From Alphaproteobacteria bacterium (GTDB lineage: Bacteria > Pseudomonadota > Alphaproteobacteria > SHVV01): DNA of 64,000 nt. Positions 1-64,000 of this stretch are shown here, one piece after another (the first letter of the stretch is position 1; every line of letters begins with the position of its first letter). The translations under genes and the position numbers were made by a program. The stretch lies in NCBI GenBank assembly GCA_965261735.1, contig OZ253470.1, positions 2,272,001 through 2,336,000 on the forward strand, given 5' to 3'. The notes beneath the pieces are model-generated. The model searched no databases and had not been told where the DNA came from. It saw only the letters and a program-made list of their open reading frames with translations.

Positions 1-928
1 GCGTCGTGCGCCCGTCTATCTTGGTCTTGCGCCGCTTGCCGGTCTTGGTGACGTGGTCCTGGACGGCGATATGGGGGGTCACCTTGCGGTGCCGCAGTTC
101 CTCGACAAAATCCGCGACGTCAAAACCCTTGTCCCCGCCCACCGTGATCCGACGCCGCCCGCCTCTACTCTCCACCGGGCGATGCCTGTCGATCAGATCA
201 AGGGCGGCTTCGCGTTCCGCCGTGCCCGACGCAATGGTCACGCCGCCGCCGACTGCCAGACCATGGCGGTTCTCCGTCAGCGCATGGCCCATGTAACACA
301 GCTTGCTTTCCCGGCCATTACCCTTGCGATAAAGCCGGGCGTCCGGATCAGTGGTGCTTGCATGGGTCGCGTTCGAGCGTTTCTCGCCATGAAAATCCCG
401 CGCGGCGTTGCGCCCCGATCCCCCGTCGCCATCGTCCTCACCTTTGGGACGAAAGCTCTTCATCGACGCCCAGGCCTCGATCAATGTTCCGTCTACCGAA
501 AAATGATCCCGGCTCAATAGTCCCCCTACCTTGTGGTGCTGGATAACCCCCGCAAGCAGCTGCCCCGAAACCTCCGCCTCCAGAAGACGGTCCCGGTTGT
601 GGCAGAACGCGCTGGCGTCCCACACGCCATCGTCCAGCCCAAGCCCCACAAACCAGCAAAACAGCATGTTGAAGTTTAGCTGCTCCATCAGCTGACGCTC
701 CGAGCAGATCGAATAAAACGCCTGCAACAGTAACGCTCGAAGAAGCTTCTCCGGCGGGATCGATGGGCGACCCATGTGGGAATAAAGCGTCTCGAACTCC
801 GAAGATAGAGACCCCAATACGTCGTTCACGATCTCACGGATCAGACGCAGCGGATGATCATCCGGAACACGCTCTTCCAAGTCTACGTAGCTGAATAAAT
901 TGCCACTGCTTTGATCTCGACCCCGCAT
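1..928 (-). CDS. IS5-family transposase (DUF772 + DDE), 3' end outside window
   Basis: Manual translation from ATG 928: MRGRDQSSGNLFSYVDLEERVP..GRPSIPPEKLLRALLLQ..HFSVDGTLIEAWASMKSF..GDKGFD. Absent from the ORF track because it has no stop in the window. Confidence 0.9.
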   Translation of the reverse strand, partial: MRGRDQSSGNLFSYVDLEERVPDDHPLRLIREIVNDVLGSLSSEFETLYSHMGRPSIPPEKLLRALLLQAFYSICSERQLMEQLNFNMLFCWFVGLGLDDGVWDASAFCHNRDRLLEAEVSGQLLAGVIQHHKVGGLLSRDHFSVDGTLIEAWASMKSFRPKGEDDGDGGSGRNAARDFHGEKRSNATHASTTDPDARLYRKGNGRESKLCYMGHALTENRHGLAVGGGVTIASGTAEREAALDLIDRHRPVESRGGRRRITVGGDKGFDVADFVEELRHRKVTPHIAVQDHVTKTGKRRKTKIDGRTT

Positions 929-1002
929 GCCATCCTCCATCACTCGAAGGAATCACAGAATCATGTCACAACTGCAAAGGCGAGGACTTTTTCAGCAGCC
1001 TG
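1..1002 (-). mobile_element. IS5-family insertion sequence, partial (runs off left edge)
   Basis: Terminal sequence CAGGCTGCTGAAAAAGTCC (minus strand, ends at 1002) abuts a CTAG target at 1003-1006; encloses a transposase ORF. Confidence 0.85.
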
Positions 1003-2886
1003 CTAGACGCGTTGCGCCGCCAGGTCGAAGAGATCGGCGATGATTTCGATCCCGACGGCGCGCTTGCCGATGCCATAGAAGCCGCCGGCAACGTGATACT
1101 CCCTTTCTCCTTCATCTTTCGCGCCGATGATGATCCCTTGCGGAGCCGGGAGCGCGCCGCTTCCAGGGCGGTTGGCAGCTGGGCCTATCAGGGCACGCGC
1201 CTCGCCGAGTCTGAGGAGCCTCGCCTGCCGCTACGCGCGGATGACCTGTTCCCTCCGGTGAACCGGATCGCTAAGCGCGCCCTGAGCGGCGGCCACGTGA
1301 ACGTCGGGCGCGAATCCGACGGCACCACGCGCTACGAATACCCGGTGCTCGCGTATCAGGGAAAGTACTACCCCTCGCTCTCGGTCCAGGCGGCGCGCGC
1401 TTTTCTCGGCATTGCGCCGGGTGAGGTTGTCGTCACGCTCAACAAAGGCCTTCAGCTCGGCCCGCTTTGGCTTCCGACCGATGATCGCATGCGTATGGTC
1501 GTCAACTTCTATGGGGTCGGCGGGACCATCCCGATCCACTCGTTCACCGATGTCGTCAACGGCAAGAAGGCGCCATCCCACTTCGCCGACAAGATCGTCC
1601 TGATCGGCGCCAACGCCACCGGCATCAAGGATGAGTTCATCACGCCGTTCTCGCCAAACCTCTCCGGTACCGAGCGGCTCGGCATCGTCATTGACAACAT
1701 CCTGCAACAGCGCTTCATCGCGCGGCAGAGCTATTACTGGTTCATCGATGCGGCGATCGCCATTACCGGCGGCCTGATCCTCGGAGTGGCGGCGTCCAGG
1801 CTCTCGGCCTTTGCGTTCAGTTTCTTCACTCTGGCACTGGGGGTGGCGCTCATTGTCGGCAATCAGCTGGCCTTTGCGGTCTACAACCTGTGGCTCAACG
1901 TCACCCTGCCGGCGGCGGCCCTGCTGATCGCCTATAGTTCGCTCAGCATCTACCGCTATTTCGTGCAGGAGCGCAGCGCACGCGAGATTCGCTCGGCCTT
2001 CAGCCATTACATCCACCCCGATATGGTCAGGGTTCTGGCCGCCGACCCGGAGCGGCTGGTTCTCGGCGGCGAGATGCGGACGATGACGCTATTGTTCGCC
2101 GACATTCGCGGCTTTTCCACGATCGCCGAGCACTTCAAGAGCGATCCCCAAGGGGTGACCCGCCTGATCAACCGTTTCCTGACGCCAATGACCGACATCA
2201 TCATGGACCGCCGCGGCACCATCGATAAGTCCATGGGCGACTGCATCATGGCGTTCTGGAACGCGCCGCTCGATGATGCCGAGGACGCGGCACACGCCTG
2301 CGACGCGGCGCTTGCCATGATCCGCGACCTGGCCGTTCTCAACGACGCCTTGAAGCGGGAGGCGGAGGCCGAGGGACGCCCCTTCCACGTCATCGAGATC
2401 GGTGTCGGCCTCAACACGGGCGAATGCTGCGTCGGCAATCTCGGCTCGGAGCAACGATTCGATTACTCGGTGCTCGGCGATGCCGTGAATCTGGCTTCGC
2501 GGCTGCAGGGGCAGTGCAAGGCCTATGGCGTCGACATCGTGATCGGTGAGGAGACGCGCAGCGCGGCGCCTGACTTCGCGACCGTCGAGCTCGACCGCAT
2601 CGCCGTCTCGGGCAAGACCGAGGCGATCCGCGCGTACGCCCTGGTGGGAGACGAATCGTACAAGGCCGATCCACGGTTCCAGGATTTCCTGGCCGTTCAC
2701 AACGCGATGCTCGCGGCCTATCGATCGCGCGACTGGGCCCGGGCGCGTAATTTGATCCGCGAGTGCCTGCGCCTCAATCCGGACCTTCGCGCCCTTTACG
2801 CTCTCTACGGCGCGCGGATCGCCCAGTTCGAGGAAGCGCCGCCGCCAGAGAGCTGGGATGGGGTGTTCGTGGCAGTTGCCAAGTAA
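1003..2886 (+). pseudogene. CHASE2-domain class III adenylate/guanylate cyclase, 5' end cut by IS5
   Basis: Frame starts mid-CHASE2 at the IS junction; KIVLIG, three TM helices, LFADIRGFS, TIDKSMGD, GDAVNLASRL. Confidence 0.85.
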
Positions 2887-2895
2887 GGCGAACCA

Positions 2896-4122
2896 TTGAG
2901 GGGCAGGTACCTCGGAGGGATCGCCGCACTGGGTGTGCTTCTAGGCCCGGTCGTTCAACCCGGGGCCCAGACCTTTATCGAGGCCCTGGTGGACGGCCGG
3001 CCAACCATCGACGTGCGCTACCGCCTCGAGAATGTCGATCAGGACGGTTTCGCCCGCGAGGCGCTGGCCTCGACCTTGCGTACGCGGATCGGCTACGAAA
3101 CGCGAAGTTACGAAGGCTTCTTCGCCTTCGTTGAGATCGAGAACGTCAGCGCCGTCGGCAACGAGGCGTTCGATGACACGATCGAGGGTCGAGCGCGGTT
3201 TCCGGTCGTCGCTGACCCGGAGACCACTGAAATCAACCAGGCGGTGCTCACTACCGACCGGTTGCCCGATTCGCTGGTGCGGCTGGGGCGCCAGCGAATC
3301 GACTTCGACAATCAGCGCTTCGTCGGCAACGTCGGCTTCCGCCAGAACCAGCAGACCTTTGACGCCGCGCTCATCACCAACCGCTCATTGGTCGATACCA
3401 TCGCCACCTACGCCTACGTTCACAACGTGAACCGGGTGCTCGGTGATGATTCGCTCGACGGCGATTTCGAATCCGAGAGCCACCTGATCAATCTCGCCTA
3501 CGAGGGGCTCCGCCTCGGCCGCCTCTCGGCCTACGCCTACCTCATCGATCTCGACAACCAGGCCGCCCTGTCGTCGCGGACGTTCGGGCTCCGCTTCGCC
3601 GGCAGCCATCGCTTCTGGTTCAACCGCGACGTCGGTATCGTTTATGCGGTCGAGTTTGCCCGGCAGAGCGACCACGCCGGACACCCGGGCGATTACGACG
3701 AGAGCTACGTGCTCGTGGAACCCGGTATCATCTATGGCGATCTGGTGGCGAGACTCGGCTATGAGCTTCTCGGCGGCGACGGCGCCAACAGCTTTCAGAC
3801 GCCGCTCGCTACGCTGCACGGCTTCAATGGCGTTACCGATAAGTTCCTGGTGACGCCGACCGCCGGTCTCGAGGACCGCTTCGCCCGGGTCTCGTATGAG
3901 CTGGAAGAGCTCGGGCCGTTCGAATCGGCGGTGCTCAGTGCCGCCTATCACGACTTTCGCTCCGACCGCCTCGACCTCGACTTCGGCTCGGAATGGAGCG
4001 TCAAGGCGGAGCTGAAGGTCAGCACCGCGTTCTCCGTGTCGCTGGAATACGCGGATTTCGACGCCGATCTCATCTCGACCGATACCCAGATCATCTGGAC
4101 CACGCTGCAAGTTCGATTTTAG
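2896..4122 (+). CDS. Alginate-export-family outer-membrane beta-barrel protein
   Basis: Signal peptide, RFVGNVGFRQNQQTFDA and FQTPLATLHGFNG motifs, C-terminal Phe. Confidence 0.75.
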   Translation: MRGRYLGGIAALGVLLGPVVQPGAQTFIEALVDGRPTIDVRYRLENVDQDGFAREALASTLRTRIGYETRSYEGFFAFVEIENVSAVGNEAFDDTIEGRARFPVVADPETTEINQAVLTTDRLPDSLVRLGRQRIDFDNQRFVGNVGFRQNQQTFDAALITNRSLVDTIATYAYVHNVNRVLGDDSLDGDFESESHLINLAYEGLRLGRLSAYAYLIDLDNQAALSSRTFGLRFAGSHRFWFNRDVGIVYAVEFARQSDHAGHPGDYDESYVLVEPGIIYGDLVARLGYELLGGDGANSFQTPLATLHGFNGVTDKFLVTPTAGLEDRFARVSYELEELGPFESAVLSAAYHDFRSDRLDLDFGSEWSVKAELKVSTAFSVSLEYADFDADLISTDTQIIWTTLQVRF

Positions 4123-4148
4123 GGTCGCCGGTCAGATCTCGGTTCGAC

Positions 4149-5345
4149 GTGAAGCGGCCCAATCCTGCCTTTTTCGTGCTTGCCGCCGGCTTCGTCCTGC
4201 TGCTGTTCAACGGCGGTTCGCGCTTCATCATGGGCCTGACGCTGGGGCCCATGACGGACGATCTAGGTTGGAGCCGCAGTACGCTATCGTTGACCGTGAC
4301 CGTCTTTCTGGTCGTGTCTTCGCTTGCCCTCCCGATCGCGGGACGACTGATCGACCGCTACGACGCCAGGTTCGTGCTCGCGTCGTCGGTGCTCCTTGCC
4401 TGCGTGAGCATCGCCCTCATGGGTGCCGTCGAGACGCCGCTTCAAGCGGTGATTCTCTACGGAATCCTGTTTGCGCTGGCCAGCGCTTCCACCTCGGTAC
4501 CGGCGATCGGCGCCATGATCAGTCAGTGGTTTCCTGACCGGATCGGCGCCGCCAACGGCATCGCGATATCCGGGTCAGGCATCGGGCAGCTCGTGATCAT
4601 CATGGTGCTCACGACGCAGCTTGAAGAGCTTGGATGGCGTGGCTCGTTCCTGGTTCTGGGCGCCGCCGGACTGGTGCTGATCCTGCCGATGGCGTTTTTC
4701 GCCGTCTCGCCGAGCTCAGCGCGTGGTGTGGCGGGCGGGCGCAGAGCCGGGCGCGACCAGATCGTTCCGGTGGTACTTTCAGCTCGCGCGATCCTGCGCT
4801 CTCGACAATTGTGGCTGCTGTTGGCGGTCTATGCCATCTGCGGGTTTCAGGATCATTTCGTGGCCACCCACGTGGTCGCGTTCGCCCGCGACCAGGGCAT
4901 CGGCGTTTTGCTCGCCGGCAATCTCTTCGCGTTCATGGGGCTGTTCGGGCTCGTCGGCGTTATCGGCTCGGGCTATCTGTCGGATCGTGTCGGTCCCGTT
5001 GTGCCGGCATCGATCTGCTTCGCCTTGCGAATCGCCATCTTCACCCTCGTGATAGCGAGCAGAGAGCCATTCGCGATCGCTGGTTTTGCCCTTCTCTACG
5101 GGCTCACATTTTGGATCACGGCGCCACTCTCGGTTGTCTTCACCCGCCAGCACTTCGGCGCTTCGCACCTTGGTACCATCGCCGGGTTCATTACGATGGT
5201 CCACAATGCTGCCGGGGGGCTGGGAGCCTACGTCGGCGGAGCCGTATTCGATACGTCCGGGAACTATGACGCGGTATTCCAGCTGGCACTCGGGCTATCG
5301 ATCGCGGCGTTGTTGCTGACCACGATGATTCGGCCACAAAGCTAA
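4149..5345 (+). CDS. MFS transporter
   Basis: About 12 hydrophobic segments, GRLIDRYD and GYLSDRVG loop motifs; GTG start chosen after the porin stop. Confidence 0.85.
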   Translation: MKRPNPAFFVLAAGFVLLLFNGGSRFIMGLTLGPMTDDLGWSRSTLSLTVTVFLVVSSLALPIAGRLIDRYDARFVLASSVLLACVSIALMGAVETPLQAVILYGILFALASASTSVPAIGAMISQWFPDRIGAANGIAISGSGIGQLVIIMVLTTQLEELGWRGSFLVLGAAGLVLILPMAFFAVSPSSARGVAGGRRAGRDQIVPVVLSARAILRSRQLWLLLAVYAICGFQDHFVATHVVAFARDQGIGVLLAGNLFAFMGLFGLVGVIGSGYLSDRVGPVVPASICFALRIAIFTLVIASREPFAIAGFALLYGLTFWITAPLSVVFTRQHFGASHLGTIAGFITMVHNAAGGLGAYVGGAVFDTSGNYDAVFQLALGLSIAALLLTTMIRPQS

Positions 5346-5391
5346 GCCGCGACCCTCGCACTGGGTTGCTTGGAGCAATTCGCGCCGTCAT

Positions 5392-6324
5392 TCACTCGCG
5401 CGTGCCGCGCGTCCGGCGCGCCGCGACATAGAGGCCGGCGAACACCAGCGCCGTGCCGACGAGGTGAAATGCCTGCAGGGTCTCGCCCAGCAGGGCGACG
5501 GCCAGGGCCGCGGTGAAGACCGGCATGAGGTAGAAGACCGTGCCCGCCTTTCCCGGTCCGACGTGGGCGATGGCGGTGTTGAGGAGGAGGACCGCGCCTA
5601 TTGAGACGAGGATCGCGATGTAGAAGATCGTTCCCACGGTCGCGAGGTCGAAACGGACGCGCGCGCCGCCGATCAGCATCTCGCCCAGGTAGACGGGCAG
5701 GGTGCAGAGAAACGCTGCAACGAGAATCGCTTCGAGCAGGACCAACGGCGAGAGCGCGGCGGGAACGCGGCTGACCGCCACCGCGTAGGCCGCGAAACTC
5801 AAGATCGCGAGCTGGACCCAAAGGTCGCCGACCACGAATTCGAGGGCGAGCAGGGACTGGAAATCGCCGCGCGCGATGACGGTCAGGGCGCCGGCGATCG
5901 CAATCGCGAGGCCCAGGATCTGACGCAGCGAGATCTGGTGGCCGAGCAGTAGCCAGGCGAGCGCGATGGTGAGCACCGGCCGCGTCGCATCGATCACGCC
6001 GGCATTGATCGCCGTCGTCGTGTGCAGCCCGACATAGAGAAACGCCTGGCCGCCGACGGACTGGGTAAAGCCGAGCACGAGGATCAGCTTCCAGTGCTCG
6101 CGCAACACGGGAAGCTGGGCCCGGAGCCCGCCCAGCACGAAGGGCAGCAACAGGAGCGCGGCCACCGCGCCACGCCAGAAGGTAAACCCCATCGGCGGGA
6201 TGTCCTCGCGCACGGCCCGGCCGACGATCGAATTGCTGGCGAACAACAGCACCGTCACCGTCACCAGGAAGTAGGGCGCCCACGCATGGCGCGTGAGGAA
6301 GCCTGGCGGCGGCCCGAGGCTCAC
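5392..6324 (-). CDS. DMT/EamA-family transporter
   Basis: 310 aa, about 10 TM, two EamA halves (YVGLHTTTAINAG; LLGETL). Confidence 0.85.
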   Translation of the reverse strand: MSLGPPPGFLTRHAWAPYFLVTVTVLLFASNSIVGRAVREDIPPMGFTFWRGAVAALLLLPFVLGGLRAQLPVLREHWKLILVLGFTQSVGGQAFLYVGLHTTTAINAGVIDATRPVLTIALAWLLLGHQISLRQILGLAIAIAGALTVIARGDFQSLLALEFVVGDLWVQLAILSFAAYAVAVSRVPAALSPLVLLEAILVAAFLCTLPVYLGEMLIGGARVRFDLATVGTIFYIAILVSIGAVLLLNTAIAHVGPGKAGTVFYLMPVFTAALAVALLGETLQAFHLVGTALVFAGLYVAARRTRGTRE

Positions 6325-6464
6325 TTCCGTTGCATCTCCGCTTTCATCGCGACACCCCTTGTGACTGCCGGGCCCTGGGCGGGGTATAAGAGCCCGTTCG
6401 CTCGACGATAAATATAGCCTGGGCGTCGCGCAAAAGCCGGCGTCAAAAAGCCCGGGAGGCCCTC

Positions 6465-7343
6465 ATGGCGTTCGACGACATGCCCGATCGCGGCCGGCTC
6501 ATGCTGCCCGGGGCCCATGACATCACCGACCGCATGCTGGCGATGTCGAAGGACATCGTGCCCGGCCAGCGCTGCGACCTCGACGTCGCGTACGGCGCCG
6601 ACTTCTACCAAAAGCTCGACGTCTTCCTGCCCGCCGCGGAAGGCTTGAGCGGCTTACCCGTGCTGATGTTCTTTCATGGCGGCGCCTGGCGCCACGGCTT
6701 CAAGGAGTGGGAGGGCTTCATCGCGCCCAACATCACGAGCTTGCCCGCCATCTTCATCTCCGGGAACTACCGCCTCGCGCCCGAGGCGAAATGGCCGGCC
6801 CCGCTCGACGACGTCGCCGACGCCCTCGCGTGGGTGTGCACGAATATCGCCCGCTACGGCGGCGATCGCGATCGGGTCCTCATGGGCGGGCACTCCGCGG
6901 GCGGCCACCTCACCTCGATGCTGACGCTGAGGCCAGAGTATTTGGGCGCGCGCGGCCTGCCCGAGGACGCGATCAAGGCCTGTCTGCCGATGAGCGCGGT
7001 GTTCGACCTCAGACTCGACCGCTTCCCGGCCGGCGGGACGCGCGAGAGGGGCGCGCTCAACCTGTTGGTGGACCGCGCCGACGCTTACGACGCGACCCCG
7101 GCCGAGCACGCCGCCGGCAACCGCACGCCCTTCTACATCAGCTACGGATCGGACGACACCGACGACATCAAGGCCGACGCGGCCACCATGGCGCCGCTGC
7201 TGGAGCGCGAGGTCGGGGTCGTCGAAGTAGAGGTGTTCGACGGCTTGAGCCATTTCGCGACCAACGAGGCCTGCGCCGACCCCGATTTCGCGTGGATAAG
7301 GAAGGCGCGCGCGTGGCTCAGCGCGCCGCCCGCGCGCCCTTAG
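6465..7343 (+). CDS. Alpha/beta hydrolase (arylformamidase/HSL-like)
   Basis: FFHGGAW oxyanion motif, YRLAP, GHSAGG nucleophile elbow, C-terminal His; RBS GGGAGG. Confidence 0.85.
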   Translation: MAFDDMPDRGRLMLPGAHDITDRMLAMSKDIVPGQRCDLDVAYGADFYQKLDVFLPAAEGLSGLPVLMFFHGGAWRHGFKEWEGFIAPNITSLPAIFISGNYRLAPEAKWPAPLDDVADALAWVCTNIARYGGDRDRVLMGGHSAGGHLTSMLTLRPEYLGARGLPEDAIKACLPMSAVFDLRLDRFPAGGTRERGALNLLVDRADAYDATPAEHAAGNRTPFYISYGSDDTDDIKADAATMAPLLEREVGVVEVEVFDGLSHFATNEACADPDFAWIRKARAWLSAPPARP

Positions 7344-8671
7344 GCGCCCGCGAGCAGGTCGTGCAACCAGCCTGCGTACGCGAAGAGCGCCGCGTCGCGC
7401 TCGGCCAACCCGATTAGCTGCAAGCCGACGGGCAGGCCCTGAATCGTCATGAGCGGCAGCGTGAGCGCCGGTACGCCGAGCACCGAGGCCGGCAGGTTGA
7501 AGGCCGGGTTGCCGGTGTGTTCGAGCCCCACCGGAGCCGGCCCCGTGGCGCCGAGGGTGAGAAAGCCATCGGCCCGGTCGGCGAGCGCTGAATACCGCTC
7601 GCGCAGGCGCTCGCGCTCGGCCGTGGCGGCGCGATAGTCATCGAGGGTCATGGACTCGACCGTCTCCAGCACCCCCTCCAGGATGGGGCTGAGGAGACCC
7701 GGGCCGCGATCGCGATAGTCGTTCAACGGCCAGCGAATTTCCCAGCTATTGATCGTCCGCGAGAGCTCGCCCGCGCGGTCGATGGCCGCTTCGAAGGCCT
7801 CAATTTCGGGCCAGTCCCTCCGTGATACCACCTCGACGCGCGCGTCCCGTAGCCGGGCGAGGTAGTGCTCGAGTGTCTGCTTGGCCTCGCCGTCGGCCTT
7901 CTCCCATCCCCTGGTCTCGAGCCGGATGACGCGGCGCAGCGGCGCGGACTCGGGCACGCCCGCGTCCCCGTACAGCCCGGGAGTGCCGGGATCGCCACCG
8001 ACGCGGCGGGCGATGTTGTGGGCGACGAGCCACGAGTCCGTGAGGCTCGCGGCAATGACGCCGAGGCAGCTCTGCGACATGTAGTCGTGGCAGCCGCCAC
8101 GGTTCGGCTTGAAGCCGTAGGCCCCGCAGTAGCTCGCCGGGCGGATAATGGAGCCGACCACCTGCGTGCCCAGCGCGGCCGGGATCATGCCGGCGCCGAC
8201 GGCGGCACCCGAGCCGCTGTTCGAGCCGCCCGGCGTCCGGCTCGTATCGAGTGGGTTGCGGCTCGGCCCCGGAAAGGGCCCGGCGAACTCGCACGTCACG
8301 GTCTTGCCCAGGATGACCGCGCCGGCATCCCTGAGTGCGCGCACACACGCCGCATCGCGCCCCGAGTGCCAGCCCTCGTACACGGGCGAGCCCATCTGTG
8401 TCGGCATGTCGCGGGTTTCGATGACGTCCTTGATGCCGATCGGCATGCCGTCGATGGGCGAGAGCGGCGTGCCGGCGCGGTAGCGGGCCGAGGCCTCGTC
8501 GGCGGCCTTGCGCGCGCCCTCGACGTTGAGCGTGACGAAAGCCCGGACCTCGGCCTCGCGCGCCTCGATCCGCGCGAGGCACCCCTCGAGGTAATCGCGC
8601 GGCGATTGAGCGCCCTCGAGAAACGCCGCTGTCGAGCGGGAGAAAGGCCGGAGTGCGTCTCCTTCAGCCAT
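7340..8671 (-). CDS. Amidase-signature family protein
   Basis: GIKD, TPGGSNSGS, GTQVVGSIIRPASYCG; ATG 8671 after RBS GAGGGAG. Confidence 0.85.
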   Translation of the reverse strand: MAEGDALRPFSRSTAAFLEGAQSPRDYLEGCLARIEAREAEVRAFVTLNVEGARKAADEASARYRAGTPLSPIDGMPIGIKDVIETRDMPTQMGSPVYEGWHSGRDAACVRALRDAGAVILGKTVTCEFAGPFPGPSRNPLDTSRTPGGSNSGSGAAVGAGMIPAALGTQVVGSIIRPASYCGAYGFKPNRGGCHDYMSQSCLGVIAASLTDSWLVAHNIARRVGGDPGTPGLYGDAGVPESAPLRRVIRLETRGWEKADGEAKQTLEHYLARLRDARVEVVSRRDWPEIEAFEAAIDRAGELSRTINSWEIRWPLNDYRDRGPGLLSPILEGVLETVESMTLDDYRAATAERERLRERYSALADRADGFLTLGATGPAPVGLEHTGNPAFNLPASVLGVPALTLPLMTIQGLPVGLQLIGLAERDAALFAYAGWLHDLLAGA

Positions 8672-8730
8672 GACATCTCCCTCGGGCACGGCCGTCTCGA
8701 TGCGCCGGCGGTGGGCGGTGCTTTCGGTGC

Positions 8731-9534
8731 CTAACCGTGGGCGCTGACGCGGCGGAACGCCACGCGTCCACCGCCGCTGTAGTCGCCGAGCGCGTTGTGA
8801 AGGTTGCACCGGTTGTCCCAGATCACGAGATCGCCGGGGATCCAGTGATGGCGGCAGGTGAACGCCGGCTGCGTGCAATGCGCGGCCAGGAAGCCGAGCA
8901 GGGCGTGGCTCTCGGCAGGCGTCAGCCCGACGATCTCCGTCGTGAAGCCGGGGCTGACGAACAGCGTCGTGCGCCCCGACTCGGGATGCTTGCGGACCAG
9001 CGGGTGGACCGCCGGCGGGCGCTCCTCGTGGCCGCGCACGAACGCCGCCGCGCTATGCACCGCCTCCAGCGTCGCGAGATAGCCCTGCATGATCGGCGAG
9101 AGCGCCTCGTAGGCGGCATAGAGGTCGGCGAAGCATATGTCGCCGCCCTTGGGCGGCATGGCCTCCACATACAGGAGCGAGGCGCCGGCCCACTCGTCCT
9201 CGTTGGCGTAATCCGAGTGCCACGCGCTGCCGGTGTCCACGAATTCGCGGACCGTCGGCGCCTGCCCGACGTCGTAGGAAACCTGGTAGATTTCGGGATG
9301 GCCGGGCACCGCATGCTCGCGCGAGTCGGCCTCGAAGAGTGCCCCGAAGCGGGCGCCGAAATCGACTTGGTGGCGCGGCGTGAGGACCTGATCGCGCACC
9401 ACCATCACGCCGTCGTGATCGAGCCAGGTCTGGTGGAGTTCGTTGAACAGGTTGTCGCCCAGCGGTTTGGCCAGGTCGATGCCGACGATCTCGACGCCGA
9501 AGGCGCCTGCCAGTCGGCTCGCGGTGTACGTCAT
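8731..9534 (-). CDS. TauD/TfdA-family Fe(II)/2-oxoglutarate dioxygenase
   Basis: WHSD (HxD), HPLVRKHPESGR, WDNRCNLH. Confidence 0.9.
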   Translation of the reverse strand: MTYTASRLAGAFGVEIVGIDLAKPLGDNLFNELHQTWLDHDGVMVVRDQVLTPRHQVDFGARFGALFEADSREHAVPGHPEIYQVSYDVGQAPTVREFVDTGSAWHSDYANEDEWAGASLLYVEAMPPKGGDICFADLYAAYEALSPIMQGYLATLEAVHSAAAFVRGHEERPPAVHPLVRKHPESGRTTLFVSPGFTTEIVGLTPAESHALLGFLAAHCTQPAFTCRHHWIPGDLVIWDNRCNLHNALGDYSGGGRVAFRRVSAHG

Positions 9535-9703
9535 GCTCGCCCACCTCGTCGTGGTCTTTGAGGCCACTAGGATAGTTGAGAATCGACGGCGGCACTAGAC
9601 GTGGCGGCGGTTGTCTGCCGGCGCCGGGGCCTTTCGGCGGTTGCGCGAAAGGAGCGGCTGGCGGATGCTGGGCCGGGCAAGGGAAGGCGCACGGAGGTGG
9701 GTC

Positions 9704-10039
9704 ATGGCCGACGGCCACGCGATTCAGGAGGTCGAGAACGCGCTCGAAAAGATGGACCTGCGGGATCGCCCCGACGTTCGCCGCGTGGCGCGATGGCTCG
9801 TTTTCGTGTTGCGCGGTGGCAAGGACCCGCGTGTCGAGGCCGGCGCCACCATTCTCACGGCCGTCGGCATGCTCGCGATGGCCGCCGAGAGCCCGGGACT
9901 CGAGCCGCAGGAGGCCGACTACGTACGCCGCGCCGTCGACCGGGCCGCGGGCCGGCTCAAGCTGATGGCCGAGGACATGCGGGACCTCGCACCCGAGGAG
10001 CCGTTCCCATGGAGCGACGCCGGCGGCGAGGCCGGGTGA
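9704..10039 (+). CDS. Hypothetical protein
   Basis: RBS GGAGG, ATG 9704, GC3-rich codon use; no recognised motif. Confidence 0.6.
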   Translation: MADGHAIQEVENALEKMDLRDRPDVRRVARWLVFVLRGGKDPRVEAGATILTAVGMLAMAAESPGLEPQEADYVRRAVDRAAGRLKLMAEDMRDLAPEEPFPWSDAGGEAG

Positions 10040-12663
10040 GGCTGTTCGCCTAGAGCGGCAGCGGCCAGCCCGGTAAGCGAGGCGTGTGGCCTGACGCCGA
10101 GGCGGCGCGGCGCCTGCTTGATTCGACTATGGACCGACGGACAGTACGTTCTGGGTAACGTCGTCGTCGATCAGCAGGCTGGCGAGACCGTTGGTGTAGA
10201 GGGTAAAGCCGGGCTCCGAGCCCTCGGCCCCGGCTGGCTGCTCCGCCCAGGTCTCGGTGTCGGCCGTCAAGGAGTCGCCCTCATCGCCGAGGATCTTGAG
10301 CGTGTTCGAGGTATCGGACATATCGAGCACGTCCTGAAGGTCGAGCGTGAGGGCGTTACCGGACCCCCCGAGGTCGATGGCTTCGACGCCCGTGATCTTC
10401 ATGTTGCCCTCGAAGCCTTTGCCGGCCGCCGTGAGGTCGAGCGACAGGCCCGCGCCGTCGAGGCGGAGCACGTCTTCGCCGGCGCCGCCGGCGATGCGCG
10501 CGAAGCCGAGATCGCCGACACCCAGGATGTCGTCGCCGGTACCGCCCCGGAGTACGTCCTCGCCGCCGCCGACCATGACATCGCCGGCGCCGGTGCCGGA
10601 TAGCGAATCCGCCCCCGTGCCGCCCTGGTGCGTCACCGCGCCCGAGAAGTCGCCGCCGAAGATGACGTAAGACTCGCCCTCCGCGTTGAATCCCGCGCCG
10701 CCGGCCGGGCCGGCCCTCGGCGCGCCGACGAGGAGGTCGTCGAAGCCGTCGCCGTTGACGTCGCCCGCACCGCTGACCGCCTTGCCAGTATAGTCGTAGT
10801 CCTGGAAATCATTGACGACCAGGAAGCCGTCCGCCTCGGTGAACGTCGTGATATCGAGGCTGCCGCCGGCGCCGACATCCTCGCCGCCGAAGACGACGTA
10901 GGTCGCGCTGTAGCCGGCGTAGCTACTGTCTCCCGGACGGCCGACGAGGAAGTCGTCGAAGCCGTCTCCGTTCACGTCCCCGGCGCCGCTCACCGAACTG
11001 CCGAACTCGCTATATCCTTCAGTGACGCCCTCGATGACGAAGCCGCCGCTGCCGTCGCCTTCCGCGATGTCGTCGAGCTCGATGGTGCCGCCGGTGCCGA
11101 CACCGGCGCCGCCAAAGACGACGTAGGCCTCGCCCTGCTGGCGGTCTTCGTCGGTTTCGGACACATACGGCGCGCCGATGATGAGGTCGGCGAAGCCGTC
11201 GCCGTTAACATCGCCCGCCCCGCTTACCGCGCGGCCCGACTGGTCGCCTTCACTGAGGCCGCTGATGCCGTTGGGGACGAAGCCGTGGGTGCCGCCGCCG
11301 TCGGCAAGGCTCGACAAGTCGATGGCGCCGTCCGTGTCGCCGTCCGCGGCATCCAGGTCGGACAGATGGTTACCGAACACGACGTAGCTCTCGCCGGCCT
11401 CGGATTCACCGTTGGGGTCGGCCTTCGGGGCGCCGATGATGAAGTCGGCGAAGCCGTCGCCGTTCACATCGCCGGCCGAGCCGACGGCGTAGCCCGACCT
11501 ATCGCTCTGGTCACCGCCGTTGAGAACGAAGCCGTCGTTACCGTAGCCGCCCCTAATCTCCGAAAGATCAAGGCTGGCGGCAAAATCATCGCCGCCGAAG
11601 ACGACGTAGCTCTCGCCCGGGCGGCTGTAGCTGTACGAAGGCCCGTAGGCATAAGGGGCGCCGATGATGAGGTCGTTGAAGCCGTCGCCGTTGAGATCGC
11701 CCGCGCTGCTGACGGCAGAGCCGGACCGATCACTAAAGACAACGCCCTCAATGACGAAGCCGTCGCTGCCGTCGCCGGCGGCAAGGCTCGACAATTCGAT
11801 CACGCCGTCGGCGTTGCCGTCGAGATCGGACAGGCTGTCGCCGCCGAAGACGACGTAGCTCTCGCCGGCGTCGTTTGGCTCGTCAGCACGCGGTGCGCCG
11901 ATGATGAAGTCGTCGAAGCCGTCGCCGTTGACGTCGCCCGCACCGCTCACCGACCGGCCCGATTGATCGCCGGCGACGATGCCGTTGAGCACGAAACCAT
12001 TCGTTCCGTCAAGGTTCGAAAGATCAATATTACCGTCCGTCGCGCCGTCGGCGGCGTCGAGGACGGACAAACCGGACCCACCGAACACGATGTAACTTTC
12101 TCCCGACTGGGAGCCGTTCGGATCGGCCCGATGGGCGCCGATGAGGAGGTCGGTGAAGCCGTCGCCGTTCACGTCCCCCGCGCCGCTGACGGAATAGCCT
12201 GATTGGTCGCCTTCAACGATGCCGTCAATGGTGAAGCCGGTGCTGCCGTCGAAGAGGTTGGTGTCCATAAACGGCCGGCCGGCGCCGCCCACGTTGGGGC
12301 CGCCGAAGATGATGAAGGTCTCGCCCTCGTTACCGACTTCGTTGCCGACGATTGGATCGGCTTCAGGCGCGCCGATAATGAGATCGTTAAAGCCGTCGCC
12401 GTTGACGTCGCCGGCGCCGCTGACCGAAGTGCCAGCATAGTCTCGCTCTTCGCGACCCGCGAAGCGAAAGCCGTCGCTGCCGTCGAGCGTCGCCAGGTCG
12501 ATGCTGGCGGCGAAGCTCCCGCCCTCGCCGCCGAACAGCACGTAGGTGAAGCCATTTGGGTTGGCGTCACGGTCCTCACCCGGCGCGCCGATCAGAATGT
12601 CGTCGAAGTCGTCGCCGTTGATGTCGCCCGCCGAGCTTACTGAAACCTGCTTATCCCTGAAAG

Positions 12664-13599
12664 TCATCCGGCGATGAGGAGGCGATAGGGCATGGGCTGG
12701 TTTCGTGCGGCGCTATGGACGAAACGCGGGATCATTGTCTGGAGTTGATAGCGCCGGTTGTAGCGCCAGGCGAAGCTGGCGAGATAGCGTCCGGCATGGT
12801 CGGGGCCGAGCTTGCGATAAGTCCCGGTGATCGCGCTCTTGATGTTGCCGAGCGTCGTGTTCACCCATTTGAACGATGCCATGCGGGCCGCCTGGCGGCC
12901 CGACCCGGTGCGGATCGCCTGGTGGCTGCAGGCGGCTTCTTCGAGTGCGCTCCAGCAGCCCAGGCGGTCCGTCACAACCGCCGCGCCGGGGGCCAGCCAG
13001 TGCTTGGCGCCGCGCGCGATCTCGCGCTTGCGGAAGCCCTTGACCGGCGCCAGCTTCAGCTTGCGCGGGCGCCCCTCGGGACTGGTCGAGACCGCCGCCA
13101 CGAAGGGCGTTTTGCCCGCCGCGCCGCGGCCCCGCTTGCCGCCGGAGCGCACCCCGCCGAGATAGGCGTCGTCCATCTCGACCCGCCCCGTAAGCGCCGT
13201 CTCCCCCTCGCGCCGCGCCATCACCGCCATGATCTTGTGCTTCACGGCCCAGGCCGTCGGCTGCTTGACCCCGAGACGGCGGCCGAGTTCCACCGACGAG
13301 ATGCCGTTCTTCGCCGTCACGATCAGGTGGATGGCGGCAAACCAGACTGTCAGCGGCAGCTTGGTCGCGTGGAAGATCGTGCCCGCCGTGGGCGATGTCT
13401 GCTTCTTGCACCGGTTGCATTGATAGAGACCCCGACCCGCCAACACGCAATGCTCCCGATGGCCGCAGCAGGGGCAGACGAAGCCGCCCGGCCAGCGCAG
13501 CCGGACCAGCGCCGCGCGGCACTGCTCCTTGGTGCCGAAGGCCTCCCGAAACGCCTCGTCGTTCAGACCACGCACGCGCGATGCAACCTTGAACCCCAT
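12664..13599 (-). CDS. IS1595-family transposase
   Basis: Zn ribbon CPCC..CNRC, GISSVEL HTH, VEMDDAYLGG, WRYNRR. Confidence 0.95.
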   Translation of the reverse strand: MGFKVASRVRGLNDEAFREAFGTKEQCRAALVRLRWPGGFVCPCCGHREHCVLAGRGLYQCNRCKKQTSPTAGTIFHATKLPLTVWFAAIHLIVTAKNGISSVELGRRLGVKQPTAWAVKHKIMAVMARREGETALTGRVEMDDAYLGGVRSGGKRGRGAAGKTPFVAAVSTSPEGRPRKLKLAPVKGFRKREIARGAKHWLAPGAAVVTDRLGCWSALEEAACSHQAIRTGSGRQAARMASFKWVNTTLGNIKSAITGTYRKLGPDHAGRYLASFAWRYNRRYQLQTMIPRFVHSAARNQPMPYRLLIAG

Positions 13600-13619
13600 A
13601 ACCGTGACCCCCTCATACA

Positions 13620-13634
13620 GAACATATTGAGAAC
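13620..13634. promoter_or_regulatory. Putative alphaproteobacterial LexA box overlapping the transposase promoter
   Basis: GAAC-ATATTGA-GAAC (GAAC-N7-GAAC); overlaps the -10 of a GTGACA-N17-TATGTT promoter on the minus strand. Confidence 0.6.
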
Positions 13635-16600
13635 ATACATCCCCATAGGCGGAGTGTCACGGATAAGCAGGTACTGAAAAGCCGACATAGTCGAACTCGT
13701 TGAGGCCGGTGATCTTGAAGCCGTCGCTGCCGTCGAGGTCGGAAAGCTCGATGCTGCCGCCGGCGCCGATCATTTCGCGGCCGTCCTTGTCGTCGCTGCC
13801 GAATACCACGTAGGCCTCACCCCTATCGCTGCCCTCGAAGCCGCGATTGGCCTCCCAGGCGCCGATGAGGAGGTCGGCGAAGCCGTCGCCATTAACATCG
13901 CCGGCCGAGCTCACGGCATAGCCCGCTTGGTCGGCCTCCTGGACGCCATTCAGAACAAAGCCGTCGCTACCATCGCTGGCGGTGATATCGGCAAGATCGA
14001 TGGTAGCTGCAAAGCTCTCGGTCGAGAGTTTGCCGAAGATGACGTAGCTCTCACCTTCTTCGCCGAACCCGAGACCGGTTCCGTTCGGGTCCGCGTACGG
14101 GGCGCCGATGATGAGGTCGTCGACGCCATCGCCGTTCACGTCCCCCGCGCCGCTGACGCTGCGGCCAGAACCGTCGAACCTGTCATCGCCGATGATGCGG
14201 AAGCCGTTGTCGCCGTCGAGACCTCCAAGGTCGAGGCTGCCGCCGGAGCCGATGCCGCTGCCGCCGAACACGACGTAGCTCTCGCCTTCCCTGTCGTCTT
14301 CGTTCCGGTCTGCGTATGGGGCGCCGATGACGAAGTCGTCGATGCCGTCGCCATTGACATCGCCGATGCCGCTCACCGCGTGGCCCGAATCGTCGAAGTT
14401 ATCGAGGCCGTTGAGGACGAAACCGTGGCTGCCGTCGCCGGCGGCAAGGCTCGACAATTCGATCACGCCGTCGGCGTTGCCGTCGAGTTCGGACAGATGG
14501 TCGCCGAAAATGACGTAGCTCTCGCCTGCGTCATAGAGGCTGCTCCCCTGTGCGTGCGGCGCGCCGATGATGAAATCGTCAAAACCGTCGTCGTTGACGT
14601 CGCCGATGCCACTGACGGAAGTGCCAGCGTTGTCACCTTCGGTGTCGCCGATGAAAACGTAGCCGTTGGTGCCATCGAGCGAAGATAGATCGATGTCGCC
14701 GTCCGCGCCCACGTCGGGGCCGCCGAAAATGATGTAGCCCTCGCCATCCTCTTCGACGCCCCCGTGGGGCGCGCCGATGAGGAGGTCGGCGAAACCGTCG
14801 TTGTTGACGTCGCCGGCGCCGCTCACGGACGTGCCGGATTCGTCGTTCTCATGGATGCCGGAGATGGTGAACCCGAAGCCATTTACGAGGCCGCCCGGAT
14901 GCAGCTCACCGGTGGGCGCATGGGCGTTGTTAAGAATGCGGCCGTCGGCCTCGCCATCGGCGATGGTGGCATCGCCCGTTGGGTTGCTGAGCGTGATCTC
15001 GAACCGTTCCACGGGCTCATAGAGGTTGTCCGCGGTGACATCGACTTCGATGGTGAGTTCGGCGACGCCGGGCTCGAAGGTGAGGGTGCCGGCGGCACCG
15101 GTGTAGTCGACGCCCTCGGTGGCGGTGACGGCGTTGGTCTGGTAGTCGACGCTGACGGTGCCCGAGAGGTCGCCGGTGCGGGTGACGGTGAAGATCGCGG
15201 CACCGGGGTTCTCGCTGCCGGTGGCGTCGGCGATCGCGAACTCGGACGGCTCCGGCTCCGGCTCCGGCGGTGGCTCCACCGGGAGCTCGGCGACATCGGC
15301 GACGTTGACGGTGAGGGTGCCGGTGACGGGCGCGGTAGCGCCCGATGCGCCCTCGATGGCGGTGGCGGTGATCTCGAGGTCGAAGCTGCCGAAGAAGTCG
15401 GGCGGCGGGGTGATCGAGAGGCCCTCGAGGTCGCCCGGGGTGACGTTGGCGAGCAGCAGCGTGTTGGGCGAGGCATCGGTGCCGCTGGGATCGAAGGTGA
15501 TGCCGCCCGAGGGCAGGTTGATGGTCGCGTTGTCGGGGATGCCGGTAATCGTGACCGACAGCGTCTCCGAGCCGTCGAGGTCGGTGAGCGCGGCATCGAT
15601 ATCGAGCGCGATGGCGCTGTCCTCGTCGCCGCTCGTGGTGCCGGTGAGCTGGTTGCCGGCGGTGTCCGGATCGAGGTCGAGCGTCGGCGTCGAGGCCGAG
15701 GTGTCGGGTGTCGGGGTGATGAACGTCGTGCCACCGCCGTCGCCGCCCTCCTCGCCCGCCGCCGGCGCGAGTTCGCCGAGCGCCTCGGGGTCGACCTCGC
15801 CGTCCTCTTCCTCGCCGCCCTCGTCTTCGCCTTCGCCCTCACCGTCCTCGCCGTCCGCGGCCCCGGGCTCGCCCGCGGTTCCGTCGTCCTGCGCCCCGGC
15901 CGCGGCCTGCGCCGGCAGCGCGCTCAGCGCCGCCCCGTACTGGGCCTCGACCTCGGCCGCCGTCTTGATCTCGGGTGCGCTCGGCGCCACCGAAAAGCTC
16001 GTCGCCGTGATCTGCTGGTAGGCGATGTTGATGAACTGCGTGCCGCCGCCGTTGGTGAACACGATCTCGCCCGTCGAGCCGTCCTCGTCGGGCAGCAGCG
16101 TGATCGTGCTCTGCTCGCCCTCGGCCGCGATCTCGGCCGCCACCGTGGTCCCGCGGATGCCGATCGAGCCGACCGGCGTCGTCACCACCATCGCCTGGTC
16201 GCCTGACTTGGCGATCTCGCCCGAGACGAACACGAACACACCCTGGACCACGGAAAACGCCGAGCTCCCGGTGTTCGTCGACGGATCGTAAATCAGCTCG
16301 TCGAGCACCATGCGCGCGTCCTCGCCGAGCGAGAACGTGGTGTCGTCGACGAAGACGATGCCGAGCGAGGCCCCCGAGCCGGTCTCCAGCACATCGCCCT
16401 GGAACACCGGCGAGCCCGAGGTCAGGCTGACCTGCGTGCCGTCGGCGCGGGCCACAACGACCTCGCCCTCGACCGTATCGACGCGCCCGATCGGCTGCGC
16501 GGCCGCGGCCGGCGCGGCTTGCGCGACCTGACCCGGCGCCGCCGGCCCGGCCAGCGCCTCAGCGAGATCGCCCGAGACGCGCGCGCCGCCCTCGCTCACC

Positions 16601-17140
16601 AAATCGGGCGGCGTCTCGGACGCAAAATAATCGCGGATCAGCACCTGGCGGCCATCGCCGCCGATCAGCAGGAGGTCCGGACCCTCGCGCACATAGTCGG
16701 CCACCAGCAAGAACGCACCGCCCGGAACCACCAGCGAACCACCCGCCGAACCCGCATCGAGCACCAGCGAAACCCCACCACCAGCCGCCGCACCACCCGG
16801 CCCCGCCGACACCAACTCCGACCCGCCCGAGCCCTCCACAACGGCACCCGTCAAGTCCCGCCCCCGATCATTCAATGCCATGAAGTGCCTCCGATGTTCT
16901 AGGAGAGCTGCGCTGCCGGCATCTCATTTGATTCGTGCCCAGCCGGCGCGGTTGGTTGCCGATACTCCTATACGCGAGCCATCTTAGGGTTAGTGAAGCG
17001 TTTCGGCAGTGATGCCCGTCACATGCGCCATCAGGTCCTCGTGGCCTCATCTTCCATGGTAATGCCAACGGGCTGACCTCGAAAAGCCCAAGTCGCCGCG
17101 ATCGTGACCTGTGGAGAATGCCGCCGTCTCGCGCGGCGAC

Positions 17141-18040
17141 CTATACGGCACCCACCTCGGCAGTACCGGCTCGCGGCCACACCATAGGGAAGACGGGATG
17201 CTCGCGATCGGCCGGAAACGGATCGCCGTGATGCAGGCGCGGATCCGCCCAGGGCCTGATGGTGTTCGCGCTCGGGCGCACCGCATAGGTCGCGTCGTCG
17301 CCCGCGAAACGGTAACCGAAGGCGCGCCGGCGGCTATCGGTGGCGTTACCCGGCGCGCCGTGCACCATCGAGAGGCTGGATATGAGGCAATCGCCGGTCC
17401 AGGTCTCCATGGCAACGATATCGTACTCGCGTCGATGCCCCGCGATATCGGGCATTGGCTCGGTCTTCTCAGTGGGCACCCCGGCGATTGCCGGGCGATC
17501 GGAGCCCTGCAGATATTTGTGCCTTGTCGGGTCGCCGGTCGTCACCGCCTCGAAGCGCCGGCCCCAGCGATGCGAGCCGCGGATCCACTCGACGGCGCCG
17601 CTTTGCGGCGTCACGTGATCGAGCGAAATCCACATCCCGCAGGTCTGTATTCCCTCGCACGGGTTGGCTTGGATGTCCTGGTGCCAGCGCGTCTCAGCCG
17701 GGGTGTGCGGTTCCTTGACGAGAATAAAGTCGAACACGATGCTAGCGCGCGCCGAGCGCATCATCGCGGCGGCAAGCTCGCCGACAGGCGATTCGTACGC
17801 CATCGCCCTGAAATCGTCGTTGAAGGTCCATAGGTAATTGTCGTAGGCGAAGCGTCCCGGTGCGCGATCCGGCTTGAGCTCGGCGGCGCGCCAGCTGGGA
17901 TGAGCGAGAACGTCGTCGACGGCGCGGCGCATACGCCCGACCCAGTCGTCGTCGAACATGCCGCGAACGCGGACCACGCCCTCGTCTTCGAACGCGCGGA
18001 TTTCTTCGACGCTCGGCGTGCGCGGTGGTCTCGTGATCAT
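17141..18040 (-). CDS. Phytanoyl-CoA dioxygenase (PhyH) family protein
   Basis: TRWHQD (HxD), WISLD, GSHRWG, MVHGAPGN, RRAF. Confidence 0.85.
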   Translation of the reverse strand: MITRPPRTPSVEEIRAFEDEGVVRVRGMFDDDWVGRMRRAVDDVLAHPSWRAAELKPDRAPGRFAYDNYLWTFNDDFRAMAYESPVGELAAAMMRSARASIVFDFILVKEPHTPAETRWHQDIQANPCEGIQTCGMWISLDHVTPQSGAVEWIRGSHRWGRRFEAVTTGDPTRHKYLQGSDRPAIAGVPTEKTEPMPDIAGHRREYDIVAMETWTGDCLISSLSMVHGAPGNATDSRRRAFGYRFAGDDATYAVRPSANTIRPWADPRLHHGDPFPADREHPVFPMVWPRAGTAEVGAV

Positions 18041-18161
18041 GGCTTCGGGTCCCGGCGACCAGGCCCTCAGCCTACACCCCCGCTCGTCAGAGTCGAAGCC
18101 CAGAACCGAAAGCGGCGGCACCAGCCGGTTAGCGCCGATCCACGCTCGGTCGACGCCGGTG

Positions 18162-18410
18162 TTACAAGTTCGTAAGCATGATCCGCATCGCCTTCGCCAA
18201 GGCGAGCTGGGCCTCGGTGTGCGAGCCGGACTTGTGCAAGGATTCACCCTCATCGCGCAGTTGCTTGACTTCGCTGGACTGCGAGGCGTTGAGGCTGACC
18301 TTCGACATGGCGGCGTCGATGGCCTTGACGTCGGCGGGACAATGGAACGCGAGCGCGGGTGCCGAGAGCGCGACGACGAGGGCCCCGGCAAGGAGCAGAC
18401 GTCCGATCAT
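18162..18410 (-). CDS. Small secreted hypothetical protein
   Basis: RBS GGAGG; signal peptide ending ALA, then FHCPAD. Confidence 0.7.
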   Translation of the reverse strand: MIGRLLLAGALVVALSAPALAFHCPADVKAIDAAMSKVSLNASQSSEVKQLRDEGESLHKSGSHTEAQLALAKAMRIMLTNL

Positions 18411-18484
18411 GGCTTCCTCCTGTTTGTTGCGACCCGGTTTGCGAGCACCGAGCTCGATAAGGAGTAAACACGCCGGGCGTGGGT

Positions 18485-19885
<1,401 letters not shown>

Positions 19886-19920
19886 GATTCGGCGAGCGAT
19901 CGGGGCCGGCTCGCGCGCCG

Positions 19921-20742
19921 CTAGCCGCGCGAATCGTCGTTGATAGGGGTTCGGTAGGCGGGCGTGGGCGCCGCCGGCGGTTCGAGGTCGGTCGGAATGT
20001 CCGCGAGGTAGCGGTAGATGGCGGCGGCGCGGTTGATGAACGAGGCCTCCTGGCCGTTGACCAGGAACGCGTTGGTAACGCGCGCGCGAACGAGATTGTA
20101 GTAGCGCCACACGCCTTCGGCTTCCTGGTCGAGGAAGTACAAGAGCTGAAAGGCGCCGGGCTCGAACACGGGCATGAAGAGGAAGCGCACCGGGGTCGCA
20201 TTCTCGACGGCGAAGACGAGCTTGCGCGGCGTTCGCTCGACGATGCGCATGCGGTAGACGACCTCGCCGAGCGGCGTGTTCTCGTTCTGGAAGAAAAACA
20301 GCTCGCGCCCGTTGCGCAGGTCGTCGGGCGAGAAATCGGGGCGCGCCGTCTTGGTCTCGGGGTCGGCGACCACATAGGCTTCGCTCACCAGATCGCGCCA
20401 GCGCTGGAGCGTCACCGACCAGTATCGGATGGCCCGCTGCGCGGAGACCCGTGCGAGCCGGCGCAACAGCCCGTCGGCCTCGCTATCGTGGCTGAAGCGC
20501 CCCGCCGCGGCCATGAGCAGGGTGAAATCGCGGCTCTCCCAGCCGGTGCACGCCGGCGGGCGCCAATTCTCGCCAACATCGACGACGTGCCACACGCGCA
20601 CGTGCAGGGGCTCGTTGATCTTTCCGTACTCTGGCGTCGGGGCCTGCCCGCAGGGCGGCAGGGGTCCCTCCTCGGCAGCCGCGGGCGACAGCCCGATCGC
20701 CAACACCGCGAGCCACAGCGCGCGCCGCAGTGATGCGCGCAT
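19921..20742 (-). CDS. Secreted hypothetical protein (DUF6675-like)
   Basis: Signal peptide, W.PPACTGW, IRYWSVT, SFINRAAA; start uncertain. Confidence 0.55.
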   Translation of the reverse strand: MRASLRRALWLAVLAIGLSPAAAEEGPLPPCGQAPTPEYGKINEPLHVRVWHVVDVGENWRPPACTGWESRDFTLLMAAAGRFSHDSEADGLLRRLARVSAQRAIRYWSVTLQRWRDLVSEAYVVADPETKTARPDFSPDDLRNGRELFFFQNENTPLGEVVYRMRIVERTPRKLVFAVENATPVRFLFMPVFEPGAFQLLYFLDQEAEGVWRYYNLVRARVTNAFLVNGQEASFINRAAAIYRYLADIPTDLEPPAAPTPAYRTPINDDSRG

Positions 20743-20999
20743 GGCCGCCGGCGCCCGGTAAGGGGCGGCAACGGGCTTACGTGGCTCGCGGTCGCGGGGT
20801 TGTGACATGGCAGGGCCTTGGGGGTCTCTCGGGGGGCCTATTTCTCCATCTCCTCGCGGCTCCTGTCTAGTGCTCAATGGGGCTGCCCGGCTGACCACGG
20901 GCGCAGAGGAGCAGCCGCGGCGCTCGACTCGGTCCGACGCATAACCGACAATAGCGCACTCATGCCCGCCACACTCCGGTTTCTACGCGCCGTCAGGCA

Positions 21000-22193
21000 A
21001 TGACTACCGAGCCCAGCGGCAAGTCGGCGGGACAGTTCGCCGTCAAAGCAACGCTTCTTGCGGCGAGTGCGCTGACGGTGATGTCGGGCGCGACGATCGC
21101 GCCCTCGCTTCCGGCGCTGTACGAGCACTTCGCCGGCACGCCGCACGCCGACCTCCTGACCCGGCTGGTACTGACGGCTCCGGCCCTGTCGATCGTCATC
21201 GTCGCACCACTGGCCGGCATCGTGATCGACCGGTTCGGGCGGCGATCGCTCCTACTCGGGGCGACGGTGGGCTACGCGATCGCCGGCAGCGCGGGGCTCG
21301 TGCTCGACACGCTCTACGCCATTCTCATCAGCCGGGTGCTGCTCGGTGTCGCCGTCGCCTGCATCATGACCTGCGTGATGACGCTCGTCGGCGATTACTT
21401 CGCTGGCGAGGCCAGGGCGCGCTATATGGGCCTGCAAGCCTCGTTCATGTCATTCGGCGGGGTGGTGTTCATTCTGCTCGGCGGCGCCCTCGCCTCGGTG
21501 CATTGGCGCGGGCCGTTCGTCGTCTACGTCCTGGCTCTGGTCCTACTGCCGGCGATGGCATCGCGGCTATACGAGCCGGCGCACCAGCAGGCACCGGCGT
21601 CGGCGCCGCCGCTCGCCGCAATGCCTATGCGGCTGACGGGGCTGATCTATGGGGTGGCGTTGCTCAGCATGATGTCGTTTTACATGATCCCGGCACAGCT
21701 GCCCTTCTACCTGACGTCCTTCGGCATCCGCGATCCGGCGCTGGTCAGCGCGACGATGTCGCTCGCGATCTTTGTCATGGCGATGACGGCTGCATTCTAC
21801 GGGCGCATTCGCCGGCACCTCAGCCACGCCGCCATCTATGCCGTGGGTTTCGCCTTCTTCGGCGCCGGCTACGCCCTCATGGCCATCGCCGACACCTATG
21901 TCGGCGTGATGTTCGGTGCCACGGTGGCCGGCATCGGCATCGGCATGAACATGCCCAACTCTTCGGTGTGGCTGCTCGCGATGGCGCCCCCGGCCGTACG
22001 CGGGCGCCTATCGGGGGGCCTGTCGACGAGCGTTTTCCTGGGCCAGTTCCTCTCGCCCCTCGCGGCCCAGCCGGTCATCAATTCCTACGGCCTCGCCACC
22101 GCCTACGGCGTGGCGGCCGTTGTGCTGGCCGCGCTCTCGCTCGCCTTCATGGTTGGCGTCGTGACCCGCGCCCCCATACTCGGCCGCACCTGA
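21000..22193 (+). CDS. MFS transporter
   Basis: GIVIDRFGRR motif A, about 12 TM. Confidence 0.9.
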   Translation: MTTEPSGKSAGQFAVKATLLAASALTVMSGATIAPSLPALYEHFAGTPHADLLTRLVLTAPALSIVIVAPLAGIVIDRFGRRSLLLGATVGYAIAGSAGLVLDTLYAILISRVLLGVAVACIMTCVMTLVGDYFAGEARARYMGLQASFMSFGGVVFILLGGALASVHWRGPFVVYVLALVLLPAMASRLYEPAHQQAPASAPPLAAMPMRLTGLIYGVALLSMMSFYMIPAQLPFYLTSFGIRDPALVSATMSLAIFVMAMTAAFYGRIRRHLSHAAIYAVGFAFFGAGYALMAIADTYVGVMFGATVAGIGIGMNMPNSSVWLLAMAPPAVRGRLSGGLSTSVFLGQFLSPLAAQPVINSYGLATAYGVAAVVLAALSLAFMVGVVTRAPILGRT

Positions 22194-22208
22194 CGCCGTC
22201 GCGCGGCC

Positions 22209-22900
22209 CTATCCGTGCGCTGGCCGCCAGCCCGCGTCCTCTGCCTCGGTTTTGCTACAGAACCAGCGCTCGCCGTTTTCAGCCTCGATCCTGATCAGCG
22301 GGTAGGATTGCGCTTCGGGAAGGTAGTAGATCCCTTGCCTATCCGGTTAACGCCCATGACCAGATCCTTCGGCCGTCGTGGGCGACGGAGCCTTTGATGG
22401 GGCACAGGTCGGGGTCAACGGCCGTCGCAGCTTGTTCGAAGCGTTTACCGGCGCGCCAGTCTTGTGGGGCGACGAACACACCGCGCCACATGCCCCTTCG
22501 CGCAGCCTTCGCCGCCTGCTGTTCGGTGGCGTAGGCGGAAGCGTTGTGGCCGCCCGCCAGGGCCCAGCCCTCGGCGACCATCCAGCCGTTGAGATCGGCC
22601 TTGCCGTCGAGCAAACAGACCGCCAGCAATCGGCGCTCGCGGTCACGATCGACGCCGAAGCAATTGACCTCGCGATCGCCGATGTGCGCCGCTAGCGCGC
22701 TCGCAGCGTGTTCGCCACACGGCCACGGCTTGCGGTCTTCGAGGCAGACCTGGTCGCGCGCTGGCGCCTCGACGCCGCTCAGGCGAATGTCCTCGCCGAA
22801 GATGTTCAGTGTTTGACCGTCGATAACGATGTCGTGGCCCGTGATCTCGGCCAACGCGATCGCGGGCACCAGAAAGAGGAAGAGCGGTAAGGCGCGTCAT
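22209..22900 (-). pseudogene. Thermonuclease (SNase-like) protein with ExoI-like C-terminal domain, disrupted
   Basis: VIDGQTL, IRLSGVEAP, MVAEGWALA; CPIKG..GRRI continues as YYLP..GERWFCSKTEAEDAGWR* beyond a 34-bp insertion; ATG 22900 is out of frame with the signal peptide. Confidence 0.85.
22334..22361 (-). mobile_element. 28-bp right-end stub of IS1595 element B
   Basis: CTTGCCTATCCGGTTAACGCCCATGACC is the reverse complement of 54239-54266; flanked by AGATCC on both sides. Confidence 0.9.
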
Positions 22901-23063
22901 GGGGTCGGTGAGGGTCGGTCGCAGGGCTTCAGGTCTGCCACGACGATCTATCAAACCAACCTTATCGGCCGGTTAAACGGCCTGCCCTTGCCGCGAGCAC
23001 CGCTTGCGGCGACCCTGCCCCCGGCATAGGATCGTGCCCCAGGTACGGCGACGGGACGGCGAT

Positions 23064-24443
23064 ATGCGGCTTGCGCTATTGGGACTGCTGTTGGCGATGA
23101 TCGCCGCGGCCGAGGCGCGCGCGGCGCCGCCGGTGGTGATCCTCGAGGTCAAGGGGCCGATCGGTCCCGCCACCAGCGACTACATTGGGCGCGGCCTCGA
23201 GACCGCGGACGAGCGCGGCGCCGGCCTCGTCGTCATTCGCATGGACACGCCCGGCGGGCTCGACACGTCGATGCGCGACATCATCCGCGACATCCTGGCC
23301 TCGCCGGTGCCGGTGGCGACCTTCGTCGCGCCAGGTGGCGCGCGCGCCGCGAGCGCCGGCACCTACATCCTGTATGCGAGCCACGTCGCAGCCATGGCGC
23401 CGGCCACCAATCTTGGCGCGGCGACGCCGATACAGATCGGCGGCATGCCGGGCGCGCCGCCCGTCGAGGAGGACGAAGAGGACGACGGCGCCGGCGGGAA
23501 GGTCGGCGAGACCGGGCTGCGCCAGGATGAGGAAGAAACTGCCGCCGCCCACCCGACGCTCGAAGACAAGATGGTCAACGACGCGGTCGCCTACATCCGT
23601 AGCCTCGCGCAAATGCGTGGGCGCAACGCGGAATGGGCGGTCAAGGCCGTCAACGAGGCCGCGAGCCTGTCCTCGGAGGACGCCGCCAAGCAGGGCGTCA
23701 TCGACCTCATCGCCGCCGATGTCGACGAGCTGTTGGAGAAAATACACGGGCGAAAGGTGAGCGTCCTCAACCGCGAGCGCGAGCTCGACACCGCCGACGT
23801 CGAGTTGATCGAGATTCTGCCCAATTGGCGCACCGAGCTGCTCGCGATCCTGACCAACCCGAACGTCGCCTACATCCTCATGATGGTCGGCTTCTACGGG
23901 ATCATCTTCGAGTTCTATAGCCCGGGCGCGATAGCGCCGGGGGTGATCGGCGCGATCTCGCTTGTGCTGGCCTTCTTCGCGCTCCAGGTCTTGCCCATCA
24001 ACTACGCGGGCCTCGGCCTGATCGTCCTCGGCATCGCGTTCATGACGGCGGAGGCCTTCTTGCCCTCCTTCGGGATCCTTGGTATCGGCGGGCTCTCCGC
24101 CTTCGTCATCGGCTCGGTCATGCTGCTCGACACCGACATCCCGGGCTACGGCATTGCCTGGCCCCTGATCACCGCGGTCGCGGGAACCTCCGCGGCGTTC
24201 TTCCTCTTCGTATTGGCGATGGCGGCGCGCGCCCAACGGCGCCCGGTCGTGAGCGGGCGCGAGGACATGATCGGTAGCGTCGCCCGCGTCGCCGATTGGG
24301 ACGACGGCCGCGGCCACGTGCGCGTACGGGGTGAATCGTGGCGCGCCGAAGGGAGTGAGCGGATGGAGCCCGGCGCCGAGGTGCGCATCGTCGCGATGCA
24401 GGGCCTCACGCTGAGGGTCGAGCCCGCCGAGGGGAAAGGATAG
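23064..24443 (+). CDS. nfeD: NfeD-family membrane-bound ClpP-class protease
   Basis: [30 protein letters not shown] bundle, C-terminal OB fold (GESWRA). Confidence 0.9.
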
Positions 24444-24447
24444 GACG

Positions 24448-25236
24448 ATGTCCATCGCCATTTACGTGTACGGCGCGCTCGCCATCCTCGTCCTACTGCT
24501 GGTCCTACTGAGCCTGCGCGTGCTGCGCGAGTATGAGCGCGGCACCATCTTCCTGCTCGGCAAGTTCTGGAAGGTCAAGGGCCCGGGCCTCATCATCGTC
24601 ATTCCCATCATCCAGCAGATGGTGCGCGTCGACCTGCGGACCGTCGTGCTCGACGTGCCGACCCAGGACGTGATCTCGCGCGACAACGTCTCGGTCAAGG
24701 TCAACGCCGTCATCTATTACCGGGTGGTCGACCCGCAGAGCGCGATCATTCAGGTCGAGCATTTTCAGGCAGCGACCAGCCAGCTCGCGCAGACGACGCT
24801 GCGCTCGGTGCTCGGCCAGCACCATCTCGATGAGATGCTGGCCGAGCGCGACAAGCTCAACACCGACATCCAGCAAATCCTCGACGAACATACCGATGCC
24901 TGGGGGATCAAGGTCTCGAACGTCGAGATCAAGCACGTCGACCTCAACGACAGCATGGTCCGCGTCATCGCCAAGCAGGCGGAGGCCGAACGCATCCGGC
25001 GCGCCAAGATCATCGACGCCGAAGGCGAGTTCCAGGCCGCCACCAAGCTGTTGGAAGCCGCGGAGATCCTGTCGGCACGGCCCCAGGCGATGCAGCTGCG
25101 CTATCTCAGCGCGCTCGCCAACATTGCCGGCGAGAAGAGTTCGACCATCGTCTTTCCGCTGCCCATCGACCTCATCAGCGGCCTTTCGCGGATAGGCGGC
25201 GGTGGCGGTGGCGATACCGGCCCCGAGGCCACGTAA
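24448..25236 (+). CDS. Stomatin-like SPFH (slipin) protein
   Basis: [29 protein letters not shown]; canonical partner of nfeD. Confidence 0.95.
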
Positions 25237-25261
25237 CGCGCCCACCATTCGCTCGCGCGCC

Positions 25262-25731
25262 ATGCGCTGCTTCTTCTATGGCACGCTGATGGACGCGAAT
25301 GTCGCGGCCGTCGTCCTGGGGCGCGCCGCGCCGCGCCGGTATGGCGCCCGGCCGTACTCTGGGGGTACGTCCGCCGCGGCGTCGTTGGGGCGACCTACCC
25401 GGCCCTTGCGCCGCGCCGCGGCCATGCGGTCCACGGCATCTTTGCCGCCGGACTCTCGGCCGGGGATTTGAGCCGCCTGCGCTATTTCGAGGGCGGGCGG
25501 GAGTATTCGTCCCATACCCGCCGTGTCGTCTTTGCCGATGGCGACGTGACGCGCGCCACCGTGTTCCTACCGACGCGCACCGTCAAGCTCGACCGCCGCG
25601 GCTGGGATTTCGCCCCCTGGCAGGTCAATGGGAGGGCCGCGTTCGTCAAGGAAGCGCGCGCCCACATGGCGCGCTACCGCGCGCGGCCGGTTACCCGCGT
25701 CGGCGCCTTGCCGCGCACTGCGCACCGATAA
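25262..25731 (+). pseudogene. Gamma-glutamylcyclotransferase (AIG2-like), frameshifted
   Basis: FFYGTLMD in one frame; PAVLWGYVRRGVVGATYPAL..LRYFEG..EY in the next; shift near 25325-25345. Confidence 0.75.
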
Positions 25732-25739
25732 ACCCCGAC

Positions 25740-26225
25740 ATGGCCGAGCCCACGAGACCAGCGCCCAGGCTGCCGGCTCTCGATCCGGCGACCGTGACGG
25801 AGCGCAAGGGCTCCGCATACCCGGCGCCGTTCCGCGAGCGCGCCGCCGGGCACAGCAAGCGGGCGCTCGGCGATGCGGCGGGGCTGACCAATTTCGGGGT
25901 CAACCTGGTGACGCTGGCGCCCGGCGCCGCGTCTTCGGTGCGCCATTGGCATGCCCGGCAGGATGAGCTCGTCTACGTGCTCGAGGGCGAGATCTCACTG
26001 GTGACCGATGCCGGCGAGCAGCCGCTCGGCCCGGGCATGGCGGCGGGCTTTCCGGCCGGCCGCGCGGACGGCCACCATCTTGTCAACCGTACGAAGGCCG
26101 CGGCGAGCTACCTCGAGATCGGCGATCGCTCGCCGGGCGATGCGGTGACTTACCCGGACGACGATCTCGAGGCGCGCCAGGCCGCGAGCTGGCGCTTCGC
26201 GCACAAGGACGGCACGCCTTACTGA
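25740..26225 (+). CDS. Cupin-domain protein
   Basis: GLTNFGVNL, RHWHARQDE, GHHLVN, YPDDDL. Confidence 0.9.
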   Translation: MAEPTRPAPRLPALDPATVTERKGSAYPAPFRERAAGHSKRALGDAAGLTNFGVNLVTLAPGAASSVRHWHARQDELVYVLEGEISLVTDAGEQPLGPGMAAGFPAGRADGHHLVNRTKAAASYLEIGDRSPGDAVTYPDDDLEARQAASWRFAHKDGTPY

Positions 26226-27016
26226 GGCGGCGCAGGCGCGCCGCCGACCGCAGCGAGCGCCCGCGCCGCCGGCGCCGCCGGCGTCGCCGCTATCTCGAGC
26301 ACGAGCTTGCGCCGGATCGCTTCGGCGAACTGTGCCCGCGTCTCGGCGGTCTCGACGAAGGCGCCGAAGCCGCCGATCACGTCACGCGCGTAGTGCGTCT
26401 CGAGCGGGATGCCACCAGGTCCGCGATAGGTACCGCCCGGCGATTTGATCACCAGGGCGTTGATGGTGATGTCGAGATCGAGGGCGGCCGCGCGCACCAA
26501 GGCGAGCGGCGGCCCGTTGATCTGGGGCCCGTCGCCGGAGATGTCGATGATCTTGCGCGCAGCCCTGAAATCGTTGCTCTCGATGAGGCTTGCGGCGTGA
26601 ACGATGGCGGCGCTGATCGAGTTGTAGCCGCCGGCGACGCGCGGCGCCAAAATCAGCCTATCGGCGAAGACCGCGGCGGAAGCGGCGTCGCGAATGACCA
26701 TCCAGTCGACGATGGTATGAACCGATGTCGGCGCGGCCCACTCGACATAGGCGATCGCGATCGCCTGGCTGTAGCCGGACAGTATCGCGCCGAGAACGTC
26801 CGGATGGGTGATCGCCTCAGCGTAGCCCGCCCGCTGCAGGCTGAACTCGGCCGCATCCATCGAGCCCGACCCGTCGGCCGCCAGCACGAGTTCGAGGTCG
26901 ACGCGCTCGGCCGCCTGCGCGGCGCTCAGCGCCAGCGCCAGGATGGCCAAGGCAGCGACAAAGGCTCGGCCCACGGTGCGGATCCTGGTACCCGATTGTG
27001 CAGGACAGCGGCTCAT
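26219..27016 (-). CDS. DUF1194 (vWA-like) secreted protein
   Basis: VDLELVLAADGSGS, IDISGDG, VIGGFGAFV, KLVLEIA. Confidence 0.9.
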   Translation of the reverse strand: MSRCPAQSGTRIRTVGRAFVAALAILALALSAAQAAERVDLELVLAADGSGSMDAAEFSLQRAGYAEAITHPDVLGAILSGYSQAIAIAYVEWAAPTSVHTIVDWMVIRDAASAAVFADRLILAPRVAGGYNSISAAIVHAASLIESNDFRAARKIIDISGDGPQINGPPLALVRAAALDLDITINALVIKSPGGTYRGPGGIPLETHYARDVIGGFGAFVETAETRAQFAEAIRRKLVLEIAATPAAPAARALAAVGGAPAPPQ

Positions 27017-27023
27017 CTTTCGT

Positions 27024-27124
27024 CCCCCTCCCCCTACCCCCTCCCACCAGGGGGAGGGGGATTTAGGGTGCGAGGTCCGGTTCTTGGCCCTCCCCCTTGA
27101 TGGGGGAGGGTGGGGAGGGGGTGA
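27024..27124. repeat. REP-like inverted doublet, copy A
   Basis: Tail + hairpin (27037-27060), 27-bp spacer, hairpin CCCTCCCCC-TTGAT-GGGGGAGGG (27088-27110) + tail. Confidence 0.9.
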
Positions 27125-27141
27125 CACGCAGACCCCAGGCA

Positions 27142-27428
27142 CTATTCGTGCATGACGAAGGTGTTGCCGTCGGGGTCCTTGAACTGGGCCATCAGTCCAC
27201 CCCACGGCTGGCGCGTGGGCGGCTCGGAGAACTCGACGCCGCGGCGCGCGAGCTCGGCGCAGGTTTCCTCGATGTCGGGCGCGGAGAAGACGATATTGGC
27301 GAAGCCGCCGATACGCTCCTTCATGCCGGGCGGCGTGAATAGCGCGAGCGAGGTCTCGGCGCCCGGGGGCCTGACCTGCAGCCAGCGCTGGCCGTCGCCG
27401 AAGGGGTTGTCGGCCACGAGCTCGAACC
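27142..27428 (-). pseudogene. VOC/glyoxalase protein, 5' end lost at IS junction
   Basis: GFELVADNPFG..RWLQV..QPWGG..FKDPDGN; frame begins inside IS sequence. Confidence 0.8.
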
Positions 27429-28517
27429 CGCCCATGACCGCTACATGTAGGGTGCCGCCACTCTCCCGAGTAAAGCTCGGCATAGGTTGGAGCAGAGGTG
27501 TCGCCCGCGATGCCGAGCAATGAGCGGAAGGCGTTGAACGGGTAGAACCGCCTGTTGAAGCGGAAGGTGAACTCGTTGAGGTAGGCTTGTAGGTGCTGGT
27601 GGCTAACGCCGTGGTGAGATACCGATCAGCCACGTCTTCAGGTTGGCGAAAACCAGATGGATGATCGGCAGGTATTGCTCGGCAACCTCTGGATCACCAC
27701 ACTCGGCAACAGCGAAGTGCTCATAGCCGCGCTTACCGAGGCCAGCATAGCCGCTCCAATCGTCAGTAACGATCAGCGATCGCGGCGCGACGGTGCTCTC
27801 GACGAACCCACAGAGCGACTCGGCGCTACGGTCGAGCACGACGGCGAGCCGAACGCGTCCGGCATAGCGTCCGTCTTTCCGGTTGTCGAGCTTGGTGCCC
27901 GGCTTTCGATGACGCACCTCGATGGCACAGGAGACGGGAACCTTGTGGTGAACACCACGGCCTTCCCCACGCGTTCGCCCGCCAACCCAGGTTTCGTCCA
28001 CCTCAACATGGTTCTTGGGCTGTCCACCGATCCTGTCTTGGTTGGGCCGCACCATGCCCGAGCGGAGCTTGTGGAGAATTTGAAAGGCCGTCTCGTAGCG
28101 CGAAAGACCAAGTTGCCGCTGAAACTGCACGGCGGACATGCCGGGCGTCTGACTGGCGACCAGATAAGCGGCCCAGAACCAGACGTTCAGCGGAGTGTGG
28201 CTACGCTCCATCACTGTTCCCACCGTCAGCCCGGTGTTCTGGCGGCACTTGCGGCAGCGCAGGACGCCAGGGCGGTTTTCAAAGTGGAACGGCTCTCCCG
28301 CCGTGCCGCAGTGCGGGCAGGCAAAGCCGTCTCCCCAGCGGGCTTTCTCCAGGTAGGCGGCGCAGGCCGCATCATCGGGGAAAAGTCGCTGGAACTCGGG
28401 TAGCGAATGCGGGAATGGGAGATCGGCGCGGTCGAGAACATCCATGGCGCGCTCCCCTATATCCGGGTTGCGCCCATTCTAGCCCTAGTGGGTGTGGGTG
28501 TAAACCGGATAGGTAAG
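27429..28517 (-). mobile_element. IS1595 element B, copy lacking right IR; transposase frameshifted
   Basis: Near-identical to 53169-54266; left IR at 28503-28517; +1 base near 27617; terminal 17 bp missing. Confidence 0.95.
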
Positions 28518-28713
28518 GATGGTTCGTCCTCCCAGCACCAATGTTGGCGCAGCGAATGTGCCTCGGGGTAGGGTGGCGCGCAACGGCGACGCCTCTGCCA
28601 CGATCCCTTCAGCCACGGCCGACCTGCAATTGTTGGGTGCAGCTTGGACGCCACTTTGGTTGCCGCGCTCTCCTCGTACCTGGTTGCACCGGAATGTGCT
28701 TCACGACGTCTCT

Positions 28714-28814
28714 CCCTTCCCCTGGCTCCCACCTTTCCGCAGAGGAGGGGGAATCATGGTGCGATCTCATTCTCTTAGCCCTCAGCGCTGGTCGAGAGGG
28801 TTGGGTGGTGGTGA
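28714..28814. repeat. REP-like inverted doublet, decayed copy D
   Basis: GGAGGGGG + 27-bp spacer AATCATGGTGCGATCTCATTCTCTTAG + CCCTC..GAGGG TTGGGTGGTGGTGA aligns with copies A-C. Confidence 0.7.
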
Positions 28815-28852
28815 TCTGTGGACTTCCGTGAGCCAGGATTACGGCGCCGGAC

Positions 28853-30046
28853 ATGACTGACGACCCGAGCGGCTTCCTGCCGCACACCGACGCCGCGGCC
28901 GCCTCGCGCGAGCGCACGCTCGGCCTCATCGCCGTCATCGCCAGCATCGCCATCGTCAGCGTGACCTTCGGGATCACCTCACCGCTGCTGTCCATCCTTC
29001 TCGAGCGCCAGGGAGTCGACAGCGTCCTGATCGGTATGACCGCGTCCTGTTCGGCGGCAGGTTTCATCACGTTCGCGCCCCTGCTGCCGCGAGCGGTCCG
29101 CCGCTTCGGTACCGCCAACGTCATGCTCGGCTGCATCGCCGCGGTGCTCTTTGCACTCATCCTCCTGCCGCTGTTCCCCAACGTGTGGGCGTGGGCGGCC
29201 ATCCGGTTCTTCTATGGCATCTGCAGTGGCGGCCTATTCGTCGTCAGCGAAACCTGGATCAACCAGCTCGCCCCGGCGGCGACGCGCGGCCGGGTGCTTG
29301 GCCTTTACGTCATGTCGATGTCGATCGGGCTCGCGCTTGGGCCCCTCGTCCTGTGGGCCATGGGAACGGACACAACGGCGCCGTTCTTCGCCGCCATGCT
29401 CGTCGTCGTGGTCGGCGCCGTTCCGGTCGTGCTCGCGCGGCGGTCGGCGCCACGCATCGCCGCGCGCCCAACAGCGCCGCTGTGGCGTTTCCTGCGCATC
29501 GCACCGACCGGCACCTTTGCCGGCCTCGTCCTCGGTTTCGTCGAAACGAGCGTGCTGTCGCTACTGCCGCTGTACGCGCTGCGCAGCGGGTTTCCACCTG
29601 GTATGGCCGCCGTCCTGATTTCGGTCTTCACCGCCGGCGCCATCGTCATTCCGCCGTTCTTCGGTTGGCTCGGTGACCGCATCGCGCTGCGCAGCGCGTC
29701 CTTTCTCGCGGCCCTGATCGCGGGCCTGTCGATCGCGAGTTTCCCTCTGGTCACCGGCTCGCCGCTGCTGTGGGTCGCCGCCTTCATCTGGGGCGGCGCC
29801 GCGACCTCGATCTACTCGCTCGGGCTCACGCTGCTCGGCGAAAGATTTCGCGGCGCCGATCTCGTAGCGGTCAACGCGGTCATGATCTTCATGTATTCGA
29901 TCGGCTCGCTGAGCGGAGCGATCTTGACGGGCGCTGCGATGGACATCTGGGGCACGAGGGCCTACCCCGGCTTCTTGGCGGTGGTGTGCCTGTCCTACGC
30001 GCTGCTCGTCGGGGTGCGCCGGATGACCCACGGCAAACGAGGTTAG
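28853..30046 (+). CDS. MFS transporter
   Basis: About 12 TM; SETWINQ..RGRVLGLY; GWLGDRI. Confidence 0.9.
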   Translation: MTDDPSGFLPHTDAAAASRERTLGLIAVIASIAIVSVTFGITSPLLSILLERQGVDSVLIGMTASCSAAGFITFAPLLPRAVRRFGTANVMLGCIAAVLFALILLPLFPNVWAWAAIRFFYGICSGGLFVVSETWINQLAPAATRGRVLGLYVMSMSIGLALGPLVLWAMGTDTTAPFFAAMLVVVVGAVPVVLARRSAPRIAARPTAPLWRFLRIAPTGTFAGLVLGFVETSVLSLLPLYALRSGFPPGMAAVLISVFTAGAIVIPPFFGWLGDRIALRSASFLAALIAGLSIASFPLVTGSPLLWVAAFIWGGAATSIYSLGLTLLGERFRGADLVAVNAVMIFMYSIGSLSGAILTGAAMDIWGTRAYPGFLAVVCLSYALLVGVRRMTHGKRG

Positions 30047-30161
30047 GCGCGCGGGCGGGCCTTCTCACGCTTGCCCTAGCTCGGCGCTGCCGGCTCGTGT
30101 ACAAAGTCGGGCGCGCGCCGGGCGGCGCCATAATCCGAGCGATAGGAAGGCAGGGAGCGAG

Positions 30162-31178
30162 ATGGAGTACGGACTGATGATGCGCGGACAGTACGCGCAA
30201 GGCGATGACATGCATGCGCGTTTTCACGAGCTGTTGGCGCAGATCCGGCTCGCCGACAAGCTCGGGTTCAACTCCTACGTCATGGGCCAGCACTACAGCA
30301 CCAGCCCCCTGCAAATGCTGCAGCAGGCGCCTTTCATGGCGCGCGCCATCGCCGAGGCGCCCTCGATGCGGGTCGTCGCCGGCATCGTCCTGATCCCGTT
30401 GCACAAGCCGCTCGACATCGCCGAGCAGCACGCGACCATCGACGTGATGTCGAACGGCAAGCTCATCTTCGGCGCCGGCCTCGGCTATCGCGAGGTCGAG
30501 TTCCGCGCCTTCGGCACCACCCAGAAGGATGCCGGCGCACGCCTCGAGGAGGGACTGGTCGCGATCAAGCGGCTGTGGACCGAGGACACCGTGGACATGG
30601 TGGGCTCGCACTTCGAGCTCAAGGGCGCCTCGGTCTCGGTGCGGCCGATCCAGAAGCCCCATCCCCCCATCTGGATCGGTGCCAACGCCGACAGCGCGAT
30701 CCGCCGTGCGGCGCAGATCTCCGACGCCTGGTACGTCAATCCGCACAACCGATTGGACACCATCGAACGCCAGGTGGAGGTCTACAAGCGGGCGCTCGAT
30801 GACGCCGGCAAGCCCTTCCCGGCCGAGTTCCCGATGATGCGCGAGGTCTTCGTGGCACCGACGCGCGAGGAGGCGATCCGCAACTGCGCGCCGACGCTCG
30901 GGACCAAGTACAAGGCCTACCACCAGTGGGGCCAGGACAAGGTCATGCCCAAGGGCGACGACAATTTCGACCTCGAGTTCGAGGAGCTAACGAAGGACCG
31001 CTTCCTGCTCGGCGCGCCCGACGAGGTCGCCGAGCAGATCATCGGGCTCGCCAAGCGCTTCGGCGTCACCCACACCGTGCTCGGCATCCAGTTCCCCGGC
31101 ATGGCGCAGAGCCTGATCACCGAACAGATGGAGCTGCTCGCGGCCGAGGTCTTCCCCAAGGTCGAGCAGGGACTGTAG
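30162..31178 (+). CDS. LLM-class (luciferase-like) oxidoreductase, possibly F420-dependent
   Basis: PLDIAEQ, GLGYREVEF, PPIWIGA; near the F420 operon. Confidence 0.85.
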   Translation: MEYGLMMRGQYAQGDDMHARFHELLAQIRLADKLGFNSYVMGQHYSTSPLQMLQQAPFMARAIAEAPSMRVVAGIVLIPLHKPLDIAEQHATIDVMSNGKLIFGAGLGYREVEFRAFGTTQKDAGARLEEGLVAIKRLWTEDTVDMVGSHFELKGASVSVRPIQKPHPPIWIGANADSAIRRAAQISDAWYVNPHNRLDTIERQVEVYKRALDDAGKPFPAEFPMMREVFVAPTREEAIRNCAPTLGTKYKAYHQWGQDKVMPKGDDNFDLEFEELTKDRFLLGAPDEVAEQIIGLAKRFGVTHTVLGIQFPGMAQSLITEQMELLAAEVFPKVEQGL

Positions 31179-31208
31179 GGACGGCTCGCAGCGAACGCGG
31201 CCCGGCAA

Positions 31209-32460
31209 TCACTCCGCGGTCGGGTTGAGGAACTTCGTTCGGTACTCCTCGGGAACGAAGAACAGGTGGTCCTGTTGATCGCCCGCCGCGATGTGACACT
31301 CGCCACAGAATTCGACGCGCTCCGAGCCCTCACCGCCCGTCGTTCCGAACAGGCTGCCGTCGGGCATGATCATGGTGTAGCGCCAGTCGCGAAACCGCGG
31401 GCTGAAGCCCGGCGGCATCTTTTCCATGAGCGATAGCGGCGCGGACAGGACGTCACCGCGCTCGGTTACCTCGAAGGCATCCTTGGCCAGTACCGAGCCG
31501 ATGGGTAGGGTTCCGGCCTCCTCCGCCTTGCCGTAGTCGATGGCCGCTGAATTGGCGTAGTTGTTGACGTAACGCTCGCCGTGCGTCGCCGACAAGTAGG
31601 GCGCTACGTTGTAGCGGCGCCACGTGCGGTAGACCTCCGCGAAGGGGTCTCCCGACTTGCCGTAGGCGGCCACCATGTCCTCGAGGATACGGTCGTAGAT
31701 GACGAGGGCGTCAGCACCCGCGAGGTCGGCGGGCCGCTCGACGCGGAAATGCCGCGTCGGACGCGCGACCTGCGGGAAAGCTCCGCCGTCGTCGGACGCC
31801 CCTTCCCGTAGCGGCGCGCCGAGCCACAGCGCGGCCCCGACGCCGGCGGCGGCGATGACGACCACCGCGACAGCGATCAGCGCGAGCCACGGCCGATCCT
31901 TGCCCTACACGCCGATCAACTAGCCCGCGGCCTCGGGAGCCGTGAGGACGCGGTAGACGACGACCGGCTCGGCGATGTTCTTGACCGCGTGTTCACCCAT
32001 CTGCTCGAAGCCGAGCGAGACCCTGTTCCTGATCTGCTGATAGACGCTGTCGGAGATGCAGATACCGCCGGCAGGGGCGAGCTCCTGGAGCCGCGCGGCG
32101 ATGTTCACGCCGTCGCCGAACAGGTTCTCGCCTTCCACCATGACGTCGCCGAGGTTGATGCCGATACGCAGGCGCATGCGCCGCTCCTCGGGAACCTCGG
32201 CGTTCCACTCCTCAAGCTCGGCCTGAATCTCGGCGGCGCAACGGACCGCTTCGACGGGGCTCATGAACTCGCCCATCATGCTGTCGGCCATGAGGCCGAA
32301 GGGCCGGCCCTCGTGCTGGCGCACCCGCCGCTCGACGATCTCCCGCACGCTGTGCAGTGCGCGCAGGGTGCCCTCGTCGTCCGCGCCCATGAGACGGCTA
32401 TAGGACCACGTCGGCCGCCAGGATCGCCGCCAGCTTGCGGCGCACGCCCTCTTCCGCCAT
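31209..32460 (-). pseudogene. Class III nucleotide cyclase - TM - cytochrome P460-family heme c fusion, inactivated
   Basis: RKLAAILAADVV[2-bp loss near 32403]YSRLMG..GDGVNIAARLQ; the same frame continues through TAG 31920-31922 and TAG 31905-31907 into a TM helix and GSVLAKD..DWRY..CGECH. Confidence 0.75.
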
Positions 32461-32537
32461 CCAGGTCTCCCGTAGTGGAGGCGCAGCTTAACGACGCCGC
32501 CCGGCGTTATCCATACCGGCCTCGGGCGCCGTAGGGG

Positions 32538-34982
32538 CTATTCGGCGGGCAATCCGGGGCGGACGAGGGCGCGCGTGCGGGTGCGCTCGAAGCCGGGTGC
32601 CGCCGGGTAGACGGGGGCGGTAAGCGGGGGTGCCGCAAACGAGGCCTCGGTCCGCAGGGCAGGTGGGGGCGTGTAAGTCGTCGTCCGCTGCGCCGGCTCG
32701 CGGTCCGCGCTCCGGATCAGGGCTTCCATCGCTTTGGGCGGCAACTCCTGGCCGTGCTCGGTGCCCGCGGCGCGGGTAATGCTCTCGTTCATGAGCGTCC
32801 CGCCGAGATCGTTGGCGCCCGCCGCGAGGCACGCCCTGGCGCCGTCGGGGCCCATCTTCACCCAGGAGGTCTGGATGTTGGTCAGGTGCGGATGCAGCGC
32901 GAGGCGCGCGACCGCATGCATGAGCACGGCCTCGCGGAAGGTGGGCCCGCGCCGGGCGCGGCCCTTGAGGTAGAGCGGCGCCTCCATGTGCACGAACGGA
33001 AGCGGCACGAATTCGGTGAAGCCGCCGGTTGCCGCCTGTAGCTCGCGCACGCGCAGCAGGTGGCGCGCCCAGTGCCGCGGTGCATCGACGTGGCCGAACA
33101 TGATGGTCGCCGTGGTGCGAAAGCCCGCGGCATGCGCCGCCGCCATGCCATCGAGCCATTGTGCCGTGTTGATCTTGTCGGGGCAGATCACGGCGCGGAC
33201 CTTGTCGTCGAGGATCTCGGCCGCGGTGCCCGGCAGGGTCCCGAGCCCCGCCTCCATGAGCGCGGCGAGGAAGGCCGGCACTTCGAGCCCGAGGGTGTGG
33301 GCACCCTGCCACACTTCGAGCGGCGAGAAGGCATGCACGTGCATGTCGGGCACCGCCTCCTTCACCGCGCGACAGATGGCGAGATAGGTCTCGCCCGTAT
33401 AGTCGGGGTGGATGCCGCCCTGCATGCACACCTCGGTCGCGCCGCGCTGCCATGCTTCGCGGGCGCGCCGCGCGATCTCGCCGAGATCGAGGTCGTAGGC
33501 GCGGCCGCGCAGGTTTTCGCTGAACTTGCCCTTGGAGAAGGCGCAGAACTGGCAGCGGAAGTAGCACACGTTGGTGTAGTTGATGTTGCGGTTGACGACG
33601 TAGGTCACGCTGTCTCCCGAGACCCGGGCACGCAGCTCGTCGGCGGCCCCGCACACGGCCTCGAACTCGGCGCCGCGGGCCGCGAACAGGCGCACGATGT
33701 CGGCCTCGGACAAGCCCTCGCCAGCTTGAGCCCGGCCCACGATGCGCGAGACCTCGGCCGCCGGGCTCGGGGCGTGGGGGGGCGCCGGCGGCGGCGCCGT
33801 CGACACGCCAGGCGACCACGCCTCCGCCCGCGCAAAACCATCGGCGTCGATGGCGCGCAGCACGTGTGGCCGCAGGTTCGCGTCGAGCCAGCGCTCGCCG
33901 TTGAGCGCGTAGGCGGGGTAGAGGGCGAGGCGCTCCGTCAGTAGCTTGCCGGCCGCCGCCGTCTCGCGCGCCAGCGCATCGAGCTGCGGCCAGGGCGCCT
34001 CGGGGTTGACGTAGTCCGGCGTGACCGGTGACACGCCGCCCCAGTCGTTGATGCCGGCGCCGACGAGCCGCGACAGCGCGCCGGGGCTTAGGTTGGGGGG
34101 CGCCTGGATGTTCATCGCCGGCCCGAACAGGAGGCGGGCGACGGCGATCGTCCAGCACAGCTCATCGAGCGAGGGCTCGGGCGCGTCGGCCATGCGCGTC
34201 GCCGGCTTGGCGCGGAAGTTCTGGACGATGATTTCCTGGATGTGGCCGTAGCGGTCGTGAAGCGCGCGCAGGGCGAGCAGCGATTCGATACGCTCGGCGC
34301 GCGTCTCGCCGATGCCGATGAGGATGCCCGACGTCATCGGAACCGCCATCTCGCCGGCGAGCCGCAACGTCTCGAGGCGCACGGCCGGGTCCTTGTCGGG
34401 CGAGCCGTAATGCGCCCCGCCCTTGGCGCACAGCCGCGGCGCCGCACTCTCGAGCATGATGCCCTGCGAGACCGACACCTCGCGTAGGGAGCGCAGGTCG
34501 TCGGCCCCCATGACGCCAGGGTTGAGGTGCGGCAGGAGCCCGGTTTCGTCGAGGACGAGGCGGGCTGCGGCGCGCAGATAGGAGAGCGTCGTCTCATGGC
34601 CCACTTCGGCGAGCTCGCGCCGCGCCACCGCGTAGCGCAGCTCCGGCTTGTCGCCGAGGGTGAACAGTGCCTCCTTGCATCCGGCGGCGGCACCGGCGCG
34701 CGCGATGGTGAGAACCTCGTCGAGCGTGAGGTAGGCGCGCTGTCCCCGCCGCGGCGGGTGCGCGAAGGTGCAGTAGTGGCACACGTCGCGGCACAGTTGC
34801 GTGAGCGGGATGAACACCTTGCGCGAATAGGATACGAGGTCGCGATGGCCGGCATCGCGCAGACCGGCGCCCGCCTCGGCTAACGGCCCGAGTTCGCTCC
34901 GTGTGAGTTCGCTTGCCGAGGCGTCCTCGAGGCGATCGCGGTCGCCGAGGCGGCTGAGCCACGGGTTTTCGCGCCCCCTCAC
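32538..34982 (-). CDS. fbiC: FO synthase (fused CofG/CofH, two radical-SAM domains)
   Basis: YSRKVFIPLTQLCRDVCHYC and NRNINYTNVCYFRCQFC; GTGA overlap with the cofC stop. Confidence 0.95.
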   Translation of the reverse strand: MRGRENPWLSRLGDRDRLEDASASELTRSELGPLAEAGAGLRDAGHRDLVSYSRKVFIPLTQLCRDVCHYCTFAHPPRRGQRAYLTLDEVLTIARAGAAAGCKEALFTLGDKPELRYAVARRELAEVGHETTLSYLRAAARLVLDETGLLPHLNPGVMGADDLRSLREVSVSQGIMLESAAPRLCAKGGAHYGSPDKDPAVRLETLRLAGEMAVPMTSGILIGIGETRAERIESLLALRALHDRYGHIQEIIVQNFRAKPATRMADAPEPSLDELCWTIAVARLLFGPAMNIQAPPNLSPGALSRLVGAGINDWGGVSPVTPDYVNPEAPWPQLDALARETAAAGKLLTERLALYPAYALNGERWLDANLRPHVLRAIDADGFARAEAWSPGVSTAPPPAPPHAPSPAAEVSRIVGRAQAGEGLSEADIVRLFAARGAEFEAVCGAADELRARVSGDSVTYVVNRNINYTNVCYFRCQFCAFSKGKFSENLRGRAYDLDLGEIARRAREAWQRGATEVCMQGGIHPDYTGETYLAICRAVKEAVPDMHVHAFSPLEVWQGAHTLGLEVPAFLAALMEAGLGTLPGTAAEILDDKVRAVICPDKINTAQWLDGMAAAHAAGFRTTATIMFGHVDAPRHWARHLLRVRELQAATGGFTEFVPLPFVHMEAPLYLKGRARRGPTFREAVLMHAVARLALHPHLTNIQTSWVKMGPDGARACLAAGANDLGGTLMNESITRAAGTEHGQELPPKAMEALIRSADREPAQRTTTYTPPPALRTEASFAAPPLTAPVYPAAPGFERTRTRALVRPGLPAE

Positions 34983-35644
34983 GCCGAGAGCTCCGCGGCG
35001 GCCATAGCGCCCATGTCGTCCTCGGCGAGCACGGCGTGCGTGCGCGTGCGCGCCGGCCGGCCGCGCAGGGCGGCGAGGTCCTCGGGCGTGTCGATATCGA
35101 GGGCGAGCCCCGGCAACCGCTCGATGCGGGGCGCGATACCGCGCCGGCGCGCGGCCGCGAGGTGGGGGAAGAAGCTGTCGGCGCCGAAGCGTAGCGGCAC
35201 CGAGTCGGGCGGCGAGCAGACGACGCAATTGGACCCGCGCTCGTCGCGCGAGGGCACGATCGTCATCGCCGGTGCGGAGCCGTGGGCGGCGAGGACCTGA
35301 GCAAGCTCGGTCGCGCTGAGGAGGGGAACGTCGCCCGGCACCACGACCATGCCGGCTGTGCCCTCGGCGCTCAGCACATCGGCCGCGTGCGCCACCGCCT
35401 CCGTTTGACCGCGGTTCTCGGGCTCGGCTATCAACCGGGCGCCGAAACGCTCGGCGAGGCCGGCGCCTTCCGAGCCCGGCTTGGCCACCACGGCAATCCC
35501 GTCGAGGCCCGGCGTCGCCGATAGCGCCGATAGCACGTCATCGAGCATGGCGGCGAACAACCGGCGGCGCTCGTCGGGGCTCAGCACCCCTGCGAGCCGC
35601 TGCTTGGCGTCGGCAAAGTCCTTGATCGGCAGGACCGCCCACAT
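34979..35644 (-). CDS. cofC: CofC/FbiD guanylyltransferase
   Basis: PIKDFADAKQRLA, PGDVPL, RFGADSF, LDIDTPEDL. Confidence 0.95.
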   Translation of the reverse strand: MWAVLPIKDFADAKQRLAGVLSPDERRRLFAAMLDDVLSALSATPGLDGIAVVAKPGSEGAGLAERFGARLIAEPENRGQTEAVAHAADVLSAEGTAGMVVVPGDVPLLSATELAQVLAAHGSAPAMTIVPSRDERGSNCVVCSPPDSVPLRFGADSFFPHLAAARRRGIAPRIERLPGLALDIDTPEDLAALRGRPARTRTHAVLAEDDMGAMAAAELSA

Positions 35645-35681
35645 AGGTCCCTCCCCACAAGCGGGCGTACCCTTGGCCGTG

Positions 35682-36662
35682 TCATATACCAGCATCGCAG
35701 GCGAGCGCGCCAGCAAAGTCAAGCACCACATGGGCCAACGATACGCGGTCCTCCAAGCTCTCCATCACCGTTGCGGCGACCACGACGCGGAAGCCGAGAT
35801 CGCCCACCGCGCCGGCCAGCCCAGCGTCCGCCGTGTCGAGGACGAAGCCGTCGAGCAGGTCGCCGTAGTGGCGCGCGACGGCCAGGACGGACGCATCGAG
35901 CCCGAGCTCTTCCATCATCTTGGCCGTCGGGCCCTTGAGTGCGCGCCCACCGATAATGGGCGAGACCGCGATGACCGGCGCCGGGCCAGCGGCGAGGGCT
36001 TCGCGCACCCCGGGCAGGCTGAGGATGGGATCGATGCTGATGAACGGGTTCGAGGGGCACAGCACCACGGAGCGCAAGCCAGGCGCCCGCAGCGCGCCGA
36101 GAAGAACGGGCTGAGGGCGGGCCGCCGCGGCGCCATCGAAGCGGAACCCGGTGACCACGGGGTTGCACTGCCGGCGCACGAAGTACTCCTGGAAGGCGAT
36201 CTCGCCCTCGGCCGCCTCGACGATCGTGCGCACGGGATCGTCCGACATCGGCAAGAGGCGCGGCTGGACGCCGAGGCGGGCGGCGACATCGGCCGTGATG
36301 GTGCTCAGGGGCTCGCCTGCGGCGAGGCGCCGGGTGCGTTCGACGTGGAGGGCGAGGTCGGCGTCGCCGAGGTGAAACCAGGTCTCGCCGCCGAGCGCCG
36401 CCATCGCGGCCATGAAGGTCGCGGTCTCACCGGCACGGCCCCACCCGGTGTCGGGGTTGGCGAGGCCCGCGAGCGTGTAGGTGAGGGTGTCGAGGTCGGG
36501 ACAGATGCGCAAGCCCAGATGGTCGAAATCATCGCCCGTGTTGGCGACCACCAACAGCGCCTCAGGCGCCAGCACCTTGGACAGGCCGAGCGCGAGCTTG
36601 GCGCCACCCACACCGCCGGACAGGGCGACGCAGTCGATGCCGCTCGCATCCAACGCGCTCAC
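35682..36662 (-). CDS. cofD: 2-phospho-L-lactate transferase (CofD/FbiA)
   Basis: LSGGVGGAKL, NTGDDF, CPDLDT, FQEYFVR, PSNPFISI. Confidence 0.95.
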   Translation of the reverse strand: MSALDASGIDCVALSGGVGGAKLALGLSKVLAPEALLVVANTGDDFDHLGLRICPDLDTLTYTLAGLANPDTGWGRAGETATFMAAMAALGGETWFHLGDADLALHVERTRRLAAGEPLSTITADVAARLGVQPRLLPMSDDPVRTIVEAAEGEIAFQEYFVRRQCNPVVTGFRFDGAAAARPQPVLLGALRAPGLRSVVLCPSNPFISIDPILSLPGVREALAAGPAPVIAVSPIIGGRALKGPTAKMMEELGLDASVLAVARHYGDLLDGFVLDTADAGLAGAVGDLGFRVVVAATVMESLEDRVSLAHVVLDFAGALACDAGI

Positions 36663-37426
36663 CGGAACAAATCCTCCTCGGCCGAGCGGACGAGAGCGGC
36701 CGCGTTGGTGCCGGCCTCGGCCGCGAGGCCGCGCACGAGAACGACGGGCGTGCCCTCGTCGGCCTGGCCCTGCACGAGCGAGGCGGCGGCCGCGAGCTCG
36801 TCGGCGAGCCCGACCTCGGTGGCGATCAGCGGGCGCCCGAACAGATCGAGCCGGCCGCGCAGGTCCTGCAGCGCGGGCAGGCCCGCGGCGCCGAGCGCCA
36901 TGCCCATCGTGCCGTTGCGAAAGGCGCGGCCGGTGCTGTCGTTGATGACGACGGCGACGGGCATACCCGTGCGCACCGCCAGCGCATCGCGCAAGGAGGC
37001 GCACGTCGCGTCGGGGTCGACCGGCAGCAGCAGAACGCGCTCACCCTCACCCGCGGGCTCGACGTTGGAGGCGTCGATACCGGCATTGGCCATGACGTAG
37101 CCGAGCCGATGGACGACGATCAGCACCCCGGGCCGATGGCGCAACACCTCGCCCGACTCCGAGAGGATGAGCTCGACCAGGCGCGCGTCCTTGTGCGCTG
37201 CCGTGGCCAAGTCGCGCGCCCGCGCCGATGGCGTCACGTCGCGCAGATCGACGAAGCGGTCCTCGGCCTTGGAGATGATCTTTTGCGCGATCACCAGCGC
37301 ATCGCCGGCGCGCAACGCCTCGCCCGCCCGCTCGACGCCCTCGAGGATGAGCCCGGCGAGGTCGTCGCCGGGCTGCACCAGCGGCATGCCGGGGAGCGCG
37401 ACGAGCTCGATTCTGGCGTAAGCCAC
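36659..37426 (-). CDS. cofE: F420-0:gamma-glutamyl ligase (single-domain CofE)
   Basis: AQKIISKAE, ANAGIDASN, DSTGRAFR, ADELAAAASL; no C-terminal nitroreductase domain. Confidence 0.95.
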   Translation of the reverse strand: MAYARIELVALPGMPLVQPGDDLAGLILEGVERAGEALRAGDALVIAQKIISKAEDRFVDLRDVTPSARARDLATAAHKDARLVELILSESGEVLRHRPGVLIVVHRLGYVMANAGIDASNVEPAGEGERVLLLPVDPDATCASLRDALAVRTGMPVAVVINDSTGRAFRNGTMGMALGAAGLPALQDLRGRLDLFGRPLIATEVGLADELAAAASLVQGQADEGTPVVLVRGLAAEAGTNAAALVRSAEEDLFR

Positions 37427-37447
37427 CCCGGCCGATCCGCGCCTAGC

Positions 37448-38134
37448 CTATCGGTCCGCGGCGCTCGGCGCCGACGGGTCGCCGGTGATGCGGATGCCGG
37501 CGCCGTCGATCTTGTAGTGCCGGTTGATGAAGATCAGCGCCGAGGTCAGCGCCTCGGCGATGACCGAGTTGGCGATCGGCCCGGCGTGCCAGGCGCGCAG
37601 GCCGGCGGACGCGGCCAACCCGACCACGGTCTCGCGTGCCTCGGCGTCGTTGCCGCACACGAGCACGTCGCAATCGATGGTCGTATCGCCCTCGCTGAGG
37701 CGCTCGGCGGCGATGTTCTGGAAGGCCGACACGACGCGAACCTCATCGCCAAGCAGCTCCTGCGCGGCCTGCGCCACCGACCCGCCCGCCGGCAGCGTCA
37801 CCGTGCTCACGCGCGGCGGCACCAGCGGTACCGTGGCATCGATAAGGATCTTGTCGGCGCTGCCGGCCCGCACCTCCGCCAGCATCGCGTCGTGGCTCGC
37901 GAACGGCACGGCGAGCACGACGATCTCAGCCGCCTCGGCCGCGGCCCCGTTGGCCATGCCGCGCACGCGCCCGCCGCTACGCGCGCCCAACTCTTGCGCC
38001 GCCGCCGCCGCCCTATCTGGCGAGCGCGAGCCGATGATGATGTCGTGGCCGGCGCGCGCCCATCGTAGCGCGAGCCCGGCGCCGAGCGCGCCGGTGCCGC
38101 CAATGACGGCGATGCGGGTGGGGGTGTCGGTCAT
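37448..38134 (-). CDS. npdG: NADPH-dependent F420 reductase
   Basis: IGGTGALGAGLA, IGSRS, DATVPL, SAFQNI, AGIRITG. Confidence 0.95.
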   Translation of the reverse strand: MTDTPTRIAVIGGTGALGAGLALRWARAGHDIIIGSRSPDRAAAAAQELGARSGGRVRGMANGAAAEAAEIVVLAVPFASHDAMLAEVRAGSADKILIDATVPLVPPRVSTVTLPAGGSVAQAAQELLGDEVRVVSAFQNIAAERLSEGDTTIDCDVLVCGNDAEARETVVGLAASAGLRAWHAGPIANSVIAEALTSALIFINRHYKIDGAGIRITGDPSAPSAADR

Positions 38135-38226
38135 GGGAGGTCCTGCCTGGCGAACGGGCGGCTTTGACGGTGAGCCCGCGAAAGATGTTATTTAGCACCG
38201 TCCGCCGGGCTCGGCCACGGCGGGGA

Positions 38227-38326
38227 CCCCCTCCCCCTACCCCCTCCCACGAGGGGAGGGGGAATTGTGACGCGATGTCCAGTCGTTAACCCTCCCCCTT
38301 GATGGGGGAGGGTTGGGTGGGGGTGA
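38227..38326. repeat. REP-like inverted doublet, copy B
   Basis: Same arms as copy A with a diverged 27-bp spacer (38263-38289); between divergent npdG and LLM genes. Confidence 0.9.
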
Positions 38327-38367
38327 GGCCGGCGGCGGCCACGGGATGCAGGGCGGGGGGTGGCGTG

Positions 38368-39393
38368 ATGGGTGACTTTCAGTTCGGCCTCATGATTCGC
38401 GGCCAGTTCTCGCCGCCCGACGACATGTCGGTGCGCTTCCGCGAGCTGATGGAGCAGGCGCGGCTCGCGGACGCGCTGGGTTATGCCTCGATCACCAACG
38501 GCTCGCACTACAGCACGAGCCCGTTTCAGGACTTCCAGCAGTTCCCGTTCCTGTCCCGCGTCATGGCCGAGGCGCCGCGCGTCCGGCTCAATGCCGGCAT
38601 CGTCCTGCTCGCGCTGCACAAACCGCTCGACATCGCCGAGCAGCTCGCCACCATCGACGTGATGTCGGGCGGCAAGCTCATCTTCGGGGCCGCGCTCGGC
38701 TACCGCGAGGTCGAGTTCAAGGCGTTCGGCACCACGCACGCCGAGCGGGTCACGCGCTTTGAGGAGAATCTCATCGCGATCAAGCGGCTGTGGACCGAGG
38801 ACGGCGTCGACATGGTGGGCTCGCACTTCGAGCTTGAGGGCGCGAGCTGCGCGCTCAAGCCGACACAAAAGCCTCACCCGCCGATCTGGATCGGCGCCAA
38901 CGCCGACGTCGCGATCCGGCGCGCGGCCCGGCTCGGCGACTGCTGGTACGCCAACCCGCACGGCCGCATCGATACTATCGAGCGCCAGGTCGAGGTCTAC
39001 CGCCGCGCGCTCGACGACGAAGGCAAGCCCTTCCCTGCCGAGTTCCCGGGCCGGCGCGAGGTCTTCGTCGCCGCCAGCCGCGACGACGCGGTGCGCCTCG
39101 CCGGCCCCTACCTCGCGACCAAGTACAAGGTCTACCACGACTGGGGCCAGGACAAGGCGATGCCGCAGGGCGATGACGACCTCGGCCAGGATTTCGACGA
39201 GCTCGCGCGCGACCGCTTCATCCTGGGCGGACCGGACGAGGTCGCCGAGCAGATCCTCAACCTCCACGCCCGCACCGGCCTCAACCACCTGATCATGAGC
39301 ATCCAGTGGCCCGACATGCCGCAGGCCCTGGTCAACGAGACCATGCACCGCCTCGCCGAGGAGGTCTTCCCGCAAGTCCGCGACGGGATGTGA
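38368..39393 (+). CDS. LLM-class oxidoreductase, paralogue of 30162-31178
   Basis: Shares HKPLDIAEQ, GYREVEF, DMVGSHFEL, QKPHPPIWIGANAD, WGQDK blocks. Confidence 0.85.
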   Translation: MGDFQFGLMIRGQFSPPDDMSVRFRELMEQARLADALGYASITNGSHYSTSPFQDFQQFPFLSRVMAEAPRVRLNAGIVLLALHKPLDIAEQLATIDVMSGGKLIFGAALGYREVEFKAFGTTHAERVTRFEENLIAIKRLWTEDGVDMVGSHFELEGASCALKPTQKPHPPIWIGANADVAIRRAARLGDCWYANPHGRIDTIERQVEVYRRALDDEGKPFPAEFPGRREVFVAASRDDAVRLAGPYLATKYKVYHDWGQDKAMPQGDDDLGQDFDELARDRFILGGPDEVAEQILNLHARTGLNHLIMSIQWPDMPQALVNETMHRLAEEVFPQVRDGM

Positions 39394-39414
39394 GGCGGGG
39401 CGCCTGCGCGGCGT

Positions 39415-40981
39415 TCAGGCCATGACCACGGTCGCGACGGCGCGGCGCGGGCTGGGCGGCGCTTCTCGCGTCGGATGGCCCATGCGAAAGGCGAAGGTCG
39501 GCTTCCAGTCCGGGCCGCCCTCCGTCAAGCCCGCCAACACCGCCGCCGTGCGCGGTGGCAGATTCAGCTGACGTTCGCGATCGACCATCTCGGGCAGTTG
39601 GTTGAGGGGCTGCATCGCGAGACCCGCCGCAGTCGCCCACAGGTGCATCCGCTGCCACAGGCGGCCGACCTCGAGGGCGGCCGGTCGGTCGTAGAGGTCG
39701 TGCACCGACAGGAAGCCGGTCATGCGCGCGGTCGCGAGATGCACGTCTCGCGCCGTCTCGAGCCATATCCGGTGGCTCTCCTCGCTGGACGGCGGCGGCA
39801 GGAGCCGCGCGGCCGTGCGGATGAGCGGCGGCAGGCCAACCGAGCGCAGGGTGACGCCGTCGCGATGGCGCGCTACGGCGGCCGGAGTGAAGCGGAACCA
39901 TGCCTCGCTGTCGTGCACCATTTCCGCATCGGCGACGATCATTCCCGTGGCCCGAACCGTCGCCAGGTCGAAGCGCTCGCGCGCCGGGCCGTCGCGGTAG
40001 AGGTCGAGCTTGACGTCGGGCTGGTTGGCCAGGCCGGCAAGTAACGCAACGAGTTCTTCCGCTACCGGGCGGTCCGCGTCATAGGCGCCGCGATTCGTGT
40101 GGCGCTCGGGGATCGCCTTATAGAGATCGGATTCCCCCCGCTGACCGGGCCGCATCTGCACCCGCGCCACCAACAGCGGCGGCGGCGCATCCGGCGGAGG
40201 ATCGAGCGTGCCGGGCACGAGTTCGACGTCCGGCACGAAACCCTGTGCGCGGGCGGCGAGCACCATGTTCTCCAGCGCGCAACCAAGACTGATGAACATT
40301 TCTTGCCTATCCGGTTTACACCCACACCCACTAGGGCTAGAATGGGCGCAACCCGGATATAGGGGAGCGCGCCATGGATGTTCTCGACCGCGCCGATCTC
40401 CCATTCCCGCATTCGCTACCCGAGTTCCAGCGACTTTTCCCCGATGATGCGGCCTGCGCCGCCTACCTGGAGAAAGCCCGCTGGGGAGACGGCTTTGCGC
40501 TGCCGCAAGTGCCGCCAGAACACCGGGCTGACGGTGGGAACAGTGATGGAGCGTAGCCACACTCCGCTGAACGTCTGGTTCTGGGCCGCTTATCTGGTCG
40601 CCAGTCAGACGCCCGGCATGTCCGCCGTGCAGTTTCAGCGGCAACTTGGTCTTTCGCGCTACGAGACGGCCTTTCAAATTCTCCACAAGCTCAGCTCGGG
40701 CATGGTGCGGCCCAACCAAGACAGGATCGGTGGACAGCCCAAGAACCATGTTGAGGTGGACGAAACCTGGGTTGGCGGGCGAACGCGTGGGGAAGGCCGT
40801 GGTGTTCACCACAAGGTTCCCGTCTCCTGTGCCATCGAGGTGCGTCATCGAAAGCCGGGCACCAAGCTCGACAACCGGAAAGACGGACGCTGGTGTCGTA
40901 GGCTCGCCAAACGAGCCCGCCCGCGACGATCACGGTGACCGCCCCGGCGCCTTGCAGCACCCGACGGCGTTTCACGGCCAC
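39415..40981 (-). pseudogene. Acg-family FMN-binding nitroreductase with Tat-like leader, split and partly deleted by IS
   Basis: 5' piece MAVKRRRVLQGAG..RAYDT (40892-40981); 3' piece MFISLGCALEN..RHTNRGAY..GRLWQRMHL..SPRR (39415-40301). Confidence 0.8.
40302..40891 (+). mobile_element. IS1595 element B, internally deleted and 3'-truncated copy
   Basis: Left IR intact; 62-bp deletion between TGC microhomologies; identity with the 53-kb copy stops at 40891. Confidence 0.95.
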
Positions 40982-41017
40982 TCCATCGACATGCGGTCTG
41001 CCGCCACAGCCCTCAGG

Positions 41018-42412
41018 TCAGCCCGTGCGTAAGCAGGCGACGAGGTCGTCGGTGTTGGCGAGGTCGTCGAGCGCGGCCACTGTGGCGATGATGCGCTCAG
41101 TGGTCGCCTTGTCGATCCGCTCCGCGGTGAGGTCGCGGAACTTGGCCTCGACGTCGTCCGGGCCGAGCGGGTTGTCGGGGCTGCCGCGGCGCTGCAGCTG
41201 GAGCTTCTCGAGGCGGCGCCCGTCGCGGGTGGTGAGCACGATGCGTGCGGCGTGGCGGTGGGGCTCGCCCAGGGCTTCGATCTCGGGGTCGACCCGGGCC
41301 TCGATGCGCCCGATCAGGTCGAGAATCTTGGGATCTTTGAGGCGGTCCTTGCGGTATTGGCTGACGAACGCGGCGCCGTCGAGGATCATCACGGCGAGCC
41401 CGTAATACAGGTTCATCTGCGCCGCCGTCACGCTCTGCGCCTTGTACTCCCAGGCGCAGTGCTGGTAGGTCATCGGCGCCACCCCGGCCTCGACCAGTTC
41501 GATGTCGTCGGGGCTCAGGCCGTTGTCCTGCATCAGCGCGGCCAGCGCATCGAGGCAGGCATGGATGCTGGTCACCGAGGCGTGCGGCTTGAAGCCGACA
41601 TTGAGCACCTCCCATTCCGAGCCGAGCCCGGCGGTGAGCTTCTCGGGCGCCGGATCGGTGCTGTAGGAGCTGAGGAAGCCGCCATAGGCCGCCTCGAGTA
41701 CGTCGGGGATGCCAGTGAAATCGGCCTGCGCCATCAGCGCGGCGTAGACGCCGCTTTGGGCCGCGCGCCCCGAGTGCAGCCGCTTGGCCATGGCCCCCTC
41801 CTGCGCCGCCATCAGGCCGGCCGCCTGCGAGCCCGAGATGCCGAGCGCGTGCTGGGTTTGGCCCGGCGGCAGGCCGAGGAGGCGGGCGGCGGTGGCGCCG
41901 GCGGCGAACACTCCCGTCGTCCCTTGCGGATGAAAGCCGCGGAAGAACAGCGCTTGTGTCGCCGCCATGCCGACCCGGGTGCCGACCTCGTAGCCGGCGA
42001 CGATCGCGGCGATGAGCTCGCGCCCCGTCACCCCGCCGCGCCATTCGGCCAGCGCCAGCGCCACCGGCAGGCCGAGCGAGCCGGCGTGGAGGATGGCGCC
42101 GCGGTGGATGTCGTCGAGCTCGAAGGCGTGGGCGGCGGTCGCGTTGGCGAGCACGGCCTGGGACGCCGAGGTGCGCACGCCGGTGCCGAAGATCGCCGCC
42201 TGGGGATGGCCGCCCTGGCTCTCGATCATCGCGATCACCTTGCGCGTCCAGGGCAGGCCCGAGCCGTGCAGCGCACAGGCGATACCGTCGAGCACCAGCA
42301 GCTTGAGATGAGCGAGTGCCGCGGCCGGAATGTCCGCGAACTGGAGCTCGGAGGTAAAGCGCGCGAGGCGGGCCGTCGCGTCGGCGGCCAACGGCGGTTG
42401 CGAGGCGGTCAT
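41018..42412 (-). CDS. MmgE/PrpD-family protein
   Basis: AHAFELDDIH, GFHPQG, KRLHSG, GFKPHAS, RGSPDNPL. Confidence 0.9.
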   Translation of the reverse strand: MTASQPPLAADATARLARFTSELQFADIPAAALAHLKLLVLDGIACALHGSGLPWTRKVIAMIESQGGHPQAAIFGTGVRTSASQAVLANATAAHAFELDDIHRGAILHAGSLGLPVALALAEWRGGVTGRELIAAIVAGYEVGTRVGMAATQALFFRGFHPQGTTGVFAAGATAARLLGLPPGQTQHALGISGSQAAGLMAAQEGAMAKRLHSGRAAQSGVYAALMAQADFTGIPDVLEAAYGGFLSSYSTDPAPEKLTAGLGSEWEVLNVGFKPHASVTSIHACLDALAALMQDNGLSPDDIELVEAGVAPMTYQHCAWEYKAQSVTAAQMNLYYGLAVMILDGAAFVSQYRKDRLKDPKILDLIGRIEARVDPEIEALGEPHRHAARIVLTTRDGRRLEKLQLQRRGSPDNPLGPDDVEAKFRDLTAERIDKATTERIIATVAALDDLANTDDLVACLRTG

Positions 42413-42596
42413 CGGTCCTGGGATCCTCCCCATTGGGCTGGGCGCGACGCTAGCCCCTTTTGCCCCGCCCCGCCACGGCGGCAGACGGGAAGTGCGGGGC
42501 GGCGGGAAAACGACTACGATGCGCCGACACCTCGCCGACGGCACGCCCGGGTCGCGCCCCGTCCCTGCGACCGCCGCCACTGGACAACCGCCGCTC

Positions 42597-43007
42597 ATGA
42601 TCAGCAAGCTCCGCGCATTCCTGTGGCCGCGAATCGACGACCTCACCTCGGCCCATCGCGCCGCTCAGCAGGGCCTGATCGCGGCACTGTTCGCAGCCGC
42701 CATCACGGTCGTTTCGTCCCCGGTCGCGACGTGGGGCCCGGCGGCGCTGCGCGGGCGGGTCTGGCATATCGCCGACGTCGTCCTCTGGCTGGCGATTGCC
42801 GCCGCCCTTTATTACAAGTCCCGTAGCGCCGCCGTGGTCGCGCTGGCGCTGTTCGTCGTCGAGCGCGCGATCGAGTTCTCGCACAGCGTGCGCGCCCTCG
42901 GCATCATCCTCGCGGTGTTCTTCGTCTTCTTCTTCATCAGCGCCGTGCGCGGCACTTTTCGCCACCACGAGCTTGGCGGACAGCGGACTCCGAGCGCGCC
43001 TGAGTAG
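42597..43007 (+). CDS. Hypothetical membrane protein
   Basis: About four hydrophobic segments; KSRSAAV, AVRGTF. Confidence 0.6.
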   Translation: MISKLRAFLWPRIDDLTSAHRAAQQGLIAALFAAAITVVSSPVATWGPAALRGRVWHIADVVLWLAIAAALYYKSRSAAVVALALFVVERAIEFSHSVRALGIILAVFFVFFFISAVRGTFRHHELGGQRTPSAPE

Positions 43008-43887
43008 GCTGGCGCCGGCACGGGCGCTGGCGCTGGTTGGGCTGTTCGCGGGCGCCTTCGGCTTCTCGCTGACGCCGATCTTCGTACGCCTGAGCGAAGT
43101 CGGCCCGATCGCCACCGGCTTTTGGCGCATGCTGTTCGCGCTGCCCATCGTCCTGGCGTGGCTGGCCGTCCAGGCGCGGCGCAGCGAAGCGCCGGCCCGT
43201 GAGGTCTCGGCGCGTGACTATGGGTGGCTGGTCCTGGCCAGCCTGGTCCTCGCGGTAGACCTCATGCTGTGGCAGTCCTCCTTCCACCTGACCTCGATCG
43301 CCAACGCGACCCTGCTCGGCAACTTGCACCCCATCGTCGTGACAGTCGGCGCGTGGATGTTCCTGCGCGAGCGCATCACCGGGTCGTTCCTCTTGGGCAT
43401 GGCGGTGGCGCTGGCGGGTGCGGTCATGCTCGCGCGTGCCGGCGCGACGGAGCTCGAGCCGGTGGCGCGCGGCGACGTCCTTGCGGTGCTCTCGACCACC
43501 CTATTCGCGGTCTTTACCCTGATGCTGAAGCGATTGCGCGGGCGCTTCTCGACGGCCGCCGTGATGACCGGAACCGTCACCGTCTGCTCCATCTCCATGC
43601 TGCCCGCGGCCGTGGTCATCGAGGACGTGCTGCTACCGACGAGCTGGGTCGGCTGGGCGTGGCTGGCGGCCTTTGCGGTGGTCGTCAATCTGGGCGCGCA
43701 GAGTGCGTTCACGTTCGCGTTCGCCCACCTCTCAGCGTCGTTCTCCTCGGTCGGCCTGCTGATTCTGCCGCTGTTTGCTTCGGCGCTCGCCTGGGCGATT
43801 TTCGGCGAGGCCGTCTCCGGCCTACAGGCCATGGCCGGCGCGCTCGTTCTGGCCGGTATCGTCCTCGCCCAGCGCGGGCATCACTGA
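43000..43887 (+). CDS. DMT/EamA-family transporter
   Basis: TPIFVRLSEVGP, TSIANATLL, AIFGE; start codon uncertain (no clear ATG/GTG). Confidence 0.8.
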   Translation: MSRLAPARALALVGLFAGAFGFSLTPIFVRLSEVGPIATGFWRMLFALPIVLAWLAVQARRSEAPAREVSARDYGWLVLASLVLAVDLMLWQSSFHLTSIANATLLGNLHPIVVTVGAWMFLRERITGSFLLGMAVALAGAVMLARAGATELEPVARGDVLAVLSTTLFAVFTLMLKRLRGRFSTAAVMTGTVTVCSISMLPAAVVIEDVLLPTSWVGWAWLAAFAVVVNLGAQSAFTFAFAHLSASFSSVGLLILPLFASALAWAIFGEAVSGLQAMAGALVLAGIVLAQRGHH

Positions 43888-44077
43888 GGGTGCTCCCTGG
43901 CCCGTGGATTTCGTGCCGCGCCGCGCCTATAATGTGCCGGCACAAGAAGCCGTGCCGCCACAACGGCACGTGTACGCGTTGAGTAGAACGGCGGGTGTGG
44001 GGGTCTGGACGCCCGTTCGAATCGTCGCCGCTCCGCGGTGTGTGGAGCCTGGGAATCGCATCCTACGGGAGGACGCT

Positions 44078-45265
44078 ATGAAATTCAGTTTTCGCTTTTT
44101 GACACCGGTGCTGGCGGCGATCGGCCTGGCCCTGGCGAGCGCACCGGCGGCGCTGGCCGCGGAAGCCACGGGCGAGCCGATCCGCATTCCGATGATGGAG
44201 AGCTTCAGCGGCGCCGCCGCCGACTGGGGCGAGGACATGTGGACGGGCGCTGTCGCGGCGCAGAAGATCATCAACATGCGCGGCGGCATCAAGGGACGCC
44301 CCCTCGAGTTCTACAAGGCGGACGCGCCCTACGACGACCTGCCGACAGCGGTCTCCATGTTCAAGAAGCTGGCCCGCGACCCTAACGTCACCATGATCTT
44401 CGATGGCGGTGCCACCAGCGTCATCGCCGCGGTCCACGATCTCACGGGCGATGCGAAGCTTCCTCTGTTCGCGTTCTCGTCCGGTGGGTTCTGGCGTATG
44501 GGCCATTTCAATCCGTGGGTGTTCCGCGCCCTGCCGCAGGCCTATACGGCGCTGCCGGTCCTTCTGCCCAAGGCCAAGAAGAAGTTCGGCATCAAGAAAG
44601 CGGCCCTCATCTATACGCATGACGACGAGGCCGAGGTCGCCAACGCCATCGTGTGGCGTGATCTCGCCAAACAAAACGGCATCGAGATAGTCGAGGTCAC
44701 CAACAAGACCAAGGAGACCGACTTCTCAGCCCAGCTCACCCGCGTGAAGGCGGCCAAGGTCGATGCCTTCTTCGTCGCCCTGCAGGCCTTCGACGGCGGC
44801 ACGATGATGGCCCAGGCCCGCGACATGGGCCTGAAGCAGCCCGTCCTCGGCACTATGGGGTCGAGCAACAAGGACTACTGGAAGATGTCGAAGGGCAAGG
44901 TAGCCGAGGAGCACGGCGGCCCGACGATCCTCTACAGTAACTACGACCCGACCGATCCCAGGCCGTACGTTCAGGACATCAAGAAGATGTACAAGGAGCA
45001 TTACGGCACGGATCCGACGACCTGGGCCGCGCTCACCGCGGACGCGGCGTTCGTCACCGCCCAGATCCTCAACCGGGCCACGGACTTGACCCGCGAGGGC
45101 ATTCGCAAGGCCTTCGCCGAAACCGGGGCGATCGAGTCGCTGAGCGGCGTGATCGGCTGGGACGGCTCGGGCGATGCCATCCGTGACTCGGTCCTGTTCG
45201 TCAAGTGGGTGGACGGCAGGCTGGTTCCGGTGCGCGACGAGTACTGGGACGACACCGGTAGCTAG
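44078..45265 (+). CDS. ABC substrate-binding protein (LivJ/HAAT-like)
   Basis: RBS GGGAGG, signal peptide, GGIKGRPLE, ETDFSAQLT; no permease genes adjacent. Confidence 0.85.
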   Translation: MKFSFRFLTPVLAAIGLALASAPAALAAEATGEPIRIPMMESFSGAAADWGEDMWTGAVAAQKIINMRGGIKGRPLEFYKADAPYDDLPTAVSMFKKLARDPNVTMIFDGGATSVIAAVHDLTGDAKLPLFAFSSGGFWRMGHFNPWVFRALPQAYTALPVLLPKAKKKFGIKKAALIYTHDDEAEVANAIVWRDLAKQNGIEIVEVTNKTKETDFSAQLTRVKAAKVDAFFVALQAFDGGTMMAQARDMGLKQPVLGTMGSSNKDYWKMSKGKVAEEHGGPTILYSNYDPTDPRPYVQDIKKMYKEHYGTDPTTWAALTADAAFVTAQILNRATDLTREGIRKAFAETGAIESLSGVIGWDGSGDAIRDSVLFVKWVDGRLVPVRDEYWDDTGS

Positions 45266-45292
45266 TGTACTTGCTTGGGTTAAGTCTGCGTG

Positions 45293-45395
45293 TCACCCCC
45301 TCCCAACCCTCCCCCATCAACAAGGGGAGGGCCAAGAGTCGGACCTCGCGCCGTAACTCCCCCTCCCCGTGGTGGGAGGGGGTAGGGAGAGGGGG
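45293..45395. repeat. REP-like inverted doublet, copy C (reverse orientation)
   Basis: Close reverse complement of copy A including flank GTCTGCGTGTCA; 27-bp spacer 45332-45358; loop ATCAACAA as at 54777. Confidence 0.9.
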
Positions 45396-45525
45396 TGGCT
45401 AAGGAGTGTCACGCTCCTTGGCAACCAAGGACGAGGACGCGGGCTTGGATTGAACGGCCCCCGGCGGCGCGCGCTTTTATTGAGGCGCGCCGCCGGGGGC
45501 GGCTGCCTTGCGGGAGGGTGCGCCC

Positions 45526-46575
45526 GTGACCACGAACGCGAACGACGTCGATCTCACCAAAATCCCCGGCTACGAGCCGGACAAGCCGCCCCGGCGCCTC
45601 GACGAGGCCACCTGGTACGACGAACTCGAGGCCATGTGGGGGCGCAAATGGGGCGCCTGCTCGACCATCGGCAAGCTCCGCACGGCCATGGTCACCCGGC
45701 CCACCGACGCCTACATCGAGACGGTGATCGGCCATTTCGGCTCCGATGCGCGCGCCCTCAACCTCGGCAGCAACGCGCGAACACCCGACGCGGAAAAGCT
45801 CAAGCACGACCACGACACTTACGTCCAGCTCCTACAGAGCAACGGCGTCGAGGTCCTCTACGCCGACCTGCCGGAGCCCATGTTCGGCATCTACACCCGC
45901 ATCCGCTCCCACATCGCGCCCGAGCCGACCGTCATCCGCGGCGGCGCCATCATGGCGCGCACCGCGATCGCCGTGAAACGCGGCATGGAGCCCCATTGGC
46001 AGAAGGTCTTCGCCGACCTCAAGATCCCCATCCTGGCGACGATCCACGGCGCCGGCATCTATGAGGGCCGGATCGACTGGCTCGATCCCCATCACGCCTG
46101 TCTCGGCTACGGCGTACGCGCCAACTGGGAGGGCATCCAGCAGATGGAATACGTGCTCCGGCTCAGCGGGGTCGAGGACGTGCACGTCGTCCACCTGCCG
46201 GCGTACCTCGAATCGCGGCGCTACTCGCACGGCCCGGTGCATCTGTGCAACGTCTTCTGTCTCGTCGACCGCAAGGTCGCGCTCGTCTATCCGCAGAGCC
46301 TGCCCTACGAGTTCCTCGAGTACCTGCGCGGCTTCGGCATCGAGTTGATCGAGATTCCGGAGGACGAGATGGAGTTCATGCCCGGCAACTCGCTGCCGCT
46401 CGAGGCCGGCCGGCTCGTCATCCCCAAGGGCTCGCCGCGCACGGTCGATAAGCTCACCGCCGCGGGCGTCGAGTGCATCGAGGTCGATTTCGAGCAATTC
46501 ACCAACGTCGGCGGCGGCCCGACCTGCCTCACGCTGGCGCTCATCCGCGACGACGGACCCCTGCTCGACGCCTAG
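45526..46575 (+). CDS. Amidinotransferase / DDAH / arginine-deiminase superfamily enzyme
   Basis: IGKLRTAMV.RP, YEG, VHLCNVF, GGGPTCLT catalytic Cys. Confidence 0.8.
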   Translation: MTTNANDVDLTKIPGYEPDKPPRRLDEATWYDELEAMWGRKWGACSTIGKLRTAMVTRPTDAYIETVIGHFGSDARALNLGSNARTPDAEKLKHDHDTYVQLLQSNGVEVLYADLPEPMFGIYTRIRSHIAPEPTVIRGGAIMARTAIAVKRGMEPHWQKVFADLKIPILATIHGAGIYEGRIDWLDPHHACLGYGVRANWEGIQQMEYVLRLSGVEDVHVVHLPAYLESRRYSHGPVHLCNVFCLVDRKVALVYPQSLPYEFLEYLRGFGIELIEIPEDEMEFMPGNSLPLEAGRLVIPKGSPRTVDKLTAAGVECIEVDFEQFTNVGGGPTCLTLALIRDDGPLLDA

Positions 46576-46583
46576 CGGCTGCC

Positions 46584-47189
46584 TCAGTTCGCGCCTTCCT
46601 CCGCCAGCGCCTTGTCCAAAAGGCTGCGGCCTTCGGGCGTGAGCTCAAGGGTGCGCGCCGCCGCGTGGCCGGCGGGTGACATCTTGGCCCAGGTCTTGCG
46701 CAGGATGCCGATCACCTTGACCTTGTCGTGCTGGCGCGCGAAGTCCGCGAACGTGCTCTCGAGGAAGACGAGACAGATCACGTCCTCGAGGAGCTGCGCT
46801 TCCGGGTCGCGCTTGAGCCCCTGCTTGCGCACGAGCGACGCGACCCGCGCCGCCGTCGCCTCGTCGTAGCCGGCCTCGCGCACGATGGCCGCGGCGGTTT
46901 CGGCGTGGAAGCGGGCGAGGGTGGTACGCCAGCGTAGGTAGCCGTCGCGGCCGGCCGGGAAGTCGCTCCGCGGCATGGTCCAGCGCCTGATGTGCTGGGC
47001 GCGGGCGGCGAGGCGTAGCGCTTCGGAGGCGTCCGGCGCCAGGCGCGCGAGCCAGGCCGTCATGCGCTCGGCGTAGAGCTGCTCGCGCGGGGCGATCCTG
47101 GCGGCGAAGGTCTCGCTGCGGGGATCGTCGGCGTTGGCCGCGTCGATCGCGGCGATGGCCGCGCGAAAGCGTTCGTCGGGGCTGGCCAT
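46584..47189 (-). CDS. DUF4202 protein
   Basis: IDAANADDP, AARAQHIRRW, LEDVICLVFL, KTWAKMS. Confidence 0.85.
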   Translation of the reverse strand: MASPDERFRAAIAAIDAANADDPRSETFAARIAPREQLYAERMTAWLARLAPDASEALRLAARAQHIRRWTMPRSDFPAGRDGYLRWRTTLARFHAETAAAIVREAGYDEATAARVASLVRKQGLKRDPEAQLLEDVICLVFLESTFADFARQHDKVKVIGILRKTWAKMSPAGHAAARTLELTPEGRSLLDKALAEEGAN

Positions 47190-47286
47190 GGCGCCGGAAG
47201 TATAGCCGAACCCATCGTCCACGCGGCTTCCCGCGGACGCATCCGGTTTGTATCCTGATGCGATCAGCACAAGGGGGTGAGACGTC

Positions 47287-48144
47287 ATGATCCTGGTAAC
47301 CGGAGCGACGGGTACGACCGGCGGCGAAGTGGCTCGGCAGCTCGCGGCGAAGGGCGCACCGCTACGCGCCCTGGTGCGTAATCCCGCCAAGGCCGATGGA
47401 TTGAAGCAGTTGGGGGTGGAGATCGCGGTCGGTGACATGACCGACCCCGCGAGCCTCGATCCAGCGCTCGCCGGGATCGAGCGCGTCTATTTGGTGACGC
47501 CGCCCGAGGCCGACCTGGTCGCGCTTCATGCCAACGTCGTCGACGCCGCGGTGCGCGCCGGCGCACGCCACGTGGTCAAGATCTCGTCCTTCTTCACCAG
47601 CGCGACGACGCCGGTGGTCTACGCCCGCCAGCACTGGCAGGCGGAAGAGACGATCAGGGGCTCGGGCCTCGGCTATACCTTCCTGCACCCGTCGTTCTTC
47701 ATGCAGAACTTCCTCTTTTTCGCACCCGCGATAAAGAAGGACGGGGTCTTCGCGGTGCCAATGAGCGAGGGCCGGGTCAGCATGATCGATGCCCGCGACA
47801 TCGCCGCAGTCGCCGCCGCGGCATTGACCGAGGACGCACACCTCGGCAAGACCTACGTCATTACCGGGCCGCAAGCCCTGACTTTTGGCGACGCTGCCGG
47901 GCTGCTCGGCGAGGCCATCGGCAAGCCGGTGAGCCATGACAACATCACCCCGGAAGCCGAGCGCGCCGCGCTGATCGCCGCCGGCGATACGGCCGAGCAC
48001 GCCGACGACCTCCTCGCCGTCTACGAGGCTTTCGATAACGGGGCCGGCCTCGCCGTCGAGCCGACGGTGCGCGACATCGGCAAGACCGAGCCCCACACCT
48101 TCGCCGACTTCGCCCGCGACTACGCGCACCGCTTCAAGGACTGA
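47287..48144 (+). CDS. NmrA-like atypical SDR oxidoreductase
   Basis: ILVTGATGTTG, FMQN, IDARDIA, ITGPQAL. Confidence 0.9.
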   Translation: MILVTGATGTTGGEVARQLAAKGAPLRALVRNPAKADGLKQLGVEIAVGDMTDPASLDPALAGIERVYLVTPPEADLVALHANVVDAAVRAGARHVVKISSFFTSATTPVVYARQHWQAEETIRGSGLGYTFLHPSFFMQNFLFFAPAIKKDGVFAVPMSEGRVSMIDARDIAAVAAAALTEDAHLGKTYVITGPQALTFGDAAGLLGEAIGKPVSHDNITPEAERAALIAAGDTAEHADDLLAVYEAFDNGAGLAVEPTVRDIGKTEPHTFADFARDYAHRFKD

Positions 48145-48251
48145 GCGCGGCGCCCGGCGCTCGGCGCCCTCACGCGATCGTGCGCCCTATTTGATGGGCG
48201 CACCGGCGCCCGCCGGCCCATCTCTCGTCATGGGGACGGAGGGATGGGACG

Positions 48252-48521
48252 ATGCATGTTCGCAAGAAGAGGCGCGCGGGACCGGCGATCCTATTCGTAG
48301 CCCTGGCCGCGTTGGCGCTCGCTGGATGCCAAAGCAGCTACGCGGCGCGGTCCTCACTCGTCGTCGGAGGGATCGAAAGCGCCCGGCCGTATAGCGTCAA
48401 CCCCAGCCACGGCACCCGTTATGGCTATGGCCCGCGCTACGGCTACGGATATTCGCGCGGCACGCGTCACCATTTCGGATCGCCCCGCCGGCGCCACTGG
48501 CGCCGCGTTCACCGCTATTAG
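48252..48521 (+). CDS. Small putative lipoprotein with Tyr/Gly/His/Arg-rich tail
   Basis: Basic N-terminus, hydrophobic core, LAGC lipobox; RYGYG twice. Confidence 0.55.
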   Translation: MHVRKKRRAGPAILFVALAALALAGCQSSYAARSSLVVGGIESARPYSVNPSHGTRYGYGPRYGYGYSRGTRHHFGSPRRRHWRRVHRY

Positions 48522-48554
48522 TCAACCGCGGACCGAGAGGCCTACGGCGCGCGC

Positions 48555-49562
48555 CTAGACCAGATAGGGCCGGAGCTCGGGCTCGGCACTCGCGACCGCC
48601 GCGAGGTCAGGGGAGCGCGGGACGTAGAACTCGCAGCGCAGCCCGTCGGGGTCGCGGATGAAGAAGCTCCGTTTCGCCGCGTTGTCGATGCGCTTTTCGA
48701 CATCGATCCCGGCCTTCTCGACCGCGGCTTCCGCGGCCCCCGATTCGGCCTCGTTTGCCACCTGATAGCTGTAGTGGTGAACGCTAGGTTGCGTGTCCGG
48801 CGCCTGGCGGAACAGCGCCAGATCGAACGCGTACCCCGAATGCGTACCCGCCAGGCACACGAAGTCGCCGGCGGGCGATTCGTAAGCCGTGTCGAGCCCG
48901 CCGACCTCGCGGTGGAAGGCGAGCATGTCGTCGTAGCGGCGCGTCATCAGCACGCCATGGGTGAAGCGCGAGGGGTGGATCAGAGCTTCGTCGACGCGCC
49001 GAATCTCGGGGTCGACGGGGTAGCCCTGATGGGTGAGTGCGGGCGCCGCGTGCGGGTCCCAACGGCCCGAGATGAGTTGGCCGGCGTTGTCGTCGAAGAA
49101 CGAGCGCCAATCCTTGAGCACGTCCGAGTAGTACTCCTGCATGAAGCCGTCGGGGTCGAACAGGTAGATGCTGTGGGTCGCCTGATGGTCGATGAGGCCG
49201 CGCATCTCCACATCTGTGGCAACCGCCCGGTCGTAGGCCGCGATCAGTAGCCCATCGGTTTCCATTTCCCAGCCGAAGTGGTTGAGCCCGGGCTGCGTCG
49301 CGCGCCCGCTCGACAGGGTCTTGTGGCCGTCGCGCCCCCTCAGCTCCTTGTCCGTGCACTCCACGAGGCCGAGGTCGTGGTGGGTGTTGCCGTTAGAGAG
49401 GAAGCCGGCGCTGATCCCGGGCTCACTGAAGACCTCCTCGAAGCCCGCCACCTTGTTGTAGAAGTGCATCGAGCGCTCGAGATTGCCGACGAACAGGTTG
49501 GCGTGGCCGACCCGGCGCGGCGAGAACATCGCGGCCGGTGCGTCTTGCGTTTGCGCGGTCAT
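48555..49562 (-). CDS. Two-domain VOC protein (extradiol dioxygenase-like)
   Basis: RRVGHANL, GNTHHDLGL, GLNHFGWE, DPDG..E in both halves. Confidence 0.85.
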   Translation of the reverse strand: MTAQTQDAPAAMFSPRRVGHANLFVGNLERSMHFYNKVAGFEEVFSEPGISAGFLSNGNTHHDLGLVECTDKELRGRDGHKTLSSGRATQPGLNHFGWEMETDGLLIAAYDRAVATDVEMRGLIDHQATHSIYLFDPDGFMQEYYSDVLKDWRSFFDDNAGQLISGRWDPHAAPALTHQGYPVDPEIRRVDEALIHPSRFTHGVLMTRRYDDMLAFHREVGGLDTAYESPAGDFVCLAGTHSGYAFDLALFRQAPDTQPSVHHYSYQVANEAESGAAEAAVEKAGIDVEKRIDNAAKRSFFIRDPDGLRCEFYVPRSPDLAAVASAEPELRPYLV

Positions 49563-49585
49563 GAACCTATCTCCTTGGCCCGGCG

Positions 49586-50590
49586 TTAGAGCAGGAAGGG
49601 CCGGTCCACCGTGGCGGCCCCATCGATGGCGCTGAAGTCGGGCGTGCCGGCGACGTAGAACTCGCAGCGCAGCCCGTCCGGGTCGTTGATGAACAGGCTG
49701 CGCTTGACCGCCGTGTCGATGCGCCGCTCGATGGGGATCTCCGCCTTGGCTAGTGCCGCGACCGCCTCCTCGAGCTCGGAAGTGCCCGCCAGCCTGTAAC
49801 TATAGTGGTGGACATCGGCTGCCTGCCCGGGCTCTTGCGCGACCAGCGCCACATCAAAGGCATAGCCGGCGTGGCTGCCCGCGAGGCAAACGACGGCGCC
49901 GTCGGACGAGCGGTACACCGTTGTGAGGCCGGCGACGTCGCGGTAGAAATCGATCATCGCCTCGTGGCTCGCGGTCGACAGGACGGCGTGGGTGAACTTC
50001 TCGGGATGGATGAGGGCGTCTGGCACGCGCCGGATTTCCGGGTCGACCGGATAGTTCGCCTCGGTCAGGGGCGGCTCGGCGTCGATGTCCCAGGTCGTGC
50101 TGAAACCCTTCTCGACGTGGCCCTTGAACACGCTACGCCAGTCCTTGAACCGGTCGCCATAGAACTCGTGCAGGTGGCCGTCGGGGTCGAACAGGTAGAT
50201 GCCGCGCGAGATGTAGTGGTCGATCACGGACCGGATGGCGACTCCGCTGGCCTCGGCGCGCCGGTAGCCCTCGGCCGCGGCGAGCTCGTTTTCCAACTCC
50301 CATCCGAAATGGTTGAGGCCCGGCTGCGTCGCACGCCCCTGCGAGGGGATCGGTTTGCCGTCATTGCCGAGCAGGTCTTCTTTGGTGACCTTCACCAGGC
50401 CGAGGTCGTGGTGGGTGTTGCCGTTGGTGTGAAAGCCGGCGCGATCACCGACGCGGCGAATGGCCTCGAAACCCGCCACGTTGCTGTAGAAATCCATCGA
50501 GCGGTCGAGATCGCCGACGAAGAGGTTGGCGTGACCGAGCCGGCGCGGCGCGAACGCAGCGGCGGTCGATTCCTTCGCTTGAAGGGACAT
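49586..50590 (-). CDS. Two-domain VOC protein, tandem paralogue
   Basis: Same motifs as 48555-49562. Confidence 0.85.
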   Translation of the reverse strand: MSLQAKESTAAAFAPRRLGHANLFVGDLDRSMDFYSNVAGFEAIRRVGDRAGFHTNGNTHHDLGLVKVTKEDLLGNDGKPIPSQGRATQPGLNHFGWELENELAAAEGYRRAEASGVAIRSVIDHYISRGIYLFDPDGHLHEFYGDRFKDWRSVFKGHVEKGFSTTWDIDAEPPLTEANYPVDPEIRRVPDALIHPEKFTHAVLSTASHEAMIDFYRDVAGLTTVYRSSDGAVVCLAGSHAGYAFDVALVAQEPGQAADVHHYSYRLAGTSELEEAVAALAKAEIPIERRIDTAVKRSLFINDPDGLRCEFYVAGTPDFSAIDGAATVDRPFLL

Positions 50591-50691
50591 GGTTTTGCCT
50601 CGTCTGATGCCATCGTGACGGCGCGCGGCCGGCTGGTGGCCACTCTAGCACGGTCCTCTCGTGACCGCCTATCCCAGGCGCGCTAGCGCTC

Positions 50692-51207
50692 TCAGTTGCG
50701 CCGGCTGATGCGGGCCTCGAGCGCGCGCAGGTAGGCGCGGTCCGATTCGTCGAACTCGCCGTCGGCCAGGTCATCCTTGTAGCCCTCGAGCTCCTCCCGC
50801 GTCGCCTCGGCGATGTCGTCGCGCGCGAGCAGGCGCTCGATCGCGGCGAACACACCGGCGTCGCCTGGCGCCACGGGCGCGGGCTTGTCCTCGTCGGCGT
50901 CCGGCTCGTCCTCGTCGGCGTCCGGTTCGTCCTCGGCATCGTCCTCGTCGGTGTCCGGCTCGTCCTCGGTATCGTCCTTCTCGGCGTCCGGCTCGTCCTC
51001 GTCCTCGCCTTCGTCGGCGTCCGGCTCATCCTCGTTGGCGGGCGGCTCGCCCTCGTCTTCGCCGACCAGCAGCTCGTCCCACGACAGCCCGGCGGCGGTT
51101 AACGCGGCGTGGATTTCGCGCGCCGCGGCCAGGGCGTCCTCGTCGCTCTCGCTGCCGAGTCGCTCCAGCCGGCGCATCATCTCGTCTCTGTCGAGTCCCT
51201 CGCTCAT
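50692..51207 (-). CDS. Hypothetical protein with acidic repeat linker
   Basis: Two short helical-looking domains joined by repeated EDEPD(A/T). Confidence 0.7.
   Translation of the reverse strand: MSEGLDRDEMMRRLERLGSESDEDALAAAREIHAALTAAGLSWDELLVGEDEGEPPANEDEPDADEGEDEDEPDAEKDDTEDEPDTDEDDAEDEPDADEDEPDADEDKPAPVAPGDAGVFAAIERLLARDDIAEATREELEGYKDDLADGEFDESDRAYLRALEARISRRN
50888..51035. repeat. Intragenic imperfect tandem repeats encoding EDEPDAD
   Basis: GTCCGG(C/T)TC(G/A)TCCTC recurs five times with 21-33 bp spacing. Confidence 0.8.
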
Positions 51208-51309
51208 GCCCGCCCCACCTTGCCGTGTGCGCCAAGCTTACTGTAGTGGCGGCGCCACCGCTACCGGGGCGCCACCACACTCGGCCCGGGACGGGCAAGG
51301 GGATGCGAG

Positions 51310-51822
51310 CTACGCGTGGCGCGACCGGGTCGTGCGCTGTCCGCTGATCCTGGGCCACACGAAGTGGTCGAGCGAGAGCGGCCCTGGTCCGCGAACGGCA
51401 ATGACGATCAGTAGGATCATCCAGTAATAGTGCGCGATGTTGTCGAAGGCGGGGTTGGCCGCACCGAGCGCGAACTGGATAACGAGCGCCATGGCCAGTA
51501 GCGGCAGGGCGGCGAGCCGGGTCGTGAAGCCGGCGACGAGCAGGACCGGCATCGCGAGCTCGAACGCGGTGGCGAACCCGGCGGCCAGCACCGGCGGCAG
51601 CACAGGCACCTGATACTCGAACTCGAACAGGAACACGGTGTTTTCCCAGCTGGCGATCTTGGTCAGTCCGGAGCTGAAGAACACCTGCGCCATCCACAGC
51701 CGCAGACCGAGGGCGAGGACGGGCTCGATCCACTTGTGCGCGAGCGCGCGCGCCGTTGCGAGCGCGGCCACCACGACGGCCGGCGCGGATGAGGAAATCA
51801 TGGGGGCGGGAGCGGTCGTCAT
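51310..51822 (-). CDS. DoxX-family membrane protein (BufD-like)
   Basis: VFFSSGLTK, LFEFEYQVP, TRLAALPLL, GPGPLSLD. Confidence 0.9.
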   Translation of the reverse strand: MTTAPAPMISSSAPAVVVAALATARALAHKWIEPVLALGLRLWMAQVFFSSGLTKIASWENTVFLFEFEYQVPVLPPVLAAGFATAFELAMPVLLVAGFTTRLAALPLLAMALVIQFALGAANPAFDNIAHYYWMILLIVIAVRGPGPLSLDHFVWPRISGQRTTRSRHA

Positions 51823-51840
51823 GGGAGGTTCTCCTTCGAA

Positions 51841-52623
51841 TCAGTCGCCGCTGAAGGCACGGAAGGTGCCGTGGGTGAGGTGGTGGAGGAGCGATCCCAG
51901 GAGATCGAAATCGGGGGTCGAGCGCTGCGCGGCCTGCGCCGCCCGCTCGAGCGTGACGCCGGCGGTCAGCGCCAGGAGGAAGGTGAAATCGCCGTTCGCT
52001 AGGCTCTCGTGCCGGACGTGGGCCTGGGGACGAATGACGAGGATTCGCATCGCCGCGCCGGAGGGCTCGATCGCCGGGTCCGGCACCTCACTTCCCTGAT
52101 GCGCCTGCCAAATCCCGTCGACGGCAAAGCGCGAGGCGATGAATGCCGCGGAGGGGTGGAGCTCGAACTTGAGCGCGGCGTAGCTCGCGGGCGGGACGTC
52201 GCGTAGATGCCAGGCCGTGAGGGGTTCGGCGTCGGCGGCGAAGTAGGCGACATTGTGGGCCCATTCGAGGCGTGCGAGGTCAGCGAGAAAGGGCGTGCTG
52301 CGGGCCGGCTCGAAGGCGTCGAGGAAGTCGGCAAAGCGGTCCCCGTAGGCCGAGAGCTGCGGCCTGCGCGGCGGATGAGCGCGGACGTACCGGTATGCGG
52401 CAACGCGGAAATTGGCCGCGCCGACGACTTTGGAGAGCACCGGATAGGCGGCGCCGAGGACCGAGATGAGCGAAGCGAGCGTATTGTTGCGGTAGATCGC
52501 GAGGCGCTCGCCGGCCGCGACGGAGCCGTCGGCGACCAGATCGGTCAGTAAGGCGCCATCCGCGGCCATGCCGTCCGTCTCGAAGGCGGCGCACCGAAAG
52601 GCCTCCTGCAGCTCATGCAGCAT
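51841..52623 (-). CDS. DUF2063 protein (BufC/HvfC-like MNIO partner)
   Basis: RLAIYRNN, YGDRFADFL, LADLARLEWA, LHPS. Confidence 0.85.
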   Translation of the reverse strand: MLHELQEAFRCAAFETDGMAADGALLTDLVADGSVAAGERLAIYRNNTLASLISVLGAAYPVLSKVVGAANFRVAAYRYVRAHPPRRPQLSAYGDRFADFLDAFEPARSTPFLADLARLEWAHNVAYFAADAEPLTAWHLRDVPPASYAALKFELHPSAAFIASRFAVDGIWQAHQGSEVPDPAIEPSGAAMRILVIRPQAHVRHESLANGDFTFLLALTAGVTLERAAQAAQRSTPDFDLLGSLLHHLTHGTFRAFSGD

Positions 52624-53168
52624 CACGGCCTCGCGCGTGGCTGCGCGCCGCGTCGAGGGCGCCGTCGGCCTGGCGCGCTTCGGCCAGGAGTTCGCCGAGC
52701 GGCGGGATGTTGGTGTCGCGCTCGATGAGGGTTGGTACCGGGCCGAGCCGGCGCAGCGTCGCCTCGAACAATCGCCACACTCGCGAGTCGATCGGCGATC
52801 CGTGGTCGTCGATGAGGACCTCTTCCTCGCCGACCCGCTTGACGGCATGGCCGGCCAGGTGAACCTCGCGGACGGCCTCGCCGGGGATGGCGTGGAGATA
52901 GCGCTCGGCGTCGAACCCCAGGTTCGAGGCGCTGACATGAATGTTGTTGACGTCGAGCAGGAGGGCGCAGCCGGTGCGGCGCACGACCTCGGCGAGGAAC
53001 TCGGGCTCGGGCATCGTCGAGTGGGTGAAGGCTATGTAGGATGAGGGGTTCTCGATCAGGATCTGGCGTGCGAGTCGGTCCTGGGCATTGTCGACATTAC
53101 GGCAAACGACGGCGAGCGCTTCCGCGGTATAGGGGAGCGGCAACAGGTCGTTGAGGTAGATACCATGG
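52613..53168 (-). pseudogene. DUF692 multinuclear non-heme iron oxidase (BufB-like), 5' third missing
   Basis: NDLLPLPYT, ILIENPSSY, LLLDVNN, EVHLAGH, IDDHG, TLIERD; begins at the IS junction. Confidence 0.9.
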
Positions 53169-53176
53169 CTATCCGG

Positions 53177-53205
53177 TTTACACCCACACCCACTAGGGCT
53201 AGAAT
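53177..53205 (+). promoter_or_regulatory. Sigma70-type promoter of the element B transposase
   Basis: TTTACA-N17-TAGAAT just inside the left IR, present in all four long copies. Confidence 0.65.
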
Positions 53206-53233
53206 GGGCGCAACCCGGATATAGGGGAGCGCC

Positions 53234-54253
53234 ATGGATGTTCTCGACCGCGCCGATCTCCCATTCCCGCATTCGCTACCCGAGTTCCAGCGACTTTTCC
53301 CCGATGATGCGGCCTGCGCCGCCTACCTGGAGAAAGCCCGCTGGGGAGACGGCTTTGCCTGCCCGCACTGCGGCACGGCGGGAGAGCCGTTCCACTTTGA
53401 AAACCGCCCTGGCGTCCTGCGCTGCCGCAAGTGCCGCCAGAACACCGGGCTGACGGTGGGAACAGTGATGGAGCGTAGCCACACTCCGCTGAACGTCTGG
53501 TTCTGGGCCGCTTATCTGGTCGCCAGTCAGACGCCCGGCATGTCCGCCGTGCAGTTTCAGCGGCAACTTGGTCTTTCGCGCTACGAGACGGCCTTTCAAA
53601 TTCTCCACAAGCTCCGCTCGGGCATGGTGCGGCCCAACCAAGACAGGATCGGTGGACAGCCCAAGAACCATGTTGAGGTGGACGAAACCTGGGTTGGCGG
53701 GCGAACGCGTGGGGAAGGCCGTGGTGTTCACCGCAAGGTTCCCGTCTCCTGTGCCATCGAGGTGCGTCATCGAAAGCCGGGCACCAAGCTCGACAACCGG
53801 AAAGACGGACGCTATGCCGGACGCGTTCGGCTCGCCGTCGTGCTCGACCGTAGCGCCGAGTCGCTCTGTGGGTTCGTCGAGAGCACCGTCGCGCCGCGAT
53901 CGCTGATCGTTACTGACGATTGGAGCGGCTATGCTGGCCTCGGTAAGCGCGGCTATGAGCACTTCGCTGTTGCCGAGTGTGGTGATCCAGAGGTTGCCGA
54001 GCAATACCTGCCGATCATCCATCTGGTTTTCGCCAACTTGAAGACGTGGCTGATCGGTATCCACCACGGCGTTAGCCACCAGCACCTACAAGCCTACCTC
54101 AACGAGTTCACCTTCCGCTTCAACAGGCGGTTCTACCCGTTCAACGCCTTCCGCTCATTGCTCGGCATCGCGGGCGACACCTCTGCTCCAACCTATGCCG
54201 AGCTTTACTCGGGAGAGTGGCGGCACCCTACATGTAGCGGTCATGGGCGTTAA
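53234..54253 (+). CDS. IS1595-family (ISXO2-like) transposase, intact ORF
   Basis: CPHC..CRKC, VEVDETWVGG, VTDDW, YLNEFTFRFNRR. Confidence 0.95.
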   Translation: MDVLDRADLPFPHSLPEFQRLFPDDAACAAYLEKARWGDGFACPHCGTAGEPFHFENRPGVLRCRKCRQNTGLTVGTVMERSHTPLNVWFWAAYLVASQTPGMSAVQFQRQLGLSRYETAFQILHKLRSGMVRPNQDRIGGQPKNHVEVDETWVGGRTRGEGRGVHRKVPVSCAIEVRHRKPGTKLDNRKDGRYAGRVRLAVVLDRSAESLCGFVESTVAPRSLIVTDDWSGYAGLGKRGYEHFAVAECGDPEVAEQYLPIIHLVFANLKTWLIGIHHGVSHQHLQAYLNEFTFRFNRRFYPFNAFRSLLGIAGDTSAPTYAELYSGEWRHPTCSGHGR

Positions 54254-54265
54254 CCGGATAGGCAA

Positions 54266-54298
54266 GCAAGCAATTACTAAGGTGCAAGCAATTACTAA
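54266..54298. repeat. Short direct repeat GCAAGCAATTACTAA x2 (18-bp period)
   Basis: 54266-54280 and 54284-54298. Confidence 0.85.
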
Positions 54299-54313
54299 AC
54301 TGTTCGGCTTTTA

Positions 54314-54358
54314 ATGCCTAAGCGCACCGACATCGAATCGATTCTGATCGTCGGCGCA
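54314..54358 (+). repeat. Duplicate of the carB 5' end
   Basis: 54314-54348 is identical to 55098-55132 (35 bp); encodes [15 protein letters not shown] versus ..ILIIGA. Confidence 0.95.
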
Positions 54359-54368
54359 GTTGCCGAGT

Positions 54369-54406
54369 CCCCTCCCCCCTTGTGGGGGAGGGTTAGGGAG
54401 GGGGGG
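54369..54406. repeat. REP-like hairpin + tail, left of DUF559
   Basis: CCCTCCCCC-CTTGT-GGGGGAGGG TTAGGGAGGGGGGG. Confidence 0.9.
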
Positions 54407-54417
54407 ATGATTAACCA

Positions 54418-54750
54418 ATGGTCAGCAAAATCGCTCGGCAGCTCCGCACGAACCTCACCGAGGCCGATCAGCGGCTATGGTCACGGCTCCGGCGCCGACA
54501 ACTCGGCGGATGTTATTTTCGGCGCCAAGCCCCTATCGGAGATTACATCGTCGACTTTGCCTGCTTCGAGCGGAATCTCGTGGTCGAGGTGGACGGCGGC
54601 CAGCATACGGAGCGGGTGGCGCAAGACACAAAAAGGTCCGAGTGGCTCGAGAGCCAGGGCTACAGGGTCCTTCGCTTTTGGAACAATGACGTGCTCCAGA
54701 ACGTGGACGGGGTCGTGGACACGATTCTGGCGGCGCTTCGGGAACCATAA
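54418..54750 (+). CDS. DUF559 (Vsr-like) endonuclease-domain protein
   Basis: ARQLR..T.AD.RLW..LR, FRRQAPIGDYIVDFAC, VEVDGGQH, GYRVLRFWN. Confidence 0.92.
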   Translation: MVSKIARQLRTNLTEADQRLWSRLRRRQLGGCYFRRQAPIGDYIVDFACFERNLVVEVDGGQHTERVAQDTKRSEWLESQGYRVLRFWNNDVLQNVDGVVDTILAALREP

Positions 54751-54753
54751 GAA

Positions 54754-54793
54754 CACCCCCTCCCTAACCCTCCCCCATCAACAAGGGGGAGGG
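54754..54793. repeat. REP-like tail + hairpin, right of DUF559 (inverted)
   Basis: CACCCCCTCCCTAA CCCTCCCCC-ATCAACAA-GGGGGAGGG. Confidence 0.9.
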
Positions 54794-54819
54794 AGCAGGC
54801 TCTGACGTCGCCCGCGACT

Positions 54820-55041
54820 TTATTCCCTGCGTTCAAAGTCGAGCGGCGTCGTGGTACCTGTGCGCACTTCCGCCAAGGCTTCATCGGCGAGCCTAGCCAG
54901 AACGTCCTGAGAATCAGCGAATGCCTTGGCCCAGCGCTTTTCCGAACGCAGTTCATCGAGTATGAAGACGGCTAGCTCGCACTGCTCTTCGGGCGCAAGC
55001 TTGGCGGCTTCGTCTAGAACCTTCTTCAGCAACGTGTTCAT
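54820..55041 (-). CDS. Small antitoxin-like protein (orphan)
   Basis: [37 protein letters not shown] resembles small proteins that precede ParE/RelE-like toxins (recalled, not searched). Confidence 0.6.
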
Positions 55042-55097
55042 GTGGCGCGGTATACAGCGACACACTACCCCCCGCGAGCGATAGGGGGGCGATGGCC

Positions 55098-58346
<3,249 letters not shown>

Positions 58347-58415
58347 TAGGCGGAAGGGATCGGGCGCCGCCCGCTCTGACCGCGGGCGAGCTAGGTCCGT
58401 CCAGGGACTGGTGAC

Positions 58416-58889
58416 ATGGACAAAGAGCCGATGACTCCGGCGGGGTTCGAGCGCCTGCAGCAGGAAGTCAAACACCTCAAGACCGTCGAGCGGCCGGCCT
58501 TGATGAAGGCGCTCGAGGAAGCCCGCAGCTACGGCGACATCTCGGAGAACGCGGAGTATCACGCGGCCAAGGAGCGCCAGGGCTTTATCGAGGGCCGGGT
58601 TTATGAGCTCGAGGACAAGCTGCGCCGCGCGGAGGTCATCGACGTAACCAAGCTGTCAGGCAGCGGCATCAAGTTCGGCGCCACCATCAGGCTCGCCGAC
58701 GAGGATACGAACGCCAAGGTGACTTACCAGATCGTCGGCGCGCTCGAGGCCGACATCAAGGAAGGCCGGCTGTCGATCACCTCGCCGCTCGCACGGGCGC
58801 TGATCGGCAAGTCCAAGGGAGATTCGGTCGAGGTCAGCACCCCCGGCGGCTTCAAGTCCTACGAAATCGTCTCGGTGAAGTACGGTTGA
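58416..58889 (+). CDS. greA: Transcription elongation factor GreA
   Basis: [24 protein letters not shown]. Confidence 0.98.
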
Positions 58890-58931
58890 GCGTGGCCGTT
58901 GCGGCGCCCGTCCGCGTGGTCGCGAGCGCCG

Positions 58932-59402
58932 CTACTCGAGCGGCACGCCGGGCAGGCGTTTGGACGCACGAATGGCGAGCGAGCTCTTGACTTGACCGAC
59001 GTTGGGTGCGGCCGTGAGCTCGGTGGTCAGGAAGACCTGGTAGGTGTCCCAGTCGGGCGACACGATCTTGAGCTGGAAGTCGGCCTCCCCGGCCAACATG
59101 TAGCACTCGCGCACCATCGGCCACGTCGCCACCAGCCGCTCGAAGGCCACGAGATCCGACTCGGCCTGGCTCTTGAGGCCGACCTGGGCGAACACGGTGA
59201 CGCCGTAGCCCAGCGCCTGGTCGTTGAGGTCGGCGTGGTAGCCGCGGATGTAACCCGCCTCTTCGAGTGCGCGCACCCGCCTGAGGCACGGCGGAGCCGA
59301 AATCCCGGCGCGGCGGGCGAGTTCGACGTTGGTGATCCGGCCGGTGTCCTGCAGATCGCGTAGGATGCGACGATCGATCTCGTCGAGCTTCACGCGCGCC
59401 AT
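58932..59402 (-). CDS. lrp: Lrp/AsnC-family regulator
   Basis: LDEIDRRIL, ISAPPCLRRVRALE; position between greA and trxB. Confidence 0.9.
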   Translation of the reverse strand: MARVKLDEIDRRILRDLQDTGRITNVELARRAGISAPPCLRRVRALEEAGYIRGYHADLNDQALGYGVTVFAQVGLKSQAESDLVAFERLVATWPMVRECYMLAGEADFQLKIVSPDWDTYQVFLTTELTAAPNVGQVKSSLAIRASKRLPGVPLE

Positions 59403-59509
59403 GGTTTCTCCCACCGTGCCGCGGGCGTCTTTATAACATTGTTTCGCATGCGAGTAATGATATTTCGCGTTCTCGCGAATCCGCGCAACGACGCACAACA
59501 GGTGCCACG

Positions 59510-60535
59510 TTGCTGAAGGAAACTCCACCTTCGGACCGCGCCGCGGACCACGACGCCGGCGGGGCGAGTCGCACCTGCTGGGTCGTCACCGACGGCAAGG
59601 CGGGCACGCAGAACCAGTGTGTCGGGCTCGCGGAGGCGGTCGGCCTGCCGACCACCGTGAAGCGGATACGGCCGCGGGCACCGTGGCGGTTCCTGCCGCC
59701 CCGGCTCTGGGCGGCGCTGCTCGGGAATGATCCGACGCGAACGCTCGCGCCCGACAGCGACACCCTGTTGCCACCGTGGCCGAGCCTCCTCATCGCCGCC
59801 GGTCGTGCCAGCGTTCCCTACGCCATTGCATTGGGCCGGTTTAGCGCCGGCACCACGTATCGGGTCCAGCTGCAGAACCCGCGGGTGCCCTCGCGCTTGT
59901 TCGATCTCGTGGTGCCGCCGCGGCACGACCGCGTCTCGGGCGCCAACGTTTTGGCGACTCGCGGCGCGCTCCACCGGGTGACGGCCGAGCGCCTCGCCGC
60001 GGACGCCGCCCGCGTCGCCCCGAGCCTCGCGCACCTACCGCGGCCGCTGGTGGCGGTCCTCATCGGCGGCGCCAACAAGTACTACCGGCTAACGCCACGG
60101 GTCGCGCAACGCCTTGCGGCGCAGCTCGCGGGCCTGTGCCGCGAGGCTGGCGCGGGGCTTGCGGTAACTCCATCGCGGCGCACCGGGCTCGAAAATGCAG
60201 CCCTGTTGCGCGCACACCTCGGCGACGCCCCGGCCGTCGTCTGGGACGGCACCGGCGACAACCCCTATTTCGGCTACCTCGGGCTCGCCGACGCCGTCGT
60301 CGTGAGCCCCGATTCGGTCTCGATGGCCTCGGAGGCGTGCGCCACCGGCAAGCCGGTCTACGTCATCGAGCTCGAAGGCAGCGGGCGCAAGTTCCGCGCG
60401 TTCCACGAGGCGCTGCACCGCGACGGCCTGACCCGGCCCTTCTCGGGGAGGCTCGACAGCTGGAGCTACACGCCTCTCGACGACACCGCGGCCGTGGCCG
60501 CCGAGGTCAAGCGCCGCATGGGCCTGCCGGTGTGA
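59510..60535 (+). CDS. ELM1 / DUF1022 family protein
   Basis: WVVTDGKAG..NQCVGLAEA, FDLVVPPRHD, TPSRRT, DSVSMASEA. Confidence 0.9.
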   Translation: MLKETPPSDRAADHDAGGASRTCWVVTDGKAGTQNQCVGLAEAVGLPTTVKRIRPRAPWRFLPPRLWAALLGNDPTRTLAPDSDTLLPPWPSLLIAAGRASVPYAIALGRFSAGTTYRVQLQNPRVPSRLFDLVVPPRHDRVSGANVLATRGALHRVTAERLAADAARVAPSLAHLPRPLVAVLIGGANKYYRLTPRVAQRLAAQLAGLCREAGAGLAVTPSRRTGLENAALLRAHLGDAPAVVWDGTGDNPYFGYLGLADAVVVSPDSVSMASEACATGKPVYVIELEGSGRKFRAFHEALHRDGLTRPFSGRLDSWSYTPLDDTAAVAAEVKRRMGLPV

Positions 60536-60656
60536 GCGCGGCCTGAAAGCGGCCGCGGCGGGACGCCGCCGGCGCGATGGTCTTGCGCGGCTCGCGCCGG
60601 GCTCGTAAATAAGGATCATCCGCGCACGTCGGTGTACTTACGCCCAGGAGACGGAC

Positions 60657-61625
60657 ATGTCCCACCACCGCCACGCCAAGGTCCTGATCCTGGGATCGGG
60701 TCCGGCCGGCTACACCGCAGCGGTCTACGCCGCCCGCGCCGGCGTGAATCCGATGCTCGTGCAAGGCATGCAACCCGGCGGCCAGATGACGATCACCACC
60801 GACGTCGAGAACTACCCGGGCTTTGCCGACGTGATCCAGGGTCCCTGGCTGATGGAGCAAATGGAGGTCCAGGCCAAGCACGTCGGCACCCAGATGGTGC
60901 AGGATGTCGTCGTCGCGGTCGATCTCAGCCAGCGCCCGTTTCGCTGCACAGGTGATTCGGGCGATACCTACAGCGCCGATGCACTGATCATTTCCACCGG
61001 AGCGCAGGCGCGCTGGCTCGGGCTCGAGGGCGAGGAGCGATTCCAGGGGCACGGCCTCTCGGCCTGCGCGACCTGCGACGGATTCTTCTTCCGCGGTGAG
61101 GAAGTAGCGGTCATCGGCGGCGGCAACACCGCGGCCGAGGAGGCGCTGTTTCTCACCAACCATGCGAGCCGCGTCACACTCGTGCATCGCCGCGACCGCC
61201 TGCGTGCGGAAAAGATCCTGCAGGAGCGCGTCTTCGCGAACCCCAAGATCGATATCGTTTGGGATCACGTGGTGGACGAGATTCTCGGCACCGATGAGCC
61301 GCCGGCGGTGACGGGCGCGCGGCTGCGCCACGTCAAGACGGGCGCCTTGCGTGAGCTGCCGATTGGCGGGCTGTTTATCGCCATCGGCCACGACCCCAAT
61401 ACGGCGCTCTTTCGCGGCCAGGTCGCGATGGCCGAGGACGGCTATATCCTGACCGCGGGCGACTCGACGGCGACCAACGTGCCTGGCGTCTTCGCCGCCG
61501 GCGACGTCCAGGACCGGGTGTTTCGCCAGGCCGTCACCGCCGCCGGCACCGGGTGCATGGCGGCGATCGAGGCCGAGAAGTTCATCTCCGAACACGCGGA
61601 CACGGCTGCGGCCGCGGCCGAATAG
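60657..61625 (+). CDS. trxB: Thioredoxin reductase
   Basis: GSGPAGYTA, SACATCDG, GGGNTA, FAAGDV. Confidence 0.98.
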   Translation: MSHHRHAKVLILGSGPAGYTAAVYAARAGVNPMLVQGMQPGGQMTITTDVENYPGFADVIQGPWLMEQMEVQAKHVGTQMVQDVVVAVDLSQRPFRCTGDSGDTYSADALIISTGAQARWLGLEGEERFQGHGLSACATCDGFFFRGEEVAVIGGGNTAAEEALFLTNHASRVTLVHRRDRLRAEKILQERVFANPKIDIVWDHVVDEILGTDEPPAVTGARLRHVKTGALRELPIGGLFIAIGHDPNTALFRGQVAMAEDGYILTAGDSTATNVPGVFAAGDVQDRVFRQAVTAAGTGCMAAIEAEKFISEHADTAAAAAE

Positions 61626-61670
61626 CGTGGATCGATTTCGCCCGCGGGCGGGCGAAGACAGCCTGAAATC

Positions 61671-62558
61671 ATGGACTGGGACAAGCTCAGGATCTTTCAC
61701 GCGGTCGCCCGCGCCGGCAGCTTCACCGGCGCCGGCACGGTGCTTAACCTGAGCCAATCCGCGATCAGCCGCCAGGTCAGCGCGCTCGAGCAGAGCCTGG
61801 ATGTCGTGCTGTTTCATCGCCACGCGCGCGGCATCATTCTGACCGAGCAAGGAGAGACGCTCTATCGGACCGCGCAAGAGGTATCGACCCGGCTGTTGAT
61901 GGCCCAGGCGGCGCTCAGCGAGGCGGCCGAGATGCCGAGCGGGGAGCTTCGCATCACCACCACCGTCGCCTTCGGCTCGACCTGGCTCACGCCGCGCATC
62001 GGCGAGTTTCTCGACCTTTATCCCGACATCTCCGTGACACTGCTGGTCGAAGACCGCGAGCTCGACCTCGGCATGCGCGAGGCCGACATAGCGATCCGCA
62101 TGAGGAGGGCGGCCCACCCCGACCTCGTGCAGCGCCGACTGCTGACCGTGCACAACCATATGTACGCCTCGCCCGAGTACCTTCAGCGCTACGGCCGACC
62201 CCAGACGGTGGCCGATCTCGACCAGCACCGGGTTCTCGGCTGGGGCGACGTGCCGGCGCCGGTGGGCGACGTCAACTGGCTGGTCACGATGGGGAATCGG
62301 CTGAAGACCGCTCGCCGTCCCGTCCTGACCGTGAACAATGGATACGGGCTGCTGTTGGCGGTCGAAAGTGGCATCGGGATCGCCGCGCTGCCCGACTACA
62401 TGGTGCGCGCGAATTCCCGCGTCACGCGCATCCTACCGGAAATCGAGGGCCCGGTTCACGACACCTACTTCGTGTACCCCGAAGAGCTGCGGCACACGAA
62501 ACGGATCGCCATCTTCCGCGACTTCCTGCTCGACAAGGTCGCGGACTGGGAGTTCTAA
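61671..62558 (+). CDS. LysR regulator (LsrB/VtlR-like)
   Basis: MDWDKLRIFHAV, LSQSAISRQ, FHRHARG; directly after trxB. Confidence 0.9.
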   Translation: MDWDKLRIFHAVARAGSFTGAGTVLNLSQSAISRQVSALEQSLDVVLFHRHARGIILTEQGETLYRTAQEVSTRLLMAQAALSEAAEMPSGELRITTTVAFGSTWLTPRIGEFLDLYPDISVTLLVEDRELDLGMREADIAIRMRRAAHPDLVQRRLLTVHNHMYASPEYLQRYGRPQTVADLDQHRVLGWGDVPAPVGDVNWLVTMGNRLKTARRPVLTVNNGYGLLLAVESGIGIAALPDYMVRANSRVTRILPEIEGPVHDTYFVYPEELRHTKRIAIFRDFLLDKVADWEF

Positions 62559-62673
62559 GGCGCCCTGCGCCGAGATACCAAGTATCCCGAGATTATTAGC
62601 AGCGGCCAAGTTCAAGGGGGATAGAATCTCTGGAGGTCTGAGCGACACGCTCGAGCACGACGCCTAATCTGGA

Positions 62674-62705
62674 CAAAGGGCCGATCCCTTGGGATCGGCC
62701 CTTTG
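62674..62705. terminator. Perfect 15-bp hairpin, probable bidirectional terminator
   Basis: CAAAGGGCCGATCCC-TT-GGGATCGGCCCTTTG between convergent genes. Confidence 0.75.
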
Positions 62706-62730
62706 CTGTGTGTTGCCGCGGCCGGCCGCG

Positions 62731-63297
62731 CTAGGCGAGATAGGGGCGGCGTGCGGCGGGCGCCTGGTCGATGGCGTCGAAGTTCAGCGAGCGGTCGGCG
62801 TAGAATTCGACGCCGGTTCCCGAGGGGTCCCTCAGAAACATGCTGCGCTTGCGTGCGTTGTCGACCTCGAAATCGACGGTGATGCCGGCCGTGGCCAGCT
62901 TATCCTTGGCGTCCGCTAAGTCGGACTCGTCGGCGAGTTCGAACGACACGTGGTGGAGCCCCGCCTCGCCGCCGTTTTCGAGGGCGAAGAGCGCCAGGTC
63001 GAACTCGGACGCGCCACCGCGGTAGCAGGCGAAATCGGCATCCGGCGAGGCATATATTTCGACCAGCCCGAGGAGGTCGGTGACGAATCGGCGCATCAGA
63101 TCGAAGCGCTTCGTCACCAGCACGCCGCGGGCGATCCGTATGGGATGGAACGGTGCCTCCTCGACCCGCGTGATCTCGGGATTGACGTGGTAGCGCCGGT
63201 CCGTGGTCGGCGGCGGATCGCCGGGCGTCCACTCGCCCGAGATCAGCTCGATGTCGCCGCCCGTGAACATCTCCCACCACTCCTTCTTGGCGTCGGC
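62731..63297 (-). pseudogene. Third VOC paralogue, cut by IS1595 element B
   Basis: ISGEW..PEITRV..HP, GLHHVSFE, RDPSG..EFY, RPYL match the C-terminal halves of the 48.5-50.6 kb pair. Confidence 0.8.
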
Positions 63298-64000
63298 CTT
63301 GCCTATCCGGTTTACACCCACACCCACTAGGGCTAGAATGGGCGCAACCCGGATATAGGGGAGCGCGCCATGGATGTTCTCGACCGCGTCGGTCTCCCAT
63401 TCCCGCATTCGCTACCCGAGTTCCAGCGACTTTTCCCCGATGATGCGGCCTGCGCCGCCTACCTGGAGAAAGCCCGCTGGGGAGACGGCTTTGCCTGCCC
63501 GCACTGCGGCACGGCGGGAGAGCCGTTCCACTTTGAAAACCGCCCTGGCGTCCTGCGCTGCCGCAAGTGCCGCCAGAACACCGGGCTGACGGTGGGAACA
63601 GTGATGGAGCGTAGCCACACTCCGCTGAACGTCTGGTTCTGGGCCGCTTATCTGGTCGCCAGTCAGACGCCCGGCATGTCCGCCGTGCAGTTTCAGCGGT
63701 AACTTGGTCTTTCGCGCTACGAGACGGCCTTTCAAATTCTCCACAAGCTCCGCTCGGGCATGGTGCGGCCCAACCAAGACAGGATCGGTGGACAGCCCAA
63801 GAACCATGTTGAGGTGGACGAAACCTGGGTTGGCGGGCGAACGCGTGGGGAAGGCCGTGGTGTTCACCACAAGGTTCCCGTCTCCTGTGCCATCGAGGTG
63901 CGTCATCGAAAGCCGGGCACCAAGCTCGACAACCGGAAAGACGGACGCTATGCCGGACGCGTTCGGCTCGCCGTCGTGCTCGACCGTAGCGCCGAGTCGC
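63298..64000 (+). mobile_element. IS1595 element B copy (runs off right edge); transposase has a nonsense codon
   Basis: Left IR CTTGCCTATCCGGTT; CAA to TAA at 63700. Confidence 0.95.

Follow-up and report, generated by a model that had tools for sequence, protein, structure and literature searches.

Several described systems resemble the locus reported here. In the REP/REPIN system, a single-copy gene encoding a RAYT (REP-associated tyrosine transposase) is flanked by inverted copies of the dispersed palindromic repeat of its genome, and gene-less inverted doublets of the same repeat fold into long hairpins. RAYTs are described as domesticated and vertically inherited. DUF559 is a very common nuclease family of 'unknown function', and our literature search found no biochemistry for any DUF559 protein. 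The BoxC/PIT/TMECO motif (Bergler 1992; Hoyne and Maher 2000, 2002, cited in Holder et al. 2015, PMC4666352) has been catalogued, according to the last of these papers, in more than 260 genomes, forms a triplex in vitro and has been linked to genome instability. According to the discussion of that paper, a mobility function had never been encountered next to a TMECO, and our literature search found no report of a partner enzyme for the motif.

In the window analysed here (a 64,000-nucleotide stretch of DNA), a DUF559 gene makes up a discrete cassette together with the unit on either side of it (Table 1), which bears out the claim of the first-pass annotation that a 110-aa DUF559 gene is bracketed by inverted hairpins with their tails inward. 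In the left unit, a pyrimidine stem, CCCTCCCCC (54370-54378), is followed by the loop CTTGT and a purine stem, GGGGGAGGG (54384-54392), and the tail (54393-54404) consists of a second loop, TTA, and a mirror-image third stem, GGGAGGGGG (54396-54404). The right unit, read on the minus strand, is composed of the hairpin CCCTCCCCC-ATCAACAA-GGGGGAGGG (54768-54793), the first loop of which is 8 nt long, and a tail (54756-54767). Folded as DNA, the left hairpin (54370-54392) gave -11.2 kcal/mol and the right unit -11.0 kcal/mol (z=-2.69), and a 22-nt perfect inverted repeat is common to both flanks (54383-54404/54756-54777). The hairpin pattern occurs four times in the window versus 0.00 expected (100 shuffles), and the tail word twice versus 0.09 expected, two occurrences being reached in one of 100 shuffles. 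The GC content of the DUF559 ORF is 60.7%, as opposed to 65.7% for the genome.

Table 1. Coordinates of the cassette, its surroundings and the gene-less doublets in the window.
Feature	Position	Strand	Details
DUF559 gene	54418-54750	+	110-aa ORF; sole copy in genome
Left end, type-A triplex-motif unit	54370-54404	+	tail toward gene
Right end, type-A unit	54756-54793	-	tail toward gene
DNA without counterpart in related toxin-antitoxin locus	54358-54805		aligned to G002 (L110) and L040 (a Kofleriaceae genome)
carB 5' stub	54314-54357	+	copies first 44 nt (15 codons) of carB
ParE-like toxin gene remnant	54806-54823	-	start codon mutated to ATA, plus 5 codons (K S R A T)
Antitoxin-like gene	54820-55065	-	81 aa, intact, divergent from carB
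Resident carB, carbamoyl-phosphate synthase large subunit	55098-58346	+	full length; identified as carB by N-terminal sequence and homologues
IS1595-family insertion sequence	53169-54266	+	1 of 106 full-length copies
Two copies of 15-nt word GCAAGCAATTACTAA	54266-54298	+	variant of outer-arm motif
A+B gene-less doublet	27026-27120		tails outward, 28-nt spacer
A+B gene-less doublet	38229-38323		tails outward
A+B gene-less doublet	45296-45393		tails outward; A unit shares 8-nt loop ATCAACAA with cassette right end

What are these hairpins? Judged by their sequence pattern, they are the published BoxC/PIT/TMECO intrastrand-triplex motif and not a new repeat, the tail corresponding to its third strand. 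The TMECO pattern given in section 16 of PMC4666352 runs CCCTCNCCC, N3-6, GGGNGAGGG, N3, GGGNGAGGG, with one mismatch allowed. The left unit conforms to it, with a 5-nt first loop, the TTA second loop of type A and one mismatch in its G-rich third stem; the right unit conforms apart from its 8-nt first loop, which lies outside N3-6. Like TMECO elements, the units are dispersed in many copies (57 in the host genome), their copy number differs sharply between related genomes, and two unit types are paired in inverted orientation (17 A+B doublets), type A being paired with type B in E. coli as well. The host-genome stems differ in being CCCTCCCCC and its mirror image, CCCCCTCCC. Furthermore, TMECO elements are always intergenic according to section 18 of that paper, whereas the units here form the ends of a DUF559 gene, and in-vitro triplex formation is a property of the E. 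coli motif (PMC4666352), whereas the host units are known from their sequence pattern. In the host units, the third stem mirrors the purine stem, which in part reflects how the search was built; when 221 hairpins were collected by a hairpin-only test, the preference was modest, a mirror-image tail being present in 147 versus a direct copy in 118 at up to two mismatches, and in 65 versus 40 at up to one.

The enclosed ORF belongs to DUF559: a Pfam search matched its product to PF04480 with E=1.2e-42 over profile positions 5-108 of 109, and the score of 144.6 bits exceeds the family cut-off of 20.6 bits. The gene is single-copy in the 5.03-Mb genome, the next tblastn match having E=1.2. In alignment A1, D46, E57, D59, H63 and D70 are invariant and represent candidate active-site residues, and the A1 profile matched the PDB entries 3hrl (E=1.2e-36) and 3r3p (I-Bth0305I, 'mobile intron protein'; E=3.4e-4). 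We assign to the product a predicted Vsr/EDxHD-like nuclease fold; Vsr and DUF559 are placed in one fold group, 'VSR, DUF559, DUF2726', by PMC3424549. With the EDxHD homing endonucleases (I-Bth0305I, PMC3239194), the family shares a homologous nuclease core and conserved acidic and histidine residues, the Vsr-like catalytic residues apparently being preserved in the invariant columns of A1 and in the match to 3r3p. A selfish distribution and insertion in conserved genes (carA/carB, hsdS) are likewise shared with the EDxHD and free-standing homing endonuclease genes. Unlike these, however, the DUF559 gene has no intron, intein or NUMOD/HTH DNA-binding region and is a free-standing ORF of a single, nuclease domain, and the cassette possesses structured inverted terminal repeats of its own as well as dispersed gene-less copies of its ends. 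The frame of repeats sets the DUF559 gene apart from Vsr; its product had no Vsr family match in Pfam at E<=0.01, and there is no cytosine methyltransferase gene beside it, the neighbours being an IS, a carB stub and an antitoxin-like gene.

Might the gene nevertheless be an ordinary cellular one? It could encode a repair or structure-specific nuclease of the host, with the units acting as leader, terminator or insulator at this locus and doing unrelated jobs elsewhere. Its single copy in the genome would fit, as would the downstream unit, which begins 5 nt after the stop codon in the manner of a terminator hairpin, and the GGAGG of the upstream tail close to the start codon; Vsr itself is listed in PMC3424549 as housekeeping, without lateral transfer. 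However, the GGAGG ends 16 nt before the ATG, so that the left tail is a possible but weak candidate for the proposed ribosome-binding site, no T-run follows the right hairpin, and earlier work, as described in PMC4666352, had found no promoter or terminator activity for TMECO elements. The distribution of the gene is also patchy, with a strong match in 10 of 41 related genomes, and its closest protein relatives (50-63% identity) are found in Chloroflexi, Dehalococcoidia, Spirochaetes and others. Together with the fact that the cassette replaces a toxin gene here and lies in frame in hsdS elsewhere, these observations make a host function improbable.

The replaced gene can be recognised from the gene order of G002 and the Kofleriaceae genome, which is carB stub, ParE-like toxin, antitoxin, carB. 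The toxins match PF24732 (ParE_like; E=3.2e-10 for L110 and E=9.3e-14 for L040), and homologues of the antitoxin-like gene of the window adjoin them in both genomes (63% identity in G002, 57% in L040); the 81-aa product itself matches PF09720 weakly, under the family cut-off (E=0.0067). The DNA without a counterpart is made up of a linker of 11-12 nt, the left unit, the DUF559 gene, the right unit and a 12-nt linker. The cassette thus stands where the ParE-like toxin gene was, in a toxin-antitoxin islet within the 5' end of carB, and therefore both neighbours are real gene stubs, as the first-pass annotation had supposed. One is a copy of the resident carB start (41/44 identical to 55098-55141) that ends 11-12 nt before the left hairpin, and the other is the toxin remnant, which ends 12 nt past the right hairpin. 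The carB stub of L040 terminates after the same codon, and that of G002 is longer. A contig of run X4 (record 19), about 91% alike, matches the window only from 54806 rightwards and diverges exactly there.

Because the 22-nt inverted repeat is perfect, the segment might flip in the way of programmed inversions. Among the predicted programmed-inversion targets reported in PMC9881135, an enrichment of 'DUF559 domain-containing protein' is listed (odds ratio 14.3), and the orientation of the cassette gene relative to carB differs between the window and L040. However, an enrichment of this kind would be expected for any gene that lies between inverted repeats, no product is altered when a complete gene turns round together with its start, and no recombinase gene is found in the ORF list within the cassette or at its borders. 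The assembled contigs of four runs, which drop rare forms, contain no strand-switch joint and no inverted or excised form of the cassette, barring one ambiguous joint; in X4, X8 and X14, assembled contigs hold the cassette, the antitoxin-like gene and carB contiguously. The ambiguous joint, in a single 164-nt X4 contig, links 55097 to 54314 and would fit a circle or tandem copy of a 784-nt unit, but it may be an assembly artefact because its two sides share 35 nt. Inversion is accordingly, in our view, a very improbable account of the locus. A target-site duplication, an empty site and an excision product of the cassette were also looked for, and none was found.

The architecture of gene plus ends recurs in many phyla, even in frame inside a restriction-specificity gene. 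In a survey of 80 DUF559 loci from many phyla, with a strict detector for inward-facing units within 120 nt, such a unit was present upstream in 37/76 evaluable loci, downstream in 52/77 and on both sides in 32/73, and a strictly defined unit was absent on one side in about a third to half of the loci. The background was 39 units in 297 kb (0.131 per kb), and the flanks of DUF559 genes exceed it about 55-75 times; the expected enrichment was thus confirmed. Fifteen loci of relatives, searched strictly in 150-nt windows, gave 4/15 upstream and 8/15 downstream, which rose to 9/15 and 11/15 when a long second loop was allowed, and three of the 15 had no unit on either side. The supposition that ordinary intergenic repeats simply landed on either side of an unrelated small gene could appeal to the preference of such repeats for intergenic DNA and to the rearrangement of this locus by an IS. 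But the only inward-facing pair among the 57 units encloses the genome's only DUF559 gene, and with a 55-75 fold enrichment across 80 unrelated loci, the chance reading is already refuted and retains a negligible probability.

The ends also belong together in their sequences. First, the two ends of one cassette differ by 2.09 stem mismatches versus 2.74 for shuffled partners (value reached in 3/2000 shuffles). Second, nearby gene-less units differ by 1.59 mismatches from their own cassette versus 2.21 from those of other loci (value reached in 30/2000 shuffles, 13 loci), as anticipated if flanks match the gene-less units of their own genome. Third, the geometry of the cassette ends is fixed, with tails inward and 5-35 nt from the stop codon. 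Cassettes lie at carA/carB in L031, L032, L040, L042 and the present window, and in G019 the DUF559 domain is in frame inside a type I specificity subunit (hsdS). The E. coli K-12 DUF559 gene, ycjD, has a TMECO unit 165 nt downstream. Another genome, G022, contains full, half-deleted and empty cassettes: its three DUF559 copies are all flanked on both sides, one of them has lost its 5' half, and its gene-less doublets consist of the same two unit types with tails inward, about 28 nt apart. In G005, which has 26 hairpins, only a 3' DUF559 relic survives, adjoining an inward-facing unit.

Where do the gene-less copies of the host genome come from? The same hairpin family is dispersed there without the gene; counting the two units of the cassette, 57 real units lie across the chromosome at about 33 loci, and the 17 compact A+B doublets have spacers of 25-29 nt. 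Four doublets with outward tails had been counted in the window; the outward tails were upheld, and the number was corrected to three (up to two mismatches per arm allowed), one of which does share the unusual loop. The doublet at 27026-27120 adopts a computed three-way fold of -32.7 kcal/mol (z=-2.56). The host doublets sit in an element of about 190 nt with its own conserved outer arms. Because they are of A+B type, with outward tails and arms of their own, they are not simple gene-deleted copies of the A/A cassette, and because they are 81% alike on average (pairwise maximum 92%), there has been no recent burst of activity. Of two wide unit pairs examined in the host genome, that at 737645/739354 is two doublets around ordinary genes and that at 2865613/2866838 one doublet interrupted by a copy of an IS. 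What looked like an inward-facing pair without a gene in G001 (C11:437950/438104) proved to be one unit with the following doublet after it.

The distribution of repeats and gene among related genomes is informative in this respect. At least four hairpins were found in 6/10 genomes with a strong DUF559 match versus 6/31 without one (Fisher p=0.04), these relatives not being independent. G001 (98% complete, 20 contigs) yielded 105 hairpins and, among 62 scored candidates, not one DUF559 match at E<=1, and G026 (100% complete) has nine hairpins and no DUF559; therefore, the repeats can persist, and perhaps spread, without the gene. Conversely, DUF559 is present in G019 and G031 (one hairpin), where repeats of the searched pattern are absent or almost so. 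Repeat abundance therefore does not strictly track DUF559. RAYTs (PF01797) gave no match in the host genome, the control search being positive in 6/14 known genomes, and IS1595 was rejected as the mobiliser of the doublets. The IS1595 termini, CTTGCCTATCCGG... with 8-bp duplications, differ from the doublet arms, which end in CTAGTACTTGSTTGC, so that the doublets are not IS1595 MITEs, and the IS copies near them are insertions into doublets.

These data bear on an account in which DUF559 is a homing-type parasite: the repeats spread by another route, and the gene cuts them and copies itself into them, hence always lying between two units, and multiplies no doublets. It would explain the 105 hairpins of G001, the homology of the A1 profile to a true homing endonuclease (I-Bth0305I, PMC3239194), the positions of cassettes at conserved genes such as carA/carB and hsdS, and the host doublets, whose conserved arms and geometry are unlike those of the cassette. 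However, the end geometry is fixed even where no repeats are nearby and inside coding genes; this agrees better with ends that travel with the element than with a target that has been split. In addition, the deletion series of G022 points to doublets deriving from cassettes, and there is no inward-facing empty pair among the 57 units of the host genome. We consider this account unlikely, although it deserves more weight than any other alternative considered here.

The cassette itself is very probably a mobile unit. Our proposal, to which we give an even chance, is that it is a selfish element made of a DUF559 gene between inverted BoxC/PIT/TMECO-type units, that it spreads by cutting at the ends and homing-like copying, and that the doublets are relatives of its ends. 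Each unit consists of a pyrimidine/purine hairpin and, after it, a G-rich third strand pointing to the gene. The nuclease might recognise the structures at these ends, or at two units of this kind that are unoccupied, and cut there; recombinational repair after the cut could then copy or move the cassette, as in homing, with the short repeated units providing both recognition site and homology. On balance, we slightly favour the idea that DUF559 acts on units of the flanking type; that it nicks the hairpins is pure conjecture. The gene-less doublets would be non-autonomous or relic relatives of the ends. In the host genome they run B unit, spacer, A unit with the tails outward, as might be expected if the ends of an A-gene-B cassette were joined or placed back to back, and at L062 and L043 an A unit does lie upstream and a B unit downstream of the gene, with loops as in the host doublets.

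How far does the comparison with RAYTs and REPINs reach? The DUF559 gene is flanked by inverted copies of its genome's dispersed palindromic repeat, and the doublets are computed to fold into long hairpins, as in that system. Nevertheless, the enzyme would be a Vsr/PD-(D/E)XK-type nuclease and not a HUH Y1 transposase, the units possess a G-rich third strand, the cassette appears horizontally mobile and inserts into genes, and the abundance of the repeat does not strictly follow the gene (G001). The RAYT/REPIN analogy advanced in the first-pass annotation thus holds for the discrete cassette, the dispersed units and their recurrence, but it is weakened by the doublet geometry, the 81% identity and G001. 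That DUF559 multiplies the gene-less doublets as a RAYT does its REPINs is, by this analogy, possible but rather doubtful. Autonomous ISs and their MITEs offer another parallel, G022 having a complete element, one copy with an internal deletion and short copies reduced to the two ends; however, no recombinase of the DDE, HUH or serine/tyrosine kind is encoded in the cassette, target-site duplications were not seen, and the host doublets share no termini with the abundant IS1595.

Because a DUF559 gene lies between inverted BoxC/triplex repeats that are also scattered without it, the nuclease is a testable candidate for the enzyme that spreads them. The link gives both the repeats and DUF559 a testable role, and it defines one protein and one DNA substrate for binding and cutting assays. 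We tentatively suggest, while leaning against it ourselves, that the partner enzyme missing for the BoxC/PIT/triplex-motif repeats is DUF559 and that together they constitute a previously unrecognised class of prokaryotic mobile element. If so, repeats described since 1992 would have found their partner, and there would be a mechanism to look for behind repeat-associated rearrangements. Such an element would use a Vsr-fold nuclease and structure-forming ends (a hairpin plus a third strand) with no transposase or recombinase, would move by homing-like repair and could be accommodated in frame within essential or restriction genes; the gene-less doublets of hundreds of genomes would be seeded by it. 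A selfish gene might in this manner have a new means of movement, even into coding genes that are not destroyed by its arrival. In the window, the toxin-antitoxin pair disarmed by the cassette provides an example of one selfish element overwriting another.

Some minor observations concern the surroundings of the cassette and its distribution. Among 72,556 plasmid records, 34 match, mostly megaplasmids and 26 of them non-mobilizable, and phages gave two partial matches; therefore, the cassette is not typical cargo of plasmids or phages. Rfam has no family for the hairpins, its sole match in 53000-56000 being at chance level inside the IS (E=0.69). The IS1595 copy to the left of the cassette is not flanked by a matching 8-bp target duplication; therefore, what lies to the left of that copy was joined here by a rearrangement. 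Between this copy and the carB stub lie the two copies of the 15-nt word listed in Table 1, and all 11 genome matches of the outer-arm motif, of which that word is a variant, are at triplex-motif loci or 1.2 kb away from one across an inserted IS.

What is the small block that surrounds the DUF559 gene? The product of this open reading frame (ORF) matches nearly the whole Pfam DUF559 profile, positions 5-108 of 109, at E=1.2e-42, and the gene is the only one of its kind in the genome, a single contig of 5.03 Mb with 65.7% GC in which the next tblastn match has E=1.2. As the first-pass annotation had proposed, the gene is enclosed by inverted hairpins whose tails face inward (54370-54793), and its two flanks share a perfect inverted repeat of 22 nt. 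Within the window, four instances of the hairpin pattern were counted versus 0.00 expected. The same annotation counted four gene-less doublets, that is, pairs of units (a hairpin with its tail) without a gene, but the window holds three, at 27026-27120, 38229-38323 and 45296-45393.

Coordinates of the cassette, its neighbours and cassettes at the carA/carB junction elsewhere
Feature	Position	Strand	Remark
IS1595-family copy	53169-54266		left of cassette
carB 5' stub	54314-54357	+	same architecture as G002/L040
Left unit, hairpin CCCTCCCCC-CTTGT-GGGGGAGGG	54370-54392	+	ends, with tail, 13 nt 5' of start codon
Left unit, TTA then GGGAGGGGG	directly after hairpin, to 54404	+	third stem
DUF559 ORF	54418-54750	+	110 aa
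Right unit tail	54756-54767	-	starts 5 nt 3' of stop codon
Right unit hairpin, loop ATCAACAA	54768-54793	-	left unit's arrangement in reverse
ParE-like toxin remnant	54806-54823	-	mutated start codon and 5 codons
81-aa antitoxin-like ORF	54820-55065	-	homologues in G002 and L040
Full carB	from 55098	+	right of antitoxin-like gene
Cassettes at carA/carB junction	L032 1-560; L042 2380-2960; L031 2300-3100; L040 2434-2854		unrelated bacteria

The repeat is already known. The left unit of the cassette (the gene with its two flanking units) fits the TMECO, or BoxC, pattern of CCCTCNCCC, N3-6, GGGNGAGGG, N3, GGGNGAGGG (Holder et al. 2015, PMC4666352) with one mismatch and a type-A TTA loop, and the right unit fits except that its first loop is 8 nt. 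This fit indicates that the 'tail' would serve as third strand in an intrastrand triplex of the purine motif. In a hairpin-only test, a mirror-image third stem was found in 147 of 221 hairpins versus 118 with a direct copy, a modest preference. According to the available portions of that paper (PMC4666352), 3610 TMECO motifs occur across 262 proteobacterial genomes, the triplex forms in vitro, inverted pairs always comprise one type A and one type B unit, copy number differs widely among close relatives, and transposase or integrase remnants were never found near the motif; a partner gene goes unmentioned in those portions.

Searching the genome for the full unit (stem, loop, stem, loop, third stem) returned 58 matches, or 57 after one overlap was removed, at approximately 33 loci. 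The units are of two types, type A (CCCTCCCCC / GGGGGAGGG / GGGAGGGGG) and its mirror image, type B (CCCCCTCCC / GGGAGGGGG / GGGGGAGGG). The majority of loci are A+B doublets with a spacer of 25-29 nt and both tails outward; the only inward-tail pair in the genome is the one around DUF559, in which both units are of type A. The doublet spacers are homologous to one another, with about 45 nt conserved per side, ending in CTAGTACTTGSTTGC, an arm word whose 11 genomic matches all lie at doublet loci, and the doublets are copies of one element. With a mean pairwise identity of 81% (maximum 92%) among 17 compact doublets, the family did not arise in a recent burst. As single-stranded DNA, a doublet is predicted to adopt a three-way fold with its tails paired to each other (-32.7 kcal/mol, z=-2.56). 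All 57 units lie at 0.74-3.94 Mb of the 5.03-Mb chromosome, on which cumulative GC skew is lowest at 3.05 Mb and highest at 0.01 Mb; in E. coli K-12, TMECO is described as clustering near the origin in the available text of Holder et al. (PMC4666352).

Is the pairing of the gene with such ends general? Among 41 related genomes, PF04480 was found at E<=0.001 in 18, with a strong match in 10. At the 15 strongest loci of these relatives (own genome excluded), a strict detector placed an inward unit within 150 nt upstream in 4/15 and downstream in 8/15; when a long second loop was permitted, which in some lineages holds an extra GC hairpin, the counts were 9/15 and 11/15, and three of the 15 loci had an inward unit on neither side. 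In a wider pattern scan with one genome per species, the best 80 of 585 DUF559 relatives (49-63% identity) came from Chloroflexi, Dehalococcoidia, Desulfobacterota, Spirochaetes, Elusimicrobia, Nitrospirae, Planctomycetota, Flavobacteriaceae, Neisseria, enterobacteria and many proteobacteria. When the strict detector was run over 120 nt to either side at these best 80 loci, an inward unit was present upstream for 37 of the 76 loci that could be evaluated, downstream for 52 of 77, and both upstream and downstream for 32 of 73, against a background in the same loci of 39 units per 297 kb. DUF559 flanks are therefore enriched for these units, by approximately 55-75 fold per side and orientation. 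Cassette stems vary among loci (CCCTCTCCC, CCTTCCCCC, CCCCTCCC, CCTCCCTCCC and others), and the two ends of one cassette differ by 2.09 stem mismatches versus 2.74 for shuffled partners (reached in 3 of 2000 shuffles). Similarly, gene-less units within 2.5 kb, at 13 loci, showed 1.59 mismatches to their own cassette versus 2.21 to others' (30 of 2000 shuffles were as good). Because common descent of a cassette and its ends would give the same stem match, these comparisons establish linkage rather than recognition.

In E. coli K-12, the DUF559 gene ycjD adjoins fabI, also called envM. A TMECO unit lies 165 nt past the 3' end of ycjD, and a degenerate unit sits at the ycjD stop codon. The ycjD-fabI gap (locus L117, 11041-11407) contains a partial duplicate of the ycjD 3' end, then the TMECO unit. 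The first description of BoxC was a 1992 envM paper, as cited in the available text of Holder et al. (PMC4666352). In Rouxiella silvae, a DUF559 gene is followed, after approximately 280 nt, by nine triplex-motif units in tandem with a period of 87-88 nt (locus L095, 3087-3820).

How might the cassette have come to lie beside carB? The 81-aa ORF is 63% identical to its homologue in G002, a same-family genome, and 57% identical to that of L040, a Kofleriaceae locus. In both, the homologue is followed by the gene for an 89-aa ParE-like toxin that matches PF24732 (E=3.2e-10 and 9.3e-14, respectively), and the toxin-antitoxin pair lies inside the carB 5' end, between a copy of the first carB codons and the full gene. 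In the window, the DUF559 cassette, bordered to the left and right by 11-12 nt, takes the place of the toxin gene, and both outer neighbours are indeed gene stubs, as had been suspected: the carB stub on the left and the toxin remnant on the right. A public-run contig approximately 91% alike matches the window from 54806 rightwards only. The cassette behaves as a discrete block that overwrote another gene. DUF559 cassettes also adjoin carB or carA at L040, L042, L032 and L031; that of L032 lies inside the carA 3' end, and that of L042 abuts the carB start codon. This recurrence hints at a cassette lineage tied to that conserved locus.

The toxin-antitoxin islet itself (window 54314-55141; L110 in G002, 1400-2160; L040, 1660-2440) has the first 15-28 carB codons duplicated on its far side and is hosted by the window's genome, G002 and a Kofleriaceae (Myxococcota) genome, with an identical carB stub end point in the window and L040. 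The pair looks like a tiny islet travelling with, or targeting, the start of a conserved gene. A single 164-nt contig of public run X4 leads from 55097 straight into 54314, as would be expected if the 784-nt unit of stub, cassette and antitoxin were circular or repeated in tandem; the two sides of this junction share 35 nt, and it is possibly an assembly artefact.

In the complete genome of the relative G022 (4.2 Mb), hairpins lie on both sides of all three DUF559 matches, and the 5' half of one match is missing. Several gene-less doublets there pair an upstream-type with a downstream-type cassette unit, tails inward and approximately 28 nt apart. These full, half-deleted and gene-less copies form the series expected if an element had given rise to derivatives by internal deletion. 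In G005, another relative, the last ~30 codons of the DUF559 gene remain beside an inward-facing unit. Doublet tails face outward in the window's genome and in G001. The cassettes at L062 and L043 carry an A unit before the gene and a B unit after it, with loops identical to those of the window genome's doublets; geometrically, B unit-spacer-A unit with outward tails is the order that joined or back-to-back ends of an A-gene-B cassette would give. A tandem array in G001 (L116, C5:858800-859450; period ~221 nt) alternates minus- and plus-strand units and is therefore readable as inward- and outward-facing pairs alike. In the relative G019, DUF559 stands in frame within a type I restriction specificity protein (L005 775-2586 and L020, two such copies) of 603 aa, with Methylase_S at residues 4-183 and DUF559 at 243-348.

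Does DUF559 play the part of a REP-associated transposase (RAYT)? The genome contains no RAYT, in that PF01797 gave 0 matches in a search that was positive in 6/14 control genomes. The proposed RAYT/REPIN analogy survives in part. Against it, G001, of the same family and 98% complete, carries 105 hairpins, chiefly in doublets that face outward, and a search relaxed to E<=1 (62 candidates scored) gave no DUF559. A strict tracking of DUF559 by repeat abundance does not hold, because G001 and G026 (9 hairpins, DUF559 not found) have repeats without the gene and G019 has two DUF559 copies and 0 hairpins of the searched pattern. At least four hairpins, counted for one stem class only, occurred in 6/10 genomes with a strong DUF559 match versus 6/31 without (Fisher p=0.04, 41 non-independent genomes). 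Neither a target duplication nor an empty site or excision product of the cassette was found, and our literature search returned no published biochemistry on any DUF559 protein. In the available portions of one study (PMC9881135), DUF559 proteins are enriched among predicted inversion targets, which probably reflects the same inverted cassette ends.

On balance, the evidence best fits a small selfish cassette with triplex-motif units as its ends. Mobility of the cassette as a block is well supported; that its nuclease, which belongs to the fold group of Vsr and the homing endonuclease I-Bth0305I, acts on the flanking units is a reasonable reading of the fixed architecture; and the weakest step is the one by which DUF559 would multiply the gene-less doublets. 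In its workings the cassette resembles a REPIN/RAYT pair or a free-standing homing endonuclease gene, without belonging to either family.

An IS1595-family element, with copies ~99% identical, has also spread through the genome on a massive scale: its 275 pieces, of which 106 are full length, add up to 190.5 kb. At 6 of the 33 triplex-motif loci an IS end is no more than 60 nt away, versus 0.72 expected (none of 2000 random placements reached six), and from this excess the IS seems to prefer these repeats. The copy left of the cassette has no matching 8-bp target duplication, which implies later rearrangement, and the ORF to its left (52613-53272) has lost its 5' end at the IS (53169). Together, the truncated ORF and the absent duplication point to recombination between IS copies.
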